In this document: one piece after another, positions 1 through 64,000 of the stretch
How the letters are laid out: each line of letters starts with the position of its first letter
Numbering within the stretch: the stretch's first letter is position 1
Source: Candidatus Poribacteria bacterium
GTDB taxonomy: Bacteria; Poribacteria; WGA-4E; WGA-3G
Direction: 5' to 3'
Length of the DNA: 64,000 nucleotides
Assembly: GCA_965198235.1 (NCBI GenBank)
Contig: OZ240248.1
Location: 4,576,001-4,640,000 of the forward strand
Notes under the pieces: model-generated
Databases searched by the model: none
What the model was told of the DNA's origin: nothing
The model's input: only the letters and a program-made list of their open reading frames with translations
Made by a program: the position numbers and the translations under genes

Positions 1-629
1 AATGGCTCATCAACTGAAGCAATCATCTTTGTTACTGCTAGTCGTTCTTCAAGCGTACGTTCATTGGCTTCTAATATATCAGGGTCAAAGGCTTGTGGCA
101 GATATTCGTGCTCAAATTGGGTGAGATGGAGATCAGATAAATCTGATATAGGAATCGGTTGAATATCGAAAAAAGCATCTTTATGCCGACGCTTTTCAGT
201 GAGAATCCTTTCATCCTGCGAGGTAGCGATACCTCGGCGAGGTCCAGTGCGAATGCAGATAGTACCCTTGAAGCGAACTGGCGGTGAGTCGGTTGGTTGC
301 ACTTTAACTACTGCCACTTCTTTATCTTGTAGCACGCGCTTTTCTACCGTCAAGGAGGGCGGCGGCACGATATTCCCGTCTGTTTTCATGTCCGCCAATT
401 GCCGAAGCAATTCGTCTGTAACTGGCAAACCCACAATAGTTTTGTCTTTTCTCACTCCAACGAAAATGAAGCCAGGTTTTTCGTGACGGGGCAAATCATT
501 GGCAAAAGCGCAGATGGCTTCCCGGATCTCTTTCGGAGCATCACCAGACAAAGATTCCTTGAACTCGATGCGATCAGATTCATCAGCGTCAATGATTTGT
601 AGCAACTCTACATCTGTAAATTGTCGCAT
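1..629 (-). CDS. AlbA_2/Schlafen-like DNA-binding domain protein, 5' part only (runs off window start)
   Basis: Absent from the ORF track. Manual minus-strand translation from ATG 629 gives MRQFTDVELLQIIDADESDRIEFKESLSGDAPKEIREAICAFANDLPRHEKPGFIFVGV..., with the E-x(3)-IEFK / ICAFAN / G-x-IFVGV signature; open to the window edge. Confidence 0.8.
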   Translation of the reverse strand, partial: MRQFTDVELLQIIDADESDRIEFKESLSGDAPKEIREAICAFANDLPRHEKPGFIFVGVRKDKTIVGLPVTDELLRQLADMKTDGNIVPPPSLTVEKRVLQDKEVAVVKVQPTDSPPVRFKGTICIRTGPRRGIATSQDERILTEKRRHKDAFFDIQPIPISDLSDLHLTQFEHEYLPQAFDPDILEANERTLEERLAVTKMIASVDEP

Positions 630-701
630 TTTGATTCCCGTCGTTTTGATGCTTGTTAGCCATTGTATTTTCCATAACAACCAATTATCGTGGATACGAC
701 A

Positions 702-730
702 AGTATACCATGGATGGCCGGATTTATCAA
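702..730 (-). promoter_or_regulatory. sigma70-type promoter for the AlbA_2 gene
   Basis: TTGATA-17 nt-TATACT with extended -10 TG on the minus strand. Confidence 0.55.
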
Positions 731-753
731 GGCAATTTTTATACTACGAAAAA

Positions 754-2445
754 TCAATATAGCACATGCACTCGATTCTTTCCACGGACGGTTTCGTCTG
801 ACATCGCGATCGGGACCTCAACGACAACGATCAGCGCGCCCTCCGTACTTATCGCGAGTGTGTCGTAGGGAAGCTGCCCCTCTGTGCGGTAGGTGTACAG
901 ATACTTCGCCAAGCCGTTACCCTCTGCTGTCAGATCAAACACTGACACCCCATGGAGGCTCTCATTCGGGTCTTGTGCTCGCTTGGAAACCGACAGTACG
1001 GCATAACGATCCTCCGCGTCAATGCGTAAACCTTGTGGCATATTCTCAAGTTTCCACTGCCAGATTTTTTCGCCACGCCACGAATAGGCGAACAGTGTCA
1101 TCCCGTTGGGATGTCCTGCTGAGGGCTTTTGTGCGCCTTTCCGGAGATGATACGGGATGTACGTGTCCCCTGTAACGAAGAGTGCTGCGGCATCCGTCGC
1201 GCCGATCATGCCAGTAGTTGCGATGATAGGGATGCCACTTACCTCCAGCGGAGTCGCCAGGTTTTCCTGCCATATCGGTTCCGCCTGATTCACATCAAAG
1301 ATGAATGCGCGTCCATCGTCCGTTGTCACGTTGATGAACTTACCATCGGGAGACATGCTGACCCCTCGCCAGAAGGTGACTTGCGGGAAATACTCGCGCA
1401 GTGGTTGAATATCCATGTGCCACTTTTCTGTTCCATCTTCTGCGTTGAGAACAGAGAGCTTTCCATTGCCAGCATCGTTTTCATCCGTTGCACTTCCTTG
1501 CAGGTTATGCCCACTATCTGTTAGAAGCGCGAGTGTTTTTCCATCAGCACTTACGTCAAACCAGCGCATCACCTTCGGCACCGCGCCCTCACGAGTCCAT
1601 TTCCAGATAACATTTCCCGTTTTTCCATTGAATCTATAGAGTTGGGATTTCTTAAGTGGCGTGTTATCCTCTGTCCACGAGTGCACGCTCGCCACTAAAA
1701 GGTCTCCGTTCGCCAACGTTCGCATACACGATGGACCGGGGTAGCTTACCCACGCGTAGACGCTATCGGGATTACTCAGCGTAGAGGTTTCAATATCATC
1801 GGCGGTGCGATACTTCCAACGAAGTGTCGGTTTATCGGTTGTCAGGTCGTAGCAGTAGATAAATCCATCTGCCGCTTGTTCGCCAATATAGAGTTGCGTA
1901 TTACCGCGACTGAACGCCATCTGCTTCACGTAGCCTTCCGAGATACGAGTTTTCCAGAGAATTTCACCTGTCAACGGTTGGAGTACCGCGAGATGTCCAC
2001 TGTCGGTTGCAATCGCTAATTTAGGCGTATTTCCATGCCCTAAGGCAAGTGCTGTGGGTTTCGCGGGCTGACGAAGGTTTTCCATCAACGACAAAAGCCC
2101 ATCTAACTCAACGGTCCGGATGAGATACGGCTCAGGCTTCAGCGGTGAAGTCGCTGTCGTTTCGCTATCATTCAAGTGAAATTGGTAATTTTGGTTCGGT
2201 TGCCATGCAAATTGGAACAAAACGCGATTTGCATCAAGCCTTTGGATTGCGGGTATTTCGGTTAATTCGTGCGTTGTGCCGCTCGTCTCGAATGCAATGT
2301 TGATTTCGCCTGCAACGTCGTTTTTGTGTTTCGTTTCAAACACTACGCCTGTCCGGACCCAAGTGACGTTCATATCTGCCGTCGTGACGTTAAGCGGTAA
2401 GGTGATGAGCAGCCAAAGTAGACTCAAGAATTGAATTCTCTTCAT
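754..2445 (-). CDS. Secreted PQQ-like beta-propeller repeat protein (third gene of the B12-riboswitch operon)
   Basis: Signal peptide MKRIQFLSLLWLLITLP; repeated blade motifs TGEILWK, TGNVIWKW, DGTEKWH, GEKIWQW, SPDGK. Confidence 0.7.
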   Translation of the reverse strand: MKRIQFLSLLWLLITLPLNVTTADMNVTWVRTGVVFETKHKNDVAGEINIAFETSGTTHELTEIPAIQRLDANRVLFQFAWQPNQNYQFHLNDSETTATSPLKPEPYLIRTVELDGLLSLMENLRQPAKPTALALGHGNTPKLAIATDSGHLAVLQPLTGEILWKTRISEGYVKQMAFSRGNTQLYIGEQAADGFIYCYDLTTDKPTLRWKYRTADDIETSTLSNPDSVYAWVSYPGPSCMRTLANGDLLVASVHSWTEDNTPLKKSQLYRFNGKTGNVIWKWTREGAVPKVMRWFDVSADGKTLALLTDSGHNLQGSATDENDAGNGKLSVLNAEDGTEKWHMDIQPLREYFPQVTFWRGVSMSPDGKFINVTTDDGRAFIFDVNQAEPIWQENLATPLEVSGIPIIATTGMIGATDAAALFVTGDTYIPYHLRKGAQKPSAGHPNGMTLFAYSWRGEKIWQWKLENMPQGLRIDAEDRYAVLSVSKRAQDPNESLHGVSVFDLTAEGNGLAKYLYTYRTEGQLPYDTLAISTEGALIVVVEVPIAMSDETVRGKNRVHVLY

Positions 2446-2540
2446 TCTGATATTCCTTGTGTTTGTATTGTAAGTTTTCTGCGTTGTCTAAATCACGGAT
2501 TTTGTGTATCGCCGATGTAGTTGAAGACAGGGACGATGGT

Positions 2541-4514
2541 TTAATCTGCCACGCGCCATAAACCTCTCCCCAACCGCGCACCGAGAAGTACGCCGATAAA
2601 TGTATAGATGAACCCCTCTATCAAAATTCGGAGAACGATATACCAATCGGCGTAGAAAAGCCGATAGAACAGTATAGAAAGTTGAAAATCGACATAAACG
2701 GAGAGCGCGTCGCAGATGCCCAATACGACTGCCCACGCCAGTAAGCTGCGACTCCGCACCAGTAAGAATCCTGTTTCCAGTAAGAGTACACTTGTGCCGG
2801 TGTAGACGATCGCCATCGGTGTGAAAAGCCCGAACGTTACGCCTCCCAAAAGCAAACGTACCGCAGAAACAAGCAAGATTACGCCACTCCCTTTCGCGCG
2901 TTTTTGATTGGTAGCCTCCGCGTTTCTTGGATCTCCGCCGATGTAAATAAGTAACGCTGTCAGCAAGGCGTAGTAGAGCGTCTCGTTGATTAAGCCAGTC
3001 AGCAATACAGAGACCGGACCTAAGAGGGCACGGACTAAATTAAGAAACAATGTTGATGGAACCATCACTGCCACAAAAACCGTTGTGCTGAACAGGGCAA
3101 TCACAATTAGATGTTTCGTTGTGAAACCTGCGAAAAGTCGCTCGTGGAACCGCAGGACAATTGCGAAACCGATGCAACTGCTGATGATTGCTAATAGACT
3201 CACGAGCAATGCTTGTTGATTTGGAACGCCCAGGTGCAACGGACGTTGTTGGCGAAGAATCGTCGCGTCACTTCCCCAAACCTTTACCGTAATGTCCCGT
3301 TGGTATTCTCCAGGGATTGCCTGTTCTGGCTTACCTTGCTTTAAATATATCGGGTGAAAATAGATAGGCAAAGGAATTTCTGTAACCGTGCCACCCGGCA
3401 GGCTCGCAAACGCTACGCTTCGATTCGTCCCCCCGTTCGTTGTCTCTGGAGGTGCGAGAAAGGGGATAGTTGTGGGAGGGCTTTGTAAGCCCGATTTCAT
3501 ATCCGTGTTGGTTGATGACACAACCACATGGATCGTTTCTTTACCTTGGTTGCGGAGTTGGACTGTCTGATAAGTTGTGGGCTCGAATGCATTGGTCTGT
3601 GGCGTTCGGAGCCAACTGAATAACGGTCGTGGGTAGTAGATGGTATCCTCTCGCTGCTTCGGGTCCGCCGTACCCGTTGCGTCTGTAGGCATCTGAATTG
3701 ATTCTATGGAGAGGTGTTCAGCGATCTCAGAGATAGTTGCTATCCGCAGTTGCACGGTTGCTTGTTGTTCCCATGCCTGCCCTGCATCTGTTGTGAAGCG
3801 GATAATCCCTGAAATCTCCTGTGTGTCCGATCGGTTTGCTATGGATGTTTTCAAAACTAATTCACGGTACCACACCTCCGATGCGATACCAAGTCTACTG
3901 GTGGTAGAGAGGCAAGTTCTCGCATCCATTGTTTCACTCTTCCAATCTGCTGGAAAGCGGACCGCTGTTACGGTTGATGGTAGACAAAGTTCCAAATCAA
4001 AGGTCGTTGGTACATTCCCGTTTGTAACGAGGACCATAGCAGTCATTTCACTTTCATGCAAAACAAGTGCTTTCTGATCGTTTCCTGATGCATTTCCTAA
4101 ATCCGATTCAATTGCGGCACCATAGGGAATAGCGATCTCTAAATTCCCCTGTGTGTATGTCCGAGGCGCGGTCACGCTTTGAACGGTAACATTCCCGGTG
4201 GTTAAGGTCGCCTCAAACCTATAGGTCTCCCCTTCGTCCCATTCAAAATAAAGGGATTCTGTCTGACGGGGTGGCACAGGAAAGTTGAGTTGTGCGACCA
4301 TCACATCATCAAGATTAAAGGCACTTAGGTGTCGTATCGGTACTGTCGTTCCAAATTGCACCTTTGCCCCCAATGAAAAAAACGTCACCTGCCATGAGAT
4401 CGGCTCTTCTTTGGGGGTTGAGGCGCAACTAAGCAAAGAAACGAGCAGTGGCAAGACCCATAAGACCTGCTCTATTGTAGATTGATATGGTGTTCGATTC
4501 AGAGCGTGTGTCAT
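2541..4514 (-). CDS. Large exported domain fused to a C-terminal ~6-7 TM domain resembling an ECF-type S component
   Basis: Lipobox-like LLSC near the N-terminus, ~400 aa soluble beta-rich region, then a hydrophobic domain starting FTTKHLIVIALF (S-component-like first helix) and ending GVLLGARLG. Confidence 0.55.
   Translation of the reverse strand: MTHALNRTPYQSTIEQVLWVLPLLVSLLSCASTPKEEPISWQVTFFSLGAKVQFGTTVPIRHLSAFNLDDVMVAQLNFPVPPRQTESLYFEWDEGETYRFEATLTTGNVTVQSVTAPRTYTQGNLEIAIPYGAAIESDLGNASGNDQKALVLHESEMTAMVLVTNGNVPTTFDLELCLPSTVTAVRFPADWKSETMDARTCLSTTSRLGIASEVWYRELVLKTSIANRSDTQEISGIIRFTTDAGQAWEQQATVQLRIATISEIAEHLSIESIQMPTDATGTADPKQREDTIYYPRPLFSWLRTPQTNAFEPTTYQTVQLRNQGKETIHVVVSSTNTDMKSGLQSPPTTIPFLAPPETTNGGTNRSVAFASLPGGTVTEIPLPIYFHPIYLKQGKPEQAIPGEYQRDITVKVWGSDATILRQQRPLHLGVPNQQALLVSLLAIISSCIGFAIVLRFHERLFAGFTTKHLIVIALFSTTVFVAVMVPSTLFLNLVRALLGPVSVLLTGLINETLYYALLTALLIYIGGDPRNAEATNQKRAKGSGVILLVSAVRLLLGGVTFGLFTPMAIVYTGTSVLLLETGFLLVRSRSLLAWAVVLGICDALSVYVDFQLSILFYRLFYADWYIVLRILIEGFIYTFIGVLLGARLGRGLWRVAD
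3468..3498. repeat. 31-nt REP-like palindrome, copy 1 (inside a CDS)
   Basis: AGTTGTGGGAGGGCTTTGTAAGCCCGATTTC, identical to 6703-6733; internal hairpin GGGCTT-TGT-AAGCCC. Confidence 0.8.
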
Positions 4515-4611
4515 GCAATTTCATAAAAGGACTGAATTATTGCGAATACATGGAACTTGTAAAAGGCGAGATGTTTTTGCTGGAGTGTTTCCCTCGCCTA
4601 TGAATGCTAAG

Positions 4612-5346
4612 TTAGAGCCCATGACCGATCAGCACCAGATCAAGGATATTAACCACTTTGTCTCCATTGACATCGGCAAGTATTCCGGCACCCTCGTCAC
4701 CGAGAAAACGACCTGCGATTATCATATCTTTCATGTTGACGAACCCGTCATTGTTGATGTCTTCGCGTCGCGGGATAATCCTTGCAAACCCCAAAATAGA
4801 GCCGGCGGGTCCAACGTGATAGGTTCGCAGGAGAGATGCATCTGCTACGTCCATGACGTGAACGAAATCCTGTCCGCCGCCCGACCAGTCGGGTTGGGTG
4901 ATATAGAGATTTCCATCTGGGGCAAAAGTCAGTCCTCCACTGACAGGAGTATCTGCATCGTTACTGAAATTAGCGATCGTATCGTCTTTATCCCGAATCC
5001 AGTCTCGCGCTGCGATATCATAGACAAGCAACCCAGGATTTTGCCAACTGCCTTGGATAAACAACTGTTTTTCTGAGCTGAAATGGAGTATTTCATTGTC
5101 AACAGCCCGTCTCTCATTCGATTCCTCCAGATTGATGAGTGAGAGTGAAGCGGTGATGCCCAAGTCGGGTTGTGTCAGGGCATTTATGACGACTGTTAGG
5201 TTCTGAACCTCTGTCTGTCCAAAAGCAGGACTAACGAGGTGTGTCAAAAGGATTGCCCCTACTATTAGGAACGAATAACATGAGAAGTGCCGCCGAGAGA
5301 CTTTTCTAGACGCGCTTGCAAGCGGTGCCGCTACAACTTTGTTCAT
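4612..5346 (-). CDS. Secreted protein with partial beta-propeller-like blades and a C-terminal dockerin type I-like domain
   Basis: ATG 5346 preceded by GGAGG (the ORF-track start 5544 lies in the riboswitch leader); signal peptide ending SPAFG; twin repeats EDINNDGFVNMKD and ADVNGDKVVNILD. Confidence 0.7.
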   Translation of the reverse strand: MNKVVAAPLASASRKVSRRHFSCYSFLIVGAILLTHLVSPAFGQTEVQNLTVVINALTQPDLGITASLSLINLEESNERRAVDNEILHFSSEKQLFIQGSWQNPGLLVYDIAARDWIRDKDDTIANFSNDADTPVSGGLTFAPDGNLYITQPDWSGGGQDFVHVMDVADASLLRTYHVGPAGSILGFARIIPRREDINNDGFVNMKDMIIAGRFLGDEGAGILADVNGDKVVNILDLVLIGHGL

Positions 5347-5366
5347 TAAAACCTCCGTAATGAAAC

Positions 5367-5399
5367 AAAAAACCCCTGCTTTCATCGGAAAGACAGGGG
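5367..5399 (-). terminator. Intrinsic terminator, expression platform of the cobalamin riboswitch
   Basis: Minus strand CCCCTG(T)CTTTC-CGAT-GAAAGCAGGGG-TTTTTT, just upstream of the RBS of the first operon gene. Confidence 0.8.
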
Positions 5400-5545
5400 A
5401 GGAAGCGGCACTCTGTGTGAGGCGTATCCTGTAAGTGTGTAGAAGAATTTCATACCTTATATCGGTATTTCTTTTTTCATCTGATCTGACAGGATACTGT
5501 GCTCTGTTCCACCGCTTTCCCGCGAAAGCAGATGCGTGAAACATG

Positions 5546-5753
5546 ATTCAGGCAGGTCTCCTGACTTCCGATCATTTAGCGTAGTTACAAGCCAAAACTC
5601 GCACTACAGAGTTCCGCTGAACCTTCCCATCAGTTATCTGACAGTGGTTTTTCAACGGATAATTGCCTTTGATAGAGGCTGATCGTTCACAGTGGCGGGG
5701 CCGTGGCGGATTCTCACCGCGCTTCCCTATTCTCCGTAATTCGGCACCTGAAC
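5546..5753 (-). ncRNA. Cobalamin (B12) riboswitch
   Basis: Minus strand TTCAGGTGCC...AATAGGGAAGCGCGGTGAGAATCCGCCACGGCCCCGCCACTGTGA...CCACTG...GGGAAGG...GAAGTCAGGAGACCTGCCTGAA: core motifs and B12 box present. Confidence 0.95.
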
Positions 5754-5781
5754 CGTTAGTTTATTCAATTGTAATACATAT

Positions 5782-5810
5782 ATTATATCACGTTGCACTA
5801 TCTTTTGCAA
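5782..5810 (-). promoter_or_regulatory. sigma70 promoter of the riboswitch operon
   Basis: TTGCAA-17 nt-TATAAT with extended -10 TG. Confidence 0.7.
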
Positions 5811-5974
5811 ATATTTTTTTCCAATGGGTGTGTAAATATTTCGGCAGCGGGTTGTCAGAAATAGGCTTCTTCGGTCTTAGGCAAATACGGGGCACAAACT
5901 AACAGTTTCTGCTACAGGGTAGCCCTTGTCATAATTGCGTGTCAAAAACTTTACACACCCTTTCCAATAAAAAT

Positions 5975-6003
5975 TTGACAATATAAAACAGATGTGGTAT
6001 TAT
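5975..6003 (+). promoter_or_regulatory. sigma70 promoter of the leader-hisI-trpE-trpG operon
   Basis: TTGACA-17 nt-TATTAT with extended -10 TG. Confidence 0.7.
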
Positions 6004-6068
6004 TAATATTAAGCGTGGATACATCCAAAAATTTGGCAGTTATCAACCATTGTTGAGAAGCGAAAAGA

Positions 6069-6170
6069 ATGACACTTTTACGTTCACACTCCAGCTTGCA
6101 TAGCATATCTAACCATTGGCATTGGTGGCGGTCCAATGGCTTGTGGGGGAGTGTGCGTTCAAACGGATAA
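6069..6170 (+). CDS. Attenuator leader peptide rich in His and Trp (33 aa)
   Basis: MTLLRSHSSLHSISNHWHWWRSNGLWGSVRSNG*; 4 His and 4 Trp with an HWHWW core; lies between the promoter and a terminator upstream of hisI-trpEG. Confidence 0.8.
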   Translation: MTLLRSHSSLHSISNHWHWWRSNGLWGSVRSNG

Positions 6171-6221
6171 CTGAGATAGAGACTGAAAATCGTCATTTTT
6201 TATTTTTAAGTCCTGTTGAAG

Positions 6222-6262
6222 CCTTATGCACACCGATCCCGGTAGCATAGGGTATTTTTTTT
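6222..6262 (+). terminator. Attenuator terminator hairpin
   Basis: CCTTATGC-AC-ACCG-ATCC-CGGT-A-GCATAGGG followed by TATTTTTTTT; the 5' arm can alternatively pair with GTGTGCGTTCAAACGGA (6151-6167). Confidence 0.8.
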
Positions 6263-6315
6263 GCAAAGTTCGCAGATTGCCAAAATTTGCTGTTGAAAAT
6301 GAAGAGGAGAACTCA

Positions 6316-6696
6316 ATGAAAATTCTATCGGAACTTAAGTATGACCGCGATGGTTTAGTCGCTGCAGTCATTCAAGATGAAACAAACAACGAAATCCTAA
6401 TGGTAGGCTATATGAACGCTGAGGCGATAAGTGAAACGCTGAGTACAGGGCGCGTCTGCTTCTGGAGTCGTTCCCGTCAAAAGTTGTGGATAAAGGGGGA
6501 GACTTCAGGGCATACACAGACGGTTAAATCTATCGCAGTAGATTGTGACGGTGATGCCCTGCTTATAAAGGTTGAGCAGAAGGTAGCGGCGTGCCATACG
6601 GGTTATCGCTCCTGCTTCTTTCGAGAAGTTTCCCCCGACGGAGAATCAACGCATGTAGTAGGTGAAAAGATTTTCGATGCAGATGCCGTCTATTAG
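6316..6696 (+). CDS. hisI: Phosphoribosyl-AMP cyclohydrolase
   Basis: FWSRSRQKLWIKGETSGH, DCDGDALL and ACHTGYRSCF motifs; GAGGAG RBS before ATG 6316. Confidence 0.95.
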   Translation: MKILSELKYDRDGLVAAVIQDETNNEILMVGYMNAEAISETLSTGRVCFWSRSRQKLWIKGETSGHTQTVKSIAVDCDGDALLIKVEQKVAACHTGYRSCFFREVSPDGESTHVVGEKIFDADAVY

Positions 6697-6702
6697 ACTC
6701 CA

Positions 6703-6733
6703 AGTTGTGGGAGGGCTTTGTAAGCCCGATTTC
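6703..6733. repeat. 31-nt REP-like palindrome, copy 2 (just after the hisI stop)
   Basis: Identical to 3468-3498. Confidence 0.8.
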
Positions 6734-6910
6734 GTATCTTGGCATCCGCTCGGGAATTGCTTGAGTAAGTTCATCTATGGTCTCGATTTTAAGGATAACG
6801 AAAATAGAGTACCGGCAGTTGTAGACGCCTTTTTCAACCCTGTCTCTTGCAATGTCCGGTGCTATAGAACAGAGAATTTTGATGCTAAGGATATGAAAAA
6901 GGAGCTACTA

Positions 6911-8413
6911 ATGTATTATCCCACGTTGGAAGATTTTCGCGAGGAAGCGAAATCAGGAAACACAATACCGGTATACCGATCGATTATGGCGGATATGGAG
7001 ACACCGGTGTCTGCTTTTTACAAGTTGATGCCAGGTAATTATGCGTTCTTGCTCGAAAGCGTTGAAGGTGGTGAAACCCTTGCGCGTTACTCTTTTTTGG
7101 GGACTCAACCCTCGGTGCTTTTCCATAGTAAAGGGCATCAGGTTACGATTGAGTATTTGGAAAAAGGCGAAACCGTAGTTCAGGAATATGAAGATCCGTT
7201 GAATGCTCTTGAGGAATTGATGCAGAATTACCGGCCTGTTGACACTGAAGAGTTACCAAAATTCCACGGCGGTGCAGTTGGTTATATGAGTTATGACATG
7301 GTGCGCTTCGTTGAGGAATTGCCAGATAATACCGAAGATGAACTGCAGCTTCCGGATTGCTTTTTCATGATTGCCGAGACGATTTTGATATTCGATCATG
7401 TGAACCACCAGATCAAGGTTGTGGCGAACGCGCATATTGATGGAGATGTAGATGGAGCTTATACGGATGCTCTTGCGAAAATTGAGGCATTGGTCGAGAA
7501 ACTTACCGCTGCTTCCGAAGCGCATTTACGCAGGGATAGTGGCGAGCATCAGGAGCGGTATGATAAAATCATATCCAGTCCGCAATCAAATTTCACGAAA
7601 TCCGATTACGAAGCCGCGGTCAGGCGCGCCAAGGAATACATAGCTGCAGGCGACATCATCCAGGTTGTGCCTTCCCAGCGGTTTAGTTGTCCGGTGTCCG
7701 TAGACTCGTTCGAGATATATCGGGCATTGCGAATGGTCAATCCATCACCGTATATGTATTACTTGAAGTTTGATGGTTTTGACATTGTAGGGGCATCACC
7801 CGAAATGATGGTTAGGGTAGAGGACGGAATCGTCCAAACGCGCCCGATTGCGGGCACACTTCCGCGCGGCACAACCGCTGAGGAGGACCGGGAGTTGGAG
7901 CAGAAACTTCTCTCCGATCCGAAGGAACGGGCAGAGCACGTCATGCTCGTTGATTTAGGACGGAACGACCTCGGTCGGGTCTGTGAATATCACACCGTTG
8001 AGGTGACTGACTTTATGATAGTCGAGCGTTTCTCACACGTGATGCACATCGTTTCACATGTCATTGGACGATTACGCGAAGATCTCACGGCTTTTGATGT
8101 TCTGCGCGCGTGCCTTCCCGCTGGGACACTCTCTGGTGCCCCGAAGATACGCGCAATGGAAATCATTGATGAACTCGAGCCGACACGTCGGAGTACGTAC
8201 GGCGGAACGGTGGGTTATTTCAGTTTTTCCGGCAGTGCAGACACGGCGATTACTATCCGAACCGCGGTTATCAAAGATAGCACCGCTTATGTGCAAGCTG
8301 GTGGTGGTATCGTTGCGGATTCAGTACCTGAAACTGAGTATTACGAAACCGTGAGTAAAGCGCGAGCAATGCTTAGTGCTATTGCATTGGCAGAACAAGG
8401 TTTCTTATTGTAA
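6911..8413 (+). CDS. trpE: Anthranilate synthase component I
   Basis: [36 protein letters not shown] and [10 protein letters not shown] motifs; AGGAG RBS before ATG 6911. Confidence 0.93.
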
Positions 8414-8419
8414 AAGACT

Positions 8420-8532
8420 TGGGTGGAAGGACGAAAGGGGAAGGAAGACCCTCGGATGGAAGGCTGAAAGAAAGGACAGATGGGTGCCCAGTCTTCCACC
8501 CGTCCAGTTTTCTCTCCCAATCTTCCATTCCA
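8420..8532. repeat. Purine-rich/pyrimidine-rich imperfect inverted repeat built of GGAAGG / TCTTCC units
   Basis: GGAAGG-rich left half and TCTTCC-rich right half in the trpE-trpG spacer. Confidence 0.5.
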
Positions 8533-8546
8533 TTAAGGAGGAAAAG

Positions 8547-9110
8547 ATGGTTTTAATGATTGATAACTATGACTCCTTTACCTATAATTTGGTGCAGTAT
8601 TTGGGTGAACTCGGTGCTGACTTGGAGGTTCATCGGAGTCGAAAAATAGGATTGGATGCATTAGATGAACTGAATCCTGAACGGATTGTTATTTCACCCG
8701 GTCCTTGCACGCCGAAAGAAGCGGGTATATCTAACGATGTGATAAAGCACTTCGCTGGCAAAGTTCCGATTTTAGGCGTCTGCCTTGGTCATCAGTGCAT
8801 CGGGGACGCGTTCGGTGGTGAAGTCGTTAAAGCAGATCGATTGATGCACGGTAAAACCTCAATGATCGTACATAATGAGGTTGAGCTTTTCGAGGGGTTG
8901 GATAACCCATTCGAAGCCACGCGCTACCATTCGCTTATCGTAAAAAGAGAGACGCTGCCGGATTGCCTTGAGGTTACCGCTTGGACGGATCAGGATGAAA
9001 TCATGGGGCTTCGGCATAGAACCTTGCCTATCTGGGGTGTGCAGTTCCATCCAGAGTCGATTTTGACGGCTGCTGGAAAGAGTTTACTCTCCAACTTTCT
9101 GGCATTGTAA
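8547..9110 (+). CDS. trpG: Anthranilate/aminodeoxychorismate synthase component II (glutamine amidotransferase)
   Basis: [23 protein letters not shown] and QFHPES motifs; AAGGAGG RBS. Confidence 0.92.
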
Positions 9111-9156
9111 ATGTGGTTTGAAAAGCAGAAAGGTTTAATATGACAAAACAGGTGAA

Positions 9157-9987
9157 TTAGCGCGTTGATTTTAGCCACTTCTGCACTCGCGCAAGTTTAT
9201 CGGGTGGAATGTGTGAGGTGTTCGCGTCTGTGGGGAATGTGCTGTTCGCTACCTCTTCTTTATACCGGCAGATTGCTTCAAAAGTCAGCTGACTGTAATC
9301 TTGATAGCGTTTGGCGTGTTTGAGTGGGGGACCTATGCCTAATATATCGTTGATAACGAGTACTTGCCCGTCACAGAATCGTCCTGCGCCAATACCGATG
9401 GTCGGAATATTAAGCTTATCCGTTATGATTTGACTTACCTCTTCAGTGATTTTCTCAAGGACGATGAGTTTCGCGCCAGCGGCTGCGAGTGCTTCTGCCG
9501 CTTCAATGAGTCGTTTCGCTCTGGCAAAAGTTTTTCCGTGGGTTGATGCCTTGGTGCCGTGGATTTGCGGATTGTGTCCGATGTGCGCACAGGTATCTAT
9601 ACCGTGTTCGGTGAGTGCGGTAACAATGGGGACCTTTTCTGGACCACCTTCCAATTTAACACCGTCTGCTCCATCAGATATAAAGAGTTTCGCATTTGTG
9701 ACGGCTTGCGTCACATCGCGATCTGCGGCGTATGGCATATCAACGAGGAGGTAAGCGTCTGTCACACCTCGGCGTACTGCTTTGAGGTGGTGACGCATAT
9801 CTGCCATCGTCACCTCCGTCTCGTTTTTGTAGCCGAGAACGTTGGTTCCAACGCTGTCGCCAACGAAGACGATATCGATGCCCGCCTCGTCTTGCAAACA
9901 AGCGGTAGGATAGTCGTAACAGGTCAACACAGTAATCGGTTGCTGTTCCTGTTTTTTGGTGTGCAGATAAGCGATGTTTTTCTTCAC
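9157..9987 (-). CDS. panB: 3-methyl-2-oxobutanoate hydroxymethyltransferase
   Basis: TCYDY, VGDS, DMPY, VKLEGG, IGIGAG and DGQVLV motifs. Confidence 0.95.
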   Translation of the reverse strand: MKKNIAYLHTKKQEQQPITVLTCYDYPTACLQDEAGIDIVFVGDSVGTNVLGYKNETEVTMADMRHHLKAVRRGVTDAYLLVDMPYAADRDVTQAVTNAKLFISDGADGVKLEGGPEKVPIVTALTEHGIDTCAHIGHNPQIHGTKASTHGKTFARAKRLIEAAEALAAAGAKLIVLEKITEEVSQIITDKLNIPTIGIGAGRFCDGQVLVINDILGIGPPLKHAKRYQDYSQLTFEAICRYKEEVANSTFPTDANTSHIPPDKLARVQKWLKSTR

Positions 9988-10006
9988 TTTTTAAATTATT
10001 AACTTC

Positions 10007-10211
10007 TGTTAACCATCAACTCGTGCTTTAACATCTATAATGGAGTCGAGTTGATGGTTAAACTGCTCCAAATGTAAAGCAAAGACAAATTATGCCATTT
10101 AAGGAAACCTAATTTCATTCCGCAGTGGTTTTCGTTTTTTTAAGCTATTGAATTTGTTAACCATCAACTCGTGCTTTAATATTTATAACGGAGTCGAGCT
10201 GATGGTTAAAC
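10007..10211. repeat. Two 57-nt palindromic direct repeats (10007-10063, 10155-10211) flanking a dispersed repeat
   Basis: Each unit is TTAACCATCAACTCG...CGAG(T/C)TGATGGTTAA; 10069-10119 is identical over 51 nt to 50142-50192. Confidence 0.85.
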
Positions 10212-10353
10212 CGTTCCACTTCGTTTCACGGTGGTTTTCGGCTAAATCCAACCATCTCTGGGTTATGATGGGTTCTCCTACCCTCTTAAAAACCGTCCAC
10301 CTCCCCGGGCACATCGGAATTAACCAGACACCATCGTGGAACGTAGTGGAACG
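10212..10353. mobile_element. MITE-like element with imperfect ~38-nt terminal inverted repeats
   Basis: Left end CGTTCCACTTCGTTTCACGGTGGTTTTCGGCTAAATCC; right end reverse complement CGTTCCACTACGTTCCACGATGGTGTCTGGTTAATTCC; related pieces at 12797-12852, ~33293-33329 (inverted) and ~50186-50218. Confidence 0.6.
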
Positions 10354-10363
10354 ATGCCCAGAT

Positions 10364-11239
10364 TCAACTAATTAAAAATTCTGCTACGGTTTCTCCAATA
10401 GTGGCGAGGCTATCGGCAACAGCGATTCCGGCATCTTTGAGTGCTCGAATTTTATCAGCGGCTGTGCCTTGTCCACCGGAGATAATCGCACCCGCATGTC
10501 CCATCCGCTTTCCGGGTGGCGCGGTCTGCCCAGCAATAAAACCGACAACAGGTTTCGTCATTTCGTTTTTCACAAACTGCGCTGCTTTTTCCTCAGCCGT
10601 TCCACCGATTTCACCTATTAAGACGATGGCGTGTGTGTCGTCGTCCGCTTCAAAAAGCTTGAGGACATCAATGAAGTTTGTCCCAATCACCGGATCGCCA
10701 CCAATGCCGACACAGGTGGACTGCCCAATACCGAGTCGCTTCAGTTGATATGCGGCTTCGTAAGTCAAGGTACCGCTTCGGGAGACGATCCCAACGTTGC
10801 CGGGTGTATAGGCAAACTCAGGCATAACGCCGATTTTGCATTCACCGGGTGTGATGACACCAGGACAGTTCGGTCCGATTAATCGGGTCGATTTTCCTTG
10901 AAGGAACGCCTTTGCTTTGACCATATCGAGAACAGGAATGTGTTCGGAGATGCAGACAATCAGTTCGACACCTGCTTCTGCCGCTTCCATGACGGAGTCT
11001 GCCGCGTTGAAACGGGCGGGGACGAAAATCAGCGAGGTATCCGCTCCTGTTGCTGCAACCCCATCTGCCACAGTGTCATACACAGGGATGCCATTCACAT
11101 CAGACCCACCTCTGCCGGGGACAGCACCCGCAACAATCTGGCTGCCGTAAGCCGCGCACTGTTCTGTGTGAAAGCGTCCAGAACGACCTGTGATGCCTTG
11201 AACGAGTACTTTTGTATTTTTGTTAACGAGTATACTCAT
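10364..11239 (-). CDS. sucD: Succinyl-CoA synthetase alpha subunit
   Basis: [34 protein letters not shown] and RMGHAGA (phospho-His). Confidence 0.97.
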
Positions 11240-11335
11240 GTTTTTTTTAAATATACCGATTTTCCAGATGTTGCCCCAATCCGGTGATCGAGGCAACAAG
11301 GTGTTTTTGCTTGGGTGTTTCCAACGTGTTTTGGT

Positions 11336-12772
11336 TTAATAAGCGCGAGCAAAGACAGCAACTTCTTTCGCAGATTTACCGCAGATAATACATTCGCCAT
11401 CTCCACCGGGTTGTTCCATCGGGAGGCATCGGATAGTCGCCTGTGTATCTTCTCTGGCTTGCTCCTCACAGGCTGCATCGCCACACCAGCGTGCGTATGC
11501 AAATCCATCTTCGATAACCTCTTTAAAGGCGTCATAGGTGGTAGGTTTAAAGGTATTCGTATCGCGGAAGTCTATTGCCCGTTTGAGCATATCCGCCTGA
11601 ATGGTGTCAAGCATCTGCTTCACCGTCTCGGCAGCATCGTCAATCGGCACAAATGTTTTGCCTTCCTTACCGGGTCTATCACGTCGTGCAAGAACAATCT
11701 GCTGTTTGCTCAAATCACGGGGACCGATCTCTATGCGTAACGGCACGCCTCTGAGTTCCCATTCGTTGAATCGCCAACCGAGTGAGTGATCGTGTCTATC
11801 GTCAACGTGGTAGCGAACACTGCCCAAGGTTTCGCAGATGCCGTCAACGGCTTGCATGACGGCTTGTTTATCGCTGTCGTTATTTTTAGGAACGATTGGC
11901 ACAATGACGAGTTGAGTGGGTGCGAGTCTTGGTGGTAGAACTAACCCTTGGTCGTCCCCGTGTGTCATGATAATCGCACCGATCATTCGAGTGCTCACCC
12001 CCCAGCTGGTTGTCCAGCAGTGCTGCTGTTTCTGGTTTGCATCGAGATACTGAATATCAAAGGCTTTGGCGAAGTTCTGCCCTAAGTCGTGTGAAGTGCC
12101 AGTTTGGAGGGCGCGTTTATCACCCATCATTGCTTCGATGGTATAGGAGGTTAGCGCGCCGGGAAACCTTTCACTTTCACTTTTACGTCCAGGGATGACG
12201 GGTATCGCAGCTTCATTGATTGCAAAATCGGCGTAGAGGTCCAGGATGCGTAGGGTCTCTTCTTCAGCCTCCTCATGCGTTGCGTGAGCGGTATGTCCTT
12301 CTTGCCAGAAGAATTCCATCGTCCTTAGAAAGAGACGAGTACGCAATTCCCATCGGACTACGTTCGCCCATTGATTGATAAGTACTGGTAGATCTCGGTA
12401 GGACTGAATCCACTGGCTGTACATGTAACCGATAATGGTTTCAGATGTCGGTCGCACCACAAGCGGGTCTTCCAGTTTCTTTCCACCGCCGTGGGTGACA
12501 ACAGCGAGTTCTGGTTTAAAGCCCTTGACGTGTTCCGCTTCTTTTTCAATGAAACTCATCGGAATGAAGAGCGGGAAGGCGGCATTTTGGTGTCCCGTTT
12601 CTTTGAACCGGGTATCCAATTGTTCTTTGACGTTTTCCCAGAGCGCGTAGCCGTAAGGACGGACTACCATACATCCGCGCACAGGGGCGTAGTCAGCCAT
12701 CTCTGCTTGACGGATGACCTGAGTATACCATTTTGCGTAGTCTTCACTACGGGGAACTATTTTATCAAACAT
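11336..12772 (-). CDS. proS: Proline--tRNA ligase, archaeal/eukaryote-like type
   Basis: RPTSET, QWANVVRWE, FLRTMEFFWQEGHT, C-terminal Zn-binding cysteines and FARAY end; no INS editing domain. Confidence 0.96.
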   Translation of the reverse strand: MFDKIVPRSEDYAKWYTQVIRQAEMADYAPVRGCMVVRPYGYALWENVKEQLDTRFKETGHQNAAFPLFIPMSFIEKEAEHVKGFKPELAVVTHGGGKKLEDPLVVRPTSETIIGYMYSQWIQSYRDLPVLINQWANVVRWELRTRLFLRTMEFFWQEGHTAHATHEEAEEETLRILDLYADFAINEAAIPVIPGRKSESERFPGALTSYTIEAMMGDKRALQTGTSHDLGQNFAKAFDIQYLDANQKQQHCWTTSWGVSTRMIGAIIMTHGDDQGLVLPPRLAPTQLVIVPIVPKNNDSDKQAVMQAVDGICETLGSVRYHVDDRHDHSLGWRFNEWELRGVPLRIEIGPRDLSKQQIVLARRDRPGKEGKTFVPIDDAAETVKQMLDTIQADMLKRAIDFRDTNTFKPTTYDAFKEVIEDGFAYARWCGDAACEEQAREDTQATIRCLPMEQPGGDGECIICGKSAKEVAVFARAY

Positions 12773-12796
12773 TTTTTTAACTATTAGATCTGGTCA

Positions 12797-12852
12797 CCGT
12801 TCCACTTCATTTCACGGTGGTTTTCGGTTAATTCCAATCGCCTCTGGGTTAT
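12797..12852. repeat. Dispersed repeat of the 10212-10353 family
   Basis: CCGTTCCACTTCATTTCACGGTGGTTTTCGGTTAATTCCAATCGCCTCTGGGTTAT closely matches 10211-10266. Confidence 0.75.
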
Positions 12853-12868
12853 ATAGTTTAAAGAATCG

Positions 12869-14059
12869 TTAAAAATCTGTTAAAGCAATGATGCCCGGTA
12901 GAGACTTACCTTCTAAAAACTCTAAGGAGGCACCGCCTCCAGTTGAGATATGCGTCATTCGATCCGCGACACCGGCTTGTTGTATCGCCGCGACACAGTC
13001 TCCACCGCCAATAATGCTCACTGATTCTGAATCTGCAATCTGTTTTGCAATCGAAACTGTGCCTTGTGCGAACTTCTCAAATTCATAGACCCCTAAAGGT
13101 CCATTCCACACCACAGTTTCTGCTGTTTCAATCTGCTTACCAAACGCCGATACGGTTTCGGGACCGATATCCAATCCTTGCCAACCCTCCGGGATATTTC
13201 CTTTGTCCACAATCTGTGATTCGGTTTCAGGGTCAAAGGCTTTTCCCACGACATGGTCCAGCGGTAGTAGGACGGAATCCGAGAAGCCTTCTCTTTCGGA
13301 CAACGATTTTGCAACATCAAGTTTTTCAGTTTCGACAATTGAGTTGCCAATACTAAATCCCATCGCCGACAGAAATGTATATGCCATACCTCCACCGATG
13401 AGAAGTTTATCAACCTTTCCAAGGAGGTTCTCGATCAGCGTGATTTTGTCGGATATTTTCGCACCACCGAGGATAGCGACATAGGGACGTGCAGGATCTT
13501 CAAGGGTGGTGCTGAGATAATAGATTTCGCGTGCCATCAAGAGTCCAACGACACACGGGCTGAGATAGTGGGTTACTCCCTCCGTTGATGCGTGGGCACG
13601 ATGTGCTGTACCAAATGCGTCATTCACATAAATATCCGCGAGTGAGGCAAGTTGCGCAGCGAATGCCGTGTCGTTCGCAGTTTCCTCGGCATAGAATCGG
13701 ACATTCTCAAGGAGTAGAACTTCTCCGTTACGCATTGACGCAACGGCACTTTGCACCGACTCACCGATGCAATCGTTGACATGTGCCACACGTGTACCGA
13801 GTTTGCGGCTAAGAGCTACGGCGATTGGTTCAGTCGAAAGCGTTTTCCGGTCAGTTGCCGAACCTACCTCGGGCCTACCTAAATGTGTTACAAGGATAAT
13901 TTTGGCATCAGCGTTGATGAGTGCTAAGAGTGTCGGCAAAGCGGCGGTGATACGGGTTTCGTCTGTAATCCTCCCATCTTTCATCGGGACATTGAAATCC
14001 ACCCGTAAGAGAACGCGTTTCCCACTAACGTCTATATCCTTTAATTCGAGTTTTTCCAT
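12869..14059 (-). CDS. pgk: Phosphoglycerate kinase
   Basis: RVDFNVP, HLGRP, LLENVRF, NDAFGTAHRAHAS and STGGGASLEFLEG motifs. Confidence 0.98.
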   Translation of the reverse strand: MEKLELKDIDVSGKRVLLRVDFNVPMKDGRITDETRITAALPTLLALINADAKIILVTHLGRPEVGSATDRKTLSTEPIAVALSRKLGTRVAHVNDCIGESVQSAVASMRNGEVLLLENVRFYAEETANDTAFAAQLASLADIYVNDAFGTAHRAHASTEGVTHYLSPCVVGLLMAREIYYLSTTLEDPARPYVAILGGAKISDKITLIENLLGKVDKLLIGGGMAYTFLSAMGFSIGNSIVETEKLDVAKSLSEREGFSDSVLLPLDHVVGKAFDPETESQIVDKGNIPEGWQGLDIGPETVSAFGKQIETAETVVWNGPLGVYEFEKFAQGTVSIAKQIADSESVSIIGGGDCVAAIQQAGVADRMTHISTGGGASLEFLEGKSLPGIIALTDF

Positions 14060-14179
14060 ATTTTTAACAATTGGGTTTCTGCACGGTTTTGTCCGCCCCC
14101 TCCGAGTAACGGATGGGGACTTCTGTCCAAAACCGGTTTTCTATCAATTCGGACGGTTATGTCGCTAATTGCCTTATTT

Positions 14180-15364
14180 TTATGCGGGGTTCGCCGCCTC
14201 TACTGCCAGTTGTGCGGCTTCAGAGAGCCCTTCTGCTTGTTGAACGTTCAAATCCGATTCGGCAATGATCTGTTTTCCAAGCTCCACGTTTGTCCCTTCT
14301 AACCGAACCACAAGCGGGACACTGAGTTCGACCTGTTTTGCGGCTTCGAGGATGCCGTTTGCGATTGTGTCGCATTTCATGATGCCGCCAAAGATGTTAA
14401 CGAGAACAGCCTTCACGTTTTCGTCTGCGAGGATGAGACGGAACGCGTGTGCAACTGCTTCTACAGATGCGCCACCACCGACATCAAGGAAGTTTGCCGG
14501 TTCGCCGCCGTTCTGTTTGATGATGTCCATTGTTGCCATAGCGAGTCCTGCGCCGTTCACCATGCAACCGATATCGCCATCAAGACGGATGTAACTTAAA
14601 CCTGATTCGCTTGCTTCTAATTCACTCGGATCTTCTTCGTATGGATCACGCATCTCAGCTATATCGGGATGTCGCCAGAGTGAGTTGTCATCAAGGTTTA
14701 CCTTGGAATCGAGGGCGACAATGTCTAATTCGTCATCCGTTTTTACAATTGCCAGGGGATTAATCTCTACCAACGAACAGTCGCATTCAGTAAACGCATC
14801 ATAAAGCGACAAAATCAATTTGGTGGCGTTCGGGATAACAGAGCGGTAGTTTATATCGGTGATGAGTTTGTATGCGAACTCCCGCGCTTGAAACTCAGTT
14901 AATCCGAAGGCTGGGTGAACCTTCGCCTTAATAATCTTTTCAGGGGTTTGTGCCGCAACCTCCTCAATGTTAACACCCCCCTCTTCGCTTCCGATTAAGG
15001 TGAGTCGTGACGTTTCCCGATCGAGCAATATGGCGAGGTAGAACTCTTTCTCTATTTCTGCGGCTTCAGCGATTAGCACTTTATGAACACGCTTCCCTTC
15101 AGGACCGGTCTGGGGTGTCACCAGTTGCATCCCGAGAATAGCGTCGGCGTGTTGTTTAACTTCGGCGGGTGAATTTGCGAGTTTGACTCCGCCACCCTTT
15201 CCACGCCCACCAGCATGGATCTGTGCCTTGATAACGTATGTGGAACAACTGAGTTTCTCTGCGATCACTTCGGCTTCCTCTGGCGTTTCGGCGACCTTAC
15301 CGGGTAGCGTATTGACACCATAGGATTCTAAGATTTGTCTGGCTTGATATTCGTGGATGTTCAT
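14180..15364 (-). CDS. sucC: Succinyl-CoA synthetase beta subunit
   Basis: [34 protein letters not shown] and NIFGGI motifs. Confidence 0.98.
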
Positions 15365-15614
15365 CTTTTGTATAGTTTTCGGTGAAGCTCCTTTGGCACT
15401 TGTAATTACTGGTATTTTTTGTGAGTGTGTTTCAGACTCATGTATTTAGAAATTATACTATACTTGAGAGAAAATTGCAAGTTTTTCAGGTTTGTTGGTA
15501 TTACTGGATACTTTCAATATTTCTTTTAAGCAAGAGTTGATTCCACACCAATTTTGTGTTATACTATTTGCGGTAGTTTCAACCTCATGGAGAATAGAGA
15601 AGGGGAGTAATTCT

Positions 15615-16598
15615 ATGAAGCAGCAAATCAACAGCGTGAAACGCATAATATCGCGAACTGCCCAAACATCTGCAACAGAATTGCTAAATGCGTCTTCAAA
15701 AGTAGAGCATGTTGGGCGTGGAACAATCTTAGAGGCCTCAAACATAGTAAAATCGCAAGTTAGCAGAACTTGCGGTCTAGTTAAAGATAAACTGTCAGAT
15801 CTGAACTTGAAGCAGGTGGAATGGGTCGTGCCAGCGACAGTTGTGGGAAATTTGAATGCCGCAGTACCTTGTATGTTAAAAGACCTTCCACGAGTTGCCA
15901 AATCCCTTGCGATCAGGGCGGGTGGCATAGCTCCAGACAAACTATTCAACCGGATACCTGTTGGTGTGAAATTGACGGAAGAGAGCATTGTGGAGTTTCT
16001 AAGAATTCACGATGTGAGTCATCGTATTTCAATCAAGAATGCACCGACAAAAGCAGGCGACATTGACAACGTCATTTTTGAGATTGCTTCGAGGAACCGT
16101 GTACGTGGATCGAATAACATGACTCGCACCGAATTTCAGAGTGCTCGGTTCAGCAATACTATCGCGGGCATAAAATGTGGCTTTAAAACTGCTGTAGGCA
16201 CTGCAGCCAAAGGGGCACTATTCGGTGCCTTATTAGAGCTGCCTATAACTTGCATTGAGAACGCGTTGCACGTCAGAAACAACCGAAAATCAGTGAAAGA
16301 TGCCCGTGCAGATGCAGCAAGAGACATTGGCATAAGTGCTGGATTTGCAGGTGCGGCTGCAGGTGCTTTCACAGGTTTGAGTTTACTTGGTGTGACATTG
16401 GGCCCTGCTGCTATACCTTTGGCTATTGTTGGCGGTGCTGTGTACACTTGGTCAGCGGCAGACAGAATTTGGAAAGCGTTAGATGATACAACGCAGAAGA
16501 AGTTGATGAATTCTAATCCAATGCTGTTCCTAACATCGGTTGCTTGCCTTGAGGACGGACACCAAGATAGGTCTGCGTTGAAGATGTTGCCTGAATAG
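15615..16598 (+). CDS. Hypothetical protein with an HNH/GHH-like nuclease segment and Gly/Ala-rich hydrophobic C-terminal helices
   Basis: GGGGAG RBS before ATG 15615; segment HDVSHRISIKNAPTKAGDIDNVIFEIASRNRVRG; glycine-zipper-like region GISAGFAGAAAGAFTG. Confidence 0.5.
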   Translation: MKQQINSVKRIISRTAQTSATELLNASSKVEHVGRGTILEASNIVKSQVSRTCGLVKDKLSDLNLKQVEWVVPATVVGNLNAAVPCMLKDLPRVAKSLAIRAGGIAPDKLFNRIPVGVKLTEESIVEFLRIHDVSHRISIKNAPTKAGDIDNVIFEIASRNRVRGSNNMTRTEFQSARFSNTIAGIKCGFKTAVGTAAKGALFGALLELPITCIENALHVRNNRKSVKDARADAARDIGISAGFAGAAAGAFTGLSLLGVTLGPAAIPLAIVGGAVYTWSAADRIWKALDDTTQKKLMNSNPMLFLTSVACLEDGHQDRSALKMLPE

Positions 16599-16763
16599 AT
16601 TAGTTTCGTAGGCGAGATTTCTAACTTCCTACTTTCTCTAATTTGGTTTTTCTGTAGATCCGAGATTCAGAAAACATAAAGATGTCGTCCTAATTCAGGG
16701 CCCAGCGTCCTCAAGGTACTAAGTAGGATTTGCATGGTTTTTTGAGAGACAGGATATACGACA

Positions 16764-18353
16764 TCAGTCTGAGGGACGTTCCTGCATTACAGGAATTACG
16801 TAACTCCGAATTGTTAATCCGTCTAATATTTCTGTCTCCACGCGCGGTTCCCGCATGTTGCGATGGTCGAACACTACATAATATCCTTCTTCTGCGCTTT
16901 CTAATTTAGCGTACGCTGCAAGTTGTGCTTTACCTACCTGATAGCGGGAATCTCCCCCCCAGATTTTTGTCTCAACGATATATTTTCGATGGCTATGATG
17001 GATGAGAAGATCCATTCTGCCACGACCTGTTTGTACCTCAAGGTACATAGTTCCGCCCACAATTTGGACGAACTGCTCAAGATACGCAAAGAGAAGGAGC
17101 TGTCCGACATATTCTTGGGGAGTATCCGGGACTTGTAAAATTTTGAAGCCTGCACGGGCGATAAAGTCGCGGAAATTATCAAGGAGCACTGTCATCTGAA
17201 TCTGACCATCCGGTGTGAGATAATCCTGAAATCCTGCGCGATTGTCTTCTGGTAAATACTCCCGCTCCAGTCCATTCACTATCGGTTTGAATGCATGCAT
17301 GATGCAATAGTGATAAATTGGGTTGATAATTTCACACATACCGTCAGCCCCTTCCGCAATGACACCGTAAGTGGCGAGTTCATTGATCCGCTCATTGTAA
17401 AGGTTAAATCTTACACCTTCATCATAGGAGGCAATTTTCATGAGGAGTGCCTCAAACCGCCGGTCCCTACGGATATTTGCCACCAGATGTTCAATGTTCG
17501 TGTTTCGTCCACGAAGGAGCTGCGCGTGTGCTTTTGAAAAGGGATCCATTGTAATCGGTTCGCTTTTTGGAATGTCTAATTCCTCGGTAAGAATTTGCGC
17601 GAAGCGATTGACAAGTACAGGTTGTCCAGCAGTTTGTTTGTGAATAGCTTCAATAGTGTCAGGTGCGAAGGGTTGTCCAACTTCATCGGTATATTGTGAA
17701 AATAGTTCTCGCACCTGTTCAAGTGTAAAATTGGGCAGTTTGAATTCGTCTTGTATATTAAAGGGAGAGATGGAGCGATCGTAGTTCAGTTGTGTGATGC
17801 TTTTGACTCCGACGATGCTGATGCTATGTGGGCATCGCGTTCTTCCAGAGAGATAGATGTGACGAAGCGAATGTAGAAATCCTCTGATCGCGTCTTGGGG
17901 GATGCCATCAAACTCATCAATAATCATAACAAGCCGTTGCTCTTTCAATAGACCCCCAAGGTCTTCAAAAAACTTTCGCATTGAAATGTGTTCGGTTATC
18001 TCCGCACTTGCTAAAAAACGGTTGAGCCTATCGCCGGGATTCTCTTGGCGTTTTTGGAAGACGCTTTGAATTTGTTTACATATTTCTTCGCAGAGGGATG
18101 GATAAAAAATGGTGGTATCACTGTCCACGTATCCTTCAAAATTAAGCTGTATTGGGAAATAGGTGCTTCCTTGGTCTTCAAGCACATTGAGTGCATTTCG
18201 GAAGAATGTGGTTTTGCCCGTCTGACGTGGCGCAAAGAGGACAATGTACCTTCCCTTTTTTAAGCGATTCACAAAATCTGAGAGTTCATCTGTCCGTGCG
18301 ACGACGTAGTTATCCTCGGGATATACGGGACCCCTTGTTTCAAACCATTTCAT
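16764..18353 (-). CDS. AAA-like ATPase with a C-terminal PD-(D/E)xK nuclease-like domain
   Basis: Walker A APRQTGKT, Walker B IIDEFD, C-terminal GRGRMDL...IVETK...QLAAY. Confidence 0.8.
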   Translation of the reverse strand: MKWFETRGPVYPEDNYVVARTDELSDFVNRLKKGRYIVLFAPRQTGKTTFFRNALNVLEDQGSTYFPIQLNFEGYVDSDTTIFYPSLCEEICKQIQSVFQKRQENPGDRLNRFLASAEITEHISMRKFFEDLGGLLKEQRLVMIIDEFDGIPQDAIRGFLHSLRHIYLSGRTRCPHSISIVGVKSITQLNYDRSISPFNIQDEFKLPNFTLEQVRELFSQYTDEVGQPFAPDTIEAIHKQTAGQPVLVNRFAQILTEELDIPKSEPITMDPFSKAHAQLLRGRNTNIEHLVANIRRDRRFEALLMKIASYDEGVRFNLYNERINELATYGVIAEGADGMCEIINPIYHYCIMHAFKPIVNGLEREYLPEDNRAGFQDYLTPDGQIQMTVLLDNFRDFIARAGFKILQVPDTPQEYVGQLLLFAYLEQFVQIVGGTMYLEVQTGRGRMDLLIHHSHRKYIVETKIWGGDSRYQVGKAQLAAYAKLESAEEGYYVVFDHRNMREPRVETEILDGLTIRSYVIPVMQERPSD

Positions 18354-18544
18354 CTTTCTATCCTCCTTGAAGCAACTGAGGAAATTATATCATATTGTGG
18401 TGTGGAAGTCTATAAGAAACAGAAGTCAGTGTTTTGATTTCTACTCGTTTTAGAGGGAGTCGAGGTCGGAGGTTGCTCCTGCAGCCGGAGGAACTTGATC
18501 AGAGAATCAGAAGGACGAGTGGATTAAATGGCCTACTTATAGAA

Positions 18545-19066
18545 CTATAAGACACAATCTTCTTTTTTTAGAACGGATTTGCTGTCTTCAAGGCGGTTGA
18601 GTAAGGTAAGAATAGTTTCCTGAAAGACAGGATGCACAAGATCCGGTGCGATCTCCGCTAACGGGACCAATACGAAACCGCGAAGATGCATCTCCGGATG
18701 CGGAACGACGAGTTTCTCTGTCTGAACGCACAAATCTCCATAGATTAATATGTCCAAGTCAATCTCTCTTGGACCCCAGTGGATGCGATGTTTTCTACCA
18801 ATAGCGGTCTCGATGTCTTTTAAGGCATGCAGCAAGGAGAGGGGAGAAAGGGAGGTTTGAATGGCGGCGACACCGTTCAGGAATTGTGCTTGTGCCTCAT
18901 ATCCTACTGGTTCGGTTTTGTAAATGGAGGAAACTTCTTTTAAGGTGATTCCCTCCGTTTTTGATAGGGTACGGATGGCATTCTGGATATGTGCAAGTCG
19001 GTCGCCGATGTTGCTTCCGAAGCCGATATAGACTACGTGTATGGAGTTTAGGGTTGATAACAACAT
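18545..19066 (-). CDS. folK: 2-amino-4-hydroxy-6-hydroxymethyldihydropteridine diphosphokinase (start uncertain, may extend to 19111)
   Basis: [30 protein letters not shown] and FVLVPLAEI motifs. Confidence 0.95.
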
Positions 19067-19103
19067 GGCTGAACCCGGGCGATTTGTGAATGCCATAAAC
19101 TGG

Positions 19104-19340
19104 TTAAGCACTCACTAAAAGTTCCTCAAGGTTCCTCCCGATCGTTGGATGTGGAAGCGGTTTATTTTCTTTCTGTGCGTGTATCAATAGTTCGTCAACA
19201 ATTTCGCATAGCTGACGGTAAACTTCTACCTCATTATCACCATGGCAGCACGGGCCGATGATTCCCGGACAATATCCGATGAAACATTCATCCTCGTCTG
19301 ACCATTCGACGATCTTGATATATTTCGCACTGTCGCTCAT
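19104..19340 (-). CDS. hicB: HicB-like antitoxin, short form without a DNA-binding domain
   Basis: [16 protein letters not shown]...CHGDN...PLP fold signature; overlaps the hicA stop (ATGA). Confidence 0.75.
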
Positions 19341-19531
19341 CTTTGAGATTCCTCAATTTTTAATTTAACCTGTTTCTCTTGGTAAGGTTTAGCGTCATCA
19401 CCGAGGTTCCCAGAAATGACAGCTATTGGACCTTTAGGATGTTCATAAGTTCTGTGGCTCCCTTTTCCACCTATATTGATAAATCCTGCTTTTCTCAAGT
19501 CCGCAATGAGTTGTCGTATTTTTCTGGGCAT
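19337..19531 (-). CDS. hicA: HicA family mRNA interferase toxin
   Basis: 64 aa; LRKAGF...GKGSHRTYEHP motif. Confidence 0.88.
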   Translation of the reverse strand: MPRKIRQLIADLRKAGFINIGGKGSHRTYEHPKGPIAVISGNLGDDAKPYQEKQVKLKIEESQR

Positions 19532-19566
19532 AGAATTTACTGGGGCGGAAAGTTTGCTATATCCTA

Positions 19567-20805
19567 CTAATCTGAGAATTTGCGGATGGCGATTGAGGTA
19601 TTGTGTCCACCGAAACCGAATGCGTTAGAGAGTGCGACCTCAATCGTCGCATCTCGACTTTCGTTTGGGACATAGTCCAAGTCGCAAGCTTCGTCCGGCA
19701 TATCGGAGTTGATAGTCGGTGGCAGGAAGCCTTTTTCCATCCCGCCTAAGCAGGCAATGAGTTCTACGGCTCCAGCCGCGCCGAGCAAATGGCCGATCAT
19801 GGATTTGGTGGAGCTGACAGGAATTTTGTACGCATGTTCGCCGAAGAGAGTTTTAATGGCGTTCGTTTCGGCGACATCGCCAATCGGTGTCGAGGTGCCG
19901 TGGGCACTGATATAGTCGATGGCATCCAGCGGCAATTCCGCATCTCGGAGTGCAAATTCCATCGCTTTCACTGCTCCCTCACCGTTTTCGGGCGGGCTTA
20001 CCATATCGTGTGCATCTGAGGTCATTCCGTAGCCGACTATTTCCCCATAGATATAGGCACCGCGCTTTTTAGCGTGTGATAGCGATTCGAGAATTAACAC
20101 ACCTGCACCGTCTCCCATGACAAAGCCGTCCCGGTCCTTAGTAAACGGGCGCGAGGCGCGTTCAGGTTCATGATTTCGCGCGGACATAGCGCGCATTGAA
20201 CAGAACCCAGCGAAAGCTAAGGGCGTAATCGCCGATTCCGTACCACCCGTAAACATCACATCTGCATCGCCGCGTTGAATGATACGAAACGAGTCCCCCA
20301 TAGAATGGTTTGCGCTCGCACACGCGGTGACGGACGTGGAATTGGGGCCTTTGAGGTTAAAACGGATTGAAATCTGCCCTGCCGCCATGTTAATAATCAT
20401 GTGCGGTACAAGGAATGGACTGACGCGTTTAGCACCCTTTTCAGCAAGGATTTTTGCGTTGTCTTCAAGGACACCGATGCCACCGATTCCAGAACCCATT
20501 TGGACCCCTGCCCGGTAAGCATCAACTTTATCGAGTTCCAAACCTGAATCTTCATGCGCCATAATTGAGGCGGCAAGCGCGTACTGAATGAACAGCGGTA
20601 GCCTGGACGCAGCCCGTCTGTCCATATACTGTTCCGCTTGGAAATTCTTAACCTCTCCGGCGATTTGGGTGCGATGCTCAGAGGCATCAAAATAGGTTAA
20701 AGGTCCGATTCCGTTTTTACCGATAGCAAGCGCATCCCAATATTCTTCTTTCGTATTGCCAATTGCATTGACAACACCGATTCCTGTAATAACTACACGC
20801 TCCAC
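19567..20805 (-). CDS. fabF: 3-oxoacyl-ACP synthase II
   Basis: [23 protein letters not shown] and NAFGFGGHN motifs. Confidence 0.97.
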
Positions 20806-20835
20806 GAGACCGATCCTTTTTTATTGAAGTTGCAG

Positions 20836-20863
20836 GCGCGCTTGGTAAAACTACCAAGCGCGC
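20836..20863. other. Perfect 12-bp hairpin between acpP and fabF
   Basis: GCGCGCTTGGTA-AAAC-TACCAAGCGCGC. Confidence 0.6.
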
Positions 20864-20917
20864 ACTAAAGAGGGTTGATAGCATTTCGCCATGCACCCTC
20901 CAACGATATACCTTAAC

Positions 20918-21151
20918 CTACACGTGTTCGTCTAGGTAACTCAGGGCATCTTGAACAGTCTGGATTTTCTCCGCATCACTGTCTGGAATTTCGATATCGA
21001 ATTCCTCTTCAAGTGCCATGACCAGTTCAACGGTATCAAGTGAATCAGCTCCCAGGTCTTCCATAAAAGAGGCATCTGGGGTGACATTATCTTCTTCAAC
21101 ACCGAGTTGTTTCGCAATAATTTCGATGAGGCGTTCTTGGTTTGTTGCCAT
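20918..21151 (-). CDS. acpP: Acyl carrier protein
   Basis: [20 protein letters not shown]. Confidence 0.98.
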
Positions 21152-21388
21152 AAGTGTTTCTCTGATCTCCTATAAAATGTTTGTCCGCAAAATCGGTGTT
21201 GCGGCTAAAAATTTGTTCTTGTCTTATAGTACAATTAGTGCCTCGACTAACTCTATAATCCGGGTTTACAAAGAACCTCTATATCAAGGCATCGGTACAG
21301 TTATGGGCATTGTGAACAGTGCCCTATGGGCGAGTCAACTCGCCGCCCTTTTTATTCGTGCCCTTGGAAAACGCCAAGTGCACTTGAG

Positions 21389-22165
21389 TTACATCACCAT
21401 GCCACCGTCAACCTGAAGTGTTTGACCAGTGATATAGCGCGCAGCATCTGATGCTAAAAAACAGACAGCGTCTGCCACATCCTCTGGATGCCCAAACTCC
21501 CGTAGTGGGATCAATTCAAGCAGTTGTTTCTGATTCTCTTCCGATATTTGTGCCGTCATATCTGTCGTGATAAAGCCAGGGGCGATAGCGTTTACAGTGA
21601 TACCGCGGGAACCGACCTCTTTCGCGGTAGCCTTTGTCAAACCGATAATGCCAGCTTTCGCGGCGGCATAACTCGCTTGTCCTGCGTTTCCTATAAGTCC
21701 AATAACTGATGAAATGTTGATGATTCGTCCACTTTTCTGACGTATCATGGGACGGAGGACTGCACGGGTGCAGTACATCGTACCGGTCAAATTTGTCTGT
21801 AAAACGGCGTCCCAGTCCTCATCTTTGAGGCGCATGAGCAACATATCACGGGTGATCCCGGCATTGTTCACGAGAATGTCGATTTGTGAAAATTGCGAAA
21901 TCGTCTTTTCGATAAGAGTTTCAATATCCGTCTTTTGAGAGATGTCAGCAGCCATTGAGAGTACGGTATAGCCTTTTCCCCGCAACGTATCAGCGATCTG
22001 TCCGACTGCCTCGGCGGAACGAGAGCAAAGAACGACATTGGCACCGGCTTCACAGAGTCTGTGTGCGATCGCTGCACCAATACCACGCGACGCGCCTGTA
22101 ACGATTGCCGTTTTGCCACTCAGCAGATCTGCTCGAAGGGCACTTTGCCCCGTTGTCCCACTCAT
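21389..22165 (-). CDS. fabG: 3-oxoacyl-ACP reductase
   Basis: TGASRGIG, NNAGITRD and YAAAK motifs; fab cluster context. Confidence 0.95.
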   Translation of the reverse strand: MSGTTGQSALRADLLSGKTAIVTGASRGIGAAIAHRLCEAGANVVLCSRSAEAVGQIADTLRGKGYTVLSMAADISQKTDIETLIEKTISQFSQIDILVNNAGITRDMLLMRLKDEDWDAVLQTNLTGTMYCTRAVLRPMIRQKSGRIINISSVIGLIGNAGQASYAAAKAGIIGLTKATAKEVGSRGITVNAIAPGFITTDMTAQISEENQKQLLELIPLREFGHPEDVADAVCFLASDAARYITGQTLQVDGGMVM

Positions 22166-22168
22166 TTT

Positions 22169-23107
22169 TTATCCACCATTTCCGTGTTCATCTGTCACAA
22201 GAGATAGCGTCTCAACATCTTCAACGTTCGTGACACGACTCTCTGGCAGGGTCCGTTTCACTAAACCGGACAAAACTTTTCCCGGGCCGACCTCTACAAA
22301 ATGGGTGATACCGGTTTTTTCAATAGTCCGTAGTGTTTTTTCCCATTGGACAGGTCGTGTTATCTGTTGAAATAGGAGATGCCTGATATGATCTGCATCC
22401 GTAGCGAACTCACCCGTTACGTTCATCGCAATCTCGACTTGCGGCGGCTGCATCGCCACCGATTCGAGTGGGGATGCGAACTTCTGTTGTGCGGGTGCCA
22501 TCAGTGGCGAGTGGAACGCACCACTTACTGGCAACGGACGACACCGTCTCGCACCAATTTCAGCTTTAGCAAGTTCAAGGACGTAGTTAACCGCATCAAT
22601 TTCTCCAGAGATTACCAGTTGTCCGGGGCAGTTGTAATTGGCGATGTTCACAACACCGTCAGCCGTGTCACAAAGTTCTTGCAGCTGCTCGGTTTCCATC
22701 CCGAGAATTGCCGCCATTGCGCCCTGTTGCATTTTCCCTGCATCCGCCATGAAACTCGCTCGTGCGTGTACCAAGTTCAGTGCATCTGCGAAGTCGATCA
22801 CCCCTGCCGCCACGAGTGCGGAATACTCTCCCAAACTGTGTCCGGCGACCGCGCTCGGCACCACACCGCATTCCTTTAGGACTTGCAACGCTGCTACGCT
22901 ACAGGTTAAAATCGCCAGTTGTGTGTTTTCAGTCTGCTTTAAGTCTGCTGACGGTCCCTCGAAACAGAGCTGCCGCAATTCTCGTCCGAGGACTGTATCT
23001 GCCTCCTGAAAAACGGCATCGGCGGCTGGATAAGTCTGTGCCAGTTCTGCTCCCATGCCTACCTGTTGTGAACCTTGTCCTGGAAAAATGAATGCCAGTT
23101 GTGTCAT
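22169..23107 (-). CDS. fabD: Malonyl-CoA:ACP transacylase
   Basis: FPGQGSQ, GHSLGEY and SGAFHS motifs; start taken at MTQLAF. Confidence 0.96.
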   Translation of the reverse strand: MTQLAFIFPGQGSQQVGMGAELAQTYPAADAVFQEADTVLGRELRQLCFEGPSADLKQTENTQLAILTCSVAALQVLKECGVVPSAVAGHSLGEYSALVAAGVIDFADALNLVHARASFMADAGKMQQGAMAAILGMETEQLQELCDTADGVVNIANYNCPGQLVISGEIDAVNYVLELAKAEIGARRCRPLPVSGAFHSPLMAPAQQKFASPLESVAMQPPQVEIAMNVTGEFATDADHIRHLLFQQITRPVQWEKTLRTIEKTGITHFVEVGPGKVLSGLVKRTLPESRVTNVEDVETLSLVTDEHGNGG

Positions 23108-23143
23108 TTTCTTCTGAAGTGTAGCACAGTGTTGGGTGCTCAA

Positions 23144-24139
23144 CTATAATCGTAGGAGCGTGCTTCCCCATGTCAAGCCTGCGCCAAAAGTCACAAACAG
23201 AAGTAGATCGCCTGGCTTTGCGCGGCCCTCGCGAATCGCCTCATCTAACGCGATGATTACCGTTGCTGCGGAGGTATTACCGTATTTATCGACGTTAATA
23301 TAGACCTTCTCTCGCGGCATGCCGAGTCTATCACCGACTGCCTCAATGATGCGTAGGTTGGCTTGATGTGGGATTAACAGATCAATCTCATCAACGCTGA
23401 CGTTTGCCTGACGTAGCACACGGTGAGCAGCTTCCGGCATAAGGCGGACACCCAATTTGAAAACTTCTCGCCCATTCATCTGAAGTTTGTCTAACTTCTG
23501 GTCGATTGCCTCTTGAGTGATCGGCATCCTGGAGCCACCTGCGGGAATACCGAGGAGATCAATATCAGCGTAATCTCCATCAGACCCGATATAAGATGCG
23601 AGGATGCCTTTTGGTTCATCTGTGGCTTGGACAACGGCGGCACCTGCACCATCTCCAAAGAGGACACATGTATTTCTATCGTTCCAATCAACGATATTGT
23701 TAAAAATTTCGCCACCGATGACAAGAATAGTGTTGTATCGTCCAGATCTGATCATTCCATCAGCTAAATCCAGTCCGTAAAGGAAGCCGGCACACGCAGC
23801 GGATAGATCCATTGCGGCGGCGTTCTTTGCACCGATACCTTTCTGAACATAGCACGCTGTTGAGGGAAAAAACCTATCGGGCGTCACGGTAGCGACGAGA
23901 ATCATCTCAATATCAAGTGGATCAATGTGCGCGTTTTTGATAGCCCACCGTGCAGCATGTATACAAAGATCAGAGGTTGCTACATCGTCTTCAGCGATGC
24001 GCCGCTCAGCGATCCCGGTTCGTTGGCGAATCCATTCGTCGCTTGTATTGACCAGTTTCTCAAGGTCAAAATTGGTGACAACCCGGTCGGGGAGGTAGGA
24101 CCCTGTCCCTGTAATGGTTGCATGTCGAAGTTGCGTCAT
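23144..24139 (-). CDS. fabH: 3-oxoacyl-ACP synthase III
   Basis: AACAGF, PHQAN, GNTSAA and FGAGLTWG motifs. Confidence 0.97.
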   Translation of the reverse strand: MTQLRHATITGTGSYLPDRVVTNFDLEKLVNTSDEWIRQRTGIAERRIAEDDVATSDLCIHAARWAIKNAHIDPLDIEMILVATVTPDRFFPSTACYVQKGIGAKNAAAMDLSAACAGFLYGLDLADGMIRSGRYNTILVIGGEIFNNIVDWNDRNTCVLFGDGAGAAVVQATDEPKGILASYIGSDGDYADIDLLGIPAGGSRMPITQEAIDQKLDKLQMNGREVFKLGVRLMPEAAHRVLRQANVSVDEIDLLIPHQANLRIIEAVGDRLGMPREKVYINVDKYGNTSAATVIIALDEAIREGRAKPGDLLLFVTFGAGLTWGSTLLRL

Positions 24140-24259
24140 TATGTTTCTCTTAAAGTTTTTGGCGTTCTAAGGCACCGTTGCAGGTTTCCTATATTGAAAT
24201 GGACGTGCCAAAACTTGCTGTAAAAAATCTACGCTCGTTGGTTTCTAACGAGCCTTTAT

Positions 24260-24445
24260 CTACGCTTCGTCCGCAGATTTTAATACGGGCCGTCCATTGT
24301 AATGCCCACATTCGGAACAGACTCGGTGAGAAATAATCGTCTCCCCGCAGTATGAACAGACACTTGTGGCTTTGTCGTGGAGCGCGTTATGGCTCCGCCG
24401 CATTCTTTTTTTTGATTTTGACGTTCTCCGTTTTGGATGCGCCAT
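24260..24445 (-). CDS. rpmF: 50S ribosomal protein L32 (Zn-binding type)
   Basis: MAHPKRRTSKSKKRMRRSH; CSYC and CSEC. Confidence 0.96.
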   Translation of the reverse strand: MAHPKRRTSKSKKRMRRSHNALHDKATSVCSYCGETIISHRVCSECGHYNGRPVLKSADEA

Positions 24446-24505
24446 GGGTTGTCTCCTTTGTCTTACAAAATCACGATTCGCGAACCATACTTACAATTTA
24501 AGTAT

Positions 24506-25093
24506 TTATTCTGATTTCAACTGTTTTCCAGTATTTTTGAGAGAACCGACTTCGGAAAACGCGCTTGCAAGCTGCGCGCTAAGGGAGTTAGAGGCGTGAA
24601 CTGATGTCTCATCGGTGATTTCACAGGAGCATTCTGTGGTGTTGAGATCCGTTCCACATTCTGGACATAAACCTTTGCATGTTTCGGAACAGAGTGACCA
24701 TGCCGGTATTTCAAGAACGAATGCCCGCCGTACATCTTCTGAAATATCTAAAGTTTCTCCGTCATAGCATCGTTCATCATCTGCATCGGATTCCGACGAT
24801 TCATTACCGATAGAGAATAGCAAGCCAAGTGTTGTTGTTATGTCCACCTCAAACGGGTTGATACAGCGTCGACACTCCACCGAAATAGTCGTATCGACAT
24901 CGGCTGTCACATAGATATTGTCACCACCTTGGCGAAAGAGACCGACTCTGCATGACAATGGCTTAATAAATTTTGCCTCCTCGTAAGTCAAACCGAGGGG
25001 CTCAGACGGCACAAGTGCTTCGTATTCTTTGAAGTCCTCGTGTCGAAGGTCTTTCACGTTGAACACTAAAGTATCGCTTATGCCTTCCTTCAT
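24506..25093 (-). CDS. yceD: DUF177/YceD family protein
   Basis: ECRRC and LCSETCKGLCPECG motifs; directly upstream of rpmF. Confidence 0.85.
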   Translation of the reverse strand: MKEGISDTLVFNVKDLRHEDFKEYEALVPSEPLGLTYEEAKFIKPLSCRVGLFRQGGDNIYVTADVDTTISVECRRCINPFEVDITTTLGLLFSIGNESSESDADDERCYDGETLDISEDVRRAFVLEIPAWSLCSETCKGLCPECGTDLNTTECSCEITDETSVHASNSLSAQLASAFSEVGSLKNTGKQLKSE

Positions 25094-25213
25094 ATTCAAT
25101 TTTACCTCAAGAGCCTATTAGACACTTTCTTCAAATTTACCTTGCCGTGATGGCCAAACACCGAGGGTGAGTGGGACGCATCTCCGGTTCTACATTCTAA
25201 ATCTCGGCAGAAC

Positions 25214-26536
25214 TTAAAAATCGACTTCTTCTTCGATTCTAATAAGTTGTGCTTCGTCTTTTACATCTTCGAGTGTGTAAATCTGCGCGAGCGCGGCTTT
25301 CATGTTTTTTTCTTGTGCTTTGTGCGTCAACATCACCAACGATACTGTCTCCATGCCGTGCGGATCCTTTTGGATGACAGACGCGATGCTAATCTGCCAG
25401 TTCCCCAGAATAGTTCCGATTTTCGCCAGAACGCCGGGTCGGTCGGCAACCACAAAACGGATGTAATACCGCGTCTCAATATCATCAATAGGACATATGC
25501 CGACTTCCGCCTGTGCCCCTGCGAGCCATGCTTGTGAAATCGGGGTGCTTATGCCTTGTTGCACAGATTTCGCGGCATCAATGATGTCAGCGACAACAGC
25601 ACTCGCCGTTGGCATCTCACCAGCACCCTGTCCATAAAAGAGGGTCGGACCGACTGCATCACCGATCACACAAACAGCGTTGAATGCACCACCGACGTTC
25701 GCTAACAAACTCCGCTCTGGCACGAGTGTCGGATGTACACGCGCCTCCACACGATTTCCGTCGGTTAGTTTCGCGATTGCGAGCAGCTTAATGACGTAAC
25801 CGAGTTCGCGAGCGTATTGAATCTCTTTTTGGGTGATACCTGTAATACCTTCAACATGGAATTGCGATAGTGAGATATTGCTCCGATAGGCGAGGGCGAT
25901 CAGGAGAATGAGTTTTTGTGCAGCATCAATTCCTTCAACGTCAAGCGTTGGGTCGGCTTCGGCGTACCCCTTGTCCTGCGCGACTTTGAGCACATCTGAA
26001 AAGTCTACAGCGCGCTCGTGCATTTCGGTCAAAATGTAGTTACACGTACCGTTCACAATACCATAAAGGGAGTGGATCTGGTTGCCAGCGAAACTTTCTT
26101 GTAGGGTTTTAATGATCGGAATACCACCCGCCGTGCTTGCCTCGAAGTTGAGACTCACTTGGTGTTCTGAAGCCAGTTGGAACAACTCGCCACCATGTTC
26201 GGCAAGAAGGGCTTTGTTTGCTGTGACGACGTGTTTACCATTTTGGAGTGCGCGTCTAATGACGGAGTGTGCTGTTGTGACACCGCCGATAAGTTCAACA
26301 ACAATATCGATATCTGGATTGTCAACGACTTCTGCGGGGTCCGTTGTTAAACAATCCATAGGAAGCTCAACACCTTGCCGCGTCGCGGGTAACGTCCGTT
26401 TTACTATTTTTTTTAGGCACAATTCCGTGCCACTATTTTTGGCAATGAGGGAATTCTGATTCATCAGGATTTTGGAAACGCCAGTGCCGACAGTACCCCA
26501 TCCTAAAATGCCAACATTAATACACGACTTGTCCAC
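25214..26536 (-). CDS. hom: Homoserine dehydrogenase with C-terminal ACT domain
   Basis: [33 protein letters not shown] and DRPGVLA motifs. Confidence 0.96.
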
Positions 26537-26616
26537 TACTGCAACCCCCTCCTTTCTTTACTATTTATCGCGCGGCTTGTATACACCACTTACAAGACGA
26601 TATTACATATCAGAGA

Positions 26617-26690
26617 TCGGGGCGACTGGATTCGAACCAGCGACCTCTTGAACCCCATTCAAGCGCGCTTCCGGGCTGCGCCACGCCCCG
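26617..26690 (-). tRNA. tRNA-Pro(GGG), CCA not encoded
   Basis: CGGGGCGTGGCGCAGCCCGGAAGCGCGCTTGAATGGGGTTCAAGAGGTCGCTGGTTCGAATCCAGTCGCCCCGA folds as a cloverleaf with anticodon GGG. Confidence 0.96.
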
Positions 26691-26783
26691 TTAACAGAAT
26701 CAATTTCCTTTTAATTGTATCACAAGTCATCGTGTAATGTCAAGTGATAGACCCAAGTCTAAAGACTTGGGCTTCTGCAATCA

Positions 26784-27998
26784 TTAAGCAGAAGCATTTG
26801 TGGAATTCAGAATCGGATGGTTAGATTCAACGGAGCCGCCTACGATCTTGTTAAACAAAACAATAGGTCTTACAACTCCTAACCCAAAGGAAGCTATCCC
26901 TTCCTTAAGAATGTTCATAGCAGCGTTCTCGTCGCGGTCCAGGTGTGTATGACAACTTGGACACGTCCAGTGACGATCTGATAGCGTGAGATTTTCATTT
27001 TTATCTCCACACACACAACAGCACTTTGTGGTGGGAGACCACCGATTGATTTTCAGCACAGAGCGGATACGCTTGTGACTCTGGTGTTTGAGTTTCTGAT
27101 AGAACTCACCAAAACCAAGGTCAGATACCTGTTTGCCAAAGAGTGCTTTCATGCCGCGAAGGTTCAAATCTTCAAAGAACAGGATGTCAAACTGACGACA
27201 AAGTTCTATCGCAAGTTTCCAATGGTGGTCTGCTCTCTGATTCGCAGTCTTCTTATGGATACGTGCAACGTTCTTGCGTTCGCGTTCGAGATTCTGAGAA
27301 CCTTTGACCTTGCGAGAATACGCCTTTTGTGCTGTCGCCAACTTTTCAGCATTCTGTTTGTAGAACATCGGAGAGATATATCTATGACCATCACTGCCGA
27401 TCAAGAAGTCTTTAATACCAAAATCAAACCCTTCAGCTTGACCCGTCTTGGGTTCAATTTTAATTTCGGTATAGTCTTCTGTCAGGGTGATATACATATC
27501 TCCGAGTGCGTCCCTCGTTACATGAACTTCAATGATGATGCCTTTGATTTCACGGTGCAGAGCAAACCGATACCAACGACCGTTGAGTCGGATTTTATAC
27601 GTCGGGTGGTTCCTCTCGTGTTTTTGCGCGTCCAGCACTTTTTCTATTTTGACCTGTTCACCGCGAAACGTCATCCCTTTGTGTTTCTGACAGGACTTGA
27701 ATTTCGGGTGACCTCTACCGAGCGTTTTTATTTCTTTGAAACTCTGGGTTTCCAGACGCTTGAGAACATTTTGCAACGCCCATGAGTAGGGAATATTCCA
27801 ATGCTGGTATTTTTCAAGACGCTTCAGTTTCGTCAAATGCTTCGACATTTTGGAATACGACACGCCTTTCCCATAGCGGCGGTAATATCGCATAGACAGC
27901 GCAAGGAAGTGATTCTTGACAACGCCAGAGATATTGCACTCGTCGTGCAGGTGACACAATGTCTTATCCTTGAAAAGTTTGTGTTTTGTGTTTCGCAT
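26784..27998 (-). CDS. tnpB: RNA-guided endonuclease TnpB with RuvC D-E-D intact
   Basis: GFDFGIKD, FFEDLN, CxxC...CPSC and DRDENAAMNI motifs. Confidence 0.93.
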   Translation of the reverse strand: MRNTKHKLFKDKTLCHLHDECNISGVVKNHFLALSMRYYRRYGKGVSYSKMSKHLTKLKRLEKYQHWNIPYSWALQNVLKRLETQSFKEIKTLGRGHPKFKSCQKHKGMTFRGEQVKIEKVLDAQKHERNHPTYKIRLNGRWYRFALHREIKGIIIEVHVTRDALGDMYITLTEDYTEIKIEPKTGQAEGFDFGIKDFLIGSDGHRYISPMFYKQNAEKLATAQKAYSRKVKGSQNLERERKNVARIHKKTANQRADHHWKLAIELCRQFDILFFEDLNLRGMKALFGKQVSDLGFGEFYQKLKHQSHKRIRSVLKINRWSPTTKCCCVCGDKNENLTLSDRHWTCPSCHTHLDRDENAAMNILKEGIASFGLGVVRPIVLFNKIVGGSVESNHPILNSTNASA

Positions 27999-28009
27999 GG
28001 TATCTCACA

Positions 28010-28090
28010 GATCACAGAGTTTTACCCCGTTCAAGTGGGTAGGCAGACACGTAACCTTGCGATTACGCTTGAACTGTCTGCCACTGTGAT
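28010..28090 (-). ncRNA. Candidate structured 5' leader RNA of tnpB, copy 1
   Basis: Near-identical to 60200-60278 with compensatory changes; lies between a consensus promoter and the tnpB start. Confidence 0.7.
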
Positions 28091-28097
28091 ACTCTTA

Positions 28098-28126
28098 ATT
28101 ATACCACATTTTTGGCTAAAAGTCAA
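28098..28126 (-). promoter_or_regulatory. tnpB promoter of element 1
   Basis: TTGACT-17 nt-TATAAT with extended -10 TG; conserved in element 3. Confidence 0.8.
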
Positions 28127-28218
28127 GTCTTTTTTCAACAGAGACCCACGGTCTCATTCACAAGGGACAGACTGTATCCCAAACCTAAAGGATTGGGTTT
28201 TAGTCTCGGAAGGTTAGA

Positions 28219-28965
28219 TAAAAGAGGGGAGATTCGTGTTGTGTGCCATCAGAACAGGTGAACATCGTTTTGATACCGAAATCATATCCTGCAGCTTTAC
28301 CCGTCTTGGGTATAATTTCGGTTGCGACGTGGTCTGTTGTGACAGACATATAGAAATCTCCAAGCGCATCTGCTTTGACAGTCACTCTCTTGATATTACC
28401 AAGTATCGGGCGAGACAAGTTGAAGCGATACTGTTTGTCCATGATCCGAACCTTATCGCCATAGATACCAAAACCTGATTCGCCTTCTTCAGGATCGGCA
28501 AACGTGAAACCTGACTGGCACATCGTGAACGAATACGGCTTCCGCCATGACCGAAACTTCGGCGGACGTTTGGCAAGTTTGTTAAAGAAACGCTGGTAGC
28601 CTTGGTCCAATCGTTTGAGGATTTCACGCGCAGACCACGTGTTCAGTTCTCGCCAGTGGGCAAACATTTCAGGATGCGAGTTCTTTAGCACGGTAAACTC
28701 ACGCGACATTTCACAAAAGGACATATACGGCAGTCCGAGAGAGTACCGGGTGCGTTGCCAACCGAGAAAATAGTTCCATATTGTGTGTGCTATCCACGTC
28801 TTACGTCTCAAATTACGCAGACGGGGCGTTATTTTCTATAACGCAGGTTTTTATGTTCGCCTACTCTTAAGAAGAGTATCATATCAGATTTTCCAAATCG
28901 TGTCAAGGATTTTTTGACCTTGCACGAAACACGTGGGTTGGACCCAAACCTAAAGGAGTGGGATT
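28219..28965 (-). pseudogene. tnpB: 3'-truncated tnpB with its left end (element 2)
   Basis: The ORF reaches RuvC-I GYDFGIKT and is cut at PLFY by the element 1 left end; left-end hairpin CCCAAACC-TAAA-GGAGTGGG at ~28943-28962; RuvC-II/III and right end absent. Confidence 0.8.
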
Positions 28966-28966
28966 G

Positions 28967-29758
28967 TTAGTGAGTCTTCAGATTTCTGAGACTGATGCCT
29001 AAACTTTCAAACGGATCGCGTTCGTAGCAGGTGTCCTGTTCGATAATATACCACTCAACCTCTGCGTAGATACAAGCGTTCAGAATCGCTGTCCAATTAA
29101 GGTTGCCTTCACCGATTTCTGCGAAGCGTTGTGTAGAGCCTTGCATCGCCATATCCTTGAGATGGATGATGTCGGCGCGTCCTTTTAACTGGCGAATCCA
29201 CGCGGCTGGGTCGCCACCACCGTGCTGAATCCAGTAGGTATCCAGTTCACTCTTGAAGTAATTCGGATCGCTTTCCGCATACAAGATCTCTAACCCAGTA
29301 CGTCCGTTATAGCGTTCCAATTCGAAACTATGGTTATGATAGGAGAAAGTCAAGCCTCCTTCAGCAAGGCGCGCCGCGACTTCCGATGCCTCCCTCGCAA
29401 ATCTGGCATACCCTTCAGCAGTCCGGTATTCACTGGGAAGTCCACCGATTGCGGCATGCTTGCATCCCCACAATTGATGTTCGTCAATAACAGATTGTGG
29501 TTCGTCACGCATCCGTTCGTAACTTGTATGTGTCGCAATGATGCTGATGCCTTCACCGTCAGCAATGTTTTTCAATGCGGCGGGTTCAATTGGACCCAGT
29601 GCGGAACATTGCACCGCCTCATATCCGAGTTGCCGAACCTTTTTCATCGTTTCGGCGATATCAGTTTCGGTTTTGGTAAATTCCCGAACAGTATAAAGCT
29701 GCGCGGCGATTTGCTGCGCTGACAGTGATGAATGTCCTTGGGCGTTTTGTGTTGCCAT
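28967..29758 (-). CDS. Sugar phosphate isomerase/epimerase (xylose-isomerase-like TIM barrel)
   Basis: QLYTVR, YHNHSFE, ELDTYW, HLKD, IGEGNL and IEQD motifs; AAGGAG RBS. Confidence 0.88.
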   Translation of the reverse strand: MATQNAQGHSSLSAQQIAAQLYTVREFTKTETDIAETMKKVRQLGYEAVQCSALGPIEPAALKNIADGEGISIIATHTSYERMRDEPQSVIDEHQLWGCKHAAIGGLPSEYRTAEGYARFAREASEVAARLAEGGLTFSYHNHSFELERYNGRTGLEILYAESDPNYFKSELDTYWIQHGGGDPAAWIRQLKGRADIIHLKDMAMQGSTQRFAEIGEGNLNWTAILNACIYAEVEWYIIEQDTCYERDPFESLGISLRNLKTH

Positions 29759-29923
29759 AGTCACTCCTTTTATCTGGCATGTACGATTTGTTGGGTGATA
29801 GTATATCAAAAAAGAGCATAGCGGTCAACTTAATGTAAGGAGCAATTAGAAGGATTTCATAGCAACGCACGATGTTAGAAAATTGATTTGCACATAAAAA
29901 ACGGTTTTGGTAAACTTTTAAAT

Positions 29924-30274
29924 ATGATGAATTCTTTTTTCTTCGGCGGTAACAGACCAGGTTCCTTTCGACTTTTCCGCCTACTCCTTCATTTCCCAAA
30001 TTTCGTCAAACTGGCGTGGCGGTTGTTTGTCGATGAACGCGTCCCTATCTATCGGAAGGCGATTCTCATCCTTACCGAATTACTGGCAGTTGTCTTCGCT
30101 GTTGCCTACTTGGTAAATCCGCTTGATTTCGATTTTATCCCTATCTTTGGTAAGATCGACGATCTTCTCGTTGGGGCGTTCGTGATTCTGGTGCCCGGTG
30201 CTTGGCTATTTATTCGACTGTCTCCGGAACATATCGTTCGTGAACATGTAGAACGGATTTCACGTGGGGAATGA
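29924..30274 (+). CDS. DUF1232/YkvA family membrane protein
   Basis: DERVP...K, AYLVNPLDFDFIPIFGKIDD. Confidence 0.82.
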   Translation: MMNSFFFGGNRPGSFRLFRLLLHFPNFVKLAWRLFVDERVPIYRKAILILTELLAVVFAVAYLVNPLDFDFIPIFGKIDDLLVGAFVILVPGAWLFIRLSPEHIVREHVERISRGE

Positions 30275-30457
30275 ATAGAACTTGCTTGACACAACGCATT
30301 TTTTCAGACACATCACATTTTTCCCAACTTTTTTGCAACTTTATTATCCAATAGGTGTGTCTTTAGGATGTAAACAGAAAAAATCAAGAAAAATAGACGG
30401 TTCCGATCACTTCCGGGATCGGACCTAACATTAAATTACACTGGGAGGTTTTATATC

Positions 30458-32086
30458 ATGTCCAGACTCAGCACCACACTGCGTACCACTGTACGGGTAA
30501 TTTTGGTCTTAGCAGTACTCATTGTCGCGGCGGGGGTTATCATTGACCGGGATGCAAATGAGTTCACGCTACAAACTGCCGTCGGGCAGACGAACGATAC
30601 ACTTCAAACATCAGAAGATTTCCTGCACTTGGAACGTGCAAATCGAGCATTTATTGATTTGGTGGCGCGGACGCGTCCTGCTGTTGTCCAAATTACAACA
30701 AAAACAGAACGAAATAGAAGCACAACCTCGCAAAGACAGCAGATGTCCCCTGAGCAAGAAGAGCAATTTAGAGACTTTTTTGGAGATGAGCTCTTCAGAC
30801 GTTTCTTTCGAGAGCAAGTGCCGCGCCAGCAGCAAGTGCCGCGCCAACTACTCCCGGATCCGGAGCCTGCTACAGGTATTGGGTCGGGTGTGATTGTTAG
30901 TGATGACGGCTATGTTTTGACGAATAACCATGTCATTGAAGGTACTGATGAAATTACAGTCACCTTGGCAAGTGGTCATGCGTATGAAGCGGAATTGATC
31001 GGTAGCGATCCAGCACTTCGTAATGGTGGTGGTAGTGATTTGGCGGTTGTTAAAATTGAAGCAAAAGACCTTCCTGTGCTCCCGTTTGGGGATTCGGATG
31101 CACTTGAGGTCGGCGAGTGGGTTATTGCAATCGGAACACCGCTTAACTTATCGCAAACCGTGACGCGCGGTATTGTTAGTGCGAAGGGTAGAGATAAGGT
31201 TGGCAATATCCCGTTCAGTAGTTTCATTCAAACAGATTCCCCGATTAATCGCGGTAACAGCGGGGGTGCTCTGATTAACATCCGTGGGGAATTAGTCGGA
31301 ATTAACACCTTAATTGCCACCGGTGGTTTTTCCATGGGAAATATCGGTCTCGGTTTTGCGATTCCGAGTAACACCGCACGACACAACATGGTACAGCTTA
31401 TTGAGCATGGTGAGGTGGAACGCGGCTGGCTCGGAATCAAAATGCACGTTGTTGATCGAGATTTAGCAGAAAAACTGAACCTTGAAATTCCGCGTGGGGT
31501 GCTCGTCGAGACGGTCGGAATGAATAGTCCTGCTCAAAAAGCAGGAATCCAAAGAGGGGATGTTATCGTCTCTTTTGATGGTCAAGAAATCCGAGATTGG
31601 AATCATCTCAGGCATGTTGTCGGTGCAACAGGGGTAGGCAAATCTGTTGATGTCGTCGTGTTACGGAAGGGCGGCGAAGAAAAGCAGCTAACTGTTAGGT
31701 TGGGTAAACGCACCGAAGAAGCCAGGGCAACACTCGATGAGTATGAGAAAAAAGGTTCTCAATCTGCGGAGACAGAGGCCTTTGCCGGCATTCGAGTCCA
31801 AAATCTGACCCCTGCGATTGCTGAGCGTTACGGTTACTCGTCAGATGAAAAAGGCGTAATTGTAACACAGGTTGAACGCCGGAGCAATGCAGAGAAAAAA
31901 GGTATCGTCCCCGGATCTCTCATTCAAGAAATGGAGTGGACATCAATTGACGACCTTGAGACATATTCCCGTCTTGCTGAGCGACTCACAAACGAAAAGA
32001 AAAAGCAAGTGCTTCTCTATGTCAAGTCTCCGAATGGACAGGGTGGCGGGTATGTGACGATAAAGATTTCCACATCAGACAGATAA
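30458..32086 (+). CDS. degP: DegP/HtrA (Do family) serine protease with two PDZ domains
   Basis: GSGVIV, TNNHV, DLAVVK and INRGNSGGAL motifs; N-terminal membrane anchor. Confidence 0.9.
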   Translation: MSRLSTTLRTTVRVILVLAVLIVAAGVIIDRDANEFTLQTAVGQTNDTLQTSEDFLHLERANRAFIDLVARTRPAVVQITTKTERNRSTTSQRQQMSPEQEEQFRDFFGDELFRRFFREQVPRQQQVPRQLLPDPEPATGIGSGVIVSDDGYVLTNNHVIEGTDEITVTLASGHAYEAELIGSDPALRNGGGSDLAVVKIEAKDLPVLPFGDSDALEVGEWVIAIGTPLNLSQTVTRGIVSAKGRDKVGNIPFSSFIQTDSPINRGNSGGALINIRGELVGINTLIATGGFSMGNIGLGFAIPSNTARHNMVQLIEHGEVERGWLGIKMHVVDRDLAEKLNLEIPRGVLVETVGMNSPAQKAGIQRGDVIVSFDGQEIRDWNHLRHVVGATGVGKSVDVVVLRKGGEEKQLTVRLGKRTEEARATLDEYEKKGSQSAETEAFAGIRVQNLTPAIAERYGYSSDEKGVIVTQVERRSNAEKKGIVPGSLIQEMEWTSIDDLETYSRLAERLTNEKKKQVLLYVKSPNGQGGGYVTIKISTSDR

Positions 32087-32198
32087 TTAACAAGGTGGAC
32101 CCACTATATTGTGTGTTCACGGATTAATGCTTGACGGATAGTTGTTTTTGTGATATACTCCTCGAAAACAACTATCCTTTATTACATTAATGAGGTTC

Positions 32199-33209
32199 AT
32201 GTTGGAGATGAAGGGACAACGGGTTGTTTGGCCCGATCGCGCTAAAGTTGACGTTGAGACGTTTATGCTACCACCTATCGGAGATGATGACGTTCTTGTT
32301 GCAACAGAATGCACACTCATCAGTCCCGGTACGGAACGCGCGTTTTTATTAGGGCTCCCGAATGCACAAGGGAGATACCCAACCCGTCCGGGTTATAGTA
32401 ATATCGGCAGAGTGGTGGACGTTGGAAAGGCAGTCACTGATTGTAAGGTAGGTGATCGCGTCGCTTCAACACAGGGACATACCAGCCACTTTGTAACCTC
32501 GCCAAGTCGCTTGCTAAGGATAGCTTCCGCCGATGTTCCAGCCGAAGAAGCGGTTTTCTTTAATCTCGGCGCGATTGCCCTGCAAGGTGTCCGCAAGGCG
32601 CGAATTGAATTGGGAGAAGCGACACTGGTTTTGGGGCAGGGGCTTATCGGCTTGTCGGCGATGCAACTCTCTAAATTGAGTGGAGCCCTACCGCTTATTA
32701 CTGCGGATCTCACTGATAGTCGTCTTGAACTCTCTAAAAGAGTGGGAGCAGACTACACCTTCAATCCAGAAGATGCTGATTTCTCCGAACAGTTAGGTGA
32801 TGCCACCAAAGGCGATGGACCAGCAGTTGTTATTGAGGCAACTGGACACCCAGACGCAATCAGCACCGCTTTAGATGTTGCGGGACGGGGCGCGCGGGTC
32901 GTGTTGCTGGCGAGTACCCGTGGGGAAACACCGAGTGTGAACTTCTATCGCGATGTGCATAAAAAAGGGCTCATTTTGTACGGTGCACACAATTCTATCC
33001 GCCCGCGTCAAGAGTCTTCACCAAATTTCTGGACGCTTGAAGAGGATAGTCTCTTGCTGCTATCGCTCATCACACAGAAACGGTTCAACGTTATTCCGTT
33101 GATTAGCCATCGCGTCCCCGGAGAAGATGCAGCAAAAGCATATCAACTCCTCATGGAGTGGAACCCCGGCTTACTCGGTGTTGTTCTTCAATGGAACGAC
33201 AGCATGTAG
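32199..33209 (+). CDS. Medium-chain dehydrogenase/reductase (Zn-binding ADH superfamily; start uncertain)
   Basis: ISPGTE, PGYS, GDRV, GQGLIG and VIEATG motifs. Confidence 0.85.
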   Translation: MLEMKGQRVVWPDRAKVDVETFMLPPIGDDDVLVATECTLISPGTERAFLLGLPNAQGRYPTRPGYSNIGRVVDVGKAVTDCKVGDRVASTQGHTSHFVTSPSRLLRIASADVPAEEAVFFNLGAIALQGVRKARIELGEATLVLGQGLIGLSAMQLSKLSGALPLITADLTDSRLELSKRVGADYTFNPEDADFSEQLGDATKGDGPAVVIEATGHPDAISTALDVAGRGARVVLLASTRGETPSVNFYRDVHKKGLILYGAHNSIRPRQESSPNFWTLEEDSLLLLSLITQKRFNVIPLISHRVPGEDAAKAYQLLMEWNPGLLGVVLQWNDSM

Positions 33210-33458
33210 ATTTTCTAACGATTGCTTCTGAGCTGCTGTGTTCTGCTGCTTCGCAGTGAGAATGCAGTATTCTAATCGTGAAAAAACTATTGATAACCCA
33301 GAAACGGTTCGACTTAACCAAAAACTACCCTTTTAATATACCAAAGCACGCAGCCTAAAACGAAGTGGAAGGGTTTTTGCTTGGGGGTTTCTTCAGATTT
33401 GCGGAAGGGAACGTGAAAGCCCAATCCACGCACCTTAACCGCAAGGAATAATTAAAAA

Positions 33459-35615
33459 ATGGCACGCGAATATCCAATTGAAAACGTGCGCAATATCGGC
33501 ATTGCAGCGCACATTGATGCTGGCAAAACAACCACGACTGAACGGATTCTTTTCTACACCGGTAAAAAGCATAAGATCGGGGCAGTGGATGATGGTACTG
33601 CTGAGATGGATTGGATGTTACAGGAACGAGAACGCGGTGTAACGATTACTGCTGCCGCGACGACCTGTTTCTGGCGAGAACATGCAATTCACCTTATTGA
33701 CACACCCGGACATGTCGATTTCACAGTGGAAGTGGAACGATCCTTGCGGGTTTTAGATGGTGCGATTGCCCTATTCTGTGCTGTCGGGGGGGTCGAGCCA
33801 CAGTCAGAGACGGTTTGGCATCAAGCCGAACGCTACGATGTACCACGCATCGTCTTCGTTAATAAGATGGATAGGGTTGGCGCAAATTTCACTCGCGTTC
33901 TGGAAATGATGCAGGAACAGTTAGGTGCCAACCCCCTACCTCTCCAATTGCCGATGGGTGAAGGTGCCGATTTTGTTGGTGTCATTGATCTCGTGACGCA
34001 GAAGGCGATGCGCTGGGACGCCACCGACCTCGGACAGACGTATGTGGAGGCAGAGATTCCACCTGAATTTCAAGATGAAGTGGCACAAGCACGGGAAGCC
34101 CTCTACGAGAGTGTTGCTGTCGAAGATGAAGTTTTGCTTGAAAAATATTTGGGTGGTGAAGAAATAACTCATGCCGAGTTACTAACGGTTATCCGCGCAG
34201 CTACGTTGCGAGGAAAACTCTTTCCCGTGCTTTGTGGAAGTTCTTTAAAGAATCAAGGCGTTCAACCTCTATTGGATGCGGTAATTGATTTTCTGCCATC
34301 CCCTGTTGACGTTCCTCCTATTGAAGGGACTGTATCACATCCCGCTTCTGGTGGTGAGCGTTCCAAACGCGCGAAAAATGCATCCGCAGAGCAGGATATA
34401 GTGACACGCACCGCAAATGATAATGCCCCGTTTTCGGCGTTGGCATTTAAAGTGGCAAACCATCCAACGGTGGACAAACTCGTATACTGTCGTATCTATT
34501 CTGGTGTGCTCAAGCGCGGGGAGGTCGTCTATAACGTCCGTTCCGAAAAACGGGAACGCATTAACCGTATCTTACAGATGCACGCCAATAAAGAGGCAGT
34601 CTGTGACGCAGCTTACGCCGGTGATATTGTTGCGCTCGTTGGACTTAAGGATACCAAGACCGGAGATACTGTTACTGATCCGAGAGAGCCTATTCTGTTA
34701 GAATCCATCACCTTCCCGGATCCAGTGATCTCAATTGCTATTGAACCTGAGCGCGCGAGCGATGCGGATGCCTTGGAGGAAACACTCGAAAAATTGATGG
34801 ACGAGGACCCAACCTTCACTGTGGGAATCGACAAAGAGACCGGACAACGGATTATCTCTGGTATGGGTGAACTCCATTTAGAGGTTCTCACAGACCGCAT
34901 GATACGCGAATTCGGGGTCAACGCTCGGGTAAGCAAACTGCAGGTAGCGTATCGTGAAACTATCAGTACGCTTGCAGAGGCACGCGGGACACATATCCAT
35001 AAAACAGATGAAGAAGGTATATACGGTGATGTACTGTTAACAGTTGAACCATTAGCGCGCGGTGAAGGATTTCAGTTTGAGGATAACACAGACGAAACGC
35101 AAATTCTGCGGCAGTACGTCCCGTTTATCGAGAAGGCGTTGGAAGGTGCTATGGGGACAGGTCCCCGCATCGGATATCCGATGCAGGACGTAAAGGTTAC
35201 GCTCACGGGTGGCTCCTACCATCCAACGGATTCTTCGGAAGTAGCGTTTGAAGCGGCAGCAGTCTTGGCGTTTGAAAATGCGACAAGAAAGGCGAATCCT
35301 GTGTTGTTAGAACCAATTATGCGGATGCATATTACTGTCTCTGATGAGCATGTTGGTAAAGTCATTGGTGACCTGAATTCACGTCGGGCACAGATTAATG
35401 AGAGCACAACCCAAGATGCATCCGATACAAGACATCTGTCGCAATTGACTCAAAACGTCATCAATGCCTTTATACCGCTTTCAGAGACGTTTCAGTACAC
35501 AACGCGGCTTCGATCAATGACCCAGGGACGTGGGGCATTTACATTGGAATTTTCACATTATGAAGTCGTGCCGTCGTCTCTCGCCCCGGATCAGAATCGT
35601 GTCAGTTCGGCTTAG
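33459..35615 (+). CDS. fusA: Elongation factor G paralogue outside the str operon
   Basis: [33 protein letters not shown] and LRSMTQGRG motifs; divergent domain IV loops. Confidence 0.9.
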
Positions 35616-35620
35616 CGTGT

Positions 35621-36802
35621 TCAATGTCCGTATGCTTTCATCACCTTTTGCAGCTCCGCCAACGGAATCGCGTACATCGTTCTGCCGTTGCGCCCAGTGG
35701 TTGTAGTTGCCATTGTCATGGAATTGACGATAGCCTCCTCTGTGGCTTCAATAACTGCTTGAAAGAGTGAATTTAGCCGTCCGTTTACGAGCATCTGGAT
35801 TTGGAATGTGCCGGTTTCGGTCCGACTTGGAAAAATGTTCGCGGTGGAAAACGCGATGACGAATTCACCGCTACCGTCAGTACTCGGTGTTCCCGTGCGA
35901 GCGAGCCCATGCGTAGCACGAATCGCTAACTGTTTCAATTGGCGATGTGTCAACGGGGCATCCGTCGCGATAACAATAATGAACGAACCATCTCTACGGG
36001 GTTTCGGTGGGGATCCGATAATTTCCTTACCGACAGGGACACCATCAATTCGCAGTTGCGAACGACGACCCCCGTTGGAATTAACAAGGACACCCACTGT
36101 CCATCCACCACGTTCTTCAGGTAGGACGCGGGAGGCGGTGCCGATACCGGCTTTGAAACCGTAGCATCGCATGCCAGTGCCGCCGCCAACGCATCCTTCG
36201 GTTACGGGACCACCGGTGGCGTTCTCAATCGCTTCAATCGCATGCTGTGCTGTGACATGTAGTCCGCTGATGTCGTTCAAACCACCATCGTAGCACTCCG
36301 CTACAATTGGTAGCACGATGTTGTTGTCTGGATACCGTTTCACAATGTAACGCACAACGCCGTCATGGACTGCCCCAACACTGAGCGTATTTGTGAGCAA
36401 AATGGGAGATTCAATCCACCCGGCTTGATTGATACGGGCGATGCCGGTTGCTTCACCATTGCCGTGAATGATATGTGCCGCGCCAAATAGGCGTGCTGTC
36501 CAAATATCATCACTTGGAAGGATAGCAGTAACACCGGTACGAATTGAATCGCCTTCGTTCAGGGTAACGTGTCCGACTTTCACACCCTCTACATCAGTGA
36601 TGGCATTGTGTGTGCCGGTTGGAATGGTACCGATCTGGATACCGATGTCGCGTCCCCGCGCACGATGGTTTAGATCTGCGCCTTCAGCATCGGTGCTACA
36701 TAGAGGATACGTCCAAAGAGCACCAGTGAGAACGACGAAGAACAGCGTTTTTGCGTAGTGCAAGGATCTGAGACCTTGCATCTTTTTAAGAAGTTTCTGC
36801 AT
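35621..36802 (-). CDS. DmpA/P1 (S58) family aminopeptidase, probably exported
   Basis: NAITDVEGVKVGH, TGVTAI, EGCVGGGTGM, DGS cleavage site and EATEEAI. Confidence 0.9.
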   Translation of the reverse strand: MQKLLKKMQGLRSLHYAKTLFFVVLTGALWTYPLCSTDAEGADLNHRARGRDIGIQIGTIPTGTHNAITDVEGVKVGHVTLNEGDSIRTGVTAILPSDDIWTARLFGAAHIIHGNGEATGIARINQAGWIESPILLTNTLSVGAVHDGVVRYIVKRYPDNNIVLPIVAECYDGGLNDISGLHVTAQHAIEAIENATGGPVTEGCVGGGTGMRCYGFKAGIGTASRVLPEERGGWTVGVLVNSNGGRRSQLRIDGVPVGKEIIGSPPKPRRDGSFIIVIATDAPLTHRQLKQLAIRATHGLARTGTPSTDGSGEFVIAFSTANIFPSRTETGTFQIQMLVNGRLNSLFQAVIEATEEAIVNSMTMATTTTGRNGRTMYAIPLAELQKVMKAYGH

Positions 36803-37334
36803 TTTCTAATTGATTCCTATAGATTCTGCGAATGTGGTTAAAAATAGCGATATATGTTGGTAATCGGTAATCGGGATAACTCCACTCCCAGGGTTGGAAC
36901 GTTTTGCGATAGAAGCGGAGTGTGATTTCGGCATAAATACCGTCGCTGAGGTAGATACGATGGGCATGGTCTTTCGTTGACGCAAGCACCAATTTTGCCA
37001 AGCAGATGTAACCTGCGTCTAAATTGACACGCCGCGCGTCTCCTTCGGACTTTTTTATAGCAAAAGCTTGCTCCACGTTATTTGTGAACAACTTCATTTC
37101 TGCCAGTGCACCGGCATCGATAAGTCTTTCAAAACTGATAAATTGTCGTTGGATGTCTGGTCCCATTTCAGCCTCGTAGTAGGCTGTGCTCGTGAAAGGC
37201 ATCAATTCACTTGTGTAATCAATGGGTCCAAGGCGATGTGTCAGTTCAGTATAAACGGTTGGCAGGAGGGTGGGTTCCGCTATTAGCACGCCGATGATTG
37301 CTTTAACCGATAGCGGTGTTGTGATGGCTCCCAT
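36786..37334 (-). CDS. DUF4416 family protein
   Basis: FTSTAYYEAEMG, RRVNLDAGY, LASTKDHAHRIYL and WSYPDY; GGAGG RBS before ATG 37334. Confidence 0.8.
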   Translation of the reverse strand: MGAITTPLSVKAIIGVLIAEPTLLPTVYTELTHRLGPIDYTSELMPFTSTAYYEAEMGPDIQRQFISFERLIDAGALAEMKLFTNNVEQAFAIKKSEGDARRVNLDAGYICLAKLVLASTKDHAHRIYLSDGIYAEITLRFYRKTFQPWEWSYPDYRLPTYIAIFNHIRRIYRNQLENAETS

Positions 37335-37550
37335 GTTATCCTCCGTAGTCCAAAATCCATCGTACAACCTTAAAATCCACGTCCTGATCCTCGATAGTGT
37401 GAACTTCAAGTTCATCAAGTATAGCGAATTGCGTTTAACACATCAACGCTTCATTTATTACTATAAAATTCTATAAAAATTGCGGTTTTGGGGATCAGTC
37501 TCCTACATTATTGCATTAAATTGAAAAAAAGTGGTTTTTTTATTTTTTTC

Positions 37551-37579
37551 TTGACATTTTACGAAATATAATGTATAAT
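37551..37579 (+). promoter_or_regulatory. Consensus sigma70 promoter of rpoBC
   Basis: TTGACA-17 nt-TATAAT. Confidence 0.85.
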
Positions 37580-37694
37580 ATTCTGTTATGCTATGTCACC
37601 ATATTAAGACGGAAAAAGCAGTTGAGGAAGCAGGCTTTTTCAAAAGTCTATTTGTAAACTGCGTAACCACCGCCAAGTAGGGAGACTCCATTCA

Positions 37695-40600
37695 GTGAAC
37701 AAAAAGCCCATCCAGAAAAATGTGAGGATGTCTTTTGCCAAAACGCAGGTTCGGACCCCACTCCCGAACCTCATAGAGACCCAAAAACTTGCATATGATG
37801 CCTTCTTACAACAAGATATCCCACCTAATGAACGTCCGGATACTGGCCTCCAAGCGGTGTTTAAGGAAGTATTTCCGATTCGCGATTTTTCGGAGGTTAA
37901 CAGTCTTGAATTTGTCAATTACAGCCTTGGCACACCGAAATATACTCTCCAAGAATGTGTTGCGCGCGGTGTAACATATCAAGTATCCCTTACTGCCCGT
38001 ATTATGCTTGTCCTGCGTGAAGCAGACTCGGATGCAGATGAACCTCACGTTGTGGATATCCGAGAGTCCGATGTATATCTCGGCGAAGTTCCTTTAATGA
38101 CTGAAAATGGCAGCTTCATTGTCAATGGTAGTGAACGTGTGATCGTGAGCCAGCTGCACCGTTCGCCGGGTGTTATTTTTCTTGAAAAGGCATTGCCGAC
38201 GGGACGGCGTACACCGACTGCCCAAATTATTCCCTATCGAGGGGCTTGGGTCGAATTTGAAATAGACACCAAAGATCAGATTTATGTGCGCATTGACAAG
38301 CGTAGAAAACTGCCGGCTACTGTGCTTCTTCGTGCACTCGGTTGGGAGTCGGACGCAGATATCCTGAAGCTTTACGCCAAGACGGAACGACTTGTACTTG
38401 CCGGGTGGCAGGTTACGCATGTAGAAGGACCAGCAAAGAAAATCACATCTGGTGATTTGTTGGATGCTGCGGACTTTCGACAAGCCAGCAGAGACTATCC
38501 TGACCTTGAGGTAGAGAAGAGTTATCGTGTTATAGAAGTAACTGATAAGGACTGCCCACTGGAGATTGGACAAGCACTCACATATAAGAATCGGACGAGC
38601 CTTCGCAGAAAATGGAAGGGCTTTGAAACTGAGCTTCTTCGGCGTGTTGTTGACACCCACAATAGTGGGTGTGAGCTCATTCCCGAACAAGTGCTAACAA
38701 ATTCGGAATACGAAGAGGGGCGTGCCCGCTACGGAAGCAAAGCATTCGCAGCTGAACAGATTTTGTCCCAAGACAGCCAGGAAAGTGTCGGTAGGGTCTG
38801 CGCTGAAGACGTTATCAACCCAGAAACTGGCGAAGTGCTCCTCACAGCGAATACGCTGCTCACCGAAACGGAATTGGAACGTCTCAGTGAGACTGGTGTT
38901 GAGGCACTTACAGTACTGGATGAGGAAGATTGCCAGCACATCCGATTTTTGCGTAATACATTGGAGCGCGACCGACAGGCGGACTATGAGGAACCCTATA
39001 CTTTACAAGATGCCGCACTGCTTGAGATTTTCCGCACGCTGAGACCCGGAGATCCTGCTGGTATAGAGAACGCTCGTAAACACCTTTCATGGTTGCTCTT
39101 TGACCCGCACCGATACGATTTAGGTGTAGTTGGACGGTACAAACTGAATCGAAAATTCCAGAATATTCCCGTTTATGGTGAGCCACCTGAAGAGACTTTG
39201 CGCACGCTCCGTCCCGAAGATATTGCCGCTACGGTAGATTATCTTCTTAAAGTCCACAACGGGATTGCTCCGAAAGACGATCTTGATCATCTCGGTAATC
39301 GCCGCGTACGTGTTATCGGTGAGTTACTCGAAAACCAGTTCCGAATGGGTTTATTCCAGATTCGCAGAACTACGCGCGAACGCTTGAGTACCAACAATGA
39401 TATTGCGAAGGTCGTCCCGTCTTCGCTCATAAATCCGAAACCGCTGATGATGGCACTCCGGGAATTTTTTGGATCGAACCAGCTGTCGCAGTTTATGCAA
39501 CAGATTAATCCGTTGGATGAATTGACGCATAAGCGTCGTATCTCAGCAATTGGTCCAGGTGGGCTTCACCGAGATAGAGCAACGGCAGCCGTTCGGGATG
39601 TACATCGAACGCACTATGGACGTGTCTGCCCCTTGGAGACACCTGAGGGACCATCCATCGGTCTTATCGTTTCTTTGGCGTGTTATGGACGGATAAACCC
39701 TTATGGTTTTATAGAGACCCCTTATCATAAGGTTGAGGACGGTTCGGTGTTGGATCCAGTGGAATATCTGACAGCAGATAGTGAGGATACTGCTTACATT
39801 GCTGCAAAGGCGATCTCGAACGATGCCGAACAAGCTGGAAATGGTGAGGCATCGGGGTTACAAACCCCTCCTACAGAGCAGATGCTGCCTGTACGCAGTG
39901 GGGAGGATGTGCTGTCGCTTCCGATGGAAAAAGTGGACTATATCGGTGTTTCTCCACAGCAGATAGTCGGCATTTCTGCTGCGTTGGTTCCGTTTCTGGA
40001 ACATGAGGACGCAAACCGGGCATTGATGGGTGCTAATCACCAACGTCAGGCTGTGCCGCTTGTCCGTCCAGAAGCACCGCTCGTCGGAACGGGGATGGAA
40101 GCCCCGGCGGCACTGTATTCAGGTGCACTCATCACCGCTAAGCGAGCTGGTACCGTCACAAGTGTTTCCGCCGATGAGATCCTCATATATACTGGCGAAA
40201 CACTTCATCATGACAAGGGTGAGAATACGTTCAGCGAAATGGGCTACGATGTTTACAAACTCCAAACATTCAAACGGAGTAATAGCGGCACCTGTATTCA
40301 CCAGCACCCCATCGTTGCAGTGGGCGATAAAGTTGAAGCCGGACAGGTTATTGTGGATGGCACCTCTACAGAGAGCGGTGAACTCGCTCTTGGGCGGAAT
40401 GTGCTGTGCGCTTATATGCCGTGGGGCGGTCACAATTACGAGGACTCTATCCTGATAAGTGAGACACTCATCAAGGAAGATATCTTCACCTCTATCCACA
40501 TTGAAGAATTTGAAGTGGAGGCACGTGAGACGAAAGTGGGCCCGGAGGAAATCACCCGTGATATTCCGAACGTTAGCGAGCAGCGGCTTACACAACTTGA

Positions 40601-42938
40601 TGAAGAGGGTATTATTCACGTTGGGAGCGTTGTGGGTGCAGGAAGCATCCTCGTCGGAAAAATTACACCGAAAGGTGAAAGTGAATATGGTCCGGAAGAG
40701 AAGCTCCTACGCGCAATCTTTGGTGAAAAAGTCAAAGAAGTAAGGGATGCTTCGACTTATGTACGCCCCGGAGTTGAGGGTGTCGTTATTGATGTAAAAG
40801 TATTCTCCCGTAAGCCGGATGCTGCCTCCCGTCGTGGAGGTTGGGCACAAGGCGACTCAGGGTTATCGATGGCTGACAATTTGCGATATGAATCGAAACG
40901 CAAAGAGATTGAAGAGACTTCGCGTGAGCAGATCGCTTCTATCCGTCGCCGAAAAATCGAAGAGATTCGCAAAACACTCATAGGATGTGAACTTGCTGAT
41001 TCGCTTTACACGGTTAATGGAACTAAAGGTGATACTGACGCTAAACTCTTCGCTAATGCTGGTGATACCCTGACAGCTGAGGTTTTGGACGCTTATATTT
41101 CCGGTTTCACTGCAGATGAGTACCACTTGGTAACCGAAGATACAAACTCTGAAGTTTTTACCGCTGAAGCGTGTTATAGGGTAACAGACGTACCTGAATC
41201 AATTCCTACTATTGTGGTCTATCCTTCGGATTCCTCAGCAGTGCAAGGATACCTTAGCGAAGTGTGCAAACCGATTTTGGGAAGTACTGAGCCATTCTTG
41301 CAGGAAACGGAATCTGTAGATGGGGACTTAGAAGATGCTGATGTTGTGCTTCAGGGTTACGATAACAGTGTGATTGCTATTGCTGTGTGTGAAGACGCTC
41401 ACACTGACGATGAGGATGCTGAAAACGGGTATCATTCCGAGCGTCTGATGGAGATGCTTGCTGCAACAGGAGCACGATTTGGTGTATTGGTACCTGACGG
41501 TGAGCCAGAACCCGATAACTGGGATTTCTATGAACTCGTAGATTTGACCAGCGACTCGCCTCCGACACAAGACTCAGAAGCACGAGTCGCTGATCAAACT
41601 GTGTTGCAACTGTGTGAGCGTTCTGAGTTTGAGACTGGAATTACCACACAACTTGAAGCAACTGGATGCCCTGTCGTTGAGACACAGAGGCTCAACGAGG
41701 AAGAATGGACGAACTTCAGTCAGACTTATCCGGGTTTACAAGCCGAGTTATTTTGGCAAATTAAGGAAGTTTTCGACCCCGCGTGCCCCTTGACCGAAGG
41801 ACAAGAACTCTCCGATACCGACTATCTGCGAATGTCCAGAGATTTTCCTGCACGTCCTATAGCAGCGGGTCAACGACTGGCTGCGGATGAACTGGCATCA
41901 TTTACCCGGACCATCAAGGATTTGAAAATCGACAGCGTCTGGCACATTACCGTTGTTTTTGACCCAGAGTGTACACTGTCTGCTGGAGAATATGTTTCTG
42001 ATGCCGACTATCAAGAGGCACGTAAATCATGTAGCTTGACTTTCTCAGACATCCATGTTACCAATGCCAATGCCAGAGAGCATATTCAGCGTGTTGAAGA
42101 GATGGCGCAAGGCAGGATAACCACTTACACTGAGGAGAAAGAACGAGCACTTCAGCAGTTAGAGATGGGTGATGAGCTAAAACCAGGAGTCATCAAACGC
42201 GTCAAAGTCTATGTCGCAAGCAAGCGTCCGATTTCCGTCGGCGATAAGATGGCGGGCCGCTACGGCAACAAAGGTGTTGTTGCCAAAATTTTGCCTGCTG
42301 AGGATATGCCCTATCTGCCGGATGGTACCCCGGTTGAGTTGGTACTGAACCCGTTAGGTGTGCCCTCTCGAATGAACGTCGGTCAAATCTTGGAAATTCA
42401 TCTCGGATGGGCGTGCCATGAACTCGGTATCCAAGTGGAATCCCCTGTATTTGATGGTGCAACAGAGGGAGAAATCTTTGAAATGCTTGGTAAGACCGAG
42501 CTCCCAGAACGCAGTAAACAGACCGGTAAGAGCATTCTCTTTGATGGTAGAACCGGTGAGGCATTTGCCCAGGAAGTAACGGTGGGTTACGTCTATTTCC
42601 TCAAGCTGAACCACCTTGTTGCTGATAAGATGCATGCTCGCTCAACGGGACCTTATTCTCTTGTTACACAGCAACCGTTGGGAGGCAAGGCACAACACGG
42701 GGGCCAACGGCTCGGTGAGATGGAGGTCTGGGCATTGGAGGCTTATGGTGCAGCCCATACGCTCCAAGAAATGCTCACGCTCAAATCAGATGACGTTCTT
42801 GGTAGAAGAGAGATTTACGAGTCGGTTGTGAAAGGGTTAAATCCTGAACCGCCCGGTACACCGGAATCATTTAAAGTCTTGGTCCGCGAACTCCAAACCC
42901 TTGGACTTCATGTATCCCTCGATAAGGATGAAGAATAG
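37695..42938 (+). CDS. rpoB: RNA polymerase beta subunit (1747 aa, with large insertions)
   Basis: SQLHRSPG, HYGRVCPLETPEG, GDKMAGRYGNKG and GGQRLGEMEVWALE motifs. Confidence 0.99.
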   Translation: MNKKPIQKNVRMSFAKTQVRTPLPNLIETQKLAYDAFLQQDIPPNERPDTGLQAVFKEVFPIRDFSEVNSLEFVNYSLGTPKYTLQECVARGVTYQVSLTARIMLVLREADSDADEPHVVDIRESDVYLGEVPLMTENGSFIVNGSERVIVSQLHRSPGVIFLEKALPTGRRTPTAQIIPYRGAWVEFEIDTKDQIYVRIDKRRKLPATVLLRALGWESDADILKLYAKTERLVLAGWQVTHVEGPAKKITSGDLLDAADFRQASRDYPDLEVEKSYRVIEVTDKDCPLEIGQALTYKNRTSLRRKWKGFETELLRRVVDTHNSGCELIPEQVLTNSEYEEGRARYGSKAFAAEQILSQDSQESVGRVCAEDVINPETGEVLLTANTLLTETELERLSETGVEALTVLDEEDCQHIRFLRNTLERDRQADYEEPYTLQDAALLEIFRTLRPGDPAGIENARKHLSWLLFDPHRYDLGVVGRYKLNRKFQNIPVYGEPPEETLRTLRPEDIAATVDYLLKVHNGIAPKDDLDHLGNRRVRVIGELLENQFRMGLFQIRRTTRERLSTNNDIAKVVPSSLINPKPLMMALREFFGSNQLSQFMQQINPLDELTHKRRISAIGPGGLHRDRATAAVRDVHRTHYGRVCPLETPEGPSIGLIVSLACYGRINPYGFIETPYHKVEDGSVLDPVEYLTADSEDTAYIAAKAISNDAEQAGNGEASGLQTPPTEQMLPVRSGEDVLSLPMEKVDYIGVSPQQIVGISAALVPFLEHEDANRALMGANHQRQAVPLVRPEAPLVGTGMEAPAALYSGALITAKRAGTVTSVSADEILIYTGETLHHDKGENTFSEMGYDVYKLQTFKRSNSGTCIHQHPIVAVGDKVEAGQVIVDGTSTESGELALGRNVLCAYMPWGGHNYEDSILISETLIKEDIFTSIHIEEFEVEARETKVGPEEITRDIPNVSEQRLTQLDEEGIIHVGSVVGAGSILVGKITPKGESEYGPEEKLLRAIFGEKVKEVRDASTYVRPGVEGVVIDVKVFSRKPDAASRRGGWAQGDSGLSMADNLRYESKRKEIEETSREQIASIRRRKIEEIRKTLIGCELADSLYTVNGTKGDTDAKLFANAGDTLTAEVLDAYISGFTADEYHLVTEDTNSEVFTAEACYRVTDVPESIPTIVVYPSDSSAVQGYLSEVCKPILGSTEPFLQETESVDGDLEDADVVLQGYDNSVIAIAVCEDAHTDDEDAENGYHSERLMEMLAATGARFGVLVPDGEPEPDNWDFYELVDLTSDSPPTQDSEARVADQTVLQLCERSEFETGITTQLEATGCPVVETQRLNEEEWTNFSQTYPGLQAELFWQIKEVFDPACPLTEGQELSDTDYLRMSRDFPARPIAAGQRLAADELASFTRTIKDLKIDSVWHITVVFDPECTLSAGEYVSDADYQEARKSCSLTFSDIHVTNANAREHIQRVEEMAQGRITTYTEEKERALQQLEMGDELKPGVIKRVKVYVASKRPISVGDKMAGRYGNKGVVAKILPAEDMPYLPDGTPVELVLNPLGVPSRMNVGQILEIHLGWACHELGIQVESPVFDGATEGEIFEMLGKTELPERSKQTGKSILFDGRTGEAFAQEVTVGYVYFLKLNHLVADKMHARSTGPYSLVTQQPLGGKAQHGGQRLGEMEVWALEAYGAAHTLQEMLTLKSDDVLGRREIYESVVKGLNPEPPGTPESFKVLVRELQTLGLHVSLDKDEE

Positions 42939-42971
42939 CTGACCGCTGACCGCTTAAAAAAAGGAGAACTG

Positions 42972-45900
42972 ATGAACACGGCATTTGACAGCATCTCCAT
43001 AAAGATAGCCTCGCCCGATCAGATTAAAGACGAGTCGAAGCAGACCAGTTGCAAACGTCGGAAGCCCGCCCAAGAAGCGGATGCACCTTTTATCTGCCCC
43101 GAGAAAGGGACATGTAGTTGTGGCGAGGTCAAGAAGGCGGAGACTATTAACTACCGCTCCTTTCGTCCTGAAGCGGAGGGCCTCTTCTGTGAGGCTATCT
43201 TTGGACCACAAAAGGACTGGGAGTGTAACTGTGGTAAGTATAAACGGATTAAACATAAAGGGATGATATGTGACCGCTGTGGTGTTGAAATCACACAACA
43301 GCGTGTTCGCAGAGATCGACTCGGATATATTCAGCTTGCCGCACCTGTCTCTCATATATGGTACTTCAAAGGAATTCCTTCTCGCATCGGCACCTTCTGT
43401 GAACTCTCCTCACGTGATGTTGAGCGTGTGCTCTATTTTGAGGGGTTTATCGTCGTTGAAGTGACTGACCCAGATTGTCCTCTTGAACGTGGGCAGGTGT
43501 TAACCGAGATTGAGTACATAGAACACAGCAACAAGTACGGGGATGGATTTCGGGCTGGCACCGGTGCAGAAGTCATTCGCGAATTACTCAGCGATATTGA
43601 TCTTGAGGCGGAGATAGAGAAGTTAACCACAGAGTTGGAGGAAACAACGAGCCATCAGAAAAAGCTGAAGATCGCCAAACAACTGAAACAGATAGCTGAC
43701 TTTGCAGAAGTTGGTCAGCGGCCCGAGTGGATGATTTTGGATGTTATTCCTGTCATCCCACCAGATTTACGACCTCTTGTTCCGCTTGAAGGTGGACGTT
43801 TTGCTACCAGCGACCTGAACGACCTGTATCGCCGTGTTATCAATCGGAACAACCGACTGCGTAAATTGATACAGCTCCGTTCCCCCGAAGTCATTCTCCG
43901 TAACGAGAAACGGATGTTACAGGAGGCAGTCGACGCATTCTTCGACAATGGACGGCACGGTAGGCGTGTCACCGGTCCGGGTAACCGTCCGCTCAAATCC
44001 CTTGCTGATGTTCTCAAAGGTAAGATTGGGAGGTTCCGTCAGAATCTGCTCGGTAAGCGGGTTGACTACTCTGGACGGAGTGTCATCGTTGTTGGACCTG
44101 AATTGGGGTTGCATCAGTGTGGGATCCCCAAACGGATGGCTGTAGAGTTGTTTAAGCCGTTCATTATTGAGCGACTTCAAGCGTATGGGTATACGCAGAC
44201 AATTAAGCGTGCGAAGCATATTGCTGAACACGTTGATTCCGATTCTCCTGTATGGGAAGTCGTAGAGGAAGTGATTGCGGATCATCCAGTTTTACTCAAT
44301 CGCCCGCCAACTTTGCACCGGCTCGGCATTCAGGCATTTTTGCCTGTCTTGGTAGAGGGCAAGTCGATCCGGATTCCGCCACTCGTCTGTAAAGCGTTTA
44401 ACGCTGATTTTGACGGTGACCAGATGGCAGTCCATGTACCACTCACCGTGGAAGCCCAAGCTGAAGCGAAACTCCTAATGCTCAGCAGTCATAACATTCT
44501 CAAGCCCTCACATGGCGATCCTATCGCTGTTCCGGAGCTTGACATGGTACTCGGACCCAGTTTCCTGACAAAGGTGTTGCCAGAGCACGCTGCGGATGCG
44601 ACACTTCTGCATGATGCTTATACAACAAGCGATCCTTCTGCTTTTGATGCCCTCCGTGAAAAGCCATGGTTCCATCGTCGCTACGCACACCCAGAAGAGG
44701 TGCTTACCGCTCATGCAGCGGGTCAACTTAAACTGCACGACAGCATCCAGCTTTTCCGTGCATCTAATGGGGATGATGGGAAAACCACGGAACCAATTCT
44801 AACGACAGTCGGCAGGGTAATATTTAACCAAGTACTGCCGTCTGGTTTAGAGTGGGAGGATGCAAATTCTCAGCAGCGTATTTCGTTCTTCAATGCTGAA
44901 GCTGGAGGCAGAGAACTGTCTAACCTGATCCACCGTTGTTTCAACGAATTGGGCACACGTGCCACGACTGAAGTGCTTGAGAAAGTACAGAAGCTTGCTT
45001 TCGAGTATGCAACGCTGAGTGGTGTTTCGCCCGGTATCATGGATTACATTACTCCTGAGAATCGCGATGCTTTGGTGAGCAAAGCACAGGCAGAAATTGA
45101 CACCCTCCTTGGCAATGTCACGGCGACCGAGCGCGAAGAACATGAAAACGAGCAGATTCGTATCTGGTTGGATGCGATTACAGCCGTTGAGAACACAATG
45201 TTCTCGATTTTGCCCCAGTTAGAGACCTCTCTCGTTGAGCGCGGTGACCCTCGAAAGATTCATCCGTATGTTGATCCCGATGGGTTAGAGGTACGCGACA
45301 GAACAGTAGAAGGCTTCAGTCCGGTACATATCATGGCAGATAGTGGCGCACGAGCACGGAAGAATCCATTTATGCAAATCAGTGCTGTTATCGGGTTGAA
45401 AGCCAAGCAGAGCGGTGAAATTCTCATTCCGCCGATTACCACCTCTTATCGTGATGGTCTGGACGTACTTGACTACTTCAACTCTACTTATGGATCCCGT
45501 AAGGGTCTCGTGGATACGGCGATGAAAACCGCCGCGTCCGGTTACCTCACTCGAAAGCTTGTGGATGTGGCTCAAGATGTTCGTGTCACTACTGAAGACT
45601 GCAGCACGCTTAATAGCATCCAAAAGTTCGCGACAGAGGGGGGCGACCTTGCTTTTAAGATTAGCGGACGCACTGCTGCCGAGGATATCCTCAATCCAGA
45701 GAGCGGGGGCCTGCTTGTTCCATCGGGTACTGTCATATCGGCGCAGATGGCGGACCAGATTGACGCACTTGGCATAAGAGTGGCGAAAGTGCGCTCTGTG
45801 CTCACGTGCCAAACCGATGATGGAGTCTGCGCAAAATGCTACGGTAACGATTTGACGACGAATGATCTTGTCAATGTTGGCGAAGCTGTGGGCATCATTG

Positions 45901-48671
45901 CTGCACAGTCTATCGGTGAACCGGGTACGCAACTTACTATGCGGACGTTCCACACCGGGGGTGCTGTTGAAGATGTTTCAGAAGCGCGTCAGCGCAGAAT
46001 TTTGTCTAAAGTCAGTGGCACCGTGTATTTCCGAGATTTCCAACCCAGTCGGACGGTCAAAGAAGAGGGCGAGCTCTGGGTCGCAACCGAAAACAGAACG
46101 AATCTTGATGAACCTGCCTACAAGGTTATACGAGTTAACAATCCTCACTGTCCATTGCGAGAGCATGAATTACTCAGTGAGAAGCAGTACATGGAAAACG
46201 CGGAGCGCTATAAAGGTTTTGATACAAAGACGTGGCAGTATCAAGTCACAGCTGTCTTGGATAGCGACTGCGACTTGAATGTGGGGGGGCGACTGTCTCA
46301 GGCAGAATACGTCAAGGCACAGATGGAATATAGCTTCCAGCGATTTGTGACCCCAAAATACCGAGTGGCGCGGGTGCAACATCCTAAGCTTCCATTGACT
46401 GTTGGCACCGAGCTCACTGAAGAAGAGATAGAGCAATTGAGAACTGATATCCGGCAAGGGATTAACGGAGAATGGCATTACTTAGATGCAGAAACAGGCG
46501 AGCGTATTGCTATTGAAAGCCTTACAGCAGTTTCAGGTAATGCTTCTTCTGAGCGTCCGAACGGTTCCTCTGATAATCCCGATACTGCGAATGCGTCTGG
46601 GCGAGATGCGAGTTTTAATCGTGTGTATTGTATAACCGAAATAGATAAGCAGACAAGCAAAGACTTCGGATTTAAGGTAGGAGACGAAGTTGCACCAGAA
46701 GAAATTGCTCCGTTGCTTAATCCATTTGAGATGGAGATAAAGCCCGTTTACGTTGTACATACAGAGGTTGCTGAATTTACAGTTAGTCAGACATTAACGT
46801 CCCGTGAGTACGAGGACGCTCGCACAGAGTATCAGCAACTTGAACGCGCATTTAAAGTTGAAAAACAGGATGATGAACGACACTATGTGACAGCTGTGTA
46901 TCATCCCGAATGTCCTTTTGAAGTGGGTGAAGAATTGAGCGAGGCAGCCTTAACCCGTGCACGCAAGCGATTTCCAGGTTTTGATGCACCGCCCCTACGA
47001 CACCGTGTAACGCAGGTGCATCATCTGGACTGCAGTCTCAAACCGAGAGATCTACTTACTGAGAGTGAGAAAAAACAATTCGATGAGAGTTACCCTGGAT
47101 TCGTCACTTCTCAAAGTAAGAGCACCGCGGGTGGCTTTGCAGGAGAACGGTTATACCGTGTTACATCGGTCAATCATCCTGACTGCCCATTAGAAGTTGA
47201 TGGTCTCTTGACGCAAAAGGAATCATCTGCAAACCGCCGACACTACAAGGGTTTTGAAGTTGCACGTCATTATGAAGTGACACACATTGAAGATGAAACG
47301 ACAGCGTTAAGTGTCGGTCAGCGTCTCACCGAGATCGAGTATAAAGCACTCCGCAAGACGGATGCTTCGTTACCTGAGAAAGTCAAAGGACTCTATCATG
47401 TCATTAGCGTCCATCACCCTGAATTGAACCTGGAGGTTGGTGCTGAATTGAGTGAAGACGAGTATAAGACGTCCCATCGCCAGTTCAAAGGATTTGATGT
47501 TGAGCTGGTTTACCAGGTAACTGTGGATACGCGGGATGTTGATGAACTACTTGAGGTTGGGACTATTCTACCCTCGAAGGAATACCGGGCTCTTGAGAAA
47601 GCAAACTTGCGGGTGACCCATACCGTCACCGAGGTTCATCATCCGAATTGCAAGTACGCTGTCGGCGACGAATTGTCCGAGGAAGTATACAATGAGGCAG
47701 CGAGACGGTATCCCGGATTCGAGATCGATGAATTGTCATTGCGGATGCGTATTGAGGTAGAAACATCGGATGGGAGTCGGGTGCCGCATGTCATTCCTAC
47801 GGGTTACTCCTTCTCTTTGACAGAGGGTGATAGCATTCAGAAGGGAGAAACGCTGGCAGAGCTCTATGAGAGGACAGCGAACCGTGACATTGTTGCTGGT
47901 ATTCCGCGTGTCACTGAATTGTTTGAAGCGCGCCGCCCGAAACGCGGTGAAGCCGCAGAAATCGCTGAGATTGAAGGTTACGTCCAATCTGCAGGCACGA
48001 AGTCAGGTATTCCTACCTACCGCATTGAGCACGAGGGATATCAGAGTCGTCTCTATCAAATACCTGATGAGAAGCGACGCGTCGCTGAAGGCGATTGGGT
48101 GAATGCCGGTGAACCCCTCACCGATGGTTATCTCAATCCGCACGATATTTTGAGTATCGGACGTACGACTATTGAAGGTGTATCGGTTGAGGGTGAAGAG
48201 GCGGTCTGGTCATATCTCGTCGATGAAGTCCAGAAAGTCTACGGCAAGGGGACTATCAACGATAAACACGTTGAGGCAATCGTCCGACAGATGTTGACTA
48301 AGATTCGTATCACCGAGCCGGGCGACACAAACTTCTACCCGAACGATGAAGTGCAACGCAAGCAATTTGAACGCGTTAACAGTGAGATTGAGGAAAAAGG
48401 TGGAACGCCTGCCTCGGGTGAACCGATTCTCCAGAGCATAAGTAAAGCCTCCTTGAGTACAGATAGCTTCATCTCAGCTGCATCCTTCCAGCAGACGACG
48501 AAGGTGCTAACGGATGCTGCTGTCGGTGGGCAAACCGATAGACTCTTTGGGTTGAAGGAAAACGTTATTCTCGGTAGACTCATACCAGCGGGAAGTGGAT
48601 TCTCCAGTTTCCAGGACTTAGAGATATCCTCCATTGAACCAGAAATAGGCGAAGCTGGTGATGACGATTAA
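42972..48671 (+). CDS. rpoC: RNA polymerase beta-prime subunit (1899 aa, with a large trigger-loop insertion)
   Basis: CNCGKYK...CDRCG, GKRVDYSGRS, NADFDGD, GEPGTQLTMRTFH and GLKENVILG motifs. Confidence 0.99.
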   Translation: MNTAFDSISIKIASPDQIKDESKQTSCKRRKPAQEADAPFICPEKGTCSCGEVKKAETINYRSFRPEAEGLFCEAIFGPQKDWECNCGKYKRIKHKGMICDRCGVEITQQRVRRDRLGYIQLAAPVSHIWYFKGIPSRIGTFCELSSRDVERVLYFEGFIVVEVTDPDCPLERGQVLTEIEYIEHSNKYGDGFRAGTGAEVIRELLSDIDLEAEIEKLTTELEETTSHQKKLKIAKQLKQIADFAEVGQRPEWMILDVIPVIPPDLRPLVPLEGGRFATSDLNDLYRRVINRNNRLRKLIQLRSPEVILRNEKRMLQEAVDAFFDNGRHGRRVTGPGNRPLKSLADVLKGKIGRFRQNLLGKRVDYSGRSVIVVGPELGLHQCGIPKRMAVELFKPFIIERLQAYGYTQTIKRAKHIAEHVDSDSPVWEVVEEVIADHPVLLNRPPTLHRLGIQAFLPVLVEGKSIRIPPLVCKAFNADFDGDQMAVHVPLTVEAQAEAKLLMLSSHNILKPSHGDPIAVPELDMVLGPSFLTKVLPEHAADATLLHDAYTTSDPSAFDALREKPWFHRRYAHPEEVLTAHAAGQLKLHDSIQLFRASNGDDGKTTEPILTTVGRVIFNQVLPSGLEWEDANSQQRISFFNAEAGGRELSNLIHRCFNELGTRATTEVLEKVQKLAFEYATLSGVSPGIMDYITPENRDALVSKAQAEIDTLLGNVTATEREEHENEQIRIWLDAITAVENTMFSILPQLETSLVERGDPRKIHPYVDPDGLEVRDRTVEGFSPVHIMADSGARARKNPFMQISAVIGLKAKQSGEILIPPITTSYRDGLDVLDYFNSTYGSRKGLVDTAMKTAASGYLTRKLVDVAQDVRVTTEDCSTLNSIQKFATEGGDLAFKISGRTAAEDILNPESGGLLVPSGTVISAQMADQIDALGIRVAKVRSVLTCQTDDGVCAKCYGNDLTTNDLVNVGEAVGIIAAQSIGEPGTQLTMRTFHTGGAVEDVSEARQRRILSKVSGTVYFRDFQPSRTVKEEGELWVATENRTNLDEPAYKVIRVNNPHCPLREHELLSEKQYMENAERYKGFDTKTWQYQVTAVLDSDCDLNVGGRLSQAEYVKAQMEYSFQRFVTPKYRVARVQHPKLPLTVGTELTEEEIEQLRTDIRQGINGEWHYLDAETGERIAIESLTAVSGNASSERPNGSSDNPDTANASGRDASFNRVYCITEIDKQTSKDFGFKVGDEVAPEEIAPLLNPFEMEIKPVYVVHTEVAEFTVSQTLTSREYEDARTEYQQLERAFKVEKQDDERHYVTAVYHPECPFEVGEELSEAALTRARKRFPGFDAPPLRHRVTQVHHLDCSLKPRDLLTESEKKQFDESYPGFVTSQSKSTAGGFAGERLYRVTSVNHPDCPLEVDGLLTQKESSANRRHYKGFEVARHYEVTHIEDETTALSVGQRLTEIEYKALRKTDASLPEKVKGLYHVISVHHPELNLEVGAELSEDEYKTSHRQFKGFDVELVYQVTVDTRDVDELLEVGTILPSKEYRALEKANLRVTHTVTEVHHPNCKYAVGDELSEEVYNEAARRYPGFEIDELSLRMRIEVETSDGSRVPHVIPTGYSFSLTEGDSIQKGETLAELYERTANRDIVAGIPRVTELFEARRPKRGEAAEIAEIEGYVQSAGTKSGIPTYRIEHEGYQSRLYQIPDEKRRVAEGDWVNAGEPLTDGYLNPHDILSIGRTTIEGVSVEGEEAVWSYLVDEVQKVYGKGTINDKHVEAIVRQMLTKIRITEPGDTNFYPNDEVQRKQFERVNSEIEEKGGTPASGEPILQSISKASLSTDSFISAASFQQTTKVLTDAAVGGQTDRLFGLKENVILGRLIPAGSGFSSFQDLEISSIEPEIGEAGDDD

Positions 48672-48676
48672 ATAAT

Positions 48677-48710
48677 ATAGGGCGGGTATCCTTACCTGCC
48701 CTATTTTTTT
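48677..48710 (+). terminator. Intrinsic terminator after rpoC
   Basis: ATAGGGCGGGTA-TCCT-TACCTGCCCTAT followed by a T tract. Confidence 0.85.
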
Positions 48711-48721
48711 ACCTGTACTAC

Positions 48722-50110
48722 CTAACCTAAATTCGGTCGCGTCATATTCCCTGGCAAAACAAGTTTATCAAACGCCTCACCTGTCAGCACCTCAAGGGCA
48801 ATAGCCGCTTCGCGCAGTGTGCTTCCGTGTTCATGCGCATATTGCGCAACTTTTGCCGCCTTATCATATCCAATATGCGGGGTCAACGCCGTCACAAGCA
48901 TCAGTGATTCCGAGAGGTGCCTCCCTATCGTTTCAGTATTTGGCACGATGCCTTCAACACAATTCTCGCGGAATGACTCACACGCATCGCCGAGGAGTTG
49001 TATAGATTGTAAAGCGTTATAGGCAATCACAGGCATAAACACATTCAGTTGCAATGCCCCATTCGCCCCCGCGAATGCCAAGGTTGTATCATTTCCTATC
49101 ACCTGTGCACACACCATCGTAACGGCTTCACATTGTGTTGGGTTCACCTTTCCCGGCATAATCGAGCTTCCGGGTTCCATCTCAGGTAACTGCAATTCAC
49201 CGAGTCCACACCGTGGTCCCGAAGCGAGCCATCGGATATCATTTGCAATCTTAAATAGGGCAACTGCCAGTGTTTTCAAGGCACCACTTGCACTAACAAC
49301 GGCATCCCGACACGCAAGTGCCTCAAATGCGTTTGGTGCGCGTTTGAGTTCATAGCCTGTTGTTTCCGATAGCTTCGCGACAACCCGTGCTGTATAGTCG
49401 GGATGTGTATTCAAGCCCGTCCCGACAGCCGTTCCGCCAATTGGGAGTTCAGAGAGATGCGGCAGCGAGGCATTGATGCGTTGTTTTGCGGCGGCGAGTT
49501 GTTGTGTGTAAGCACTAAATTCCTGTCCGAGTGTGAGGGGTGTCGCATCCATCAGATGTGTTCGTCCAATTTTAACAATCTCCGCAAACGCGGAGGCTTT
49601 TTCTGCAAATGCCCCTTGCAGCGCGCTCAGACGCGGTAAGAGATGCTCTCGGATCTGTCGGACCATTGCCAAATGGATAGCAGTTGGGAAGACATCGTTT
49701 GTGGATTGGGACTTGTTGACGTGGTCGTTCGGATGGATCGGATCTTTACTGCCCAACTTACCGCCAAGCATCTCAATTGCCCGATTCGAGATGACTTCAT
49801 TGACATTCATGTTTGTTTGGGTTCCACTACCTGTCTGCCAAATACGGAGTGGGAAGTGATCGTCTAATGTTCCATTGATAACTTCTTGTGCTGCGTCGCT
49901 GATTGCTTCAGCAAGCCGGTTTTCGAGCAAATCGAGGTCTGCGTTGACGTGCGCGACCGCCTGTTTGATAGTGCCGAGTGCCCATATCGCGGCACGTGGC
50001 AAGCGCTCTTCACCGATCTTAAAATTTTGGAGTGCACGTTGTGTTTGTGCCCCCCAATACCGGTCATCTGGGACGTGAAGTGTCCCCATACTATCTGTTT
50101 CAGTTCGCAT
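48722..50110 (-). CDS. fumC: Fumarate hydratase class II
   Basis: [25 protein letters not shown] and [11 protein letters not shown] motifs. Confidence 0.97.
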
Positions 50111-50141
50111 TTTTTTAACTATGGGCCTCCAATCATCGTTT

Positions 50142-50218
50142 CAAATGTAAAGCAAAGACAAATTATGCCATTTAAGGAAACCTAATTTCATTTCACGATG
50201 GTTTTTGGTGAATTCCAA
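50142..50218. repeat. Dispersed repeat (51 nt identical to 10069-10119, continuing into the MITE-end motif)
   Basis: CAAATGTAAAGCAAAGACAAATTATGCCATTTAAGGAAACCTAATTTCATT then TCACGATGGTTTTTGGTGAATTCCAA. Confidence 0.8.
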
Positions 50219-50219
50219 G

Positions 50220-50550
50220 TAGTAAGTTTCATGATAACCTTCCGCATCAGGTCCACGATATACGTTTCATCATCCGCACGATTTGGGTCATTCACGATGC
50301 CACTCCGCCTATCCATTTTTATTCGATACTGAATCTACTACCCACTCCAACGCTGAACAATACTTCAATCGATACCCAAATCTCTCACTGGGATCCATAA
50401 CGGTAGATTGTTTTGACCGGCATAGTGTTGGAGAAGTGTCGCGAAGGCGAGTCGGACTTCAGTTTCATTTGTTGCGCCGAGGCTTTCGTATTGTTTAAGT
50501 TCGGCGTAGAAGTTTATTATCGGTTTGTGTGTCGATTTGATGTTTTGCAT
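50220..50550 (-). pseudogene. Internally deleted remnant of a type ISP/IIG-like restriction-modification gene
   Basis: N-terminus MQNIKSTHKPIINFYAELKQY...NETEVRLAFATLL lies next to a frameshifted C-terminus ALEWVVD/QYRIKMDRRSGIVNDPNRADDETYIVDLMRKVI. Confidence 0.7.
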
Positions 50551-50811
50551 CGCTCTATTTTCGCCCTAAAATAATAAATATATGTCAAATATTATACACA
50601 AATTCACAATAGATTGCAAGTGAAGGAGGTAGAGAAACAAAAACGAAATGTCTTGAATATGCTAAAAATTTGCTATTTCCTCTTAGACATGGTATAGTTA
50701 AAAGACAGGCAAGTCGTTGAGGTCTGCAGACCACACGATACACTAACTTTAATCCCAGAAGAATAGTTGTCAGGACGTTTTTTTAAAACCTTTCAATCTG
50801 CCTCACAGTGA

Positions 50812-50872
50812 GAGTTGTCAGAAAAAGACGAACGGACTATCACAGTCCTCTTTAACTGATAACTGACAACTC
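50812..50872. repeat. Heptamer-based inverted repeat (GTTGTCAG / CTGATAA-CTGACAA)
   Basis: Similar units at 52128-52232, 52940-53009 and 42938-42953. Confidence 0.55.
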
Positions 50873-51073
50873 TTAAAGCATAAGCCTGAAACGGAGTGAA
50901 GTTCTGCGCAAACCTCTATAGGAAACTTGCGGGACAATGCGAAGCATCTACACAGAGGCACGTGAAGGTCCCTGGGGGAAACACCGGATTTAGTCTGGGA
51001 ATAGACTAAATCCATTCCTTGTATTACATTGCAAAAACACCAACGTTACTTAACCGCAAGGAAAATTAGAAAA

Positions 51074-52126
51074 GTGGATTCAACATTAACCAATCCGTAT
51101 CTGACAAATGCTTTAGCAGCACCGCCGCCGCAAAGTTATCGCTACGAACACTGGCGAGAGCGGGGGTATCACTCCGACCTGCGTCCGATTTCACCAGACA
51201 GCGAATGTGGGACGCTGATAGGACAGATGGGCTGGGTCGGCGCGCATGCGCACGCTCACGAATATTTGTGGGCGACTGCTGGCAACATGGGCGCAGTTTT
51301 AGCTGAAACAGTTGAGGATACCTGTCTCATCCCTTACAATGCATCGCCGCGCTACCAATTACCACCGCAGATTGTTGTTAAAGGGTTAGCGGGACGACAC
51401 GTCCTGCTCACAAAGTCGGGTTCACGTTTGGATATGATTGGTATTGAACATCCTGCTCTCAATTTAACGCTCATTGAAGTTGAACCTGATGGTGTGCATT
51501 ATCGCATGCGCTTCGGCACGCCGGATCAGGCGACCTTAGGTTTAAATCGAGAGGGTATCGCGCCGCCAGCACCGACAAGTGAGATGTTCCACTACCTTCT
51601 TATTTTTGAGCAGTTAGAAGGACTCGGGTTTAATGCGCTTGTGCATTTGCAACCGAAGTTTTTGAATCTAATTTCTCGTACAGAACACGGTGCTCCCGAT
51701 CGGTTTTACAACTTCCTCAGAGGGTATGAACCGGAAACGCCTATTATATACGATGAATCCAGTGGCATCGGGTTCGTGGAAGAGAGGGCACCTGGCATCC
51801 CAGAATTATCTTATGAGAGTTTACGGCTTTTCCAGAATGGTGGGAATGCGGAGCGGCATATTCTTTATTGGGTAGGGCACGGAACGTTTTCGCGCGGTAA
51901 AGATCTCCTTGATGCTTACAAACACGCAGAATATTTTGAAGCCGCAGCAAGGATGGCATGGGAAGCAAATCAACAACGTGTTGATGCCCAAGCCTATACG
52001 GAGGAGATAGTCAGTTGTATCTTACGCGAATTTAACGCGAATCGTGAGGCATCTGCCCAACCAGATACTGGTTTTGAGGATGTCGATACACCGGTGCAAT
52101 CTGATAACGTCTATAATTATCCGTAA
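51074..52126 (+). CDS. Divergent class II aldolase/adducin-fold protein (rhamnulose-1-phosphate aldolase-like; start uncertain)
   Basis: ATAGNM, PTSEMFHY, ALVHLQP, WVGHG and AEYFEAAA motifs. Confidence 0.6.
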   Translation: MDSTLTNPYLTNALAAPPPQSYRYEHWRERGYHSDLRPISPDSECGTLIGQMGWVGAHAHAHEYLWATAGNMGAVLAETVEDTCLIPYNASPRYQLPPQIVVKGLAGRHVLLTKSGSRLDMIGIEHPALNLTLIEVEPDGVHYRMRFGTPDQATLGLNREGIAPPAPTSEMFHYLLIFEQLEGLGFNALVHLQPKFLNLISRTEHGAPDRFYNFLRGYEPETPIIYDESSGIGFVEERAPGIPELSYESLRLFQNGGNAERHILYWVGHGTFSRGKDLLDAYKHAEYFEAAARMAWEANQQRVDAQAYTEEIVSCILREFNANREASAQPDTGFEDVDTPVQSDNVYNYP

Positions 52127-52254
52127 TGGCTGTCAGCAGCCGGAAATCGATAGGGGCAGGAGGTCTCGCGCCTGCTCAATTGGGTATTCACAAGGGATAT
52201 CCCTACAGCCGACTGCCGATAGCCGATAGCCATAGAAACGGAGGAACAACATAC

Positions 52255-52926
52255 ATGCAAGATCCAATAGATGTCCAAGACTTGGAGCATGACAGTGTGG
52301 AAACTGAGACAGAGCCAGCGCGAGATCAACTGGAGGCACACCTCCGTGACAGCATAGTCGGTAGGTATATCAGGAGTTACAACAAGCGCTTGCGCACTCT
52401 CAACCAAGAATTAGAGGACATACGACAGCAGGTTGATGACAAACTCACTCGTATAGATCGACACGTTTCCCAGGAAATAGCAGAGGTCAAAACTGATATT
52501 CGCAGCCTTTCCGCCAAGCTTGGGGGCGAAGATTTAGGGTTAACGTTGGAAAAAATTGAGGGACTCATTGACGCGAAGCTTAATGCAAGGCTTGATGGGA
52601 TTACCGCACGCAGCGAGGCGGACCTCCAGAAATTGTCAACACTCATAAACGATTTCGCCAGCGAGTTCCAGAAGCAAATCGATCAACTCACTAACGAAGT
52701 GAAACTCTTGCGAGAGCAAGCGCGTCGGAATCAGGAGTCTCTACGCACAGAGTTAGTTTCTGAAACCGAAACGCTTGAAACTACTAAAGTCGATCGGTTA
52801 ACCTTAGCCGAAACCCTCATTATGCTCGGGATGAAATTGAAAGACGATGACTTGCTGGATGAATTCGGAATAAATCTGGACTTCGATGAAGTCTTAGATG
52901 GAAACTCGGAAAATGACGAAAGTTAG
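52255..52926 (+). CDS. Acidic coiled-coil hypothetical protein
   Basis: GGAGG RBS before ATG 52255; heptad-rich helical sequence ending KVDRLTLAETL. Confidence 0.7.
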   Translation: MQDPIDVQDLEHDSVETETEPARDQLEAHLRDSIVGRYIRSYNKRLRTLNQELEDIRQQVDDKLTRIDRHVSQEIAEVKTDIRSLSAKLGGEDLGLTLEKIEGLIDAKLNARLDGITARSEADLQKLSTLINDFASEFQKQIDQLTNEVKLLREQARRNQESLRTELVSETETLETTKVDRLTLAETLIMLGMKLKDDDLLDEFGINLDFDEVLDGNSENDES

Positions 52927-54088
52927 ATATACTGTTATAGCCGTCAGTTGTCAGCCATCAGTTGTCAGTAGAATAGCGGTCAGAAAGAGAACCTCTTTGC
53001 TGATAGCCATTCTTATGATGATCTTCGGTGGAATTACTGGGCGAATCGCAGCGGATGAATCAGTTTCCTCAGGCGAGATTTCAGTTCTTGTTGTTGGTGA
53101 TATTACTATCGGTAGCCGAATGACACCGTTGATTGAAAGCAAAGGTGCCGGTGTATTTTTTCAGGGAACTACTGACCTGATTCAATCCGCGGATGTCGCG
53201 ACCGTTTCCCTGAACGCGAGCATATCGGAAAGAGGCGAGCCGCGGTACGGCATTGAACACCCCTTTCGGGCGGCACCGGGACTCGGTAGAGCCATTGCAA
53301 ATGCCGGATTTGACGTTGTCTCCTTAGCCACCCCACATGTAATGGACTTCGGTTTTGAGGCGTTAGAGGATACGATCACAGAACTGGAATGGTATGATGT
53401 CAAACCGGTCGGTGCTGGTATGAGTGCGGAAACCGCGAAACTACCGGCATGGGTACCAGTCAAACTAAGTGAAACTGAGACTGCACAGGTTGCGTTATTA
53501 GCGTATTACCGTGTGAATGAATTCGCACGGTACACCGAGGATCCGCTTGCTTATGCCGTTTATAGTGAGATGACAAATGCTGTCGAGCAGATACGAACGA
53601 AAGCGGCACTCGTGGTTGTCTGGTTACACTGGGGAGGCAGAAGTCGTTCTATGGATGAGGCAATCGGACGACAACGGCTTTTTGCCCATGCCCTCATCGA
53701 CGCAGGGGCGGACATGATAATGTGTCAGCAACTACATACGTTTGGTGGTATTGAGTTGTATCAGGGCAAACCGATTGTTTACAGCCTCTCAGATTTTATC
53801 TATGATGCTTACGATAAACAGCATTCGCATATAGTTATCCCGAAGGCAACGTTTGACGCTAAGGCTCTGAAGTCAATTGAGTTAATTCCGATTTTGACAG
53901 ATCCACCGAAGACCCCGGTCCGCTCTGGAAAACCTGCGGAAACCTCAGCAACACCTGAAGTTGCGAACCAGTTTCCGAGCATCCTAACCGGAAAGGCGGC
54001 GGTAGACACCTTACAGGACTATCAGCGACGTTGTGCAGAATTGAAAACGGAGGTGTTCATAGAGGGCGAACGCGGGTGGATTCGATAG
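52913..54088 (+). CDS. CapA/PGA_cap family metallophosphatase-fold protein with degenerate motifs (start uncertain)
   Basis: VGDI, AGFDVVSLA, HWG, LIDAGAD and IELYQGKPIVYSL motifs; signal-peptide-like N-terminus. Confidence 0.8.
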   Translation: MTKVRYTVIAVSCQPSVVSRIAVRKRTSLLIAILMMIFGGITGRIAADESVSSGEISVLVVGDITIGSRMTPLIESKGAGVFFQGTTDLIQSADVATVSLNASISERGEPRYGIEHPFRAAPGLGRAIANAGFDVVSLATPHVMDFGFEALEDTITELEWYDVKPVGAGMSAETAKLPAWVPVKLSETETAQVALLAYYRVNEFARYTEDPLAYAVYSEMTNAVEQIRTKAALVVVWLHWGGRSRSMDEAIGRQRLFAHALIDAGADMIMCQQLHTFGGIELYQGKPIVYSLSDFIYDAYDKQHSHIVIPKATFDAKALKSIELIPILTDPPKTPVRSGKPAETSATPEVANQFPSILTGKAAVDTLQDYQRRCAELKTEVFIEGERGWIR

Positions 54089-54116
54089 ATAGTCGGAGTA
54101 GGAGCAAAAGTCAGAT

Positions 54117-56075
54117 ATGACAGACAATACGGGAGATGTAGCGCGCAGCTTGTTCAGAGGTGAACGTGGGTTAACACCTAAAGCATTTCTCATCGCAATG
54201 CTTCTGATTCCTCTTAACGTTTTCTGGATTATCGAGCTGGAGGTTGTCCGTTATACACATCCGACGCTAATTCATCCGTTGTCCAATGTCATCTTCATAA
54301 TCTTTTGGCTGATGGTGTTCAGTGCAGTGTTGGGAAAATTATCTCCAAAACTGCGGTTGACACCGGCGGAATTGCTCACAATCTATGTCATGTTGTGCAT
54401 CGTATCTTCACTCTGTTCGCACGATATGATGGAAATCCTTGTCACTATCCTCGGGCATCCATTTCGGTTTGCAACGTCCGAGAATGAATGGCAGCAGCTT
54501 TTTTGGAAGGAGCTTCCGACATGGCTAACCGTTCAAGACACGAGCGTCTTGTCGGGGTATTATGAGGGGCAATCCAGTCTTTACCGAAAGGCACACCTTA
54601 CCGCTTGGGCGGTTCCTGTGGTGTGGTGGACAGTTTTTATCCTTGTGTTGATGCTTGTTATGCTGTGCATCAACACGCTGCTCCGTATCCAATGGACTGA
54701 GCGAGAACGACTGACTTATCCAATTATTCAACTTCCGCTCGCGATGACGGAGCCGAATACAAGTTTTTTCAAAAATAAACTGATGTGGTTGGGGTTCAGT
54801 ATTGCCGCAGCCATTAGCATCCTAAACCTACTGAATTCGATTTATCCAGTAGTTCCGTATCTACCTGTTAAACGGCAAAATATCCATCAATACTTCACCG
54901 GTCGTCCTTGGAATGCGATGGGGGGTGTGCGTCTCTCGTTTTATCCTTTTGCAATTGGGATTAGTTTCCTGATTCCACTGGATCTGCTTTTTTCGTGTTG
55001 GGCGTTCTATTGGGTGTATAAATTTGAGTTAATGGCAGGTAGTATTTTTGGGGTACGGAATTTACCGGGCTTCCCCTATGCGGATGCGCAGAGTTTCGGG
55101 GCATATATGGTGCTTCTCGGGAGCGCTGGATGGGTTGGAAGAACGCACATCAAGCGCATTTTTGCCGGGGTCATAAATGGGTTCCGAGGCACGTCTGAGA
55201 TGGAGATGCAGCGTGAGCCGATGCCTTATCATATTGCTTTCCTCGGCATTGTGAGCGGGATGCTGTTTTTGACTGTGTTCTCCTATAAAGCAGGAATGTC
55301 TCTTTGGGTAATTCCCATCTTTTTCGGGCTCTATTTTCTGCTCGCGACGATGATTGCCCGACTTCGGGCGGAATTAGGATTTTTAGTTCACGATTTGCAC
55401 AGAGTCGATCCACACGGGTTAATCGTGACAACATTCGGCACCCAGCGTTTAACGACGAGTACAAAAACGGTTTTTTCGTTGTACATGTTCTTTAATCGGG
55501 CATATCGAGCGCACCCGATGCCGCAAGAATTGGAGGCGTTGAAAATTTCAGAGCGGCGGCAGATCCGTCCACAGCACACCGCCGCGGCAATTCTCATCGC
55601 AACTCTTGTGGGTGCCATTGTTATATTCTGGTTACTTTTAGACAGTTATTACAGACATGGGGCAGAGACTGGCTATTACGGTCCTTGGGCATTAGGGTTC
55701 GGCAGAGGCGTTTATCGACAACTTGAAAATTGGTTGAATTATCCACAAGGCACAGATGTCCCGGCACTCGCCTTTATGGGGGGTGGTGCGGGGGTCGCTC
55801 TCGGACTCATGTTATTGCGAACCCGTTTTCTCTGGTGGCCCCTGCATCCACTCGGCTATGCTATGGCAAACAGTTGGGGCATGTACAACCTCTGGAGTTG
55901 TATCTTCGTGGCATGGATAGCGAAGGCGGTTGTATTGCACCAAGGAGGACTCAAAGCCTACAGACGTATGGTACCGCTCTTCCTCGGACTTGCCCTTGGA
56001 GACTACATAAGTGGAAGTTTGTGGAGCATCGGTAGCGTTCTTGCGAATACCACGCTGTATCAATTCTGGCCCTGA
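54117..56075 (+). CDS. Polytopic membrane protein (DUF6785/DUF6784-like, putative transporter)
   Basis: About 16 hydrophobic segments; ELLTIYVM, QWTERERLTYP, RLRAELG and FLWWPLHPLGY motifs. Confidence 0.6.
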   Translation: MTDNTGDVARSLFRGERGLTPKAFLIAMLLIPLNVFWIIELEVVRYTHPTLIHPLSNVIFIIFWLMVFSAVLGKLSPKLRLTPAELLTIYVMLCIVSSLCSHDMMEILVTILGHPFRFATSENEWQQLFWKELPTWLTVQDTSVLSGYYEGQSSLYRKAHLTAWAVPVVWWTVFILVLMLVMLCINTLLRIQWTERERLTYPIIQLPLAMTEPNTSFFKNKLMWLGFSIAAAISILNLLNSIYPVVPYLPVKRQNIHQYFTGRPWNAMGGVRLSFYPFAIGISFLIPLDLLFSCWAFYWVYKFELMAGSIFGVRNLPGFPYADAQSFGAYMVLLGSAGWVGRTHIKRIFAGVINGFRGTSEMEMQREPMPYHIAFLGIVSGMLFLTVFSYKAGMSLWVIPIFFGLYFLLATMIARLRAELGFLVHDLHRVDPHGLIVTTFGTQRLTTSTKTVFSLYMFFNRAYRAHPMPQELEALKISERRQIRPQHTAAAILIATLVGAIVIFWLLLDSYYRHGAETGYYGPWALGFGRGVYRQLENWLNYPQGTDVPALAFMGGGAGVALGLMLLRTRFLWWPLHPLGYAMANSWGMYNLWSCIFVAWIAKAVVLHQGGLKAYRRMVPLFLGLALGDYISGSLWSIGSVLANTTLYQFWP

Positions 56076-56277
56076 TGTGTGTCCCATAGTGTTCCGTTAT
56101 CTATTCCTAACCAAGGGATGATATAGAGACTATATGTCTATAGGAGACCGATATTCGATCAAAAGGTAATCGTAGCAAATGACCATCGCAAAAAACATCT
56201 GAAATCGCATTAAAAACTGACGATTAACCCAGCGAATCAATCGTAACGACACATCTATTTTAAAAAGGAGAAAAAAC

Positions 56278-58695
56278 ATGGAAACCAAAGAGAGAGAAGA
56301 GGAAAACAGAGACGAGAATACCACTGAAGAAGAACTTGTACAGGAACTCCCACTCCTCCCCTTAGATGACCTCGTCGTTTTTCCGTACATGCCACCGGTG
56401 CCACCATTTCCGCCACATCACGTTGCACTCACTGGAAAGATGGCAACTACGGCAGTTGAACATGCTATGGAAAATGAGAGGGTGCTTTGCATTTTTCGCC
56501 CAAAAAAGGATCTCTCTAAAGAGGATATCAAGGCTCTTAAAAAGAGTAACCTCAGTCCAATCGGGAGTTTAATACACATCCTTCGATACAAAACTGACGA
56601 TGAAGATGTGTTGTTTCTTGCACATGGTCGTGAGCGCGTCCAAATCGAGGAGATTTTGCATACAGAACCTTTCGTCAAGGTTCGGGTTAATGTCATTAGC
56701 GGTGATAATGAAGATCCTATTGGTAACCCAGAGATGGATTTGGAGGTGGAGGCACTCGTCCGCAGCAACGATGAAATGTTCCAGCGCATTGTTCAGATGT
56801 CATCACGCTATCAAGAGGAATACGGCAGCCTAACCAAAACAATGATTGATGAACCGGGTCGGCTTGCCGACTATATCGCCGCTATGCTGGATTTAAAGCC
56901 GCACGATAAACAGCGCGTTTTGGAGGCGGTATCTGTCCATGAACGCTTGAATACACTCGCTGTCATACTCGCTAAAGAACTCGATCTCCATGAATTAGAA
57001 AGCAAAATCCAAAATAACGCGCAAGCCGTCATTAACAAAGGGCAGCGTGAATATTATCTCAGAGAACAACTCAAAGCTATTCAGACCGAACTTGGTGAAT
57101 CGGATGATCTTGGACTTGAAATTGATGAAATGCGGGAGCAGTTGAGCGAAACTGAAATGCCCGATAAAACGAAACAAGCAGCGGAAAAAGAACTGAAACG
57201 ACTCTCTAAAATGCAGTCTTTCTCGCCGGAATCAACTGTTTCTCGAAACTATTTGGACTGGTTGTTAAATCTGCCTTGGTGTGTCAGTACGGAGGATGCT
57301 TTAGATATTACCGCGGCACAAGAAATTCTTGATGCGGATCACTACGATTTGGAAAAAGTCAAAGAGCGGATTTTGGAATATCTTGCTGTCCGCATGCTCA
57401 AAACCGATATGAAGGGACCTATCTTCTGTTTCGTTGGACCACCGGGTGTCGGAAAAACCTCCCTCGGCAGGTCTATCGCCCGCTCGATGAACCGAAAATT
57501 TGTGCGTATTTCGTTAGGTGGTATGCACGATGAAGCCGAAATCCGCGGACATCGACGCACTTACATCGGTTCAATGCCAGGGCGAATTGTCAAAGGGCTC
57601 CGACAAGCTGAGTCGAACAACCCTGTCTTTATGCTTGATGAGATTGACAAACTCGGATCTGATTTTCGGGGTGACCCGGCTTCCGCACTTCTGGAAGTCC
57701 TCGATCCGGAACAGAATCATTCATTTACGGACAACTACCTTGATGTCCCTTTTGATCTTTCAAAGGTTATGTTTGTCACGACAGCCAATCAACTCCACAC
57801 TATTCCACCAGCCTTACGTGACCGGATGGAGACTATAGAACTTCCCGGCTATACTGCCAACGAGAAGCAAATTATCGCCAAACAGTATCTGATACCGCGT
57901 CAATTGAAAGAGAACGGGTTGGAAAATGAGCTGATTGACATCAAGGATACCGCGCTTAATAAAGTCATCAGCGAGTATACTCGCGAGGCGGGTGTGCGAA
58001 ATTTAGAGCGCGAACTCGGCACCCTCTGCCGAAAAGTCGCACGTCGTGTTGCCGAGGGGAATACCGATCCAACAACCATCGCGACGCAGGACATCCAAGG
58101 TTATTTGGGACCAGCGAAGTTCGATTCTGAAATCGCGAGTCGTAAAGCCGACATCGGCGTTGCGACGGGACTATCTGTCACACCTGCGGGTGGTGAGATC
58201 CTCTTCATTGAGGTAGCCGCTACCAAAAAAGCAAATGCCCGTACAGAACTTCATATCACTGGTCAGATCGGCGAGGTCATGCAGGAATCCGCACAAGCAG
58301 CCCTCAGTTATGTCAAATCTCAGGCGAAGGAACTCAAGTTTGATTCGAGTGTATTAGAAGACGACATCCATATTCATGTCCCAGCGGGATCAATCCCTAA
58401 GGACGGTCCTTCGGCTGGTATTACAATTGCGACTGCACTCGCTTCAATTGCTACGCAGCAACATATCAGTCCTGAAATCGCTATGACAGGTGAACTGACT
58501 CTCAGGGGAAGGGTGTTACCTATTGGCGGCGTGAAGGAAAAAATCCTTGCCGCGAAGCAAGCAGGCATCAAGAAAGTCATCATGCCACACGGCAACAAAA
58601 AACACTTTATTGAAGTCCCCAAAGACATTCAAGCCGGTGTTGAGTTTCTATTTGTAGAACATGTAACCGAAGTTTTCACGGAGGTCTTCTCATGA
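56278..58695 (+). CDS. lon: ATP-dependent Lon protease
   Basis: GPPGVGKT, GHRRTYIG, LDEIDK, PKDGPSAG and GGVKEK motifs. Confidence 0.97.
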   Translation: METKEREEENRDENTTEEELVQELPLLPLDDLVVFPYMPPVPPFPPHHVALTGKMATTAVEHAMENERVLCIFRPKKDLSKEDIKALKKSNLSPIGSLIHILRYKTDDEDVLFLAHGRERVQIEEILHTEPFVKVRVNVISGDNEDPIGNPEMDLEVEALVRSNDEMFQRIVQMSSRYQEEYGSLTKTMIDEPGRLADYIAAMLDLKPHDKQRVLEAVSVHERLNTLAVILAKELDLHELESKIQNNAQAVINKGQREYYLREQLKAIQTELGESDDLGLEIDEMREQLSETEMPDKTKQAAEKELKRLSKMQSFSPESTVSRNYLDWLLNLPWCVSTEDALDITAAQEILDADHYDLEKVKERILEYLAVRMLKTDMKGPIFCFVGPPGVGKTSLGRSIARSMNRKFVRISLGGMHDEAEIRGHRRTYIGSMPGRIVKGLRQAESNNPVFMLDEIDKLGSDFRGDPASALLEVLDPEQNHSFTDNYLDVPFDLSKVMFVTTANQLHTIPPALRDRMETIELPGYTANEKQIIAKQYLIPRQLKENGLENELIDIKDTALNKVISEYTREAGVRNLERELGTLCRKVARRVAEGNTDPTTIATQDIQGYLGPAKFDSEIASRKADIGVATGLSVTPAGGEILFIEVAATKKANARTELHITGQIGEVMQESAQAALSYVKSQAKELKFDSSVLEDDIHIHVPAGSIPKDGPSAGITIATALASIATQQHISPEIAMTGELTLRGRVLPIGGVKEKILAAKQAGIKKVIMPHGNKKHFIEVPKDIQAGVEFLFVEHVTEVFTEVFS

Positions 58696-58944
58696 GACGC
58701 ATATTGAGGAACACAGCGTGTGGTCAACCCGTCTCGCGCTTAATCCGTCGGTTGACTACACTTGCTGTCGCGTTTTTGTTTGTAATACCATTCACGGCTC
58801 ACGCAAACACGACCGACAGCACGAATACGGTGTCTACAACCGCATCCTCTGAAACCGGTGAAGTTGACGAACCGGGGTCCCCACCCGTTACTGGGAAGGG
58901 GGAACCTACTGTTAAGTTTTTGAAAGATGTCGCACCTATACTTG

Positions 58945-59100
58945 GTGATAGCACCCACAACCTAAAGGTTGGGGCTTCGGTTTCATAGCAACTGCGGTTT
59001 TCTCTAAGAGATGACCGTCTAACCGTCGCTCCACCCGCGGGCAATTGTCTGCTATTGGAACAGATTTATCACGTTTATGTCGTGGCTATCCCTGCCCGCA
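58945..59100 (-). ncRNA. Predicted omega/reRNA scaffold region of TnpB element 3 (5' boundary unknown)
   Basis: Position between the tnpB 3' end and the right end, as established for TnpB systems; not folded computationally. Confidence 0.5.
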
Positions 59101-60187
59101 AAATGTTTATAGCAGCGTTAATGTCTCTATCGTGGGGTGACCCACATTCGGGACATGTCCACTGCCTATCTGAAAGAGAAAGGGTTTCGTTGTGAAAACC
59201 ACAATCACTACACGGCTTTGTCGTTGCCGTCCATTGACCGACTTGACGCAACTCACGCTTATGTTTGCTACACTTATACTTCAATATCTCAACAAACTGG
59301 TAGAAAGCAAGGTCAGAGACCTTACGTCCCCACAAGCGTTTCATACCGTCAAGGTTCAGTGTTTCAATGGCGATTCTATCGAACCGCTTGCAGAGTTCAG
59401 AGGCAAGTTGCCAGTGAAAGTCTGTGCGTTGGTTCGTGATTTTACGATACAGACGGGCAAGTTGCCGAACACAACGCCACCAGCCGTGAGAACCTTTTAT
59501 CTTACGACTCAAGTCCTTGTTGAGACTACGGAGTTTGGTCAAGGAGTGTTTCAAAGGTTGTGGGTGTTGCTTCTTTTCACCCGTGCTAAGTGTCAAGTAA
59601 GCGTCTTTCATACCGAAGTCCGCCCCAACGCTTTCACCTGTTGTTGGCAGACGTTTCATGTCTGTGTAGTTCGTGGTGATACAGAGCCAATAGTCACCAC
59701 AGGTATCACGCTTGAGTGTGATACGATGGATAGAGCCGTGCCATTGGCGGTGTTTATGGAAAGTATAAGGCACACGATCAAATCGCCATTGGCCATTATT
59801 CCATTTTCTAAAGGTGAGTGTAATACGATTGTTTTTCAGTTCCCAACCCGCTTGTCCCGGAAAGGTGATAGACTTGAACTTATGTCTCGACTTGATATGC
59901 GGTCTACCCCCAAGTTTTTTGAGAAAACGCTGATACGCATCATCAATACGCCGCAACTCTTGTTGAATCGATTGGCTCGGCAAGGCGTTCCAATGCGGGT
60001 GCGTCGTTTGTTTCAACTCGGTAAGGTGAGCAGACATGGCGTTATAGTTCGCATACGGCAAGCCATCTTTATATCGCTGACGTTGCCACTTATGGAAGTA
60101 TTCATGCACTTGCCACATATCGTCAAACAGATTACCAATACGAATACAATTGGATTGGTGCCCAAACGGATATTTATAGGTTTTCAT
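59075..60187 (-). CDS. tnpB: RNA-guided endonuclease TnpB with RuvC D-E-D intact
   Basis: GADFGMKD, AIETLN, CSDC...CPEC and DRDINAAINI motifs. Confidence 0.93.
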   Translation of the reverse strand: MKTYKYPFGHQSNCIRIGNLFDDMWQVHEYFHKWQRQRYKDGLPYANYNAMSAHLTELKQTTHPHWNALPSQSIQQELRRIDDAYQRFLKKLGGRPHIKSRHKFKSITFPGQAGWELKNNRITLTFRKWNNGQWRFDRVPYTFHKHRQWHGSIHRITLKRDTCGDYWLCITTNYTDMKRLPTTGESVGADFGMKDAYLTLSTGEKKQHPQPLKHSLTKLRSLNKDLSRKIKGSHGWWRCVRQLARLYRKITNQRTDFHWQLASELCKRFDRIAIETLNLDGMKRLWGRKVSDLAFYQFVEILKYKCSKHKRELRQVGQWTATTKPCSDCGFHNETLSLSDRQWTCPECGSPHDRDINAAINILRAGIATT

Positions 60188-60199
60188 GGTCTATCACAC

Positions 60200-60278
60200 A
60201 TCACACCTTTAACCCCGTTGAAGTGGGTAGGCAGACACGTAACCTTGCGATTACGCTTCAACTGTCTGCCAGTGTGAT
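60200..60278 (-). ncRNA. Candidate structured 5' leader RNA of tnpB, copy 2
   Basis: Same stems as 28010-28090 with two compensatory pair changes. Confidence 0.7.
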
Positions 60279-60284
60279 ATGAAT

Positions 60285-60313
60285 ATTATACCACATTTTT
60301 AGGTAAAAGTCAA
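60285..60313 (-). promoter_or_regulatory. tnpB promoter of element 3
   Basis: TTGACT-17 nt-TATAAT with extended -10 TG. Confidence 0.8.
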
Positions 60314-60751
60314 ATCTTTTTTGGCTTTCAAACGCAATGCCCGCCTACATCCCGCAAGCTAAAGCATGGGGTCTTGGCGGGAAGATTGATAAAAAATTAA
60401 AGAGTTCCAGTGGATCGCTTAGTCGTTTGTTCCAAGCAGAATTTGACAATCAAGAACTTGTTACCGAGTTGTACCTCAGCACGTTAAATCGGTTTCCGAC
60501 GGATACGGAACTTGAAACGGCTGAAGCATATATCGCTGAGAGCCCGGAGCGTCGTTCAGGGTCTGAGGATCTCCTATGGGCACTCATCTCATCAAGAGCA
60601 TTTCTCTTTATCCAGTAAACTAACACTGGATAATCCTTATGGTGAGGCATCGAAGCCTTACCATTTCCACCCCATAAGTTATAGAGCGAGGTCCTGTCCT
60701 CGTGTCTTGTAATCGTGTAACTCTCAACCAGAATCAACAACGGAGGACATA

Positions 60752-61546
60752 ATGATGATACACTTCAGGCGTTATTTCACATTTAGTTTTTCTGTGCTGT
60801 TCCTGCTCGGAAGCCTCGTAATGCCAGTGTTGGGACAGGGAGAAAAAAAGGAAGATCTGATTGGACATTGGACTTTTGAAAAGGGTGCCGAATTGGAGGA
60901 CCTGACAGGTCACTTTAGCGAGATTGATCTCTTAGGTGCCGATGTGAAGGACGGGAAATTACGCATTGGCAGCAATAAGTGGGCAATGACTACAGGCTAT
61001 AAAGGACCTGACATCGGTCCAGACAAAACATTGGTAACGTGGATCTATTTAGATGATCTAAACGTCACAAGAGGTGCCACGCTGGCGGTCAATAAAAGCA
61101 GTGGGGATACCTTTGACGCGATCGTCTATGCGGAACGCCAACCGAAACGTTGGATGGCTGGTAGCAGCCACTTTAGACGCACCCAGGATGCGAACCCCGG
61201 ATTTGAGGAAAAACAGACCGGGAAACTGATTCAACTGGCGATTTCGTATGAAGATGATGGTGGGAACGCGAAGATTACGATATACCGCAATGGCGATGTC
61301 ATCGGTGATTATACGATGGGACCGATTGTCTCTTGGGAAGCCGGTGATGTGGAAGCACTTTTCGGTCCGCGTGCTCTCATCGGTGGCACCGCCTACGGTT
61401 GGGTCGTCGCGCGCGTGGAAGATGCGAGAATCTACAACGCCGTTCTCGACGAGAAAGAAATTAACAGTTTAGTTGAGAACACTTTGGATGTTGAAGCCCA
61501 TGGTAAACTCGCGGCGACGTGGGGAAGGTTGAAACTTTCCAAATAG
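60752..61546 (+). CDS. Secreted LamG-like jellyroll protein with a C-terminal V-x-x-x-GKLA-x-TWG-x-LK motif
   Basis: Signal peptide; LIGHWTFE, TLVTWIY, IYRNG, EDARIYNAVL; C-terminus LDVEAHGKLAATWGRLK. Confidence 0.8.
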   Translation: MMIHFRRYFTFSFSVLFLLGSLVMPVLGQGEKKEDLIGHWTFEKGAELEDLTGHFSEIDLLGADVKDGKLRIGSNKWAMTTGYKGPDIGPDKTLVTWIYLDDLNVTRGATLAVNKSSGDTFDAIVYAERQPKRWMAGSSHFRRTQDANPGFEEKQTGKLIQLAISYEDDGGNAKITIYRNGDVIGDYTMGPIVSWEAGDVEALFGPRALIGGTAYGWVVARVEDARIYNAVLDEKEINSLVENTLDVEAHGKLAATWGRLKLSK

Positions 61547-61563
61547 GGGCTTGATAGAAGGTA

Positions 61564-61608
61564 AAACGCCGTGGGAAGAGATTATTGCATCTCATCCTAC
61601 GGCGTTTT
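61564..61608. terminator. Probable bidirectional terminator
   Basis: AAAACGCCGTGGGA...TCCTACGGCGTTTT between convergent genes. Confidence 0.7.
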
Positions 61609-61624
61609 GTCTGTTTTTGTGACC

Positions 61625-62164
61625 TTACGATTCACCGTTCTTTGTTAACCGTGCAACGATTTCTTCCACGGCACCCTCTGCACGCTCCCGAATCTGATCC
61701 GCTGTCAGACTCTGGATCGGATGCGGGACGGTGAGTGGTTCCAATTCACTGTGACCCAGGACTCGCGCTTGCACTTTACCTGCAGCGAAAAAGACTTCCG
61801 TACAAACCGCGACGCTTGGGACTCCACGTTCCTCTAAGGCAGTTCCGTCGTGCATACTGCACGATATACAGGATCCTCAGTCGGCAAGCCCTTCAATGAC
61901 GAAATCTGCCTGCTCCGCCAGTTCAACGAGCAATTCCGTCGGCGCGGGACGCGAGAACGTCGGTTTTTTAACGTGAATTACTTCGGCAAGATCAAATCGT
62001 TCCTGCATTAATTCAGCAATGCGGTCGAGGAAGATATCACTGCCGTTTTTCGTGATGTTCAGTAAGCCCATCACTTTTCCATCAAGGCTATCGAGCCTCG
62101 GCGAGAGAAATTTCGCAGATGCATCGCCTTGAGAGGTTGGATCGAGTAAAGTAGTATTTGGCAT
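61625..62164 (-). CDS. UGSC-family selenoprotein (179 aa, Sec at TGA 61877-61879)
   Basis: The two ORF-track fragments are in frame and read ...IEGLAD-TGA-GSCISCSMHDG...; a TCGTGCA-GTA-TGCACGA hairpin follows the TGA. Confidence 0.88.
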
Positions 62165-62188
62165 TATGAAAACCTCAACAGTAAGAGA

Positions 62189-62521
62189 TTAGGTAGATGA
62201 ACCGGATGCTTCCATCTGCAACTCCTGCGACTTTGCCATCGCATCTTCTGCTTCTTGGATCATCCCTTTTCGTTGGTAACACATAGATAGACTGGTATAC
62301 ACAAGCGGATCCTTCGGGTTGATTTCTATCGCCTTCTGGATCGCCTCAATGGCTTCATCGTATAGACTCATCCGTTCATAGGCGTGTCCCAACCCAAGGA
62401 ATCCTTCGATATAGTCTGGGTAAATCTCAATCAATTCTTTAAAAGCATTAACAGCCGCTTCGAGGTCGTTTTCAGCAAAATGAGTGAGCGCGGCATCGTA
62501 AAGTTCCGCTTCGGTCGGCAT
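62189..62521 (-). CDS. Small TPR-repeat protein
   Basis: GLGHAYERMSLYDEAIEAIQKAIEINP and flanking TPR helices. Confidence 0.85.
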   Translation of the reverse strand: MPTEAELYDAALTHFAENDLEAAVNAFKELIEIYPDYIEGFLGLGHAYERMSLYDEAIEAIQKAIEINPKDPLVYTSLSMCYQRKGMIQEAEDAMAKSQELQMEASGSST

Positions 62522-62681
62522 CTTTTGCGTCCTTTGAGGTGAAGGTTTGACAAAATTCTATCAGAAAAGGCAGTAAATGTCAAACATAAAATAGTTCTGA
62601 AAAATCGATTGCACACCGATCCGTTTTGCGATATGCTATGCGTATATTCTTTGTTAATCTCTTATTAAGGAGCTCCGAAGT

Positions 62682-63422
62682 TTGCACAATTACGCCGAAA
62701 TTATTGAACGCTTAAAACACTTAGACATGCCAATAGAACTACTCGGCACTGCCCACACCAAAGAAAATTTTAATTGGCCGATATATCAGATCCACTTAGC
62801 ATCTTCGGTAGAGACACCGAAACACGTTCTTATCACTGGTGGTCTGCACGGCGATGAACCCGCTGGTGTTGAGGCAGTTTTACAGTTCCTTGAGCGTGAT
62901 AACACCGCACTCCTGAAAGATTTCTCGTTTTTAGTGATCCCGTGCATTAATCCCTACGGTTACGTTCATAACACGCGTGAGACGCTTAACGACATAGACA
63001 TCAATCGCGCTTTTGAAACAGAAGATGTTGCCGAAGTCGCTATCGTCAAAAAAGCCCTCGGTCAGATCCGATTCTCACTCGCGATAGATTTCCACGAAGA
63101 CTACGATGCAACTGGGTTTTACCTCTACGAGGGCAAGCGGGACGAGCAATATATAGGTCCAAAACTCGCCATCGCTGGCAAAGCAATTGGCGCAATAGAT
63201 CCCGATGATCCCGGTGAAGATGCTCCCGATCTTGCTGAAGGTGTCTACAAAGTTGCTACCTCGTGGGGAACGCAAGGCTTGGCTCCTTACCTGTTGCATT
63301 TTCATAGTGAACATGTTATTATCTCCGAGACACCGACAGTCTGGCAACTTGAAAAACGTGTCGCGCTTCATTTAACCATATTGGATACTGCACTCAATAC
63401 TATATCAGAGAAGGGAGTATAA
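62682..63422 (+). CDS. M14-type metallocarboxypeptidase / AstE-AspA family protein
   Basis: HGDE, NPYG, DINR, DFHE and ETP motifs; AGGAG before a TTG start. Confidence 0.85.
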   Translation: MHNYAEIIERLKHLDMPIELLGTAHTKENFNWPIYQIHLASSVETPKHVLITGGLHGDEPAGVEAVLQFLERDNTALLKDFSFLVIPCINPYGYVHNTRETLNDIDINRAFETEDVAEVAIVKKALGQIRFSLAIDFHEDYDATGFYLYEGKRDEQYIGPKLAIAGKAIGAIDPDDPGEDAPDLAEGVYKVATSWGTQGLAPYLLHFHSEHVIISETPTVWQLEKRVALHLTILDTALNTISEKGV

Positions 63423-64000
63423 ATGGAAGATCAACAGATACTATCGAATGTCAGGACTGCTTCTCAGCCTTCGGCACTAAAAATCACTGACATGCGTATT
63501 GTCCGAACCCAAACAGGCGGACCTATCTTGAAACTGGACACAAATCAAGGTATTCACGGTCTCGGTGAGGTCCGCGATGGTGCGAGTCCGACGTATGCCT
63601 TGATGCTCAAAAGCCGTATTATCGGCGAAAATCCGTGTAACGTTGATAAAATCTTTCGACAGATTAAGCAGTTCGGTCACCACGCGCGGCAAGGCGGTGG
63701 TATCTGCGGGATTGAAATGGCACTGATGGACCTGGCTGGTAAGGCGTACGGGGTGCCGTGCTATCAACTCGCTGGCGGTAAATTCCGGGACAAAATCCGA
63801 TGCTATAGCGATACTCCCTCCCTCAGAGATCCCGAAGAGATGGGGAAAGTCCTCCAAGAACGCATTGACAGGGGGTTCACCTTCCTGAAAATGGACATCG
63901 GCGTTGGACTGCTTCGCGGGACTCCCGGCACAATCTCTGCACCAGCGGGAAATTTAGAAACCTCTAATCTGATGCACCCCTTTACCGGCATCCGTCTAAC
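63423..64000 (+). CDS. Mandelate racemase/muconate lactonizing enzyme family protein, 5' part only
   Basis: Manual translation MEDQQILSNVRTASQPSALKITD...DTNQGIHGLGE...IEMALMDLAGKAYGVPCYQLAGGKFRDKIR...FLKMD; GGGAG RBS. Confidence 0.88.
   Translation, partial: MEDQQILSNVRTASQPSALKITDMRIVRTQTGGPILKLDTNQGIHGLGEVRDGASPTYALMLKSRIIGENPCNVDKIFRQIKQFGHHARQGGGICGIEMALMDLAGKAYGVPCYQLAGGKFRDKIRCYSDTPSLRDPEEMGKVLQERIDRGFTFLKMDIGVGLLRGTPGTISAPAGNLETSNLMHPFTGIRL

Follow-up and report, generated by a model that had tools for sequence, protein, structure and literature searches.

Our analysis of a poribacterial RNA polymerase identified a giant insertion in the trigger loop of the beta' subunit, in which 13 modules resembling a native N-terminal beta' segment are nested in a single split sandwich-barrel hybrid motif (SBHM). 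In every cellular RNA polymerase this loop is the catalytic part that moves, and its appendages set speed, pausing, and proofreading. We consider it probable that the insertion is a family-specific giant SI3 (beta'In6), a self-copied array of "small left claw" (sLC) modules on one SBHM that acts as an arm of the trigger loop.

A 641-aa insertion in the trigger loop of RpoC

The window, by which we mean the whole 64,000-nt stretch that was analyzed, comes from a Candidatus Poribacteria bacterium of a sponge-associated family; its features are collected in Table 1. In RpoC, TFHTGG (aa 992-997, nt 45945-45962) is separated from DIVAGIPRV (aa 1639-1647, nt 47886-47912) by 641 aa, and the sequence-only reading, which had given about 640 aa, was accurate here in both coordinates and content. 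The insertion separates the two arms of the beta' trigger loop, which is the position of SI3 (beta'In6), and the PF04998 match (Rpb1 domain 5, aa 829-1786) runs across it. An intein, a pseudogene, or an error of assembly can be practically dismissed: among the matches listed the frame is open and free of stops, the 5.17-Mb genome has no second rpoC (one PF04997 match), and the insert is under purifying selection (see below). Moreover, the window's insert contains no Pfam family at E <= 0.01 and no nuclease or intein-type (splicing) domain, such as an intein or homing endonuclease would carry; nucleases were found only in relatives.

Table 1. Features of the rpoB-rpoC region (nt, window numbering; aa, protein numbering)
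Feature	Position	Strand	Basis
Promoter-like site 5' of rpoB, 12/12 consensus positions	37551-37579	+	Consensus scan only
rpoB, beta subunit, 1747 aa, trigger-loop-type unit at two sites	37695-42938	+	
Three unit copies at beta-i4 (lobe) site of RpoB	38406-38732	+	Trigger-loop-only profile, E 8.6e-4, 2.9e-11, 5.5e-4
Canonical TGE-type BBM2 of beta-i4, RpoB aa 364-430	38784-38984	+	Aligns to E. coli beta 292-356 and 3lti_A
RpoB insertion (aa 1183-1453), degenerate nuclease-like domain, then units	41241-42053	+	BLASTP E 3e-31 to P0142
Units in second RpoB insertion	41748-41849, 41937-42026	+	Trigger-loop-only profile, E 1.1e-8, 1.9e-7
rpoC, beta' subunit, 1899 aa	42972-48671	+	ORF, translation, Pfam Rpb1 domains 1-5, PDB beta' chains E=0
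Native beta'-bD2 (sLC) module, aa 156-196, probable unit source	43437-43559	+	Trigger-loop-only profile E 1.9e-7 genome-wide; i-E 1.7e-7; PDB beta' aa 141-178 site
Trigger-loop insertion, 641 aa (aa 998-1638)	45963-47885	+	Between TFHTGG and DIVAGIPRV
N-terminal half of base SBHM (aa 1009-1046)	45996-46109	+	Beta strands in model; aligns to outgroup SI3 109-131
Unit u1 (aa 1047-1087), most conserved unit	46110-46232	+	Profile matches; column conservation 0.90
Unit u2 (aa 1087-1127), nuclease-domain site in relatives	46230-46352	+	Profile matches
Unit u3 (aa 1127-1166)	46350-46469	+	Profile matches
Unit u4, partial/degenerate (aa 1164-1186)	46461-46529	+	Strand-strand-helix in model only; no significant profile match
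Disordered Ser/Asn/Asp/Gly-rich linker (aa 1187-1214)	46530-46613	+	pLDDT 26-34; column conservation 0.41
Unit u5, degenerate (aa 1215-1253)	46614-46730	+	Model; L014 orthologue scores 1.5e-4
Unit u6, degenerate (aa 1256-1299)	46737-46868	+	i-E 0.012; L011 orthologue 8.6e-8; model
Unit u7 (aa 1302-1340)	46875-46991	+	Profile matches
Unit u8 (aa 1342-1381)	46995-47114	+	Profile matches
Unit u9 (aa 1392-1431)	47145-47264	+	Profile matches
Unit u10 (aa 1431-1470)	47262-47381	+	Profile matches
Unit u11 (aa 1473-1511)	47388-47504	+	Profile matches
Unit u12, degenerate (aa 1512-1547)	47505-47612	+	Model; profile E 7.3, not significant
Unit u13 (aa 1548-1587)	47613-47732	+	Profile matches
C-terminal half of base SBHM, GD-box-like strand (aa 1588-1638)	47733-47885	+	Aligns to outgroup SI3 151-195, z 10.3; model strands
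Terminator-like hairpin and T-run immediately 3' of rpoC	48677-48704	+	Consensus scan only

In the AlphaFold2 model, the insertion has a run of 13 strand-strand-helix elements, each of about 40 aa; nine are significant by sequence and four degenerate (u4, u5, u6, and u12). The tandem units that had been noticed in the sequence, some of them degenerate, are real, and 13 are counted here where about 12 had been noted. Together with a disordered linker, these non-SBHM units make up ca. 540 of the 641 aa, and the array is acidic, with a net charge of -35. A first HMM, trained on nine units picked by eye, recovered its training units and also matched two segments on which it had not been trained, the native beta' segment (aa 161-186, i-E 1.7e-7) and RpoB 276-313 (i-E 8.5e-10), against a best i-E of 0.96 in 40 shuffled RpoB/RpoC sequences; the units therefore align significantly both with each other and with the native segment. 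A further, trigger-loop-only profile was built from 57 trigger-loop units of six genomes, with native and RpoB rows left out, and was searched against a six-frame translation of the entire genome. It gave 15 matches at E <= 1e-3, every one in rpoB or rpoC (five places in RpoB), and nothing outside these genes fell below E 1 (best, E 1.19). Similarly, 13 of 13 matches of profile A1 were within rpoBC. A search for DNA-level tandem repeats in the array returned nothing, and the copies are old.

The array is nested between the two halves of one SBHM, as had been proposed from the sequence and as both the model and an outgroup alignment indicate. Both halves align to the 198-aa trigger-loop insert of an outgroup genome, with none of 200 shuffles reaching either score (0/200 for L001 and L002; weaker for L003, L005, and L004), and the C-terminal half also has a weak match to the cytochrome-f C-terminal domain (E 0.072). 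In the outgroup SI3, the homologue of the base SBHM is the second of the two SBHMs, which supports descent from the SI3 of related bacteria; the first SBHM has no counterpart in the array-bearing family. The insert is in this sense one split SBHM and is not built of SBHM repeats.

The repeated unit resembles a native beta' module

The resemblance of the units to a native N-terminal beta' segment, also suggested by the sequence-only reading, held genome-wide with the trigger-loop-only profile (Table 1). Among solved structures, all of the top six matches of profile A4, in which native rows are included, fell on beta' aa 141-178 (E 0.0038-0.13), as did the top three of the trigger-loop-only profile at nonsignificant values (E 0.08-0.11). 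In the full model (pTM 0.48), the unit fold has a pLDDT of 80-92, and an isolated 173-aa piece folds with less confidence (pLDDT 73). The superposition of one unit on B. subtilis beta' covers 40 columns with an rmsd of 1.4 A (probability 0.91, E 1.8), and Foldseek returned no match at E <= 1e-3 for either model. These weak structural matches, together with the sequence profiles, suggest that the unit is of the sLC (beta'-bD2) type and neither SBHM nor BBM2/BEAN.

Comparison with BBM2/BEAN was made through solved beta and beta' chains, the canonical BBM2 of the window's RpoB, and the TGD/E motif. Unit profiles match beta'-bD2 only and never beta-i4, beta-i5, or beta'-bD5 of the solved chains, modules that the canonical BBM2 does match; the TGD/E motif of the RNAP-beta BEAN is absent from the unit consensus and present in RpoB aa 364-430; and no unit matches an SBHM profile, nor are the units SBHM, because each has a helix. 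We therefore think it very improbable that the insertion is an ordinary, catalogued SI3 of SBHM or BBM2/BEAN repeats that has diverged beyond recognition, even though the strand-turn-strand-helix topology recalls one BEAN "bracket" as depicted in the text of Alvarez-Carreno (2024), and even though the RpoB units adjoin a canonical BBM2 at beta-i4, a site for which the accessible part of Opalka (2010) predicts 1-6 BBM2 repeats. Moreover, for the trigger-loop site the text of the 2024 survey reports no domains other than those of SBHM type (HABAS) (Alvarez-Carreno 2024).

The sequence-only reading also held that the unit is a different one and did not recognize the architecture as one already described. 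Site and scale are indeed new, but the module type is not: sLC, comprising beta'-bD2 and beta'-bD7 (CATH 3.30.60.280), is already catalogued in the text of Alvarez-Carreno et al. (2024), so that the "different unit" becomes a small module already known from RNAP, placed elsewhere and used on a new scale.

Origin and conservation of the array

The same reading took the unit to be self-derived, and outgroup families of the same order support this. An ordinary SI3 of 193-212 aa is found in 4/5 of their genomes; each of the five has exactly one unit-profile match, at the native beta' site (scores of 1e-14 to 6e-5); and in four the native segment already bears the signature D-P/S-x-C-P/E-L ... L-T/S-E-E-E-Y, as in the trigger-loop copies. 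The combination of ordinary SI3, a single native module, and a preexisting signature argues that the array arose from the enzyme itself. It is present in 97/99 other genomes of the same family and in 0/51 genomes from eight other families of the phylum.

Copies of the unit also occur in RpoB, an observation that adds to the earlier account of RpoC. At beta-i4, the canonical BBM2 stands as a separate module adjoining the units. The second RpoB insertion has the same nuclease-like-plus-unit layout as P0142, a free-standing non-RNAP protein with a weak HSDR_N_2 match (E 0.0026, below the cutoff). Of the eight long relatives scanned, five carry REase_MTES_1575 in-frame within the array, two different positions being used, and HNH-like inserts occupy the u2 site in P0120 and genus g4.

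These findings bear on a reading that we hold to be possible but doubtful, namely, that in the array we see chiefly the fossil record left by a selfish cassette of nuclease plus unit, inserted in-frame and without splicing in tolerant surface loops of RpoB and RpoC, and kept since its removal is costly and having no role in transcription. In-frame nucleases of two families at two sites would fit such a history, as would the coupling of a degenerate nuclease-like domain with units in RpoB and in P0142. So would the variable size of the family's inserts (625 to 1053 aa, 8 to 15 units) and the 369-aa trigger-loop insert of an f4 outgroup (G053), which has a different, K/E-rich sequence and is placed in the same SBHM loop by eye. 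Constraint, too, is weaker than in the core: in three close pairs, dN/dS is 0.155-0.224 for the insert versus 0.049-0.095 for the core, and with a rate of evolution 2-3 times that of the core, the insert may in part be only tolerated. However, the same values indicate purifying selection. The array aligns end to end with those of other genera (41-49% identity), five genera share the 13-unit order at identities as low as 41%, and none of 60 orthologues departs from the Cys and His of the unit loops. The ranking by conservation, with u1 and the SBHM halves highest and the disordered linker lowest, puts u1 level with the SBHM base. Finally, in 106/117 RpoC sequences the array is plain and no longer than 700 aa, too short to accommodate a nuclease.

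Discussion

Under the giant-SI3 explanation that we favor, the ancestor had an ordinary SI3 of ca. 200 aa with two SBHMs, and we regard this part of the account, the origin, as shown or supported. Of the two, one SBHM remained, and a loop on its surface took in the array, now 13 strand-strand-helix modules, whose probable source is the beta'-bD2 module of the enzyme's own N-terminal region; two surface sites of RpoB received this module as well. Growth most likely proceeded by in-frame duplication and ectopic copying, probably aided by nuclease cassettes such as those still inside the arrays of relatives; in P0052, P0059, P0064, and P0089, a segment of six units has been added by expansion.

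What the arm does in transcription we infer by analogy with the E. coli SI3 and the cyanobacterial Si3. The array would form an acidic surface arm in two lobes, and because it hangs on the loop via one SBHM, it should travel each time the trigger loop folds onto the incoming nucleotide. Docking on and undocking from neighboring surfaces may then set the ease of trigger-loop closure and, through this, tune elongation rate, pausing, and intrinsic cleavage. Candidate docking surfaces are the jaw, the rim helices of the secondary channel, and the lobe of beta, where copies of this module are also found.

It seems unlikely that the arm instead substitutes for secondary-channel factors, the array gating the channel in a cell without Gre or DksA, a role that has been suggested for the cyanobacterial Si3 with its tail and fin. 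GreA_GreB_N was found in 0/151 genomes of the phylum (controls matched in 9/14) and a DksA-type zinc finger in 0/57 genomes searched from families f1-f5, among them that of the window, and Qayyum et al. (2024), in the accessible part of their paper, tie the cyanobacterial Si3 to the absence of such factors. However, families f2-f4, which have an ordinary SI3 of ca. 200 aa, equally lack both, so the loss predates the array, does not track it, and cannot be tied to it.

One speculative and rather doubtful possibility is that the unit is both payload and landing pad of an undescribed mobile element, a nuclease-plus-unit cassette that enters surface loops of the two largest RNAP subunits in-frame and without splicing and multiplies by break-induced ectopic repair. 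One element family would then have produced the trigger-loop array, both RpoB inserts, and P0142, and the host would later have come to use the array as a regulatory arm tethered to the trigger loop. If so, the in-frame nucleases of relatives would reveal a way for an essential enzyme to gain surface domains through the activity of mobile elements, without splicing. Independently of this, the normal insert of ca. 200 aa in sister families offers a natural comparison for asking what a large trigger-loop appendage does.

The E. coli SI3 (beta'In6 or beta'i6) is a 188-aa insertion of two SBHMs in the trigger loop. The poribacterial insert shares this site, and its arm is expected, by analogy, to move with loop folding; in the SI3-like insert of sister families, of roughly 200 aa, its base domain has the second SBHM as its homologue. 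Unlike the E. coli SI3, it keeps only one SBHM, is mostly non-SBHM, and is 3.4 times larger. BBM2/BEAN domains (CATH 3.90.105.10), found in beta-i4, beta-i5, and beta'-bD5, are likewise small RNAP-specific modules, and the poribacterial units resemble them in occurring in tandem and in having been inserted independently at several beta and beta' surface sites. They differ in lacking a profile match and the TGD/E motif, and in RpoB the two kinds stand side by side. With sLC, the units share sequence similarity to beta'-bD2, and one unit superposes on it at a level short of statistical significance. According to the text of Alvarez-Carreno et al. (2024), rare variants with extra sLC, BEAN, or HABAS domains exist, with insertions in beta'-bD2, bD4, bD5, and bD7 of Firmicutes and of the Deinococcus-Thermus-Synergistetes-Thermotogae group. 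Unlike the variants in that text, where the word "Poribacteria" does not occur, those described here lie in the trigger loop and in RpoB and include a 13-copy array.

Trigger-loop insertions have so far been described only as SBHM repeats: SI3 is built of 2-5 of these according to the abstract of bioRxiv 2021.01.27.428476, and the cyanobacterial insertion of nine in the survey's text (Alvarez-Carreno 2024). The cyanobacterial Si3, at 645 aa, has been termed the largest known insertion of its site. Compared with the cyanobacterial Si3 as described by Qayyum et al. (2024), the poribacterial insert occupies the same site, is of nearly equal size (641 aa, and up to 1053 aa in relatives), likewise nests its domains in an SBHM, and likewise belongs to a host without a detectable Gre factor. 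It differs in that its brick is an sLC-like module of ca. 40 aa instead of an SBHM and in that beta' is unsplit. It would thus represent a second giant trigger-loop insertion, of the size of the cyanobacterial one, which arose independently in one family of Poribacteria and whose brick is another one, a copy of a part of the enzyme's own sequence.

An insert of 641 aa in the trigger loop

The products of rpoB and rpoC, which form a two-gene unit, carry all Rpb1 and Rpb2 domains by Pfam, and RpoC matches the beta' chains of the PDB at E = 0; there is one rpoC copy in the 5.17-Mb genome. The Pfam match to Rpb1 domain 5 is stretched over aa 829 to 1786 of RpoC, which indicates that a long insert interrupts the domain. 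The sequence-only reading had placed an insertion of about 640 aa between the two trigger-loop landmarks TFHTGG and DIVAGIPRV, and both the position and the size were borne out (see table). The neighbors of rpoBC are unrelated genes: a fumarase gene lies downstream, and divergent genes precede rpoB, where the usual rplKAJL genes are absent. By consensus scan only, rpoB is preceded by a promoter-like site matching 12 of 12 consensus positions, and a terminator-like hairpin with a T-run lies directly 3' of rpoC.

Features of the rpoBC locus and units of the trigger-loop array (u1 to u13)
Feature	Position (nt)	Length or residues	Description or basis
Peptidase S58 and DUF4416 genes	35621-37418		Other strand
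Promoter-like site	37551-37579		TTGACA-17-TATAAT
rpoB	37695-42938	1747 aa	First gene of two-gene rpoBC unit
RpoB unit site 1	38406-38732		Beta-i4 lobe site; three unit copies beside canonical TGE-type BBM2
RpoB unit site 2	41241-42053	aa 1183-1453	Degenerate nuclease-like domain, then units
rpoC	42972-48671	1899 aa	Second gene of two-gene rpoBC unit
Trigger-loop insert	45963-47885	641 aa	From end of TFHTGG (aa 997) to start of DIVAGIPRV (aa 1639)
u1-u3, u7-u11, u13			Significant by sequence (unit-profile searches)
u5, u6			Recognizable via orthologues (orthologue scores 1.5e-4 and 8.6e-8)
u4			Partial (AlphaFold2 model)
u12			Without significant match (A5 profile)

An array of one repeated unit

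A profile hidden Markov model (HMM) of nine units chosen by eye recovered those units in RpoC and also matched segments on which it had not been trained, namely, the native beta' segment at RpoC aa 161-186 (i-E, 1.7e-7) and RpoB aa 276-313 (8.5e-10), 1359-1385 (1e-5), 1418-1445 (0.003), and 317-346 (0.009); the best i-E among 40 shuffled RpoB/RpoC controls was 0.96. A stricter profile, A5, for which six genomes supplied 57 trigger-loop units and from which native and RpoB rows were excluded, was searched against the six-frame translation of the entire genome at E <= 1e-3. It gave 15 matches, of which nine were in the trigger loop, one was at the native beta' site (1.9e-7), and five were in RpoB (2.9e-11 to 8.6e-4); nothing outside rpoBC passed the threshold, the best match elsewhere having an E value of 1.19. 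The units thus align significantly with one another and with the native segment that they had been said to resemble. No tandem repeat was detected at the DNA level, which indicates that the unit copies are old.

An AlphaFold2 model of RpoC aa 975-1665 (691 aa; 59 homologues; mean pLDDT, 77.3; pTM, 0.48) begins with the strands of the N-terminal half of a sandwich-barrel hybrid motif (SBHM; aa 1009-1038). Four units of about 40 aa, each strand-strand-helix, come next; a disordered linker (aa ~1185-1213; pLDDT, 26 to 34) separates them from nine further units, and last come the strands of the C-terminal SBHM half (aa 1583-1631). The units are therefore nested within a split SBHM, as proposed, and the earlier count of about 12 units, some degenerate, agrees with the 4 + 9 modeled here, nine of them significant by sequence and the rest degenerate or partial. 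The insert is acidic (net charge, -35). Among 60 orthologues, column conservation is highest in u1 (0.90) and the SBHM halves (0.84 and 0.87) and lowest in the linker (0.41). In the (H/D)-P-x-C-P-L loop, these orthologues all keep the Cys of five units (e.g., aa 1060, 1100, 1314, 1354, and 1405) and, in four units, a His that precedes it by two to three residues; the Cys also occurs in the native module of outgroups. A metal site is an unlikely reason for this conservation: several units have neither or only one of these residues, and of the two only the Cys is present in the single native module.

Identity of the unit

Pfam offers no family for the unit or for the RpoB insert, and for the trigger-loop insert it returned only a subthreshold match to the cytochrome-f C-terminal domain. 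When a 64-unit profile that included native rows was compared with all PDB sequences, the six best matches (C. difficile, B. subtilis, and four others) all fell at beta' residues ~141-178 (E, 0.0038 to 0.13), and without native rows the top three fell at the same site (E, 0.08 to 0.11). This site is beta'-bD2, for which, together with beta'-bD7, Alvarez-Carreno et al. (2024) use the name "small left claw" (CATH 3.30.60.280). OspA, the top PDB match of the first unit profile, was a repeat artifact, with no stretch passing alone. Foldseek found no PDB match at E <= 1e-3 for the whole 691-aa model, whose long alignments were noise (rmsd, ~30 Å), or for a 173-aa four-unit piece, whose Thermus beta' matches (rmsd, 17 to 20 Å) are no evidence. 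One match of the piece was usable: a single unit superimposed on B. subtilis beta' over 40 columns with an rmsd of 1.4 Å (probability, 0.91), at a nonsignificant E value of 1.8.

Two catalogued kinds of RNA polymerase (RNAP) module were weighed against this assignment. Units of the ordinary SBHM type can be rejected, since each unit contains a helix, and the claim that they are distinct from SBHMs holds. BBM2/BEAN modules are represented in the same polymerase: the canonical TGE-type BBM2 of RpoB (aa 364-430) aligns with E. coli beta 292-356, with 3lti_A, and with the beta'-bD5 of other bacteria, whereas the unit profiles never matched those sites in PDB searches. The unit is set apart from BBM2/BEAN by these profile searches, although it may have a remote kinship with the half-BEAN "bracket."

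Ancestral state and origin

The insert was sought in 151 genomes sampled from the phylum. Of the 99 that belong to the window's family (five genera) besides the window's own, 97 have it; it was found in none of the 51 from eight other families. Of eight homologues with an organism name, seven were assigned to Candidatus Poribacteria and one was listed under the sponge name Geodia barretti. Within the same order, the trigger-loop inserts of five outgroup genomes measure 193, 198, 203, 212, and 369 aa. In the 198-aa insert, positions 109-131 and 151-195 are where the N- and C-terminal SBHM halves, respectively, align, and for two outgroups neither alignment score was reached by any of 200 shuffles (support was weaker for the other three); this identifies the base domain as the second SBHM of an ordinary trigger-loop insertion (SI3). 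The first SBHM of ordinary SI3 is without a counterpart here, and the array occupies a loop of ~19 aa in the surviving one.

Every one of the five outgroups has just a single match to the unit profile, at the native beta' position (E, 1.3e-14 to 5.8e-5), and in four of the five the native segment already has the D-P/S-x-C-P/E-L ... L-T/S-E-E-E-Y signature of the trigger-loop copies. These findings support the suggestion that the unit is self-derived. The 369-aa outgroup insert (L004; genome G053, family f4) owes its size to an extra ~170 aa, rich in K and E, with a repeated ...KKYAKLFD... motif. By eye, this sequence lies in the same SBHM loop that carries the array, and the loop may be an insertion hot spot.

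Variation, selection, and nucleases

Of 124 collected proteins of >1000 aa, 117, among them the window's RpoC, are RpoC sequences containing the two landmarks; insert length in this set ranges from 625 to 1053 aa (106 at <=700 aa and 11 longer), with 8 to 15 units at i-E <= 0.01. Arrays of other genera align end to end with the window's at 41 to 49% identity. In three close pairs, dN/dS was 0.155 to 0.224 for the insert versus 0.049 to 0.095 for the core; the insert is under purifying selection, but the constraint is looser than in the core by a factor of two to three. Searched against 1.84 billion representative proteins, the insert matched 21 at E <= 1e-3. Five were examined: one RpoB whose beta-i4 site bears units, a C-terminal piece of RpoB with units, two short fragments containing units, and one non-RNAP protein. 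The remaining 16, judged by length and matched range only, resemble whole or partial RpoC.

Homologues P0052, P0059, P0064, and P0089 have about six additional units, by eye a duplicated u8-u13 block. Six other RpoC relatives (P0035, P0053, P0034, P0051, P0108, and P0122) show two to five unit matches ahead of the trigger loop; in P0035, the one inspected, these lie at the native beta'-bD2 site, so that the source site itself expands in some lineages. A 933-aa trigger-loop insert (L013:3150-5948; genome G080, genus g5) has additional units of a "W type" (x-W-R-V/I...), interspersed with half-units; the W-type units are closer to the units of RpoB and of the free-standing protein P0142 than usual trigger-loop units are, at an identity of only ~0.4. 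Ordering of events by nearest-neighbor comparison of units from RpoB, P0142, and the trigger-loop arrays was abandoned, as identities of 0.36 to 0.56 over 40 aa are too weak.

While the window's array lacks nucleases, those of some relatives contain them. By Pfam, five of eight long RpoC relatives (P0028, P0046, P0067, P0089, and P0124) carry REase_MTES_1575 in frame within the array (E, 1.8e-12 to 1.8e-24), inside u2 in four and ~200 aa further on in one. HNH-like inserts occur at the u2 site in P0120 and in a genome of genus g4 (L012:1220-3688); we call them HNH-like because the P0120 match (E, 0.0033; 18 bits) falls under the 21.4-bit cutoff, and a long-query Pfam search detected no HNH domain in L012. 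Two nuclease families thus share one array site, and one family occupies two sites. Pfam found no intein domain with these nucleases.

The second RpoB insert lies just ahead of the conserved KMAGRYGNKGV region, by eye at the tip of the beta-i9 helical ladder, and matches P0142 at E = 3e-31. The latter, a non-RNAP protein of 938 aa, has in order two HSDR_N-like nuclease domains (weak; E, 0.0026; the second degenerate), the RNAP unit in two to three copies, a long coiled coil, and TPR repeats at the C terminus. Together, the in-array nucleases, the extra units, and the match between the RpoB insert and P0142 suggest, without amounting to proof, that cassettes of nuclease plus unit carried the module from one site to another and caused its copy number to change.

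Possible function and relation to known insertions

The array forms a conserved, acidic, two-lobed arm tethered to both arms of the trigger loop through one SBHM. In E. coli, the beta lobe lies near SI3, and the beta lobe encoded here bears the array's own module; our guess, based on this, is that the arm might contact the lobe module to module. By analogy with E. coli SI3 and cyanobacterial Si3, the arm would swing whenever the trigger loop folds, and its docking on nearby surfaces could bias loop closure and, in turn, elongation rate, pausing, and cleavage.

The GreA/GreB N-terminal domain was found in none of the 151 genomes (controls matched in 9 of 14), and the C-terminal domain was found in 3 of 61 (one just above the cutoff and two below), each time in an open reading frame of >1300 aa. 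The DksA-type zinc finger was absent from all 57 genomes searched in families f1 to f5, the window's own included, and present in all four of families f6, f8, and f9. Classical secondary-channel factors may be missing altogether from these bacteria. A loss of Gre and DksA specific to the array can be rejected, since outgroup families with a normal SI3 also lack them.

Our literature searches returned no description of such a trigger-loop array and no full text combining Poribacteria with the trigger loop; one paper in which Poribacteria and rpoC do coincide (PMC3444138) concerns a 3-aa RpoB indel. In its main text, the survey of Alvarez-Carreno et al. (2024) places no domains other than SBHM-type ones at the trigger-loop site, and Poribacteria go unmentioned there. 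The observation of a repeat-built insertion in the RpoC trigger loop is confirmed, and its interpretation as a variant form of SI3 is supported, with any function argued by analogy. As for size, the 645-aa cyanobacterial Si3 has been called the largest known trigger-loop insertion (Qayyum et al., 2024); it is equaled by the family described here and exceeded in relatives.
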